IMG/VR virus record: IMGVR_UViG_3300022885_000061
Location: 1 to 31,104 of that record
Strand: one strand, 5' to 3'
Length of the DNA: 31,104 nt
DNA from: a virus
Lineage: Duplodnaviria > Caudoviricetes
Part shown: positions 1-31,104 of the stretch, in pieces
Numbering within the stretch: the first letter of the stretch is position 1
Layout: each line of letters starts with the position of its first letter
Program-made: the position numbers and the translations under genes
The notes under the pieces: generated by a model
Database searches by the model: none
Told to the model about the DNA's origin: nothing
What the model saw: only the letters and a program-made list of their open reading frames with translations

Positions 1-126
1 AACACCACCTGTGATACTTGTTCCGTAAGTAGCGTTAGTTGTTACAGTACCTGTTGTTGTATTTGTTGTTATTGATTCAAAACCATTTTCCGATCGGACT
101 GGTCCTGAGAATGTAGTATTTGCCAT
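1..126 (-). CDS. Virion structural protein, 3'-truncated by window edge (MANTTFSGPVRSENGFESITTNTTTGTV...)
   Basis: Hand-translated. ATG at 126 with AAGGAGG RBS, frame open to base 1, Thr-rich, directly downstream of the capsid gene. Confidence 0.8.
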   Translation of the reverse strand, partial: MANTTFSGPVRSENGFESITTNTTTGTVTTNATYGTSITGGV

Positions 127-143
127 AGTAAACCTCCTTGGTT

Positions 144-201
144 GTATAGACCTTTCGATACATAGTCTCTATACCGTCTGACAAGCTCAGTCGTATGTAT
201 C
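144..201 (-). ncRNA. Pseudoknotted RNA element downstream of gpT-like capsid gene (candidate Mu-gpT-DE motif)
   Basis: GAUACAUA (201-194) pairs with UAUGUAUC (164-157). Inner CUGA/UCAG hairpin. GUAUAGA (174-168) pairs with UCUAUAC (150-144) as a pseudoknot next to the RBS. Location matches that described for Mu-gpT-DE; the family name is from recall. Confidence 0.6.
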
Positions 202-240
202 TAAGTGTTAATTAATGCTTGTAGTTTAAGTTATAGAATA

Positions 241-267
241 AAAAAAGGGCGCAGTAAAGCGCCCTTT
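241..267 (-). terminator. Intrinsic terminator after major capsid gene
   Basis: AAAGGGCGC-AGTAAA-GCGCCCTTT inverted repeat; reads into a T-run on the minus strand. Confidence 0.85.
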
Positions 268-289
268 AAAAGATTATTTATGATTACGC

Positions 290-1198
290 TTATGCACCTG
301 GTGAGCCAAATACACAACGAGGATCTGAGAATCCAAAAGAATATCTCTCTCTCGCTTTATATCTAACGTTTCCAGTGTCAAAATCACCTTCCATAGAAGT
401 TCTAATTGGGCTTCTTACAAAGTGTTTGAAACCGTTAGGAACGTCTGTTTTGATGAAGAAAGCATCTGTGTCAGTTAAGTAGTTATTCACTACATAACCT
501 TCAGGAATCATACCCATATTCTTAATAGCATTAATGTCATTGTCAGCGGTACCAACTCTTAAAGCTGATTCCATTAATCTGTCAGCGACAAACTGTAATG
601 CTGGTGGAATAATAAGTTTTCTTCCTTGAGCAGCAATTAATAGTCCTCTTTCGTCGATGAAAGCTGAGATATCAATCAATGATTGCTCTAAAGATACTTC
701 ATTCAAGTCAGCTGGAGTTGATAGCTCATTTCTAAGCGGTCCTCCACCAACTGTTGGATGGGCGTCTGATAATAAAGCCACACCGTCACCACCAGCGAAA
801 GCGTTGTCAAAACCGTTGTTTAAAACGTTTGCGCCTTTCACCTGTTTGGTGTTTGCCATGGAACGAGCAAGTGCTTTTGTGTAACGAGCTGAGATTCTGT
901 CATAAAGATTATCTTCGACAGCTTCTTCTGTTACTGCAAATGCAAGTGCGATTGTTTCATGTGTGTAACGAGCAGTGAAGGTTTCATTTGCTGAATCGTA
1001 AACGATTGAGCTACCTTCAGGCTTTACTCTAGCATTAGCAAATCCTGATAACATTACTTCTTCTTCGAATGCACGATCAGAAGATTCTGTTTCAAAAATT
1101 TGTGCTGCTTGGTTGTCATAACGTGCGTACTCCAGGCCGAATAGTGCATTCAAACCGGGCTCTAACTCTTTAACGAGTTGACTTCTTGATATAGCCAT
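290..1198 (-). CDS. Major capsid protein (Mu gpT-like family)
   Basis: 302 aa, MAISRSQLVKELEPGLNALFG N-terminus, FDTGNVRYKARERYSFG C-terminus, GGAGG RBS, followed by a terminator. Confidence 0.9.
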   Translation of the reverse strand: MAISRSQLVKELEPGLNALFGLEYARYDNQAAQIFETESSDRAFEEEVMLSGFANARVKPEGSSIVYDSANETFTARYTHETIALAFAVTEEAVEDNLYDRISARYTKALARSMANTKQVKGANVLNNGFDNAFAGGDGVALLSDAHPTVGGGPLRNELSTPADLNEVSLEQSLIDISAFIDERGLLIAAQGRKLIIPPALQFVADRLMESALRVGTADNDINAIKNMGMIPEGYVVNNYLTDTDAFFIKTDVPNGFKHFVRSPIRTSMEGDFDTGNVRYKARERYSFGFSDPRCVFGSPGA

Positions 1199-1209
1199 AG
1201 TTTAACCTC

Positions 1210-1788
1210 CTATATTCCTGTTGTATCTGATAAGGCATGTAAGTTAATCTTAACAACAATGCTTGCATTAGCGGCTGTGTAGTCGCTATTTTCAACATCC
1301 TTGGAAAGTCTTACAACCCTTAAATTAGCGGCTGCATCTGTAGTAAAACTACCACCATCTAAAGCAACATTCGAGATACCATTAATGGTACTTCCCGCTG
1401 AATATGTTGCAATGTTAGCATTAGATCCTACTTGTGCTTGACCGCCATTTGTATCGTCAATTTTGACCTCAAACTGCTTGTTTGGGTCATCAAAGACGTA
1501 TGCAATGATATCATCTGCTGCGATGCTACCTGGATAATAATTCATCCAAGTCGGCTTTTGTGTAGTTGGATCAGTATAAAAACAACCATTAAAAACGCCA
1601 ATAAGTTCTGCACCAGCAGTAGAACCAATATCGATATTACCGTTAGCCACTAGGGTAACGGGATCGCCTTGAAATAAAGCAGAGCCTTCGCCATTAGCAA
1701 TTGCGTATTCATTTGTACCACTTGAATTGTACGCAGAACCCATTTGCTGAATAGCGCGAAGACCGAAGTTTCCACTCATATTTGCCAT
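1210..1788 (-). CDS. Putative capsid decoration/auxiliary head protein
   Basis: 192 aa, Gly/Ala/Asn-rich, immediately upstream of the capsid gene, AGGAG RBS. Confidence 0.6.
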   Translation of the reverse strand: MANMSGNFGLRAIQQMGSAYNSSGTNEYAIANGEGSALFQGDPVTLVANGNIDIGSTAGAELIGVFNGCFYTDPTTQKPTWMNYYPGSIAADDIIAYVFDDPNKQFEVKIDDTNGGQAQVGSNANIATYSAGSTINGISNVALDGGSFTTDAAANLRVVRLSKDVENSDYTAANASIVVKINLHALSDTTGI

Positions 1789-1812
1789 GTTCTTACTCCT
1801 TTAGTTTAAACT

Positions 1813-2295
1813 TTAGTTATCAGATTTTTTATTTCTGTTGCCGCCTAAAGTCACATTGTTCTGCCTATCGACATTCATAGGCATTGATGGGTGTTGATCT
1901 CTCAAAGCATCTGTTTCCCAAGCCTCAGTTTGATCTGAAGTCTTTTTCTTAAAATAAGCATCTCTTTGCTTTGCAGTTACTTCGGGCATTCTTGCTAATA
2001 GCAAGTCGCCTACACTAATGACACCCTTAAAGGTTGGGCTGGATCCGGTGTATACGCTGTATGCGGAATCAGGGTAAGCATCTGCTCTCACTAATTCCCA
2101 TCCTTCACGTAATTTCGCATTAATATTTTTAGAATCATCGATTCCATTAATACGTTCCCTTATCCAACGTTGCCTAAATCCATTAGGGCACGGCGGAGCA
2201 TCTAATTGTGATGGTGGAGACCAAGGCTTCAGTGAAGCTTCAGTTTCCCTTGTTTGTGCACTTCTTGGTGTTTTCATTTTACTATCTTCTGTCAT
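1813..2295 (-). CDS. Phage head-module protein of unknown function
   Basis: 160 aa ORF between scaffold and decoration genes (WSPPSQLDAP, LREGWELV). Confidence 0.7.
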   Translation of the reverse strand: MTEDSKMKTPRSAQTRETEASLKPWSPPSQLDAPPCPNGFRQRWIRERINGIDDSKNINAKLREGWELVRADAYPDSAYSVYTGSSPTFKGVISVGDLLLARMPEVTAKQRDAYFKKKTSDQTEAWETDALRDQHPSMPMNVDRQNNVTLGGNRNKKSDN

Positions 2296-2304
2296 TTTTC
2301 ACTC

Positions 2305-3264
2305 CTATACATATTTAGCGTACTCAGTTAAGGGAACCCCTAGCTTTTTCGCTATTTTTACCTGACTAGGAGATAACCTGACAGATTTGTTGCGTCCAGT
2401 GGTTGCAGACCTTGTTGCAGAAGAAACGGGTTGGACGTAAGTGCCTCTTCTAGTCGCCTGATCCTCAGCTATTGCTGACGGAAACTTATCACTAACTCTT
2501 TTAGTTAATTCATCATAGTACTCATCTGATTCAGTGTCAAATCCTTCTGCTACTAAACCACGATGTACTCTTTTGGCTAAATCGGTCTTATCAGGGTCAG
2601 AATTGAACCAAGAGTTCCTTTCAGCCCATGAGATAGCTTTTTGTGAAGGACGAGGTTGTTGCTGTTGCTGTTGCATAGCAGCTTGATATTGCGCTTGTTG
2701 CATATCAAGTTCTTTTGAAGTTTCCTCGTATTCACGTTCTTTTTTAGTTTTAGTAACTCTGATTCTTTCAGATTCTAAATCTAATTTTGTTAAAGATTGA
2801 CGAGCCTCTTCTTCTTTATTGAAGTCTCCATTTTCTCTAGCTTGAATAAGATTTTGTCTAGCCAAATCAGAAGCCATTTTGTTTCTAACTTCACTTTCAG
2901 ACATATAACCTTTGTCTACGTCAATGTATTTTCTTTTGCTATCTGATAATTCCCTTTGCACATTTGTTGCATAATCAAGAGCAGCCTGTCTTTCTCTTTC
3001 GGCTTCTCTTAATTTAAAAGTTAGCTTATCAATTCTTTTTTTAACACCAGTTGAATAGTCTTCTAGCTCTTCTTTTTGTTGAGCTGGTTCCTCTTCTACC
3101 CTAGGTGATAAAGGTTCTACTTCGTTTGTTTTGACAGCTTCATAAGGATCTGATTGAATAACATTATTTTCTTTTGAATCTAATATTATTTCAACATCAT
3201 CACCTGAAGTATCCATCTCTACCATTTTTTCGTCTCTGGCAGTGTTTATTTGTGCCTGTTGCAT
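2305..3264 (-). CDS. Putative capsid scaffolding protein
   Basis: 319 aa, acidic coiled-coil with a basic C-terminal motif (VRLSPSQVKIAKKLGVPLTEYAKYV); position in head operon. Confidence 0.75.
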   Translation of the reverse strand: MQQAQINTARDEKMVEMDTSGDDVEIILDSKENNVIQSDPYEAVKTNEVEPLSPRVEEEPAQQKEELEDYSTGVKKRIDKLTFKLREAERERQAALDYATNVQRELSDSKRKYIDVDKGYMSESEVRNKMASDLARQNLIQARENGDFNKEEEARQSLTKLDLESERIRVTKTKKEREYEETSKELDMQQAQYQAAMQQQQQQPRPSQKAISWAERNSWFNSDPDKTDLAKRVHRGLVAEGFDTESDEYYDELTKRVSDKFPSAIAEDQATRRGTYVQPVSSATRSATTGRNKSVRLSPSQVKIAKKLGVPLTEYAKYV

Positions 3265-3280
3265 GGTTTAACCTCCCATG

Positions 3281-3736
3281 TTATACGGTTGATAAAATAT
3301 CCTCTGGATTTTCAATGGTGCCTAGTATTTCGTCATCATTTAATATCCTTACTTCCCCACCTTCTATTCTTAGTCTTGAACCTGAATATCTTCCAAAGAC
3401 GACCCAGTCGCCTTGCTTACACCAAGAGCCACTTGGGAATTTATTTTCATCTTTATAAGCATCAGGACCTGTCGCTAAAACCATAGCAACAGTTGTAGTT
3501 AGTTGTGAGTCTTCTACTGCTTTATCAGTCAATAGAATCCCTCCTTTAGTTTTCTGCTTTGCTTTAAAAGGTAAAACAAGAATCCTCCAACCAGTTGGTT
3601 GAGGTAATTTCTGCATTTCTGTTAAATTAGTTCTTAGAAATTGTTCGGGATTTTCGAACTTTTCCTTTACTTCTTTAGGTATTGTAAAGGATTTAGTGTC
3701 AGTAGTAGTAGTTATAGTATCAGTAGTATTAATCAT
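3281..3736 (-). CDS. groES: Co-chaperonin GroES-like protein
   Basis: PTGWRILV, KTKGGILL, GDWVVFGRYSG and ILNDDEILG Cpn10 motifs. Start moved to ATG 3736 because it has a GAGGAG RBS. Confidence 0.9.
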   Translation of the reverse strand: MINTTDTITTTTDTKSFTIPKEVKEKFENPEQFLRTNLTEMQKLPQPTGWRILVLPFKAKQKTKGGILLTDKAVEDSQLTTTVAMVLATGPDAYKDENKFPSGSWCKQGDWVVFGRYSGSRLRIEGGEVRILNDDEILGTIENPEDILSTV

Positions 3737-3920
3737 CAAATGTCTCCTCTTTTTCCAGCAGTCGAGAAATTTCCTGTTGGCATATGTCAAGCATATGTAT
3801 CTTTCCTAGAATATACTTGTAATCTTCAATTTTTTCAACCCCTTGTGTCAAGGAATTCATTAAATCTCCCTTTAAAAGCTTTAGTTCTTTTTGAACATAA
3901 TAAATAGTGTGATCAGACAA
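3729..3920 (-). CDS. Small hypothetical protein
   Basis: 63 aa helical ORF overlapping both neighbours, consistent with translational coupling. Confidence 0.7.
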   Translation of the reverse strand: MSDHTIYYVQKELKLLKGDLMNSLTQGVEKIEDYKYILGKIHMLDICQQEISRLLEKEETFDD

Positions 3921-4539
3921 GGCAATTAATTCCAGGTACTAATTTTTGATAGGTAGTATCACTGTTAATACCTTTGCTAATAAACCATACAGACTCTTGA
4001 CTTGAATAAGTTGTATATTCAGGTTCTTTTACATGGTTAAGCCCTTGTTTCATTCCTTCTTGAACACTTTTTAAATAAAAATCATCCCCGAAAATTACTC
4101 CACCTTTTTTAACTTTAGGATACCAATTTATAATATCTTCTTTAACAGCTTCTAACTCATGAGCTCCGTCAATCATTAAAGCATCAATAGATTCATCTTT
4201 AAAATAATCTAGTATATCTTTATCATCGGATCTTCCTTTGTGTTGTATAACCATTTCTCTATTTAAAAAGAACTGTAAGTTATCTTTAAAAACAGAAGAA
4301 AAATCATTACCTGTTTTAAGAGAAGAATGTTCGCTTGAACCTTTAAAAGTATCTACAGAATGAATTCTAACTTTCATTTTTTCTGCATTCCAAAAATTAG
4401 TTGCTAAATACTTTGTAGATCTACCCATGAATGATCCTATTTCTACAATCGTTGATTCGTCGGGTAGTTCGGTTGCTAGTTTATCGTAAGCCTCGTGATA
4501 ATTAAACCAACCAGGTATCTTATAATAGTCATGCATCAT
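3913..4539 (-). CDS. Class I SAM-dependent methyltransferase (Methyltransf_24-like)
   Basis: VEIGSFMGRS, HSVDTF, LMIDGAH and KGGVIFGDDF motifs. Confidence 0.85.
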   Translation of the reverse strand: MMHDYYKIPGWFNYHEAYDKLATELPDESTIVEIGSFMGRSTKYLATNFWNAEKMKVRIHSVDTFKGSSEHSSLKTGNDFSSVFKDNLQFFLNREMVIQHKGRSDDKDILDYFKDESIDALMIDGAHELEAVKEDIINWYPKVKKGGVIFGDDFYLKSVQEGMKQGLNHVKEPEYTTYSSQESVWFISKGINSDTTYQKLVPGINCLV

Positions 4540-4676
4540 TTTGATGTTCCTTTTTTTGTTGTCTTAATTATTTTTATATTATTATAACTAATTTTCAACC
4601 CTTGAGATACAGGGCCTTTTTTAGGAGGGATAGTTAAAGTAAGTCTTTTACTATTTTTTGTTGAATCTTGAATCAC
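4536..4676 (-). CDS. 46-aa basic micro-protein (VIQDSTKNSKRLTLTIPPKKGPVSQGLKISYNNIKIIKTTKKGTSK)
   Basis: Hand-translated. GTG start overlaps the holin stop (TAGTG) and its TGA overlaps the methyltransferase ATG (ATGA), filling the gap exactly. Confidence 0.65.
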   Translation of the reverse strand: MIQDSTKNSKRLTLTIPPKKGPVSQGLKISYNNIKIIKTTKKGTSK

Positions 4677-5095
4677 TATTTATCTGAATTAACTTTCTTG
4701 ACCTTGTCGAAGGATCTTATTCCCGCCATGCCTAATAAAGCCATGACAAGAGGGAATAAAGTTGCCATGTCAAGCTCAGGTAAAGGTGCATGTTCAATAC
4801 TAAATGCTGCCAATATAAAAATTATAAATTGTTTTAATACGTACTCCCACAATATTGCTAACGCACAACTCATCCCGATGAGGGGGCGCCACGACCGCTG
4901 CATAATACCACCAATGCCTGTAGCAGTGGATTTAGCGTCCGCTAAATTAATTTGAGTTTGTGCTTGATTAAGACTTGCTTCAATTTCTTTGAGTTTAATC
5001 TTAGCATTGTTTTTTTCTTCTTCACTTGTGTGAACGGAATCTATTATTGCTCCTACAGTTTTAACTAAGCCTCCGCCTAATAATTGATTAAGCAT
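4676..5095 (-). CDS. Holin of 3TM (GTA holin-like) family
   Basis: RSWRPLIG motif followed by hydrophobic helices, LLGMAGIRSFDK and a basic C-terminus. Confidence 0.8.
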   Translation of the reverse strand: MLNQLLGGGLVKTVGAIIDSVHTSEEEKNNAKIKLKEIEASLNQAQTQINLADAKSTATGIGGIMQRSWRPLIGMSCALAILWEYVLKQFIIFILAAFSIEHAPLPELDMATLFPLVMALLGMAGIRSFDKVKKVNSDK

Positions 5096-5096
5096 T

Positions 5097-7592
5097 TTAA
5101 CCTACATTCTCATTATTATTTTTTTGAGCATCTAAGATTATCTTCTGCTCATTTATAGCATTTCTATCTTGAGCTACTCCAGCTCTTAAATTTGCAATGT
5201 CATATTGTGCATCAAGTTTTAAAGCATCCATTTTTACTTTTTGATCAAATTGATTTTCTCTTAAAGCCATTTGTTCACCAGATTCTGCTGCATTCTGTTC
5301 TAGATCTTGTGCTTTAAGTGCTAGTTCTTGTTGTTTTAACATAACAAGAGGATCCATATTAGTATCCGCCATAGCTTCAGCTTCTTCCGCAACCATTTGT
5401 TCTGTAATTTTTACAATTTCACTATCAATAGCTACTGCTCTTTGTGCTTCTAGTTGTTGAATCATTTCAGGTGGTATCTGTTCACCATATTGTTCTTTTA
5501 ATTTTTGTGCTTCAGCTAACATTGCTTCATCCACTGTTTTTTGTGCTAGATAAGAAACGTGATCATTAATATGAGAGATTAACATTGTAACTACCATTGG
5601 GTTTTGTCTAACAACAGGAGAAGATAAAAACAATCTATGTGCTTTAATATGTAACTCATGGCTTTGATCAGGGAAAACTCTAAGAGGCTTACCAAGTAAA
5701 ACAATACTATGTTCTTGAGCTGGATTCATTGCTTGTGGTTGTGGAGGAATTGGTAAAATTTGTTCAATATCTTTTACACCTAAGGCTAAATACATTCTTC
5801 TATAAGCTTCATATAAATTGTGCATTTGTGGATTGCTTTGTGCTAATTGTAATTCACTTTGAGCAAGAGTAACTCTTTGTGACATAGAGAAAATGTTTGG
5901 ATCAGATACAGGTAGTATATCTATGTTGTCTTGGAAATCTTTAACTTTAATGTCTCTTGGACCACCACTTACATCAAAAGGATATACAGGTGGTAAAACA
6001 GTTTTAAATATTTTAGCTAGTAATTTAAATTCTTTTTTCTGAGCATAGTGTAATCTTTTATGAATCGCTGACATAACTTTTGTGCCACGTTCCATTAATG
6101 CCATTGTTGTACCTACAGGAGTTTGAGAAGCTCCTATTTCAGATAGTTGTATATCAGCAACCGCTGCGAATTGTTGCCCCGCTTGTACACAGAAACCTAG
6201 AAGTTGAAATAGAACTTGATCAGGTCCCTTGTAAGGGAGGGGCATCAATCCTTCACGGATATTTCCGTTAGGTGCATCTATGTCTCTGAATTCTCCAGGC
6301 TGTAATGGTTGTGCATCATCACGTATTCTTATACCTCTAGCTTTAAAGCCAGCCGGTAAATTAGATAATGTTCCAGCATCTAGTAGTTGTCTTAAAGCAG
6401 TGGTAGCTGTTCTTGATAAGCCACCAATCATATGGATTAAACCAAAGCCATAAAATCCTAGACCAGGCATAAATTTGTAATGAACAAAATAATGATTTCT
6501 TTTTTTTAAAGGATCTTCTTCATTGTAGTTTCTATAGATACTTAAAACCGTACTTGATCCTTTATCAATAGTAACAACGTAAGGAAGTTTAATTCCTGAA
6601 GGTTCCCCTGTTTTAGGATTAATATCTTCATAACCTTCGATATCTAAATCAACGTGCATTTCTAAAAGTTCTACCATATCGTTCATGGCATAATTTCCAG
6701 AAGATACTCCTTCTAATTCATCCATTTTTTCTTGAAGTCCACTGTCTTGGCTATCGGGAGTTGAAGTAGGTGTTATTTCTATATCTTTGTAGAAACCAGA
6801 AACTTGTTGTTTGCGAAGATCGTTGTAGGGCATTGTAACAATTTGTGTAAGTCTTCCACATGTATTTATATCTGATGCTCCATAATTAATAACAACATCA
6901 TCAGCTTGAACAAACTGTGCAGTTGCTCTTCCAAGAGTTGTATCGTAATAAACTTTTTTAAAGGCACTTCCAGCTAAAGGTAAATGAAATAAAAGTTGAT
7001 CCATCTCTGGATTATAATCTTCCATTACATGAACAATTTCATAGTTCATATATTCTTTTACTCTTTCAGCTGCTTGTTGTAATTCTATCGTGTTGGCTCC
7101 AACTACTTGTGTTCTAACTGGTCCATCACTTGGTAATAATTCTACATAAGCCATTGCTTGAAATTGTGTAACAGCTTGAGCTAGCATTGGGTGTGTTACA
7201 GAAGCCGCTCCTCTGAAAGGTCTTGTACGTTCGGTATATTTAAATCCTAAAAGGTCTAAACCATTTCTATAAGTTAATTCCCAGTCCGAACGAGTGCTTT
7301 TATCATTTTCAAATTTTTCTAGAAGATCACTAGAAATTTCCGATTGAAGATCATCATCTAATATTTCTGCTAGGTTGGAATTAAAATCTTCAACAAGTTC
7401 TTCTTCTTGTTCTCCAATAATAGCAGAACCATCTTCTATAATTTCTACATTGATTTCTTCGTTGTCAGTTCCTAATTGAATTTCTGCACCTACATCAATT
7501 ACTTCAATAACATCAGGTCCACCAGCCCCAACGGTTTTAGCGTCTTGGGCTAAGTAAGGAGTTTCTGCTGTACTGTTAAATTTATCTACCAT
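5097..7592 (-). CDS. Portal protein (podovirus type)
   Basis: 831 aa, GSAFKKVYYD and GFYGFGLIH motifs, long C-terminal coiled coil, located between terL and the head genes. Confidence 0.88.
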   Translation of the reverse strand: MVDKFNSTAETPYLAQDAKTVGAGGPDVIEVIDVGAEIQLGTDNEEINVEIIEDGSAIIGEQEEELVEDFNSNLAEILDDDLQSEISSDLLEKFENDKSTRSDWELTYRNGLDLLGFKYTERTRPFRGAASVTHPMLAQAVTQFQAMAYVELLPSDGPVRTQVVGANTIELQQAAERVKEYMNYEIVHVMEDYNPEMDQLLFHLPLAGSAFKKVYYDTTLGRATAQFVQADDVVINYGASDINTCGRLTQIVTMPYNDLRKQQVSGFYKDIEITPTSTPDSQDSGLQEKMDELEGVSSGNYAMNDMVELLEMHVDLDIEGYEDINPKTGEPSGIKLPYVVTIDKGSSTVLSIYRNYNEEDPLKKRNHYFVHYKFMPGLGFYGFGLIHMIGGLSRTATTALRQLLDAGTLSNLPAGFKARGIRIRDDAQPLQPGEFRDIDAPNGNIREGLMPLPYKGPDQVLFQLLGFCVQAGQQFAAVADIQLSEIGASQTPVGTTMALMERGTKVMSAIHKRLHYAQKKEFKLLAKIFKTVLPPVYPFDVSGGPRDIKVKDFQDNIDILPVSDPNIFSMSQRVTLAQSELQLAQSNPQMHNLYEAYRRMYLALGVKDIEQILPIPPQPQAMNPAQEHSIVLLGKPLRVFPDQSHELHIKAHRLFLSSPVVRQNPMVVTMLISHINDHVSYLAQKTVDEAMLAEAQKLKEQYGEQIPPEMIQQLEAQRAVAIDSEIVKITEQMVAEEAEAMADTNMDPLVMLKQQELALKAQDLEQNAAESGEQMALRENQFDQKVKMDALKLDAQYDIANLRAGVAQDRNAINEQKIILDAQKNNNENVG

Positions 7593-10437
7593 ATGATCCG
7601 TATATATCTGTTATAGAAACTAACCTATCTTTGTCAATAGTTCCACCTTCTTTTTTCCTATATAAATACATAGGTCCAGTCTGAGCTGAACTCGTGGATA
7701 TATCTAAAACGTACATAGGAACCGATTGAGGGTTAAATTCGTCAAACATAAATTGAGCCTCTTTAAGATCCTGTGTTGTATAATCATCACTTAGTTTAAA
7801 AGAACTATCTTGCATGACTCTACCTTCAGGAACTCTACCCTTGACAATTCTTTGTATAATTTCAGAACCATCCTCTTGTTTAAATGAAACAAAAGCTTTT
7901 GTATTTTCTAAGCCATAGCTATCATCAAAAGCCTTAATTTGTCGTAGTACATCCTCATCATCCATACTTTTTTTAAAATTAATTTGTGGTACTTCCTCTA
8001 TTATTTCACCAGATAATTCCTCAAAGGTTCCATCAGCTTGAAGTCTTTTACCAAAAAAACTAGCTTCAGGCTTGGAGGGATCTTGAATATTTTCTAGTCT
8101 AAGTTCTGATCCTGGATATTTCTTTTTAATATTTTTTAATTCTTGAATCATCTTTTTGTCATACAAATCTCTAAATCGTTTTGCAGCATCTCCTGTCTTA
8201 CCCCATCTTTTATTGGCTCCCACGTCAGCTGGCATAATAGCAATTTTCTTTATACCTTTATTTTGAGCATCTTTGATTGTAGCTTTTAAAAGAAGATCGA
8301 TATAATCCCCTGGTCTAGAAAAAGGAACAGGAGGAAAAGTGTTAAGCTCTTTAGTACCTATGGAGAAGGCTCTGCCACCACCTGATTCTACGTAATCGGC
8401 TAATTCTTTTGTAATATCAGTATCTGATACATTAGGAACACGAACTCCTTGTAATTTTTGCTCATATGTATGTTCACGATTCATTGAAGCTAAATCATCA
8501 AAAATTTTTATTTGTTTATTTTGAATACCAGAAATAGAATCTTCTAGTCTCGTTGTTTGTAGAGGTGATAGATTTTGTCTATCCTTAAACAATAATCCAT
8601 CGATTTCATCTTGAAGACTTATAAGATCTGTTTGAAGTGAGGATATTCTCTCACGACCAACATTAGTTGGAAAAGGTTTAGTAACACTCATATTTTCTAA
8701 TTCTTCTATAGTTCTTCCTCCCATATTTTTTTTTATTTCTTGAAGTTTTCTCTGAGCAATATCACGATCGTTTGCGTCTGATAGAGGGTTATTATAAATT
8801 TCATTCAGCTCTTCAGATTGTTTTTTTGCTCTTTTGACCATTGCATTAAGTCTTTGTTGTTCATTATTTACTGTTGTTAACAGATCTGTTTGAAGTTCTT
8901 GAATCACGGATACAGTTTGACCATTTGTGTTTTGATAATCAGCAACACGAGTAAAGCCTATAACATTCGGTTCTTCAAAGTGAGAACTTTGAACATAAGG
9001 ACTTCTGTCATTTGGAATAGGTCCTGACTGAATTACAATTTCACGATAATTCTCTCCAAAATTATCAATTGGAGCACTTCCAAAATTTTCGTGTCTTGGT
9101 CTACCTACGTAGTCAGTATACTCTCTTTGATCTCGAAGTGTTCCTAAATCTTCTTCATATTTTGGTTTATCTTTAACTTTTATTTCTATATTACCAACTG
9201 GAGATTCATTATAAATATCAATCAATTGCTCTCTAGATATTTTTTTTCCAGGATACATCTTATCGCTATCTATAAAAAAATCTTCCATACCAGAATCAAG
9301 AAGTTCTGTTTCAGGAGCTTTAAGTTCTCCTCCTTTTAAAAACTGTCTCCATGATTCAGGTGTTGCGTTCTTAGGAGCGTTAGCAGAATTTAATTTATCA
9401 ACTGTAAAAGATTTAAAAGCAAAATCATTATCACTAATTGATTTTACAGTTGGAAGTAATGTTTCAATTCCTACGTCTGCTCCACCCATATTTTGTGTAT
9501 CAACTAATTCATTGTATAGACCTACTTCCCTAAGATTTTTAGGAGTGGCTACACCTGGAGATGTTTTAAAAAGTTTATGGAGTTTAAACGGATTAAAAGC
9601 TGTGGCTCCTTCTAGTGATTTTTCAAAAGCATCTTCTTGTTCAAAAGCTGGATCTTTCATAAAACGATCGGACATAAAATCTACGTTCTGTGTAAAATCT
9701 TCTGCTGTTCCACCCAATGCAAAACCTTTAGGTTTTTTACCACCTAATCTAGTTTTATCACTAAATTTAAAAAGATTTTTGTCTACAAGTTCACCTATAA
9801 GGTCAGCTACAATTATTTTTTTTTGTTCAAGAGGTATATCTAAATTTTGAATTAGTTCTCTTGAATTATTACCGAGTGTTTTTGTAATCATCTGAGCTAC
9901 CTCAGGACCAAATTTTTTATAAATATATTTTACTAAATCGGCACCTCCTACAACTTCAAAAGCTCCAGCTATTACTCCCATATTTTCTTCCATCTGAGTT
10001 GAAGTTCCAGCTTTGATTTTTTCTTGTAAATCACTATAATATTTTGGATCAAATAAAAACTGAGCTGTTTCTCCAAGCATTTCAAAAGGAACTTGAATCT
10101 GAGATTTTAGTCCTTTCATTCCCGTATTTGTTCGAGCTATTTTCTGAAGTTCTCCTACAGGTACATCAGGACTAGATATTTTTTTTGCTACATAATCAAT
10201 AGGTTGTGCTATTCGTTTACCCGCTTGTAATAAAAGATCTCTTGAAAAATCACTAGCTACTCCTATGGGGGTCCCTTCACCAATCATAGGCTTTAAACCT
10301 GTATTTAAATCTGTAAAAAAATTTTTTAATTTTTCATACTGTCTTTCGTTTTCTGCTATTCTACGATCAATATTTTCATCTTGACTATAGGCCGGATCTT
10401 CATCGATAAGCATATCTATGTTTCTATAATCTACCAT
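7582..10437 (-). CDS. Large protein with GNAT-like/polyvalent-protein-type region; putative ejected virion protein
   Basis: 951 aa. NYREIVI...SHFEEPNVIGFTRV...IQELQTD, then LLKATIKDAQNKGIKKIAI...LYDK, a pattern resembling the C-terminal half of GNAT folds. Function is inferred. Confidence 0.5.
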   Translation of the reverse strand: MVDYRNIDMLIDEDPAYSQDENIDRRIAENERQYEKLKNFFTDLNTGLKPMIGEGTPIGVASDFSRDLLLQAGKRIAQPIDYVAKKISSPDVPVGELQKIARTNTGMKGLKSQIQVPFEMLGETAQFLFDPKYYSDLQEKIKAGTSTQMEENMGVIAGAFEVVGGADLVKYIYKKFGPEVAQMITKTLGNNSRELIQNLDIPLEQKKIIVADLIGELVDKNLFKFSDKTRLGGKKPKGFALGGTAEDFTQNVDFMSDRFMKDPAFEQEDAFEKSLEGATAFNPFKLHKLFKTSPGVATPKNLREVGLYNELVDTQNMGGADVGIETLLPTVKSISDNDFAFKSFTVDKLNSANAPKNATPESWRQFLKGGELKAPETELLDSGMEDFFIDSDKMYPGKKISREQLIDIYNESPVGNIEIKVKDKPKYEEDLGTLRDQREYTDYVGRPRHENFGSAPIDNFGENYREIVIQSGPIPNDRSPYVQSSHFEEPNVIGFTRVADYQNTNGQTVSVIQELQTDLLTTVNNEQQRLNAMVKRAKKQSEELNEIYNNPLSDANDRDIAQRKLQEIKKNMGGRTIEELENMSVTKPFPTNVGRERISSLQTDLISLQDEIDGLLFKDRQNLSPLQTTRLEDSISGIQNKQIKIFDDLASMNREHTYEQKLQGVRVPNVSDTDITKELADYVESGGGRAFSIGTKELNTFPPVPFSRPGDYIDLLLKATIKDAQNKGIKKIAIMPADVGANKRWGKTGDAAKRFRDLYDKKMIQELKNIKKKYPGSELRLENIQDPSKPEASFFGKRLQADGTFEELSGEIIEEVPQINFKKSMDDEDVLRQIKAFDDSYGLENTKAFVSFKQEDGSEIIQRIVKGRVPEGRVMQDSSFKLSDDYTTQDLKEAQFMFDEFNPQSVPMYVLDISTSSAQTGPMYLYRKKEGGTIDKDRLVSITDIYGSYGR

Positions 10438-11906
10438 TAGTAATACTCTGTCTCTCCGTGGTCCGTGGGCTCTTCTTCTTCATCATCGAATAACCGCACA
10501 AAATTGCCTTGTCTAAATCTCATTAAGGCTTGAGTCATAGAATCTACTAAGTCGTCATGTTCACCAAACGGGAACTGTGCACACTCTTCGACCATTTCTT
10601 CAGCCCATCTTTCGTCAGGTATCCACACTACTCCACTTTCGAACAACGGGGCAACTGCGTGTACCCTTGATACTTTATCATTCCCTTTACTAGGGGTAAA
10701 GTTAATTACAGGAATACCTAAGGCTCGTAGTTCTTGGATCAAGGGCAGTCCTGATGCTTTCGCTTCAACGATCACGGTCTCCGGTTCCCAGTATTTATAT
10801 TGTTCTATAGCTGCTTTCTTGAGTTCAGGGAACTCATAACGTTCCTTGATTGAATCTAATAATAAAATATTAGGGGTTACTTCGTCAGGATAGAATACAC
10901 CCCACGTTGTAATAGCACTATAATCCCCTGTTTCCTTTTTTGTAAACGCTGTATCATAACTTTGTATAACATGCTTCAACATAGGGATATCTTTTCTATC
11001 CCAAATTCTCCACCAGTCCCTTTTGATGAGAGCTCCTTCTTCACCTGTAGGATTTTGTTGCCACTGCGCTTGCCATTTTTGTTCTGTTAAAGATGCTTTG
11101 ACAGCTTCTAGTTCTTCGAGTTTCCAATAATTAGGCCAGACCGGGGTCCCTGAAGGAAGAATAGCTGGAAATTCTATAACATCCCATTGATCCGCTTTAG
11201 GTTCACCCATGGCTTTTTGTAATTGTCCTGTGATGTCTTTTTCAGACCAACGCGTCATAACTACAACGATCGAACCTCCAGGTTGCAAACGTTGACGAGG
11301 ACCCGATGTATACCATTCCCATGTATTATCCATTGCTGTCGAAGACAAGGCGTCTTGTTCAGAATGGGGATCATCAATAATAAGTAGATCAGCACCACGA
11401 CCAGTAATAGCACCACCCACACCCGCGCCGAAATATTCACCGCCATGATTCGTTTCCCAACGTCCCGCAGCTTTAGAATCTTCTGAGAGTTTAACATCTG
11501 GAAAAACTTTTGCATAATCATTAGAGTCAATAAGGTTCCTTACCTTACGACCAAATCTGTAAGACAGTTCAGCCGTGTGAGTTGTTTGTATAATCTTGGT
11601 CTGTGGTTTGTGGCCCAAGAGCCAAGCTGGAAAGAGGTAGGACGCAAATTCTGATTTTGTATGTCTCGGTGGCATGTTCACGATTAATCGTTTTATTTCA
11701 CCTGACAAGACCTTCTCAAACTTCTCCGCGATCATTCTATGATGATCAGATTCCACGAACCCTGGCCACACTGCTTTAACGAACGTTATAAAGGAGTCTC
11801 TTGACTTACTACTTAAATCTAATTGCGCTTTACGAAGTTCAAGTTTAAGCATTGCTTCTCTTGCTTCTTCATGCGTCATTGATTCGACATCAACGTCTAA
11901 TCTCAT
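10437..11906 (-). CDS. terL: Terminase large subunit
   Basis: MPPRHTKS (Walker A), LLIIDDP (Walker B), QSYDTA and HDDLVDS nuclease motifs. ATG 11906 preferred over TTG 11942; start uncertain. Confidence 0.95.
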   Translation of the reverse strand: MRLDVDVESMTHEEAREAMLKLELRKAQLDLSSKSRDSFITFVKAVWPGFVESDHHRMIAEKFEKVLSGEIKRLIVNMPPRHTKSEFASYLFPAWLLGHKPQTKIIQTTHTAELSYRFGRKVRNLIDSNDYAKVFPDVKLSEDSKAAGRWETNHGGEYFGAGVGGAITGRGADLLIIDDPHSEQDALSSTAMDNTWEWYTSGPRQRLQPGGSIVVVMTRWSEKDITGQLQKAMGEPKADQWDVIEFPAILPSGTPVWPNYWKLEELEAVKASLTEQKWQAQWQQNPTGEEGALIKRDWWRIWDRKDIPMLKHVIQSYDTAFTKKETGDYSAITTWGVFYPDEVTPNILLLDSIKERYEFPELKKAAIEQYKYWEPETVIVEAKASGLPLIQELRALGIPVINFTPSKGNDKVSRVHAVAPLFESGVVWIPDERWAEEMVEECAQFPFGEHDDLVDSMTQALMRFRQGNFVRLFDDEEEEPTDHGETEYY

Positions 11907-12084
11907 ACTCAGACTTATATCAGATGGAATTATTTGTGGCAATCACAACCTAGGTGCCCTTCTCATAGAAGCTAGGGGCCAAATAGGGGGGCGGGGGTCA
12001 GCCACAGACCTTGATCGGTGGAAAAGCGGTCTAGGAACCTTATTAAGTAGTAGGATTTTTTGAGAGCGGGGAAAATGGAGCGAG

Positions 12085-12113
12085 AAAGAAGGGGCGGGAG
12101 ATTATCCCGCCCC
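12085..12113 (-). terminator. Intrinsic terminator of cassette 1
   Basis: Perfect 9-bp stem GGGGCGGGA/TCCCGCCCC at 12091-12113, followed by TTCTTT on the minus strand. Confidence 0.85.
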
Positions 12114-12119
12114 AATCAA

Positions 12120-12362
12120 TTAAAAGTCTAAAGGATTAATTCTTCCTTGTAGCTTTGATAGTAGGTTACGACCCCATTGCTTTACCTGAGCGTCATCAGT
12201 AGTAGCAATAAGATTATAAATTTCACTACTAAGGAGATCAGCAATAGCACGATAGTCTACCTCTCTTCTTGTTTTGTTCTCACGCGTGATACGAGTTGTA
12301 TCATCAAGACGCTCTTCCACATCGGCAAAAGGTCTTAGCGTGAGATTGTTATCGTTAGGCAT
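12120..12362 (-). CDS. Hypothetical early protein, probably leaderless
   Basis: 80 aa ORF between its own promoter and terminator. No SD; ATG lies 6 nt after TAATAT. Confidence 0.75.
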   Translation of the reverse strand: MPNDNNLTLRPFADVEERLDDTTRITRENKTRREVDYRAIADLLSSEIYNLIATTDDAQVKQWGRNLLSKLQGRINPLDF

Positions 12363-12368
12363 ATAAGT

Positions 12369-12414
12369 ATATTATAGAAGTCCTAACTAATTGCAACTAA
12401 TTAGTTGTGGATAA
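12369..12414 (-). promoter_or_regulatory. Sigma70-like promoter P1 with upstream DnaA box
   Basis: TTATCCACA (12414-12406), then TTGCAA (12396-12391)-N16-TAATAT. Shares TTGYAATTAGTTAGGAC with P2. Confidence 0.7.
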
Positions 12415-12567
12415 CTTTATTTTCTTTTCAAGCACTCATCACCACATATTACCTACACACCTCATCGGCTTACCAGCAACGAAACCAAAATCAGCCTGGA
12501 GCCGTCCCGCGTGTAATAGTATATATAGTGTACATAGCTAATAGCTAAAAAGGCAATGGAGAATGGA

Positions 12568-12595
12568 GAAATGCATGGCGCAAATACGCCATGCA
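12568..12595 (-). terminator. Terminator hairpin of cassette 2
   Basis: 9-bp stem TGCATGGCG/CGCCATGCA (12572-12595), followed on minus by TTTCTCCATT, which is the repeat itself. Confidence 0.75.
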
Positions 12596-12612
12596 AAAGT
12601 GTGCCTAAACTT

Positions 12613-12960
12613 TTAATCGGCTTTGAAGGCTATCGGCTTACGACCCATGATAGCAGACATAGGAGCAACTAACTGCTCCTCCTCATCCTGATCTATTAAA
12701 GGTTTTAGTTCAATAGAATGAATGGCTTTAGTTTTATAAGATGCGTAGAGTTCAGGTTGATGTTCTCTTAACAACGCACTATCAAACTTCATGTAAGATC
12801 TATGAAGAATGTTAATCTTATGTACTTCACCTTTGATAACTTTATCGTCATCCGAAATGATAGTCTTAATAAGATCTTTCTGTTCTGTTAACTGCTTACT
12901 AATGAAATTATGTAATACAGTTAGTCTAACCAACTTATCTACTTCTTTCTTTTTGTTCAT
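12613..12960 (-). CDS. Hypothetical early protein (FD..L....P.LY..Y motif, like the C-terminal tail of YqaJ-type proteins)
   Basis: 115 aa, AGGAGG RBS, own promoter and terminator. Confidence 0.8.
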   Translation of the reverse strand: MNKKKEVDKLVRLTVLHNFISKQLTEQKDLIKTIISDDDKVIKGEVHKINILHRSYMKFDSALLREHQPELYASYKTKAIHSIELKPLIDQDEEEQLVAPMSAIMGRKPIAFKAD

Positions 12961-12988
12961 AGTTATTACCTCCTATCGGTATACTATT

Positions 12989-13044
12989 AATATAGTTATG
13001 TCCTAACTAATTACAAGTTATTATGTTAATTAAGTTGTGGATAA
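12989..13044 (-). promoter_or_regulatory. Sigma70-like promoter P2 with upstream DnaA box
   Basis: TTATCCACA (13044-13036), then TTGTAA (13016-13011)-N16-TATATT. Confidence 0.7.
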
Positions 13045-13146
13045 CTTTTTAGAGGATAGCGATCGTGCAACGCTGAGCTGTGACCGGCGGAATAATATAA
13101 TTATAGTAGCCATTGTATAAAGGGTAGAAGGGTAATGGAGAATGGA

Positions 13147-13567
13147 GAAAAGGCTTTACCATTAGCCGAGGAACTTTGCACATACTCCACTTGTGACAAA
13201 GATTAATTGATGTACCTCTTGCCTGTTGGCAATGTGGATAGGTCTACAAATACCTCGTTGTAATGGACAGAGGGTGTTAACCATATTACAGAGCGAACCT
13301 CTGCCCAAGTTTGGAGGGGAAGGACGAAGTGTCAACCTTTATAATAAAAATACCCTTCCCCAATGTTCTTAGCGTTGCGTTTCCAAGATAAGAGATTAAG
13401 CTAGATAGGTAACGAACCCTAAGAACAAAATGGCTTACACCTCCTAAAACTCTTCCCTTATCTTTAGAGGCGTCTAACTTCCTCAGCGAATCCCTAGCTT
13501 CTGCTACGGGAGAAAATAAACAAATAGCTCCTAAATTGGACTCTTGTTGTTTATGATACATTCGCAT
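13147..13567 (-). ncRNA. Candidate large structured non-coding RNA (~420 nt), family unrecognised
   Basis: At least seven helices, most of 8-12 bp, a long-range closing helix (13487-13479 with 13173-13165) and two loop-loop complementarities. Several stem imperfections are G-U only on the minus strand. It fills a whole promoter-to-repeat cassette. Confidence 0.75.
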
Positions 13568-13572
13568 AATAG

Positions 13573-13604
13573 TAATATAGTGGGATTCTCTAGGATGTCA
13601 AGAG
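13573..13604 (-). promoter_or_regulatory. Promoter P3
   Basis: TTGACA (13601-13596)-N16-TATATT (13579-13574); 28 of 32 nt identical to P4. Confidence 0.8.
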
Positions 13605-13734
13605 GAAAAGTAAAATAAAATAAAAAAACTTTTGTATGCTTCTTCCTCCACAAACCAGCTCCCAGCTCGGATAATATATAAGGGATATAGGTAAGTTAAA
13701 AAGGTAAAGAAGCAATGGAGAATGGAAAAAAGGG

Positions 13735-13887
13735 TCAGAAGAAGAGAGCAACAAACCAAACAATCGCCAGCAAGATCAGAAGCTCACCGAAAAGCAAACC
13801 AACGCCAAAGGGCACAGAGCTAATGATCTTAATAGCAATGGAAGTGAGGAGTATAGCCCACACAAACCAAATAATAAAAACAGGCAC
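13735..13887 (-). CDS. 50-aa two-helix membrane micro-protein (VPVFIIWFVWAILLTSIAIKIISSVPFGVGLLFGELLILLAIVWFVALFF)
   Basis: Hand-translated. GTG directly follows the upstream TAA; almost wholly hydrophobic; ends just before the repeat. Confidence 0.7.
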   Translation of the reverse strand: MPVFIIWFVWAILLTSIAIKIISSVPFGVGLLFGELLILLAIVWFVALFF

Positions 13888-14211
13888 TTAGGCGACGTCT
13901 TCGTCTTCAGCTTCTACCATATGATAACAATGTTCTTCAACAGCGAACCACGCCAAAAGGTTTTTTAGTTGATACATCGAGCCAACAAGTCCTCCTCGTA
14001 ATGTAGCAAGAAATTCTAGGATAGTTAGACCTTGACCCTCTGCAGATTCATAGACCATCTCCCATATTTCCTCTTCGTGTGCATCATGAAATGCAGAAGT
14101 ATCAGCGTAAGATATAAGTTCGCTCACTGTTCCGTTTATGCAACCATGCTCAACGACTTCCTTGATTTGGTCTTTGTCTAAGTTTCTTTTGATCCAGTCT
14201 TTAATGTTCAT
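13888..14211 (-). CDS. Acidic early protein (HGC..G.VSELI.Y...LKNLLAWFAVE); possible DNA mimic
   Basis: 107 aa, Glu/Asp-rich with an acidic tail (EAEDEDVA). Function is inferred. Confidence 0.75.
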   Translation of the reverse strand: MNIKDWIKRNLDKDQIKEVVEHGCINGTVSELISYADTSAFHDAHEEEIWEMVYESAEGQGLTILEFLATLRGGLVGSMYQLKNLLAWFAVEEHCYHMVEAEDEDVA

Positions 14212-14356
14212 TGTAGATTTCCTTTTCCAGCTTTGTAACTAAGTCTTGAATGTTTGCAATCACTTCCCCCTCTACCATGTAGACAGAGCCATTTGTTGGA
14301 TTGTCTAACAGGTAAGCGATCTCACATGATAGGTCGTCAATTAGTCTTTTTTTCAT
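14201..14356 (-). CDS. 51-aa hypothetical protein (MKKRLIDDLSCEIAYLLDNPTNGSVYMVEGEVIANIQDLVTKLEKEIYNEH)
   Basis: Hand-translated. AAGGAG RBS directly downstream of P4; overlaps the next start by 11 nt. Confidence 0.8.
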   Translation of the reverse strand: MKKRLIDDLSCEIAYLLDNPTNGSVYMVEGEVIANIQDLVTKLEKEIYNEH

Positions 14357-14376
14357 TTTTTGTTTCTCCTTACTAA

Positions 14377-14408
14377 TAATATAGTGGGATAAATTAGGAT
14401 GTCAAGAG
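14377..14408 (-). promoter_or_regulatory. Promoter P4
   Basis: TTGACA (14405-14400)-N16-TATATT (14383-14378); near copy of P3. Confidence 0.8.
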
Positions 14409-14532
14409 TTAAAGCAAAAAAAGTTCATCGTCATTATTTGTTTCCAGCTGAGTCCACACCGGAGAAAACCAGAGTAAAAAAGTTATCTTTAACACATAGT
14501 ATAAGAAGTTCATTGGCAATGGACAATGGAGA

Positions 14533-14606
14533 GTTGGGGTGAGCCCCGAGGACATCGAGGCTCGATTCTATGTTCGTTGGCTAACTAAAACAAAGAAGGA
14601 GATTCA
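14533..14606 (-). ncRNA. Candidate small RNA with 5' anti-SD tract and 3' hairpin
   Basis: TTGACA at 14635-14630 with an imperfect -10. The transcript would read GAAUCUCCUUCUUUGUUUUAG... and end in a 9-bp stem GAGCCUCGA/UCGGGGCUC (14563-14541; G-U on minus, mismatch on plus), then the repeat. Confidence 0.45.
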
Positions 14607-14723
14607 TCATTACACGAATCAGGCTTGGCTGTCAACCAGCACTGAGCTACCAGCCAGGCTGAACCAGCCAGGTACATGGACCTGGTATAGTATAAGGGAG
14701 GAACTAGGTAATGGAGGAATGGA

Positions 14724-15134
14724 CTAATGGAGATCGGTAGACTTCACGGGACTAGGAGCTCGCCAGGTACCCAGCAGTTCCAGAAGCTCTGGCCAGGTGC
14801 CTTGCTTAGAATTCCATAATGGAGGTTTATCAGCAATGGAGGATGGATCACGGACTATGGCCCCTGGATATAATCGGGTAGACCCTGTAAGAGGGTCCTT
14901 GGCCAGTACGAACACTGGACACCCAATGTTATAATGCTTATGTAGCCACGCAATTTGATGAGGACTGAACAGGAGCTTGTTATTTCTTATTATCTTTAAT
15001 TCAACCCAAAAAGGTCTTCTATAAAAACCAAACAAATCAGGTATTCCAAGTCCAGTATTTGATTCAATTCTTGTCCACACAACACCTTTTGTATTGTTCT
15101 TAACTTGTTTCCATAAATTATGCTCAGGTTTCAT
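14724..15134 (-). CDS. VRR-NUC/Holliday junction resolvase-like PD-(D/E)XK nuclease
   Basis: E..LW, RIE, GIPDL, WVELK and SPHQIAW motifs. Confidence 0.85.
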   Translation of the reverse strand: MKPEHNLWKQVKNNTKGVVWTRIESNTGLGIPDLFGFYRRPFWVELKIIRNNKLLFSPHQIAWLHKHYNIGCPVFVLAKDPLTGSTRLYPGAIVRDPSSIADKPPLWNSKQGTWPELLELLGTWRAPSPVKSTDLH

Positions 15135-15438
15135 GTTTTGTTATGTAACATTTCTCTGTTGTTAAATCCACATTGAGTATTTCTACTCCTAATTTTTTTT
15201 GAAGTTTTGTAGTGGGACGATCTATTCTAAATCCTTTTAGCTTACCTGTTAGTCTAAAGCTAACCGTCTTCACATCGTATAAATGAATTATACCGTTTGG
15301 ATCAACGGTGACTATATCAATACATCCTGTGTCATGAATGGTCTTGAATACTAAGTTGCCCTTCTTGAGCAACCACGTCAGAGCTATCGCTTCCGACAGG
15401 TTCCCCTTGTAATGAGTCGGATTCAATAATTTTGGCAT
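15124..15438 (-). CDS. PD-(D/E)XK endonuclease overlapping terS 3' end
   Basis: KGNLSEAIALTWLLKKG...DIV...DVKT. GGAG RBS before ATG 15438. Confidence 0.7.
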   Translation of the reverse strand: MPKLLNPTHYKGNLSEAIALTWLLKKGNLVFKTIHDTGCIDIVTVDPNGIIHLYDVKTVSFRLTGKLKGFRIDRPTTKLQKKLGVEILNVDLTTEKCYITKHET

Positions 15439-15883
15439 TGTCTCCGTTTTCTTGCAATTTTTTTCGTAATTCACTAAGCTTCTCCTCTACATCCTTGGCA
15501 GTCATCTGGTCAATACTTCCATGAAGAATTTCTTTTCTGTCAATGTATAAACCAGCAGCCATACCACGATATTTCTCTGCTGCAATCGCCCCGGTAAAAT
15601 TACCAGCAGCTACGGCTTCGTCACGTAATTTACCTAAAGCAGCTAAATGAGATTTATAATTAATGGAATATCTTCTAGATAACTCGTTACGTCTTGCTTC
15701 TATTTCAGTCACTACTAGAGGATAATATTTAGGGTTCTGTAATTTACTTGCCATCACAGTAGCACAGCTTTCTTCGTACCCAGCTTCAGTAGCACAATCT
15801 TTTCCACTCTGAAAAGTGCCTTTTGTGATCAAAATTTCCACAAATTTGCGTTGTTTTTCTGTTATATGAGGTACATTTGCCAT
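15332..15883 (-). CDS. terS: Terminase small subunit
   Basis: TEKQRKFV...A.EAGY......ASKL HTH, followed by AIAAEKYRGMAAGLY. Confidence 0.85.
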   Translation of the reverse strand: MANVPHITEKQRKFVEILITKGTFQSGKDCATEAGYEESCATVMASKLQNPKYYPLVVTEIEARRNELSRRYSINYKSHLAALGKLRDEAVAAGNFTGAIAAEKYRGMAAGLYIDRKEILHGSIDQMTAKDVEEKLSELRKKLQENGDNAKIIESDSLQGEPVGSDSSDVVAQEGQLSIQDHS

Positions 15884-15954
15884 GTTTTTTTACTTAATAT
15901 TTGTCTAAATTATACTTATTAACAACAAAAAAGCTAATGTTTTCAATAAAAAGT

Positions 15955-16052
15955 TGTAAACTGTAAATATCCCACATTATCCTAGGGAACAACTTATTTA
16001 CAGCTAGAACCCGCTATATAGTTATATTCTAGCAATCTTGTAAATATGTAAA
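15955..16052. repeat. TGTAAA repeats and dyad in divergent intergenic region
   Basis: TGTAAA at 15955, 15962, 16039 and 16047; inverted TTTACA at 15997; GCTAGAA/TTCTAGC dyad at 16003-16033. Confidence 0.65.
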
Positions 16053-16122
16053 CGCTTTTTGGGAATTTGGGTAGAGTTTAGATTATATTTCTGTAGAATA
16101 ATGTTATAGGGAGAAACAAGAA

Positions 16123-16446
16123 ATGAAGTTGCCTCAGTTTGTAACTATAGGGCCTTTTACTGTTGAGTTAGTTCTGTGTCCTCATGACATTATGTATGAG
16201 GTATCTGAAGCTCAAGGTACTTTTGTAGTTAAACCACCTTATAAAATATATCTAGATAAAGAAATGATGGAAACAGGCGGTCCAGATGCTGTTAATGTTT
16301 TAATACATGAGTTTTTACACGTAGGTTATTATCAATATCATTTAAAAGATAAAGAAGAAGAAACTGTTGTTAATTCTTACGGTAATTTTATCACAGAGTT
16401 ATTGTGTCATTCTAAAATAGGTAAATGGATTAAAGCTAATATGTAA
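16123..16446 (+). CDS. Small HExxH metallopeptidase-like protein
   Basis: LIHEFLH followed by EETVV; GGGAG RBS. Confidence 0.8.
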   Translation: MKLPQFVTIGPFTVELVLCPHDIMYEVSEAQGTFVVKPPYKIYLDKEMMETGGPDAVNVLIHEFLHVGYYQYHLKDKEEETVVNSYGNFITELLCHSKIGKWIKANM

Positions 16447-16450
16447 TTTA

Positions 16451-17320
16451 TTAGGTTAAATACGTTTCTACGTCTTGATAAGTCGCTGGATCATTTGGAT
16501 CACCATCAGGTAGTTGATCAAGCATTTCTTGTATACCAAATATACCCATATCATAATTACCACGTCTTTTATTTAATAGCATTTTTTGTTCATCAGTTAG
16601 TCCAGCCATATAAGTATTTTGTGGAGCGTTATTAATCATCATAGGATTAAGTCCGTAGTTCGTGGCTCCTGGATCTTCTTCCATTATAGGTTGATATGGT
16701 GTACCACCAATCATTCCCTTACCTAGATTAAATAGTTTATCGATTCCACCCATCATTCCATCGCGCGGCTGATTCATCTGAGGTCTGTAGTCAATTAAAT
16801 TTTGCATTCCGCCTTGCATCATATCTCTACCATTTTGCATACCATTACGAGCTCCTTGATAAAGGTTCATTAAAGTTCCGGCGCCAGGCAATACTGCGTT
16901 AGCTAGCATACTCATAACACCACCACCATAATTTTGTGCGTCTTGTCCAAGTCTTCTACGAATATCACCCATTACTTGCGAGCCTGTCGGCTGTTGCATA
17001 GTAAGATTAGGCATTTGCATTCCAAGGATACTTCTACCTTGACTATCTTTAATAACTTGATCACCACGATTTTGAAATTGATTGTAGAGAGCAAGCTTAT
17101 CGTTAAAACCACTTACATTCATAGGTCTGCCATAATCAGTGGCATTCATTTTCATCACTTGTTGATTAAGATCAGGAATACTCATTCCAGCGTCCCTGGC
17201 TTGATTTACATTAATACCCATATTTTGGGCTTGGTTCGTGGAACCCATACCGCCGCGATATTTAGAATTAAAACTATCACGCATACGCGCTTGTTTTTGT
17301 TTTTTAGTTTCTTCAGCCAT
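16451..17320 (-). CDS. Met/Gly/Gln/Asn-rich putative internal virion protein
   Basis: 289 aa low-complexity ORF, start overlapping the upstream stop codon. Confidence 0.65.
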   Translation of the reverse strand: MAEETKKQKQARMRDSFNSKYRGGMGSTNQAQNMGINVNQARDAGMSIPDLNQQVMKMNATDYGRPMNVSGFNDKLALYNQFQNRGDQVIKDSQGRSILGMQMPNLTMQQPTGSQVMGDIRRRLGQDAQNYGGGVMSMLANAVLPGAGTLMNLYQGARNGMQNGRDMMQGGMQNLIDYRPQMNQPRDGMMGGIDKLFNLGKGMIGGTPYQPIMEEDPGATNYGLNPMMINNAPQNTYMAGLTDEQKMLLNKRRGNYDMGIFGIQEMLDQLPDGDPNDPATYQDVETYLT

Positions 17321-18132
17321 TAGAATCCTAATCCTATATTAAACCGAGGTGAATTGTCACCTAAATTATAATTCATCCCTACATCCAAAGGAATATCGAA
17401 ACCTCTTTTAGAAGGATCATAACCTAACATAGACAAAATTCCTCCCACGGGATTCACTCTCATATTAGCATTGAAGGAAGGGCTTTGATTAGCACCTAAT
17501 CCTATACTAGCCCCACCATTAATAGAACTGATTAAATCACCCATTGTTCCCCCTGGATTAAAACTTCGATTATAATTAACAGTAGGCTCTCTAAATCCAT
17601 TTTGTCCATAACCTGAGTTAACACTTAATGTGCCTGGAAGAAAATCTCCTCCCTCAGTAGGAGTATAACTTCCTATCGGAGTAGAGAATCCAATGCCTCC
17701 TTGGTTATTAAGTACATCATACTCTGCGTTGAAATTACCAATACCTCCGCCAACTGGAGCTCCATAACCGAGTCTTAAAAAATCTTGATTTTGACCAAAC
17801 CCTTTTCCAGCTGCAACACTAAAAGGACTATTTGTATTTTGAAATTTTATGCCAGGCACTCCAGCTATGGCATTAAAAGAATTATTTCTAGCTTCAACTA
17901 ATCTATTAGGATTGGTAAAATCAATATTATATTGGATGGAATTGTTTCCACCTGGATCAGTAGGAGCTCTTCCGTACCTTGGTAGATCTATTGGTTCAGG
18001 CTGTTGAGGCCTTTGTGGTGAAGGTCTATTTCTATCCCTTTGCATTTGGTTCGGGGAACCCGATTGAGCTTTTCTTTCGCTTGGAGAAGGAGCGTATCTT
18101 CTAGCACTACTATGTCCAGCTCTATGAGGCAT
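17320..18132 (-). CDS. Gly/Asn-rich beta-strand protein with C-terminal FNIGLGF
   Basis: 270 aa, alternating hydrophobic strands, terminal Phe, no signal peptide. Confidence 0.65.
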   Translation of the reverse strand: MPHRAGHSSARRYAPSPSERKAQSGSPNQMQRDRNRPSPQRPQQPEPIDLPRYGRAPTDPGGNNSIQYNIDFTNPNRLVEARNNSFNAIAGVPGIKFQNTNSPFSVAAGKGFGQNQDFLRLGYGAPVGGGIGNFNAEYDVLNNQGGIGFSTPIGSYTPTEGGDFLPGTLSVNSGYGQNGFREPTVNYNRSFNPGGTMGDLISSINGGASIGLGANQSPSFNANMRVNPVGGILSMLGYDPSKRGFDIPLDVGMNYNLGDNSPRFNIGLGF

Positions 18133-18254
18133 TATTCTTTGTCTTTTTTAAATTGTTTTAAATACTCTTTAAATAATTGATCGTCTTTAGCTACTCTACG
18201 AAACTCATCTAAAAGTTTCTTTTCGGAGTCCGTGGTCAGTGATTTGTGTTTCAT
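18132..18254 (-). CDS. 40-aa micro-protein (MKHKSLTTDSEKKLLDEFRRVAKDDQLFKEYLKQFKKDKE)
   Basis: Hand-translated; TAATG overlaps at both ends. Confidence 0.75.
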   Translation of the reverse strand: MKHKSLTTDSEKKLLDEFRRVAKDDQLFKEYLKQFKKDKE

Positions 18255-18364
18255 TATTTTTTACCTATGACTTTCTTCAATGTTCTTGCTTGCTTAGCAT
18301 GTGATTTAGATGCTTTCTCCAAACCCTTAATTACTTTTTTAACGACTTGTTTTTTCTTTTTCAT
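18254..18364 (-). CDS. 36-aa Lys-rich micro-protein (MKKKKQVVKKVIKGLEKASKSHAKQARTLKKVIGKK)
   Basis: Hand-translated; TAATG overlaps at both ends. Confidence 0.75.
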   Translation of the reverse strand: MKKKKQVVKKVIKGLEKASKSHAKQARTLKKVIGKK

Positions 18365-18825
18365 TATTTCCTTTTGACTCTTTTATTTCCATCTTTATCT
18401 GTAACAGTGTAATATCCTTCATCTTTTAATTTTTTACGTCTTTCAAGCATTAACTTTTCACGTTCTCCTATTTTACCTCTATTAATGTTAGCTGATGTAA
18501 GAGCCTTTTGTAGAACTCTTTTATTCGGAACTCCCATTCCGCCTGGTGTATTTGATTTACTTTTAGTTCCCATTCCCATTCCGCCTGGTATATTTGGTTG
18601 AGCTTTGCGTGGCTGAACCCTTGGTCTTTTACCAAGCATAGGTCGAGCTCTATCCGCACCTAGGGTAGGTCGAGCTCTATCCGTTAACATTCGAACTTTC
18701 TCTTCTAGTCCTTTAATTTTTTCCATATAATCCGACTCTGACATAGGTTTTCTTCTAGGCAGCATACCCTTGAGGCCCCCTGGTCTATTAGCATTTGTAG
18801 GTCCTTTTGATATTCTTGTTACCAT
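18364..18825 (-). CDS. Basic protein with internal duplications (DRARPxLG x2, NxPGGMG x2)
   Basis: 153 aa, AAGGAG RBS, upstream TTGATC-N17-TATGCT promoter-like sequence. Confidence 0.75.
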   Translation of the reverse strand: MVTRISKGPTNANRPGGLKGMLPRRKPMSESDYMEKIKGLEEKVRMLTDRARPTLGADRARPMLGKRPRVQPRKAQPNIPGGMGMGTKSKSNTPGGMGVPNKRVLQKALTSANINRGKIGEREKLMLERRKKLKDEGYYTVTDKDGNKRVKRK

Positions 18826-18951
18826 AATTTATCTCCTTAATTAAACTTTTTGTGTTTGGAGCATACAATTTTTATTTGTCAAGATCAAAGATTTATTGAC
18901 TATAAATCCAAGGAAATATATGTTCATCGATACGTTTCAAAGGAGGTAATT

Positions 18952-19086
18952 ATGGACGAAAATCAAATATTAAAACAAGAATTACAGGATGCTTATTTAG
19001 TCATAGCATACCTTCAGAATGAAAAAATAGCTTTAGATGTAGAATGTGGTTGCGATGGTAATTGTGTTTGTCACGAGGCTAATTAA
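18952..19086 (+). CDS. 44-aa protein with Cys-rich tail (ECGCDGNCVCH)
   Basis: AGGAGG RBS before ATG 18952, preferred to TTG 18850; TTGACT-N17-TATGTT upstream. Confidence 0.75.
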   Translation: MDENQILKQELQDAYLVIAYLQNEKIALDVECGCDGNCVCHEAN

Positions 19087-19157
19087 TGAGTAATTGTTCT
19101 GTTTGTGGTTCTGATAAATGTATTTGTGAGGATAACTGCGAAAGTTGTGGGGCTTAG
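19086..19157 (+). CDS. 23-aa metallothionein-like peptide (MSNCSVCGSDKCICEDNCESCGA)
   Basis: Hand-translated. TAATG coupling to the upstream ORF; 6 Cys arranged CxxC, CxC, CxxC. Confidence 0.7.
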   Translation: MSNCSVCGSDKCICEDNCESCGA

Positions 19158-19369
19158 GACTCTTTATATTCTTTATGGGTAAATGGTTTGGCGCTAATAC
19201 GTTCTAGTGCCTCTTGACCCTGTGTTACAATCTCATTCCATTCATAATGAGAAAATATCTCTTTTACCCCATTACGATAAGTAACTTGATAAACAATAGT
19301 CTCTTTTAAATGTGGTGGATCTCCCACAGTTGGGACAATTTCCACAGTTTTAACAACTCCATGTAACAT
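19154..19369 (-). CDS. Hypothetical protein
   Basis: 71 aa, TAATG-coupled to upstream gene. Confidence 0.7.
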   Translation of the reverse strand: MLHGVVKTVEIVPTVGDPPHLKETIVYQVTYRNGVKEIFSHYEWNEIVTQGQEALERISAKPFTHKEYKES

Positions 19370-19626
19370 TATCCAGGAAATGCTAACACATTACGATCTT
19401 TTAATCTAGAAAGTTTTTGATATATCAATCTTCTTGTAGCCTCAGCTACTTCAGGGGAATCGTTGACTAACTCATGTTTCCATATGTCAGTACACGCTCT
19501 GAGAGCTTCGACCTTTTCTCTTTTATTATTAAAGAAGTCTTTATCCATCTCAATAAGATCTAAAAGCATACGTCTACTTGTTAAAGTTTCAAGATCTTGT
19601 GTAAGTACAGTTATATTCATATTCAA
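19369..19626 (-). CDS. Hypothetical protein
   Basis: About 85 aa ORF in operon; exact start uncertain. Confidence 0.7.
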   Translation of the reverse strand: MNMNITVLTQDLETLTSRRMLLDLIEMDKDFFNNKREKVEALRACTDIWKHELVNDSPEVAEATRRLIYQKLSRLKDRNVLAFPG

Positions 19627-19634
19627 TAGTATAC

Positions 19635-19883
19635 CTATATTTTATTAATATTATTTACTTTTTTTTCTTTACCCATATCTTTCATAACGTCTTTCCATAA
19701 ATCATTACCTTCTGCGAAACCTTTTCTCCAAGCTTCATCAGCTACTTGTTCAATCATAAAACATATCTCTGCAACTGTTTTTTCAGTGAAAAGGTGATCT
19801 AATTGAGTATGAAAAATATCTTTCAATATTTCTTTTTTATCTATCGTGTGGTGCATCAGTTTATTTTTTTCGAATATAGTCAT
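19635..19883 (-). CDS. Hypothetical protein behind a structured leader
   Basis: 82 aa, AAGGAGG RBS. Confidence 0.75.
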   Translation of the reverse strand: MTIFEKNKLMHHTIDKKEILKDIFHTQLDHLFTEKTVAEICFMIEQVADEAWRKGFAEGNDLWKDVMKDMGKEKKVNNINKI

Positions 19884-19971
19884 ATTACCTCCTTCAGGTA
19901 AGGGTTAAAAAGTTGGCGCCTGGTTGACACTTCGCGGGAAATGTAAACCAACAGCTTTTCAGGATTGCTCC
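19884..19971 (-). promoter_or_regulatory. Structured intergenic leader with RBS-occluding hairpin
   Basis: UGGUU-U-ACAUUUC-CCGC-GAAGUGU-C-AACCA hairpin; UUACCU/AGGUAA hairpin over the SD. Confidence 0.5.
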
Positions 19972-20295
19972 TTATATATCTGCCTTATCCGACGTGGCGC
20001 CGTCATCGGAACTTTTCAAAGAGGTTTCTTTTAGAATCTCATAGAGTCTATCAACAGCCCATTGACTACTTACTGTAAAGTCACTGTGAACTAACATTTC
20101 ATTCCACTGTTGTAATTCCCATTCAATCTGTCCTATTTTATCTACCAATTGTTTAGATCTTAAAACTATGGTCGGTAGATCATCAACATTGTCTGTGGTT
20201 ACGTAGTCAATCAACTTTGTTAAGGCTTCTTTGTAAGTCAACGCTGGACTATTTTTTTTTACTAGCTTTTCCATTTCTTCTCTCGTACTCCTCAT
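19972..20295 (-). CDS. Hypothetical protein
   Basis: 107 aa; true start may be MEKLVKK near 20274. Confidence 0.7.
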   Translation of the reverse strand: MRSTREEMEKLVKKNSPALTYKEALTKLIDYVTTDNVDDLPTIVLRSKQLVDKIGQIEWELQQWNEMLVHSDFTVSSQWAVDRLYEILKETSLKSSDDGATSDKADI

Positions 20296-20410
20296 CTATT
20301 AATCTTTTTAAAAATCCACCCATCGTAGAGTAATCTGCCTCTGCCATTGGTTTCGCTTTTTCGTACACTGCTATTTTCAGTGCAACTGATTTGTATTTTG
20401 CGGCATCCAT
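20249..20410 (-). CDS. 53-aa putative ribbon-helix-helix regulator (MDAAKYKSVALKIAVYEKAKPMAEADYSTMGGFLKRLIDEEYERRNGKASKKK)
   Basis: Hand-translated. AGGAG RBS; KSVAL strand followed by two amphipathic helices, as in RHH proteins. Confidence 0.7.
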   Translation of the reverse strand: MDAAKYKSVALKIAVYEKAKPMAEADYSTMGGFLKRLIDEEYERRNGKASKKK

Positions 20411-20530
20411 TTATGTAACTCCTGTTATTATTGATAATATATAAAGTAAGAAACCAAGACACATTAGCCATCTCCAGTTGAAAATGGCGATCACAAGTAA
20501 TATTATTGTTATAGTTAAATATACTAACAT
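20411..20530 (-). CDS. 39-aa membrane micro-protein (MLVYLTITIILLVIAIFNWRWLMCLGFLLYILSIITGVT)
   Basis: Hand-translated; fills the space between the promoter and the RHH gene exactly. Confidence 0.6.
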   Translation of the reverse strand: MLVYLTITIILLVIAIFNWRWLMCLGFLLYILSIITGVT

Positions 20531-20550
20531 GTCCTAATTTCTTATAGATT

Positions 20551-20578
20551 AATATAAGGATTTAGTATAAAATGTCAA
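20551..20578 (-). promoter_or_regulatory. Promoter of RHH operon
   Basis: TTGACA (20578-20573)-N16-TATATT (20556-20551), same geometry as P2-P4; ATCCTT in the spacer. Confidence 0.75.
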
Positions 20579-20597
20579 GTAATTAGGAGGATTTAAA

Positions 20598-20792
20598 ATG
20601 TTAAAGTATTATCTCGTAATGGTTTTTTGCTCTCAACAAGTAACCGGTGACTTAAATAAGTGTGTAGAAATTAAGGATACACAAGCTTTTTCAACAGTTT
20701 CTGAATGTATGATTAAAGGAATACAGCTTAGTTCAGATCTCACTGATGTTACAAATATAAAAATAAGTTGTTTAGAATTAACGAATATTTAA
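20598..20792 (+). CDS. Small Cys-containing hypothetical protein
   Basis: 64 aa, AGGAGG RBS, 4 Cys. Confidence 0.7.
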   Translation: MLKYYLVMVFCSQQVTGDLNKCVEIKDTQAFSTVSECMIKGIQLSSDLTDVTNIKISCLELTNI

Positions 20793-20984
20793 AGAATTAG
20801 GGAAGCGTTTATCTTCTATGTAGCAAAGATAAGCGTACTCCCAATCTTTTTTATATTCAGTTCGGCAATATTCTTTTATTCCCGCATCATTAAATTCTTT
20901 TTGTTTAAAAAACCCGTTAAAGAAGTTTAGGAAGTGGTTCTTAGCACTGTCTGTTAGATTCATCATAACCATGTTATAAATCAT
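20778..20984 (-). CDS. Hypothetical protein
   Basis: 68 aa ORF (YCRTEYKKDWEYAY); start uncertain. Confidence 0.65.
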   Translation of the reverse strand: MIYNMVMMNLTDSAKNHFLNFFNGFFKQKEFNDAGIKEYCRTEYKKDWEYAYLCYIEDKRFPNSLNIR

Positions 20985-21003
20985 AAAATAAAAAAGAGTT
21001 GTG

Positions 21004-21216
21004 CTATAATTCGAAGTCTGCTGTGAATTCTATGTCTACATCTGCAACAGGCATAAATATAGTTTTTCCATTTACTTTCTTTAAAAAAGTTTGTCTACAA
21101 ACAATACAATGAAAGAAATCTTTTTGTACTTTAAACATAGGTACAACTATATGTTCGTAGCTACAGTCAGGACAGATAGAGGCTTCTATCTTTTCAACTA
21201 CTTTGCTTCGCCCCAT
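21004..21216 (-). CDS. Zinc-ribbon protein
   Basis: CPDC...CIVC. Confidence 0.7.
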   Translation of the reverse strand: MGRSKVVEKIEASICPDCSYEHIVVPMFKVQKDFFHCIVCRQTFLKKVNGKTIFMPVADVDIEFTADFEL

Positions 21217-23060
21217 GATGGCCCCACTTCCGCGTCAAGCTTGATAGGTACTTGAAGCTCTACTGCATTCTTCATTATTTCTAATATTTTATTTTTCTCT
21301 GCTTCACTATAAAAAGAACAGTTCAACTCATCATGAACTTGAATGTGAGGAATAATACCTTCTTTGTGCAAATCTACCATAGCCTTTTTAGTCATGTCCG
21401 CAGCTGAACCTTGAATAATTTTATTTAATGCTTTGTAAGTAAAAGCTCTTTTAATTTGTTTGCCATGCTCTCGTTCAGCATCGTCCCTGGTCAGTGGTTT
21501 ATGAATTCCATACCTGGCTGGTTCCCACTTATCAAATCGACACTTACGACCAAGTAAAGTTCTTACCTGACCTACATCTGCTGCTTTCTTCATAGTTCGT
21601 TCGATCATTTCTTTTACAAAAGGAACACGATTATGATATTTATCAAATAGATCTTCAGCTTCACCAAGTGTAACACCTAGCTGACTAGCTAATTTGTTTT
21701 TACCCATACCATAAAATAAACCTAAATTAATTGTTTTAGCCTTCTTACGATCTATCTTAGCCATTTCCGATACCATCGTGTGGAAGTCTGTATTAGGATC
21801 TTGCTGATAGGCTTTAACGAAATCATCAGCGCCTTTAAGTCCACCAGCAGTTAAACTAGCTAAGTGTACTACAAGTCTTGGTTCCTGTTGCGAATAGTCA
21901 AAAGAACCCCATTGAGCGCCTTCTTCTGGCTTAAATAAAGATCTGATCAGTGGTCCGAGAATCTTAGAGGAAGGGACTTGTTGTAAGTTCGGAGTATTGT
22001 AACTCAATCTTCCTGTTACTGTTCCGCCTCCATCACCTCGTAGCTGGTTAATCTCTGCATGAATACGACCATTCACAGAATGCTTTAAAATTGTATCTAT
22101 AAATGTTGTTCTTGCTTTATTAAGTTCCCTGGCTTCTGCCACTTGTTGAACCAACGGGTGCTCATGAGTACGGAGGAATAACTTATCGAACTTTGGAGCT
22201 CCCGTTAATTCAGTTCGATCATAGGGCAGATCGAGTTGATCGAACATCTTTGCAATAGACTTAGCTTCCCAAACATTCACAGTGACTCCTGTTTTGTCTT
22301 TAATGTTTTTTAAAAAACTATTCTCTTTAATAGATAAAGTTTTCTTTGTTTGTTCTGCCTGGTCTACGTCAACTTTAACACCATTCCATTTCATATCGAT
22401 TAAGACAGGAAGGACTTCGTGCTCTAACTCATTTATATAAGTTAAATCTTGTGCAATAATTTCTCTTTGAAAAATATGATAGAGCTTTAAGGCAAGCTCT
22501 GCATCTTGCTCTGCATAAGGACCTACATAAAGTGGTGGCAGTCTCCACATGTCAGCTTTAGCATCCACACCCCATTCTTTAGCAGCTTCATAAAGAAGAG
22601 CTTCTGATTTCTTTTCTCCAAGATAATCTTTTGATAATTCATTTAAACTGTAACGCATTCTATTTTCATCAAGGATAGGAGCCATAAGCATTGTATCCCA
22701 AATCTTAGAAGTAATTTTTAGACCCATACGTTTCATCCAGCCAACATCATACATAGCGTTGTGACAAACAATTTCAGGGCATCTGTCTAGTAGATCTTGA
22801 AACTGTCTCATAAAAACTTTTTTATCATAGTTGCCTGGTGCATCATGATCGATAGGAAAATAACCTTTGAAGCCTTCCCAGGCAATCGCAACTCCAACAA
22901 CTTTACCATGACCTGTAGCCCATCCTGGCCCGTGGTCCTTGATGCCTGGATCGTGAGTTTCTAAATCAATAGCAACAGGTGATTGTCCTTTGTAGTCAAT
23001 ACTTTCAGGACATACCCATTCACTCGGAGGAGCGAACAAAGGATTTTGTAAAGCACTCAT
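21198..23060 (-). CDS. polA: Family A DNA polymerase with 3'-5' exonuclease
   Basis: DLET, HNAMYD and YAEQD exo motifs; TGRLS, DYSQQEPR, KTINLGLFYG, IQGSAAD and VHDEL polymerase motifs. Confidence 0.97.
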   Translation of the reverse strand: MSALQNPLFAPPSEWVCPESIDYKGQSPVAIDLETHDPGIKDHGPGWATGHGKVVGVAIAWEGFKGYFPIDHDAPGNYDKKVFMRQFQDLLDRCPEIVCHNAMYDVGWMKRMGLKITSKIWDTMLMAPILDENRMRYSLNELSKDYLGEKKSEALLYEAAKEWGVDAKADMWRLPPLYVGPYAEQDAELALKLYHIFQREIIAQDLTYINELEHEVLPVLIDMKWNGVKVDVDQAEQTKKTLSIKENSFLKNIKDKTGVTVNVWEAKSIAKMFDQLDLPYDRTELTGAPKFDKLFLRTHEHPLVQQVAEARELNKARTTFIDTILKHSVNGRIHAEINQLRGDGGGTVTGRLSYNTPNLQQVPSSKILGPLIRSLFKPEEGAQWGSFDYSQQEPRLVVHLASLTAGGLKGADDFVKAYQQDPNTDFHTMVSEMAKIDRKKAKTINLGLFYGMGKNKLASQLGVTLGEAEDLFDKYHNRVPFVKEMIERTMKKAADVGQVRTLLGRKCRFDKWEPARYGIHKPLTRDDAEREHGKQIKRAFTYKALNKIIQGSAADMTKKAMVDLHKEGIIPHIQVHDELNCSFYSEAEKNKILEIMKNAVELQVPIKLDAEVGPSWGEAK

Positions 23061-23269
23061 TTTTTAGAGATTGTTCCTACAAGTTCTTGGTATTCTTTTG
23101 CCGTGGTATCTTTCCAAATCTGTTCATTAATATTAGATAGATCTTTACTTAAAACAGGTATTAAAGATAAATCTATTTCACAAGGTTTAGGGTAAGACTC
23201 AACAATATCTTTTTTTTCTTCTTCACGTAAACTTAAATATAACTTACCGCTTTGATAAACTATTCTCAT
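23057..23269 (-). CDS. Hypothetical protein
   Basis: 70 aa, ATGA overlaps with neighbours. Confidence 0.7.
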   Translation of the reverse strand: MRIVYQSGKLYLSLREEEKKDIVESYPKPCEIDLSLIPVLSKDLSNINEQIWKDTTAKEYQELVGTISKK

Positions 23270-23496
23270 AGATATCTCATTTCCAATTCTGCTTCAGTTT
23301 CAATAACAACACGAGCTCCACAAGATAGTATAGCTTTATCATTACCTCCATATCTTACACGAGAAGGACCGTTGATAATTACTTCATGACAATAAGTATT
23401 TTTTCTACCTTCTTTAATAGTAATAACAGGTTCATTTTCATTATTTTTTTTATTACTTCTAATGATGTGTTGATTAATATGTATATATTTTTTCAT
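23266..23496 (-). CDS. Small phage protein (HINQHII...LSCGARVVIET)
   Basis: 76 aa, ATGA overlaps with neighbours. Confidence 0.75.
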   Translation of the reverse strand: MKKYIHINQHIIRSNKKNNENEPVITIKEGRKNTYCHEVIINGPSRVRYGGNDKAILSCGARVVIETEAELEMRYL

Positions 23497-25019
23497 CGAA
23501 TGGCCTCCAGATATTCTCGGTCAGATTCAGAACGAACTAACCATAACTCTTTACGAGCTCTTGTTGCGCCAACATAAAAAACTCTATGCTCATCATCAGG
23601 ATTATTTTGAAGTGCTTCTTCTGATTTACGAGATAGATCTAATAGCAAAACAACGTTATCGGCTTCACCGCCTTTTGCTCCGTGGATAGTAGAAAGTTCT
23701 ATTTGGGGGCGTTGCCAAATGTTTACCCCTCGTTTCATTAATTGGCGAATATACATTACCTTTCCATACGGTATCCTATCTAAAGCTTGATACCAAGTGC
23801 TTTCTTTTCCTACTAAAAGACCGTGACTAAACATAAGTTTTTCATAATCAAAAGTTTCTCGATCATCTATTTCTGTAAGTTTTTTAAAATTTCTTTGTAC
23901 TCCTCTGCCTGAACTCATAAATTCATACATAGCTTTTAAACCCTCTAACCCAATAGATTGTCCTTCAGCTATTTTTTTCCAGGATGCTATAGCGTGTTTT
24001 AATCTATCACTTATGCTACTGCTTCCAAACCGTGAGTAGTAGTAACCCTGTTCCAGGAAGAACCTTTCAACTTTATTAAGTATGTATTTAGTCCTTGCGA
24101 GTACAAGCCAGTTTTTATCTTTGTAGGGTATAGCTTCATGTGAATATACTGTAATGACCTTTCCTTCTTCATCTTTCGCTTCCCAAGTTTTTTCAATTCG
24201 GTCTTTGATATTATTAACAATTTTATTGGCAATGTTGTGATGTGATCTTGGTATACGATAGGACTTATCCAAGACAATAGAATCACCTGGATAAGACTGA
24301 AAACTATTAACATCAGCACCAGCCCATTTAAAAATAGCCTGGTCATCATCTCCAGCGATATAGGCTCTTTTACATTTAGTAATGAGATTTGTGATAACTT
24401 GCCATTGGACGAGCGATAGATCTTGCGCCTCGTCAACTATTAATACCTCTAAATCTGGCCATATTTCAGGTCTTAGGTTAAACTCTATTAACATATCCGT
24501 AAAGTCATATAAACCTCTAACTTTTTTATATTCTTTTAGATATTCTGCAATTTGTTCTAACTTACGCCAGCCACCTATAATATGTCCATACTTTGCAAAA
24601 GTATCGTGTAAATCGATTCCTGTTATTCTTGATAAGTCAATGATTTTTAAATAAGGATCTTGTTGAATAAAATTACCATCATCATCGTGAATATCTTTTG
24701 GTTGTAAATCTACTTTAAGAGCTTCTGATATTTCTATATAATGTTTCGGCTTCATTACATCGTTAGTAGATAAACTTAAACTTTGAAAAGCTAAACTATG
24801 TATGGTTCTAAAATGTTTAAAATCCTTAGTGTCAAGCTTAAACTTTTGACTAGCTCTATTAACTGCTTCTGTAGCAGCTTTTTTTGTATAAGCAAGGAAA
24901 GCTATTTGATCAGGGGTAACTTTTCTTTGTATTTCTTCTTCAACTATTTTTAAAAGATAAGTAGTTTTACCAGTGCCTGGGGGACCGTAAATCTTTTTTA
25001 CTTTAGAAAGGGGTATCAT
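23493..25019 (-). CDS. UvrD/Rep-like SF1 helicase
   Basis: GPPGTGKT, TIHS, DEAQD, GDDDQAI, STIHGAKGGE and YVGATRA motifs. Confidence 0.95.
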   Translation of the reverse strand: MIPLSKVKKIYGPPGTGKTTYLLKIVEEEIQRKVTPDQIAFLAYTKKAATEAVNRASQKFKLDTKDFKHFRTIHSLAFQSLSLSTNDVMKPKHYIEISEALKVDLQPKDIHDDDGNFIQQDPYLKIIDLSRITGIDLHDTFAKYGHIIGGWRKLEQIAEYLKEYKKVRGLYDFTDMLIEFNLRPEIWPDLEVLIVDEAQDLSLVQWQVITNLITKCKRAYIAGDDDQAIFKWAGADVNSFQSYPGDSIVLDKSYRIPRSHHNIANKIVNNIKDRIEKTWEAKDEEGKVITVYSHEAIPYKDKNWLVLARTKYILNKVERFFLEQGYYYSRFGSSSISDRLKHAIASWKKIAEGQSIGLEGLKAMYEFMSSGRGVQRNFKKLTEIDDRETFDYEKLMFSHGLLVGKESTWYQALDRIPYGKVMYIRQLMKRGVNIWQRPQIELSTIHGAKGGEADNVVLLLDLSRKSEEALQNNPDDEHRVFYVGATRARKELWLVRSESDREYLEAIR

Positions 25020-26535
25020 TATCTACCTTAGGTACTTTTAATTTCTTTTCTTCTTGAGGTTGAGGATCAGGTATCCAAAACAAATTCTTTACTGTGTTGG
25101 AATTAAGTCTCGTACGTTTACTATCTCCACCTCTATCTCTAATAATAGAACCCATTTGAGTTGTGCTAAATTCTTTGAATTGATTCTTTCTTAAATATCT
25201 CTCCAAAGAGGATAGCTGAAAGAAAACTTTATTTTCTTCTTTATAAATACAGTGGTTCATAATTTCTTGAATATCATCTGCAATAGCTTGATTAAAAATA
25301 AAGTCATCCAGGTGAGCATTAAATCTACCTTCTTTAGTAACTTCATAAGGCATCTTCACTATTTCAACTGTATCTAATAGTTCTCTAATACGAGCTTCAT
25401 AATCCCGCTTAGTCATTTCAACAGGTAATGTAGTTTTTGTTTCTAATACTTTTTTCCTAAATAACTTTTGATCCATCAGCTCATCAGTGGTAACTGTAAT
25501 TCTATGACCGTCTACATCTAAATGCCATACAGATTCATCTGACTCTAGCTTTGTCAAGTTTTCAATAGACATATCCATATCATCTCTGCCTATACCAAAT
25601 TTTCTTACTCTACATTTAGAACTATCACAGTGAGACATCATTGGTTGATCCTTACATTTGTATCCATAATCTTTTTTTTCGTGTTGATCTATTTTTTGCT
25701 TGACTTGATCATAACCCATTGGAGGTTTGCAGTAAGCAGTATTAAAATTAAACACTTCATTTTGCCATTGGTCCGTGGGAAACTTTTTTTTAGCATAACA
25801 ACAGTAGTGAAATACCGCATCATCGCGTCCACCCTCGTAAATACCTATGTTTTGAAGGATTTCTATGCAAGGAGGACCATCAAAAGAGGTCTTTTTCGGT
25901 TTTAAGGACTGTACAGATATGTTTTGAAAGTCCTCTGGTATGATTGCATATTGATTTACAGCCTCGAAGAACTGTTCCATGGTTCTTGACTCACCTTTAT
26001 CATCAATTGAGTATCTTCCGCTTAAATCTCCTTTGAAGTAAGGTAGATTTAAAAAATTACCTGTGTCTCCACGCTTTGAATCAAGTTCAGTTTGCTTTGG
26101 AAAGATCTCACAGTGAGCAAAACCTAAGACCGAAGCAATCTCTTTTAATTTCTTCCGGGCAAGAGAAGCTGTGATACTTCCTTTAATAAAAATAAATAAA
26201 TGTAATCCACCTGATTTAGATCGACAGGGAACGATTGGAATTTTTAATTTTCTAATGTTTGTAATTGTTTTAAAAATATCAAGAGTGTAGTCATCAACAT
26301 CAATACAACACCAACTACAAGTGCTATCATCTCGTATTGGAACAATTCCTAATGAAGGCTCAATACCTTCTATATGATTTTTCCAATGAATATCAGTGAC
26401 GTCTTCTTTTAAAATAAAAGCTTTACCACTAACTTTACCATTTTCCTTAACTTCACCCTTATGATAAACACCATGAGCTCTAGTCAAGCCACTAAATATA
26501 TCTCTGAATTTTATATGATCTGCCATCACACTCAC
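25003..26535 (-). CDS. Primase-like replication protein (AEP-type N-terminus plus Cys-containing PriL/PriCT-like region)
   Basis: IDVD, SKSGGLHLF, EIFPKQ and GNFLNLPY; PPC...C...C....C cluster. Confidence 0.8.
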   Translation of the reverse strand: MSVMADHIKFRDIFSGLTRAHGVYHKGEVKENGKVSGKAFILKEDVTDIHWKNHIEGIEPSLGIVPIRDDSTCSWCCIDVDDYTLDIFKTITNIRKLKIPIVPCRSKSGGLHLFIFIKGSITASLARKKLKEIASVLGFAHCEIFPKQTELDSKRGDTGNFLNLPYFKGDLSGRYSIDDKGESRTMEQFFEAVNQYAIIPEDFQNISVQSLKPKKTSFDGPPCIEILQNIGIYEGGRDDAVFHYCCYAKKKFPTDQWQNEVFNFNTAYCKPPMGYDQVKQKIDQHEKKDYGYKCKDQPMMSHCDSSKCRVRKFGIGRDDMDMSIENLTKLESDESVWHLDVDGHRITVTTDELMDQKLFRKKVLETKTTLPVEMTKRDYEARIRELLDTVEIVKMPYEVTKEGRFNAHLDDFIFNQAIADDIQEIMNHCIYKEENKVFFQLSSLERYLRKNQFKEFSTTQMGSIIRDRGGDSKRTRLNSNTVKNLFWIPDPQPQEEKKLKVPKVDNDTPF

Positions 26536-26543
26536 TCAAATGA

Positions 26544-26565
26544 GTGGGGCCTATTAAGACCCCAC
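26544..26565 (-). terminator. Hairpin after SSB-like gene (weak terminator or stabiliser)
   Basis: GUGGGGUCU-UAAU-AGGCCCCAC with a poor U-tail. Confidence 0.5.
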
Positions 26566-26577
26566 CACATTCAATGA

Positions 26578-27381
26578 TTAAAAAGGATTATTATCCTTTT
26601 TTTCCGTGCCATCGTCCTCAGTATAATTAACTTTGACTTCCTTCCTCTTAATAGAGTCATGGAAAGCCTTCGCTTCGGTATACACAGACGCTGAAACAAC
26701 CTCACCCCTTGTTATATTCCAGCCGTACCAATCACCTTTGTCATTTGACTCAGCTTTGGTTTGAAGGTGATATGTATAATACCAACTAGGAGGATTGATA
26801 ACTATGTCACCATTCCTAACCTTAGCCCCCATGATTACTGTGTTCCACTTTTTTGACTTAGAAAGTTGACTTACTTTCATAGAAAGAAGCACTTGAGAAG
26901 TGAATCCTTCATTATCGATAAGGAGGCAATAATGATTGTGAGTCCTCTCTAAGTAAGTACCTGAAGGCAACCTAAGTTTACCCTCAGCATCCTTGACTGC
27001 ATGATTCAGAATATCTGATTCAACAGGATGGACAACAGGAGCCGAAGATCCTTGTCCTCTGTCAGTCCATTCAAGTAGAACAGGTTCAAAGAGACATGGT
27101 ACGATTGAAATTCCTTTAGTACCATCAGTCAATTCCTGACTAACAGTATTAAAGATCATACCTTCTGTTGCTCCTTCAATATACTCAGTTTTATTTTTCT
27201 TTGTCTGTGGAGACATAGAACTAAGTATTTTGATAAAAGGAATAGCTAAGTCATCCATTGTATGACTAGATAATCCAGCGCCTTGGTCCGCCATTACTGT
27301 GGCAAGATCCATAGGCTGTGAAACAGCAACAGTGTTTTCTGATTTAGTTGCTACTTCTTTTTTTGCTTTTGGTTCGTTCAT
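26578..27381 (-). CDS. Putative single-stranded DNA-binding protein
   Basis: 267 aa, NDKGDWYGW motif, acidic tail ending NPF, located in the replication block. Confidence 0.65.
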   Translation of the reverse strand: MNEPKAKKEVATKSENTVAVSQPMDLATVMADQGAGLSSHTMDDLAIPFIKILSSMSPQTKKNKTEYIEGATEGMIFNTVSQELTDGTKGISIVPCLFEPVLLEWTDRGQGSSAPVVHPVESDILNHAVKDAEGKLRLPSGTYLERTHNHYCLLIDNEGFTSQVLLSMKVSQLSKSKKWNTVIMGAKVRNGDIVINPPSWYYTYHLQTKAESNDKGDWYGWNITRGEVVSASVYTEAKAFHDSIKRKEVKVNYTEDDGTEKKDNNPF

Positions 27382-27953
27382 TTTTTACCTTTCGTTACTT
27401 TGGTTATAGGACGTATGAAGATCCCGAAAAGATCCTCAGGGTCCGAAATTCCTTCTTCTTGACGTCTTTTAAGAGACGCCTTCAGTGTCGAAGGATGCAC
27501 TGATTCTTTCACGTCAGGGGTGACACCGTAATTCTGCTGAATATATCCAGCTAGATCACCAGCCATATTATCTTCACCCGATCCGAAACTTGTGGAAACT
27601 TGATTTTTAATTATATCTCCAAGACCTTTATCCCTTAAATAATTCAAAGCATCCTCAGCTCTATCTTTAGGAATACGACAAAAGAATTCATCTTTGTAGC
27701 TTACTTTACTACCGTCTTCCATTTGAGTAGATGTGATACCCATCTCTTGCATTTTAAGTGGTATTGTCTCAGAGGATAATATTTCAACTTCCCTCTTCTG
27801 TTCTTTTAAAGTTAATTCTATTTCTTCAACTATAATTTGTTTATCTAATAGTTTTTGAATTAGAACTGAAAGACTCTCTAAGCTTGAATCATCAAGCTTT
27901 TTGAGATCTCCCGAGTCATGCTTCAATTCCTCGAAGCTTATTTCGTTAGCCAT
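27378..27953 (-). CDS. Replication-module coiled-coil protein (VHPSTLKA motif)
   Basis: 191 aa, AGGAGG RBS, first gene of the replication operon. Confidence 0.75.
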   Translation of the reverse strand: MANEISFEELKHDSGDLKKLDDSSLESLSVLIQKLLDKQIIVEEIELTLKEQKREVEILSSETIPLKMQEMGITSTQMEDGSKVSYKDEFFCRIPKDRAEDALNYLRDKGLGDIIKNQVSTSFGSGEDNMAGDLAGYIQQNYGVTPDVKESVHPSTLKASLKRRQEEGISDPEDLFGIFIRPITKVTKGKK

Positions 27954-27983
27954 ATAACACCTCCTAGTGTTGTTATTAATAAT

Positions 27984-28018
27984 CTTATACTTGAAATCCT
28001 AGAAAAATGCAATATATT
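27984..28018. promoter_or_regulatory. Overlapping divergent promoters for SNF2 helicase and replication operon
   Basis: Plus: TTGAAA (27991)-N16-TATATT (28013). Minus: TTGCAT (28012)-N17-TATAAG. The central ATCCTAGA also occurs in P3. Confidence 0.65.
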
Positions 28019-28024
28019 ATTTTT

Positions 28025-29473
28025 ATGGCTAACTATAAAAAAGATCTTTTTGATCATCAACGCACTGCCGTGTCCGAGTGTAGAAGAAAAAACCCTTATG
28101 TTTTCGCTTATCTTATGGAGATGGGGACAGGTAAAACTATTACTACTATTCATGACATGCTCGATTTATATAGTGATAATAAAATTAATGTTGTCATCAT
28201 CTTTGGTCCGAAGTCCGTGTATCGTAACTGGCATAAAGAAATAATAGAATACACAGATCAAGAAATGAAGATTGTTACTTGGGACCCAAGTTTAAAAGAT
28301 GCTGAAACAAAGGAAGACTTAACACAGATTTTAGTTAAACAAGAAAAAGGTCTTTTTGTTTTTCTTATGAACATAGAATCTATCTCTAGTAAAAAAGGTT
28401 TTTTGTTTTTAGACAAATTTATTTCTAAACAAGATAAAAATAAAACAATGATGATTGTTGATGAGAGTACAACTATTAAAACTCCAGCGGCCATGCGAAC
28501 TAAAAATATGTTACGTGTTGCTAAAGATATAAAATATAAAAGAATTTTAACAGGGACTCCTGTTACTAAAAGTCCTTTAGATATTTTTGCTCAATTTGCT
28601 TTTTTAGATACAAAGATTCTTCGACAAAATAATTATTATGCTTTCCGTGCAAGATACGCCAAAGTTATTTCAAAACCTACATCAAGCGGTAGAACCTTTC
28701 CTCTTATCATTGGCTATCAAAGACTTGATGAGCTTGACTTATTAATTAAGTCTAATTCATACCGTGTTAAAAAAGAAGATTGTTTAGATCTCCCTGAAAA
28801 GATCTATCAGAAAAGATTTGTACCGATGAGCAAGGAACAGCTCGTAGCGTATGAATCGTTAAAGCGAAACGCTATGTTTATCTTTAACGACAAAACGACG
28901 ACGACTGCTAACAGACTTTCACAAATTGTGAAACTGCACCAGGTGTGTTGTGAGTTTACTATCAACGATGATGGTGAGACTCACGACGTCCCTGGCAATC
29001 GTTATAGTGAGTTATTACATGTACTAGATGAGTCCACAGGTAAAGTTATTATCTGGGCTAGTTATAGACATAATATTCAAACTATAACAAAATTATTAAA
29101 GGAGAAATATGGTGATACTTCGACTGCAGCTTTTTATGGTGATACTGATAATCAGACACGGATGGATCTTGTCAAGAATTTTCAAGACGTGGAGAACGAT
29201 CTTACGTATTTGGTCGCTAACCCAAAAACCGGAGGCTATGGTATTACTCTTACCTCCGCTCACACTGTTGTGTATTATTCAAATAATTACGACTTAGAAA
29301 TCCGATTACAATCTGAAGACAGAGCTCATAGAATAGGACAAAAATGCAAGGTTACTTATGTTGATCTTGTTTGTAGAGGAACGATAGATGAAAAAATCTT
29401 AACTGCCTTAAAGAACAAGGTTAACATTGCTGGTCAGGTTATGGGTGATGCTGCGAAAGAGTGGATTACTTAA
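28025..29473 (+). CDS. SNF2-family helicase
   Basis: MEMGTGKT, DES, LTGTP, GGYGITL and QSEDRAHRIGQ motifs. Start 28025 preferred because 28007 lies inside the promoter. Confidence 0.93.
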   Translation: MANYKKDLFDHQRTAVSECRRKNPYVFAYLMEMGTGKTITTIHDMLDLYSDNKINVVIIFGPKSVYRNWHKEIIEYTDQEMKIVTWDPSLKDAETKEDLTQILVKQEKGLFVFLMNIESISSKKGFLFLDKFISKQDKNKTMMIVDESTTIKTPAAMRTKNMLRVAKDIKYKRILTGTPVTKSPLDIFAQFAFLDTKILRQNNYYAFRARYAKVISKPTSSGRTFPLIIGYQRLDELDLLIKSNSYRVKKEDCLDLPEKIYQKRFVPMSKEQLVAYESLKRNAMFIFNDKTTTTANRLSQIVKLHQVCCEFTINDDGETHDVPGNRYSELLHVLDESTGKVIIWASYRHNIQTITKLLKEKYGDTSTAAFYGDTDNQTRMDLVKNFQDVENDLTYLVANPKTGGYGITLTSAHTVVYYSNNYDLEIRLQSEDRAHRIGQKCKVTYVDLVCRGTIDEKILTALKNKVNIAGQVMGDAAKEWIT

Positions 29474-29652
29474 ATTTTAGGAGTAGGAATTTCTTGAACT
29501 TTAAATTCTTGATCGTTCATGACTTCTCCACCTATATTCATCTTCTTAGGTTTCTTTTTTAAAGCAGCAAAGTCAGCTCCTGTAATCGCATCTCGTGGTT
29601 CTGCAATTCGTGCTAACTTTTTTTGCTTATTTGAATATTTTGAAAAAGGCAT
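29470..29652 (-). CDS. Small basic protein (ITGADFAAL; KMNIGG motif)
   Basis: 60 aa, GGAG RBS. Confidence 0.7.
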   Translation of the reverse strand: MPFSKYSNKQKKLARIAEPRDAITGADFAALKKKPKKMNIGGEVMNDQEFKVQEIPTPKI

Positions 29653-29653
29653 G

Positions 29654-29869
29654 TTACTCTCCTGGAGCTATAATATATTTGCCGCCTTTGATAGCAGCTC
29701 CCATACCTCTTGCTTCGCCTTTTTTGTAACCTTCAGGTAGGCTTGGCTTAGCTTCGTTGGTAAATGCACCGTGGTCCGTGTACTCTTTTGGAGAACCACC
29801 ATCGTCTTGAATCTTAGGTGCTTTGAAGGTATCTACGATACCAAATCTTTTTCTTAAATCTTTTCTCAT
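29654..29869 (-). CDS. Small protein with ARGMGAAIKGG motif
   Basis: 71 aa, ATGA-coupled. Confidence 0.7.
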   Translation of the reverse strand: MRKDLRKRFGIVDTFKAPKIQDDGGSPKEYTDHGAFTNEAKPSLPEGYKKGEARGMGAAIKGGKYIIAPGE

Positions 29870-30234
29870 TTTTTACCTAAACTTTCCATATATTTTTTAT
29901 ATAAACCTGGATTGCCTTTTTTGATACCCGATAAAGTAGTATAATCTTTTTTAGGTGAATCTTTTTTTGGAGGAAGTTTAATTGGTTCTGACTTCTTTTT
30001 CATAGAAGTACCTTTTTTTACATTTTTTAAACCCTCATAATTATATGTTTCTTTACCTAAAACAGCGGGCTTATCTGAAACGTAAACTTTTTTTTGATCA
30101 TTAAGATTTTTAGGGGTAGATCCCTTTGGTTTAGGTTTAATTTTAATCATAGGAGGAGAAGTGTCTTTGACAACAGTTTTACCTTTACCTAACATTCCTA
30201 AGCCTTTTTTCGCTAATCCAAATATACTTGCCAT
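29866..30234 (-). CDS. Lys-rich hypothetical protein
   Basis: 122 aa, AGGA RBS. Confidence 0.7.
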   Translation of the reverse strand: MASIFGLAKKGLGMLGKGKTVVKDTSPPMIKIKPKPKGSTPKNLNDQKKVYVSDKPAVLGKETYNYEGLKNVKKGTSMKKKSEPIKLPPKKDSPKKDYTTLSGIKKGNPGLYKKYMESLGKK

Positions 30235-30255
30235 GTGTTTATCCTACTACTTTCT

Positions 30256-30702
30256 TTATGCGCTTGCAACTATTTCTGCAAGATATTCTGCCCTTGCGGG
30301 CGTTTGAGAATGCCACCTAGAATCAAGCATTTGATTCGCAGCTTCTTCATTATTACCTTCGTTTAAGGCTTTCCACATCTTCTGGAACTTTCCAACGCCT
30401 CCAATACCAAGTTGAAATACCATTTCTACTAAGACGTGTATTATAGATTCATCTAAGATAACCTCTGACGTAATATTCTTATTAATTAAACTCTCTGCAT
30501 TAACACAAGCTTCTTTCAAATCACCTTCAAAAATGTTCATGAGATAACCTTCTTCATATTCTCTATCTTCTTCCCAATGATCTTCTACGCAAAGATGTCC
30601 TACCCCCACAGTTTTCTTGCCAAGCCTGTCTAAATAGACAGTATTCCTATAGCCTTCATGAGTCTTAACTCTGTCAATTAGTTCATCGGTTATTTCGATC
30701 AT
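30256..30702 (-). CDS. T4-like (GH24) lysozyme
   Basis: HEG.R..VYLD..G..TVGVGH and MLDSRW..QTP.RA motifs. Confidence 0.92.
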   Translation of the reverse strand: MIEITDELIDRVKTHEGYRNTVYLDRLGKKTVGVGHLCVEDHWEEDREYEEGYLMNIFEGDLKEACVNAESLINKNITSEVILDESIIHVLVEMVFQLGIGGVGKFQKMWKALNEGNNEEAANQMLDSRWHSQTPARAEYLAEIVASA

Positions 30703-31104
30703 ATGTCGTATTCTTTTGTTATTTGTAAAATTCCTGTTTTAGGTCGAACACCTGGAGGTAATACAAAACTAGGATCAGGATCTTGAGGATATATATCTCT
30801 AGGATCTAAAACTCTTCCCTTCATTATCATATCTTGCATAACAGTACCTTCAGGAGCTCTGTCCATTTGTGGTATTTCCATAAAACCTGGCTCCGAGGAA
30901 ATTGGTCCTTGAATATTTGGCATTGGAAATATAGCTCCTGTATCATAAGTTGGATTAACTCTTGGTTCACTTGGAATAACTGTTTCTTCCATAGTAGCTT
31001 GTTCATAAAATCTTGGTTGAGGCATAGGAGGTGCCTTAGTTGGTGGTGGTGCAGACAAATCTCCACCCTTTGCCATTTTAACTACTCTTTTAAAAACAGG
31101 ATCT
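30699..31104 (-). CDS. C-terminal part of a Pro-rich protein, likely 5'-truncated
   Basis: Frame stays open upstream of ATG 31076 (DPVFKRVVK-MAKGG) to the window edge; no RBS at 31076. Confidence 0.65.
   Translation of the reverse strand, partial: DPVFKRVVKMAKGGDLSAPPPTKAPPMPQPRFYEQATMEETVIPSEPRVNPTYDTGAIFPMPNIQGPISSEPGFMEIPQMDRAPEGTVMQDMIMKGRVLDPRDIYPQDPDPSFVLPPGVRPKTGILQITKEYDI

Follow-up and report, generated by a model that had tools for sequence, protein, structure and literature searches.

The terS-terL interval of an HTVC023P-type podovirus

We analysed a stretch of 31,104 nt (the window; positions 1 to 31,104 of IMG/VR record IMGVR_UViG_3300022885_000061), in which the interval between the two terminase genes forms a row of units, each made of a repeat, a spacer, a sigma70 promoter and cargo. 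All features described below lie on the minus strand. The terL gene (10437..11942; PHROG 38, E 3e-121) is the downstream flank and terS (15332..15883; PHROG 51 and 641, E 2e-5 and 4e-5; weak Pfam Terminase_2 match) the upstream flank. The initial annotation had this array splitting terS from terL; its position in the interval holds, but two conserved genes (14724..15474), encoding a 116-aa protein and a 136-aa nuclease that we take to be VRR-NUC-like, sit between terS and the array.

Comparison of terL and of core genes identifies the source of the window as an HTVC023P-type podovirus. The terL protein shows 61-67% identity to those of HTVC023P and HTVC027P, and the window carries a gene set with PolA, primase and GroES; terL, PolA, helicases and GroES match the core-gene list given for this group in PMC9599517. 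In 10.1101/2019.12.14.876532, phages of this type are reported to outnumber every other known marine phage group. The host is likely SAR11; a host search in genome contigs matched two bins, both uninformative on a SAR11 host. The group also holds a phage listed on Gammaproteobacteria.

Cargo of the units

All the cargoes listed initially are present, namely, an 80-aa gene, a 115-aa gene, a three-gene operon and two RNAs. The conserved 80-aa gene is followed by a terminator-like hairpin at 12091-12113 (12091..12362), and the 115-aa gene, also conserved, by a hairpin at 12572-12595 (12572..12960). The 115-aa protein has no Pfam or PHROG match, and its predicted model is poor (pLDDT 61). Among its relatives, just the two weakest overlap with a RecE-like exonuclease family, in the tail outside the catalytic part. 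The operon (13735..14356) encodes a 51-aa protein, a 107-aa acidic DUF7222 protein and a 50-aa hydrophobic ORF. Relatives of the DUF7222 protein are found in staphylococcal and enterococcal myoviruses, and the protein is a possible Ocr-like DNA mimic: of the 106 residues in its predicted model, 87 can be aligned to Ocr (Z 3.9, rmsd 4.2), and the sequence-profile match is not significant (hhalign probability 0.4%). Foldseek gave no match between the two, PDB sequence and Foldseek searches with the DUF7222 protein returned nothing significant, the Atlas held no usable match, and the domain name was not found in the literature. Among 60 loci scanned, three carry a tRNA-Cys as cargo. A 93-aa ORF over the RNA unit was rejected as spurious, as it has no family match and its frame is not kept in related strings.

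TCCATT repeats

The sequence TCCATTnTCCATT occurs exactly at 12555, 13134, 13714 and 14518, and once with a single mismatch at 14835, where the 3' end of the VRR-NUC-like gene contains repeat copies (14835-14847). These five copies compare with 0.40 expected, and at least five were reached in none of 100 shuffles. The cores lie within an extended repeat of about 35 nt, with 66-80% identity between its copies and the reference (D2): R1 (12540..12574, core 12555-12567), R2 (13119..13153, core 13134-13146), R3 (13699..13733, core 13714-13726) and R4 (14503..14537, core 14518-14530). R5 (14710..14731) consists of three TCCATT hexamers with an 8-nt period and therefore lies outside the consensus proposed initially; thus, four of the five claimed cores stand as described, whereas the fifth is real but of a different form. 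R5 has one additional 8-mer in the related locus L004, and the spacer after it is replaced in L006.

On the coding strand, 17 of the 18 TCCATT copies fall within 12001-16000. Since the doublets are strand-polarised and restricted to the terS-terL interval, they are likely to be protein-binding DNA sites, and the suggestion that spacers and repeats act as signals gains from the multiplication of repeat-spacers without cargo in L264 and their doubling in L009, L011 and L013. Beyond the interval, TCCATT is only weakly depleted (1 copy against 4.6 expected), and in most other lineages this depletion is absent. For 80 of 83 P3/4-type and 117 of 120 P1/2-type promoters in related intervals, a repeat is present within the 260 nt that precede the promoter. 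The first candidate for the bound protein is the phage TerS, which we put forward tentatively; by eye, 16 TerS rows gave no clear co-variation between the helix-turn-helix sequence and the repeat motif.

Promoters and DnaA-box-like 9-mers

Every unit has its own promoter, in line with the autonomy initially ascribed to the units, and the promoters do form two near-identical pairs, P1/P2 and P3/P4 (D3, 52 nt, 81%; D14/D20). P3 (13574..13601) and P4 (14376..14405) each match 11 of 12 sigma70 positions, P4 with TCC(T/C)A half-sites in its spacer; P5 (14606..14635) combines a TTGACA -35 element, also present in relatives, with a weak -10. P1 appears to be placed for a leaderless mRNA. Between a hairpin that ends a unit and the promoter that follows it lie 130-180 nt. 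Overlooked initially was that P1 and P2 are each preceded by a perfect DnaA-box-like 9-mer (12406-12414 for P1, 12369..12414 with the promoter; 13036-13044 for P2, 12989..13044 with the promoter), which recurs at 157 of 158 P1/2 contexts in related intervals.

A replication origin with iterons, instead of packaging or transcription signals, could also account for the direct repeats and AT tracts, for DnaA-box 9-mers that hardly vary, and for a GC skew that flattens at 12-15 kb. We consider this improbable, as the DnaA boxes keep a fixed distance of about 26-28 nt ahead of a -35 element, every promoter having a single box and the boxes being some 600 bp apart; many other lineages have none, and primase, helicase and polymerase are all phage-encoded.

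Order, gain and loss among relatives

The backbone order, namely, small RNA, DUF7222 operon, 115-aa gene and, where covered, 80-aa gene, is fixed in all 80 related intervals; therefore, nothing has been reordered. The optional RNA unit is present in 7 of these 80 intervals, standing alone and ending at the repeat in the window and in four relatives of another species. Two of the six near-identical loci that span this 580-bp unit (L001 and L004) are without it, R3 containing the left and R2 the right crossover. The junction is a mosaic inside the extended repeat, about 10-16 nt past the core, in imperfect homology and with no fixed site. Assembly collapse is an unlikely cause because two contigs share this mosaic junction, in which few bases are identical; the joint was not found among contigs of four DNA runs. 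A gene of 178 bp gained by L006 lies between two copies of RBS-ATG. Most cargo change falls behind the promoter, where it takes place in RBS/linker sequences and at the borders of RNA modules. Of the proposal that cargo is gained, lost or reordered exactly at the repeats, whole-unit loss with a crossover in the repeat is thus borne out, but order is invariant and most change occurs elsewhere.

The initial annotation further interpreted the locus as an integron-like, shuffled array, in which a site-specific recombinase would move the units by way of the repeats. Units are indeed bounded by repeats, and one has been lost precisely. As noted initially, however, no integrase or recombinase family was matched among the 43 ORFs scanned in the window (about half of the genome lies outside it), and the invariant order, the crossover off the core, the promoter in each unit and the multiplication of repeat-spacers without cargo largely refute this interpretation, to which we give almost no credence.

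Small RNA and RNA module strings

A conserved small RNA of about 70 nt (14535..14603; folding z -3.0) has a 3' hairpin in which 3 of 10 pairs are compensatory and, at the 5' end, a tract of pyrimidines with complementarity to the early RBS/linker of the phage. In five relatives, duplex energies range from -12 to -18 kcal/mol, calculated without a shuffle control. We did not adopt an anti-RBS silencer and keep it as a lead only, as the array genes fall outside the top 8 of the 34 RBS regions in the window.

The optional unit (13150..13567; folding z -3.6) had been described as one large RNA; RNA it is, but made of about seven separate self-folding modules in a string. These include a double pseudoknot (~13165-13257; 98.8% paired, five compensatory pairs, covariation reached in 0 of 500 shuffles) and a module common to HMO-2011-type phages (~13360-13440); covariation is present for two RNA folds. 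Contigs from RNA libraries, whose strand and level are not readable and which may include DNA, span 13224-13546 in three of four runs. Rfam covariance models had no match in 11500-16500 of the window or in 14 loci and gave just two tRNA matches and two sub-threshold matches in 14 further loci; ARAGORN found nothing in the window, nor did blastn of the interval against cultured phages.

Before clustering, three leaders running into ORFs were left out and two were shortened. A set of 165 leaders (70 of them from a one-module search) yielded about 75 module clusters, 54 of them in at least two leaders, and 105 architectures, counts that are noisy since the clusters come from automatic folding. 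Modules stack up to seven, and eight module pairs occur in both orders. Median folding z is -1.84 for leaders (14 of 30 below -2) and 0.02 for spacers (2 of 30). Eleven of the 75 clusters match contigs of the unrelated HMO-2011-type lineage; none matched five cultured phages. HTVC027P has a gene-free folded string of 436 nt (z -5.1).

Most strings are 5' leaders of operons, lying between promoter and first RBS, and the window's own string serves as the leader of the operon in L264 and stands ahead of genes, with an extra module, in L267. An action in cis would fit this equally well, the modules serving early transcripts as antiterminators of the put type or as 5' exonuclease shields. We consider such an action unlikely, though it deserves more weight than the other alternatives: the stand-alone unit ends at a repeat in seven intervals, many promoters have no leader, modules stack, and the roughly 75 dissimilar, interchangeable folds exceed the needs of one polymerase ligand.

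Alternatively, the modules might imitate pieces of rRNA and titrate either ribosomal proteins or enzymes that cut rRNA, a possibility raised by single alignments to 16S/23S segments and by the loss of ribosomes in pelagiphage-infected cells (PMC11066056). A 10-species profile gave a small set-wide excess (17.8 vs about 17.0 bits, four controls, p 0.001-0.01). In contrast, the plain test gave p 0.01-0.10 with controls reaching as many or more top scores, the structure-aware score tied with the reversed control (38.45 vs 38.5, p 0.5), and best-match positions moved between tests; the references used contained no SAR11 rRNA. With one small excess in four tests, and none over the reversed control when structure-aware, we did not adopt this explanation and regard it as improbable, slightly more so than the origin. 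We prefer, with reservation, to view the modules as possible decoys for host RNA-binding proteins.

Expression timing and comparison with known systems

In the relative HTVC027P, whose cargo is not homologous to that of the window, gp34-gp39 lie between terS and terL and are classed Early in Table S3 of PMC12753301, which supports the host-takeover character proposed initially; in the third time column, mean TPM is 1.6-2.4e5 for gp35-39 and 188 for terL. The window's units are thus likely, by analogy, to be an immediate-early accessory region, first switched on at infection. Both regions share this position, sigma70-type promoters, repeats with a 7-nt period and a folded gene-free string, whereas HTVC027P differs in repeat sequence and cargo, with part inverted. 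The main text of PMC12753301 makes no mention of promoter, intergenic or non-coding; according to that study, all early genes of the cultured HTVC027P lack a function.

PeSL cassettes of T4-type hyperplastic regions place a strong sigma70 promoter with an AT-rich upstream region and a hairpin ahead of ORFans, and are gained and lost via recombination between copies (PMC2839356, PMC4122927). The window likewise has a repeated sigma70-like promoter with an AT-rich upstream region, and indels in L001, L004 and L006 are bounded by a repeated element. Unlike the roughly 50 PeSL per genome described there, there are five units here, in a podovirus, between terS and terL, with a heptad-doublet repeat 100-170 nt upstream, a DnaA box, a fixed order and combinatorial non-coding RNA modules among the cargo. 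Tandem host promoters and small acidic proteins are also found in the T7 early region with Ocr (gp0.3) and in Herelleviridae host-takeover regions, but in the literature consulted no RNA library such as that of the window's lineage is described for those. Phage decoy RNAs include the pseudo-ToxI of phage TE, RNA anti-CRISPRs and phage tRNAs. They too are small and folded, some in tandem, but each copies one known host RNA, whereas the window's lineage has dozens of unrelated folds.

Proposed mechanism and significance

We hold the unit architecture and its recombination with considerable confidence. On balance, we favour an overall reading as a fixed row of promoter-led units with exchangeable genes and RNA strings, and we tentatively assign a decoy role to the RNAs. 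On entry, host sigma70 RNA polymerase would fire P1-P5, with P1 and P2 tied to host DnaA, and the slots behind the promoters would hold small genes and RNA strings made of self-folding modules. Crossovers would fall into three short-homology classes, namely, the ~35-nt repeat, promoter heads and A-rich RBS/linkers, and such recombination would supply a PeSL-like early accessory region, the TCCATT doublets probably binding a phage protein and doubling as crossover points. The RNA modules would act as protein-binding decoys; since each folds alone, any order would work, as expected for independent protein ligands. More speculatively, abundant marine phages from unrelated families may draw on a common, exchangeable library of dozens of small folded RNAs, placed behind their first promoters, by which host proteins of RNA binding, translation or immunity would be titrated.

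These results locate the variable early module of HTVC023P-type phages, and indicate that part of the early payload is RNA, missed by gene-based annotation. Dozens of new folds become available along with their natural variants, and the repeat and DnaA box are offered as candidate cis signals for packaging and host-state sensing. HTVC027P, a cultured phage for which RNA-seq has already been produced, provides a system for testing the idea. If true, a combinatorial RNA arsenal would be the RNA counterpart of anti-defence protein islands.

Phage identity and order of the units

The window, whose 31,104 nt make up the whole record, contains the capsid, portal, terL, terS, GroES, PolA, primase and helicase genes, and its terL is 61-67% identical to those of the Pelagibacter phages HTVC023P and HTVC027P; therefore, we assign it to the HTVC023P-type podoviruses. 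Among DNA runs, the best matches came from salt-lake metagenomes. We infer SAR11 to be the host; a search of genome contigs returned two uninformative genome-bin matches, and one phage of the HTVC023P-type group has Gammaproteobacteria as its listed host. Upstream of terS lies a gene for a 289-aa low-complexity protein rich in Met, Gly, Gln and Asn (16451-17320), for which no family match was found.

The minus-strand array was initially described as splitting terS from terL; it does lie between them, but two conserved genes separate it from terS. In HTVC027P (L081) and 023Pt_psg01 (L083), an inversion with respect to terL takes in terS and part of the interval. We fetched loci of relatives by terL, the 115-aa gene, a promoter pattern and two module patterns, and compared unit order in 80 distinct intervals, each reaching from the VRR-NUC-like gene to the 115-aa gene. 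In all 80 the sRNA comes first, followed by the P4 operon with DUF7222 and then by the 115-aa gene; in those intervals that extend to it, the 80-aa gene is next. The integron-like shuffled array of the initial annotation is accordingly rejected. An additional promoter unit stands at the position of the window's RNA unit in 7/80 intervals, and the search pattern missed a promoter in six.

While alignment of relatives thus revealed no reordering, it did uncover the expected loss of cargo at repeats: exactly the 580-bp RNA unit is absent from two, L001 and L004, of the six near-identical loci that span its position. Their junction is R3-like (core 13714) to ~10-16 nt beyond the core and R2-like (core 13134) thereafter, which may be the signature of a homologous crossover in imperfect repeats. 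In L006, the spacer directly after R5 (14710-14731) is replaced, and a 178-bp gene has been gained, flanked by two copies of an RBS-ATG stretch; L004 has one additional 8-mer. No joint for the 580-bp deletion was seen in the contigs of the four DNA runs examined (of 14 matching runs listed); in these, other contigs diverge at 12570 (repeat), 13898 (stop) and 14350 (start).

Repeats and promoters

The proposed repeat doublet TCCATTnTCCATT was recovered in four exact copies and one with a mismatch, versus 0.40 expected; the fifth core, at 14710, is a genuine repeat, but its period of 8 nt departs from the doublet pattern. The copies share ~35 nt at 66-80% identity. On the coding strand of the window, 17 of the 18 TCCATT copies fall within 12001-16000, where the opposite strand has none; beyond this interval one is observed versus 4.6 expected, a depletion not upheld in most other lineages. 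In relatives, the repeat precedes promoters in 80/83 and 117/120 cases. Since a relative's locus, L264, has four successive repeat-headed spacers with a promoter at the end of the last one only, the repeat-spacer exists independently of cargo. This multiplication, together with the strand polarity and confinement, points to the repeats as a candidate protein-binding DNA signal. TerS, on grounds of position, is the first candidate to bind it; no visible tracking of the repeat motif was found in the TerS sequence. Some other lineages have short repeats of their own in the terS-terL interval, 7-periodic in HTVC027P and DSL-LC04. GCTGG, possibly a Chi-like recombination signal, is somewhat enriched in the spacers (12000-16000, minus strand; nine in 14001-16000).

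Promoters P3 (RNA unit) and P4 (DUF7222 operon) match sigma70 at 11/12 positions, and P1 (80-aa gene) and P2 (115-aa gene) share a common, weaker design. P1 and P2 each carry the DnaA-box consensus TTATCCACA, which in most relatives precedes the start of the -35 element by ~26-28 nt; the 9-mer is present in 157/158 P1/P2 contexts of relatives. Between -35 and -10, four promoters contain TCC(T/C)A / TAGGA half-sites (14376-14405, 13574-13601, 12989-13016 and 12369-12396), likely an operator for a phage regulator. These half-sites are palindromic in many relatives and present in HTVC027P promoters too.

The terS-terL interval of the cultured phage HTVC027P holds gp30-gp39. Of these, Table S3 of PMC12753301 lists gp34-gp39 in the Early class, gp32-33 in the Middle class and gp30-31 in the Late class, and the third time column of that source gives gp35-39 a mean of 1.6-2.4e5 TPM, versus 188 for terL. 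From its position and promoters, we infer that the window array would be expressed early as well.

Folded RNA modules

The RNA unit (13150..13567) folds into separate domains, and over 421 nt its fold is better than 100/100 shuffles (z -3.6). Relatives have strings of such domains in the leader, between promoter and first RBS; L267 has an additional module within the window's string, and in L264 this string serves as leader of the operon. Automatic folding and clustering of 165 distinct leaders, 70 of which were found through one module, gave approximate counts of 75 clusters (54 in at least two leaders) and 105 architectures built from one to seven modules, with eight module pairs found in both orders. 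Median folding z was -1.84 in a sample of 30 of 128 leaders (z < -2 in 14/30) and 0.02 in 30 of 250 spacers (2/30). The last large module of the window is a double pseudoknot; across 14 variants, 98.8% of its cells are paired and one helix is invariant. Its five compensatory pairs, counted with the relatedness of variants uncontrolled, were reached in 0/500 shuffles and lie far above slid controls.

RNA-library contigs cover 13224-13546 in three of the four runs examined (six RNA runs matched), one being difference-free over 263 nt of the RNA unit; strand and expression level are not derivable from them. Mimicry of rRNA by the modules looked attractive, with suggestive single alignments and a small excess with a profile; however, the structure-scored test tied with the reversed control. 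Rfam searches of 11500-16500 and of relatives' loci found nothing apart from tRNA matches in the latter. A tRNA-Cys(GCA) directly follows the 115-aa gene in 3/60 loci (L123:3794-3867, L125:3457-3530 and L129:4373-4446).

Eleven of the 75 clusters, one by search construction, recur in tandem in HMO-2011-type contigs; a terL match was absent in 5/5 of the records tested, and their primase is closest (40%) to that of the HMO-2011-type Pelagibacter phage HTVC033P. Two clusters recur in other HTVC023P-type lineages, and none of the 75 matches five cultured phages. Long tandem arrays of shared modules occur in the HMO-2011-type loci L257, L261-L263, L265, L269, L270, L273, L280, L281 and L283, in L257 just upstream of primase and helicase. 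HTVC027P has its own folded string of 436 nt, gene-free, unannotated and adjoining an early-type promoter (L081:5165-5600, record ~17734-18169, minus strand; z -5.1).

sRNA and protein cargo

The conserved sRNA hairpin shows compensatory pairs (3/10), and the sRNA 5' tract (14590-14603) and the A-rich RBS/linker of early genes are complementary in relatives; the sRNA could possibly be a feedback or superinfection silencer. The acidic DUF7222 protein gives an all-helical model (pLDDT 89), for which T7 Ocr ranked fourth of 48,161 chains (Z 3.9), with the longest alignment among the best 50; Foldseek and hhalign comparisons with Ocr were not significant. An Ocr-like protein is a tentative lead from the model, made plausible because restriction-modification is the defence that PMC11066056 reports in SAR11 genomes. 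The 51-aa and DUF7222 genes (13898-14350) recur at ~90% nucleotide identity with different flanks in other lake-run contigs, one of 29.5 kb, and DUF7222 relatives are also found in Herelleviridae. For the 115-aa and 80-aa proteins, few relatives were found and no function was assigned.

A model for a probable early region

No description of the region's promoters, repeats or RNA strings was found in the accessible text of HTVC023P-type papers and the wider literature, subscription journals being mostly uncovered. PMC10690425 mines structured RNAs from viral contigs, which may include single modules, PMC10383478 mentions unexplained non-coding RNAs in Herelleviridae, and PMC2839356 and PMC4122927 describe PeSLs, whose cassette logic the array resembles. 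The main rival explanation is that the modules act in cis, through antitermination or mRNA protection. We favour an early accessory region that would be rebuilt by short-homology recombination, and whose RNA modules may act as independent protein ligands, that is, as decoys.

Follow-up and report, generated by a model that had tools for sequence, protein, structure and literature searches.

Between terS (positions 15332-15883) and terL (10437-11942) of a marine phage lies a stretch of about 420 nt whose minus strand is densely paired, and this raises the question of whether it specifies one class of large RNA, as the original prediction held, or something built differently. The window, the whole 31,104-nt stretch of DNA analysed, is a fragment (52% complete, CheckV) of an HTVC023P-type marine phage related to the Pelagibacter phages HTVC023P and HTVC027P and to 023Pt_psg01, with a DNA polymerase 49-53% and a major capsid protein 72-77% identical to theirs. 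A structured minus-strand RNA is indeed present, unmatched in Rfam, with its own promoter and gained or lost as a cassette, and all of the complementarities listed for it can be found. A single class of ~420-nt RNA, however, is replaced by a chain of separately folding units, namely A, pseudoknot B, a variable hairpin, D and the three-way junction C, the number and order of which vary (Table 1). As judged from sequence, the units are real, orphan structured RNAs of phages that match no known family.

Table 1. Features of the RNA locus (window coordinates).
Feature	Position	Strand	Remarks
Sigma-70-type promoter (TTGACA, 16 nt, TATATT)	13574..13601	-	11/12 match
Leaderless open frame, 93 codons (80-160 in relatives)	13286..13567	-	through A, E, B into D; predicted
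Unit A, three-way junction and two hairpins	13486..13565	-	closing stem 13565-60/13491-86; z -3.39
Small hairpin E (GAGG/CCUC)	13467..13484	-	weakly supported
Unit B, pseudoknot	13364..13464	-	long stem P1 and P2
B P1	13464-54/13395-85, 13447-44/13404-01, 13442-39/13410-07	-
B P2	13427-19/13372-64	-
Variable hairpin after B	13316..13361	-	window allele in 5/22 variants
Unit D, 9-bp stem and invariant 24-nt loop	13265..13306	-	nearly invariant; indel positions and two G-U exchanges
Unit C, three-way junction	13167..13257	-	closing stem 13257-53/13171-67
Cassette-end repeat (TTCTCCATTCTCCATT family)	13119..13153	-	one of 4 copies, spacing 579-804 nt

The minus strand of the locus folds at -125.5 kcal/mol and beats 100 of 100 dinucleotide shuffles (z -3.51), but this is not distinctive because 5 of 31 tiled 421-nt windows of the contig also reach z ≤ -3 (12 shuffles each, a noisy estimate); fold energy therefore says little by itself and was dropped as proof of an RNA. 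A further strongly folding stretch lies upstream of terL (11942-12420), where the tile at 12001 has z -6.2 (12 shuffles) and a terminator rich in G+C occupies 12113-12091. Nothing in Rfam matched the locus at E ≤ 10, nor did a scan of the whole window give one for it, and ARAGORN called no tRNA or tmRNA gene on the locus. Neither source gave a match for tmRNA, RNase P, tRNA or group I and II introns, and the Rfam models of ROOL, GOLLD and the known self-cleaving ribozymes did not match, as was also the case for manA RNA (RF01745) in the window and for Flavobacterium-1 RNA (RF02976) in the window and in five contigs that have B or C. Rfam gave no support for resemblances to rRNA, T-box, group II intron domain V, twister and preQ1-I. 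A blastn comparison of the window RNA and three related arrays with cultured phages returned nothing or short chance matches only, and no cultured carrier is known since the models of B and C give nothing below E 0.4 on the isolates HTVC023P, HTVC027P and 023Pt_psg01. No description of these units was found in the literature, where the alignments of Fremin et al. (2023; PMC10690425) lay outside the comparison; that study has candidates without names, and B or C may be one of them.

The case for separate units is carried by B and C, each of which recurs on its own and covaries. For B, the pattern matches kept as true were 32 of 40 in viral sequences and 67 of 68 in metagenomes (the other 8 and 1 were dropped as chance, by eye or by a stricter pattern), and for C, 29 of 32 viral matches were kept and 3 dropped in the same way; many of these loci are redundant. 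In an alignment of 22 B sequences 91% of cells are paired, compared with 30-44% in slid controls, and four pairs, three of them in P2 and the fourth in P1, have changes in both partners, while in 15 C sequences 92.5% of cells are paired and 18 of 35 pairs show two-sided change; 0 of 500 shuffles reached the score in either case, counts that are not probabilities because the shuffles ignore relatedness. The segments GUAAGCCA, GGUUCGU and AAACGCAACG are conserved in B, although the invariance of the B and C motifs is partly built in because they were in the search patterns. The two inner helices of B never vary and are unproven. Of the pairings first proposed here, helix 13427-19/13372-64 is upheld by compensatory changes, and 13464-54 is complementary to 13395-85 as stated, but the two strands are the base of the long stem P1 of B and make no loop-loop contact. 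Other lineages have different complementary strands at this outer P1 position (by eye). No slippery site was seen by eye before B. In three loci (L089, L096 and L103) a hairpin unit with a UGAUGA loop, which presumably is like the box C or K-loop motif, stands ~80-125 nt before B.

For C, an initial model that had a second pseudoknot and a P4 of 3 bp gave way to one with the covarying P4 given by RNAalifold, and a loop-loop pair that is predicted in it, UCCAC (13238-34) with GUGGA (13190-86), shows just one one-sided change. The proposed long-range helix lies at 13487-79/13173-65 and does enclose exactly 305 nt, but its probability is 0.02 compared with 0.97 for the local 13257-53/13171-67, and its exact 3′ strand is found in only 7 of 22 relatives. 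It fails because this 3′ strand is the closing stem of C, and C is present in 10 and missing in 12 of the 22 distinct full-length relatives. The same closing stem is overlapped by the GGCU/AGCC hairpin at which the RNA was said to end; this has only 4 bp and was not called as a terminator. Three loci carry divergent manA-like RNAs, below the Rfam gathering score, which lie 140-870 nt upstream of C and share its strand (L149:160-360, E 7e-5; L154:153-333, E 2e-8; L159:1343-1522, E 7e-7).

The remaining units are more local. Unit A has been seen only in the HTVC023P-type family of the window, where the loops of its two hairpins are swapped among relatives; helix 13554-49/13521-16 and hairpin 13511-13491, both correctly foreseen, are kept in 17-18 of 18 relatives despite these swaps, so that the support for A is an indel pattern and not covariation because its stems are nearly invariant. 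Hairpin E resembles one embedded in another unit of other phages, and its pattern, which misfits the window's own letters, gave 11 matches, of which 6 are in that other kind of setting, within another unit. It may compete with the B stem. The proposed helix 13473-62/13449-37 is ambiguous, having one U-A/G-C exchange and being paired in 13 of 18 relatives; the B stem that competes for the same base is paired in 17 of 18. A single base, 13445, co-varies with both 13466 (paired in 13/18) and 13403 (17/18), which hints at two exclusive folds or, alternatively, may reflect two haplotypes.

Unit D, whose helix 13306-298/13273-65 is paired in 18 of 18 relatives with two G-U exchanges, as had been proposed, has a loop in which lie both the palindrome GUUAAC (13281-76) and the codon that ends the frame of the window variant. 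Arrays with another 5′ part (L213, L214) likewise have D after B, and in viral_contigs its pattern occurs only in the 6 contigs of the family. Unit D was presumed to resemble the preQ1-I riboswitch and was rejected as one (RF00522; 0 matches at E ≤ 10, 11 candidates scored). The hairpin at 13361-13316, as originally drawn, has a pairing probability of 0.95, and it bears GUUGAC (13336-31), where other alleles often have a true palindrome such as GAUAUC; the GGUUGACAC hairpin is present in 5 of the 22 distinct full-length relatives. Among 24 types of the hairpin after B, which are partly related by descent, 13 have self-complementary hexamers compared with 4.4 expected, and several different palindromes are represented. 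For all hairpins of the arrays the count is 18 of 84 (11.2 expected), with 17 of 133 (17.2 expected) in the control and a Fisher p of 0.13. Palindromic loops are thus enriched in the post-B hairpin and only weakly so elsewhere. GUUGAC and GUUAAC of the window could each pair with themselves and with each other, and self-association through these loops is plausible from their sequence. Short A/U-rich linkers (AAAAGUUU, AAACUU) often join units (window 13363-13361 and 13312-13307; L104, L110, L186), and could be points of RNase E cutting or of recombination.

The units are combined differently in different phages. B and C are mostly found apart, in unrelated phages and beside different genes, and when 46 arrays were compared all against all, they shared segments in changing combinations. 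C stands alone behind a promoter in L020-L022 and L157 and before a terminator-like hairpin in L156 (by eye), and in two other lineages (L110/L126 and L123/L124) B arrays end in a terminator-like hairpin that is followed by a new promoter (by eye). The neighbours of arrays include primase-helicase, SSB/RecE-like, terS, repressor-like and unknown genes; among 57 chosen flanking ORFs (within ~1.2 kb) there was no reverse transcriptase (RT), no shared nuclease and none common to all arrays, nor was an RT seen among these together with 13 window proteins compared with PHROGs, the genomes being fragments. A phage with a terL fragment only 68% identical (over 283 residues) has an RNA 88% identical with long identical stretches, which points to exchange between phages. 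The terL-linked loci gave weak matches to parts of the RNA only, from which the patterns were built, and two exact patterns found no true copy in GTDB genomes (0 matches, and 2 matches without the stems). A, E, B and D stay together in 22 variants, which are recombinants of a few haplotypes and not independent samples, and the space between B and D accommodates inserts of 0-198 nt. Two further units were noticed in other loci. Unit F, a probable pseudoknot of ~85 nt (L084:4305-4391; L099, L138, L256-L262), lies between D and C in some relatives and elsewhere occurs alone or with other units, and an H-type pseudoknot that has a stem of 7 bp and an inner hairpin open to exchange is found in L097, L103, L110, L155, L247-L255 and L260, where its first stem appears by eye to covary.

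Between terS and terL the locus belongs to a series of cassettes that have a sigma-70-type promoter first and a common repeat last, and the cassette promoters at 13601 and 14405 both match the consensus at 11 of 12 positions, in agreement with the proposed start at promoter P3. Among strains with 99-100% identical terL that cover the locus, the RNA is present in 4 of 6 and absent in 2 (L003, L006), and the latter are joined at the cassette-end repeat, where recombination likely removes the cassette. In L084 and L088 a gene comes after C, and a run of unrecorded kind represents a strain with extra sequence at that place; the window, with no gene in its cassette, hence shows one variant among others. 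An identical 16-nt repeat (12403-12418 and 13033-13048) precedes two cassette promoters and holds TTATCCACA, which we take to be a DnaA-box-like sequence.

A further feature of the locus is its reading frame. The start predicted from the promoter sequence, 13567, is the A of an AUG that is 7 nt after the -10 hexamer in all 22 variants, with identical promoter-to-AUG spacing, and that begins a frame 80-160 codons long. In 22 of 22 variants this frame has 0 stops as far as the end of B, where each other frame has 5-10, and it stays open at least until D, while a shuffled sequence stayed open to the end of B in 85 of 20,000 trials (0.004 per given start). The alleles of the hairpins before B, with lengths of 6, 27, 27, 36 and 39 and of 14, 20, 26, 26 and 29, all keep the frame, and the post-B alleles (0-198 nt) occur in all three frames, the used frame having 0 stops over 646 nt compared with 11 and 12. 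This conservation is free of protein-search bias because the 22 variants were found mostly by DNA patterns. B and C in other phages have no such frame, short +1-type frames being seen in 5 of 40 loci with none reaching B or C, and a general leaderless frame through all arrays was not found outside the window family. Since the frame is kept through the 5′ swaps and the peptide is free after B, selection is read here as probably acting for ribosome passage and not for a protein, the peptide being incidental. What is new is that the frame of the predicted +1 AUG is kept in all variants while the peptide after B is free. Selection for an open frame without selection for its peptide is unusual and lets ribosome passage on a structured RNA be tested.

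The explanation preferred here, tentatively and by analogy, is that the locus carries a chain of units that are exchanged among marine phages and likely act early and in trans as decoys for host factors. The chain would be transcribed early from its own promoter, as suggested by the host-type promoters between terS and terL, and would act in trans, each unit binding and titrating a host factor, which most likely is a protein of defence or regulation, with palindromic loops possibly allowing self-association that raises avidity. The frame would serve as a ribosome track that guards a long transcript against polarity or decay and hands ribosomes to the next gene, with the peptide incidental. A role in trans is favoured because the units are portable, arrays end in terminator-like hairpins before a new promoter, and two exact patterns gave no cellular copy, and the compact knotted cores of B and C, with invariant junction bases in their models, would fit a binding surface. 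The decoy itself is reached by elimination and analogy, since the units yielded neither a binding partner or ligand nor a counterpart in a host, and against the ribosome track, translation would unfold the units that it crosses. It is possible, though doubtful, that the chains are an RNA-only counter-defence toolkit that combines swapped aptamer-like folds, early chains, palindromic clustering and a ribosome-escort ORF. If this were true, each fold would sponge a host immune protein or signalling molecule, and the folds would be swapped between phage families that are unrelated. Phage counter-defence and host takeover have been studied almost only as proteins, and a portable pool of RNAs would be a second layer; B and C, with ~90-100 nt and covariation-based models, are small enough for direct assays of cleavage, ligand binding and multimerisation.

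What lies after D could equally well, on sequence, fit a role in cis. A gene is found 28-217 nt after D in 19 of 22 variants, and the frame stops within the D loop in 7 variants and within an inserted unit in one; in 7 more its stop overlaps the next start codon, and in the remaining 7 it runs 14 nt past that codon. The units might be a leader that controls the next early gene, by attenuation or translational coupling, through ribosomes from the +1 AUG together with a ligand or protein bound at B, C or D. The base that covaries with two exclusive helices is switch-like, CUC of the D loop could pair with a downstream GAG of the ribosome-binding site, and the manA-like RNAs near C in L149, L154 and L159 are of a kind that has been proposed as a riboswitch candidate (PMC2864571). 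Such a leader is nevertheless unlikely, as the same units precede unrelated genes or terminator-like hairpins, there is no gene in the cassette of the window, L008 or L227, B and C elsewhere lack the frame, and D fails the PreQ1 model.

Whether the transcript is cut bears on a third reading, that B and C are new small ribozymes that cleave the early transcript. Parts of the stretch are contained in 14 RNA runs from 11 studies, and in 6 of the 7 runs compared RNA-library contigs lie on the locus, between 13223 and 13557; none is upstream of 13557, where a run of unrecorded kind continues across, and run X9 has no contig on the RNA at 90% likeness. These contigs are a weak hint that the locus is transcribed, as the runs were chosen for containing the stretch, some of the contigs might stem from carried-over DNA, and a contig reveals nothing of strand or level. 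Cover of C is slight and uninformative, but contigs cross B unbroken (13284-13546 and 13268-13521), which is evidence against cutting there even if an uncut precursor could explain it, and an open frame through B argues against constitutive cutting at B. Knotted folds of 90-100 nt with invariant junction bases and free peripheral stems are built like known self-cleaving classes (PMC5737381), and are portable and partner-free, yet with no ribozyme matched in Rfam this reading is improbable.

That the RNA has a dual function, with an overlapping protein of 80-160 aa or a core of 45 residues under selection, has poor prospects too. It would explain why the frame survives all 5′ indels with no premature stop in 22 variants, against a chance of 0.004 to the end of B. 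However, the 35 protein matches of the frame product are all ≥65% identical with unrelated C-termini read in all three frames, there are no distant relatives and no PHROG family, many replacements in the core (Y/N, S/D, L/F) track RNA pairing, and the Atlas model is poor (pLDDT 0.37). Of the refuting outcome that had been considered, homologues that conserve the 93-aa frame with synonymous bias, the frame itself is seen in all 22 relatives, but not its length or C-terminus, and substitutions are few. Least probable is a single ornate RNA of ~420 nt, or an RNA-only cage like ROOL or GOLLD, that needs its whole length, since the cohesion of A-E-B-D and the palindromes of the post-B hairpin and the invariant D loop are outweighed by a long-range helix that is not conserved, a C that is often absent, the inserts between B and D, and the occurrence of B, C and D in other combinations.

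Comparison with known systems bears on the preferred reading of exchangeable host-factor decoys. ROOL and GOLLD (PMC12286853) are likewise phage-encoded, pseudoknotted and without a known partner protein, and kissing loops could join copies, but they are single large folds with conserved long-range structure, whereas the phages here freely trade units of ~40-100 nt. A conserved fold that spans the full length is absent here, given the variable presence of C and the unsupported helix, and the window RNA has no match to their Rfam models and no tRNA neighbours. Closer in arrangement is the manA/wcaG/abiF cluster of cyanophage S-CREM1, in which several orphan structured RNAs stand side by side in a marine phage (PMC9964418; motifs in PMC2864571), and manA-like sequences occur near C in three related loci. 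The window units match none of these families, however, and unit-wise exchange and a frame-locked leaderless ORF are not known to be described for the S-CREM1 cluster. The UG27 systems (bioRxiv 10.64898/2026.09.22.753630) are also phage arrays of pseudoknotted units gained and lost singly, but their units have one fold and stand beside an RT and two accessory genes, whereas here the folds differ and no RT is among the flanking ORFs. An RNA by which a phage neutralises a host defence protein is exemplified by the antitoxin mimic pseudo-ToxI of phiTE (PMC10286901), in which a single unit, derived from a host antitoxin that is known, is repeated; for B and C no counterpart in a host was found, and tandem repeats of one unit, as in type III antitoxin mimics, are not found, the units differing from each other.

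Elsewhere in the window, a methyltransferase-like ORF (by eye) lies among the head genes at 3913-4539, and terS overlaps a 116-aa ORF of PHROG 5018 (15124-15883).
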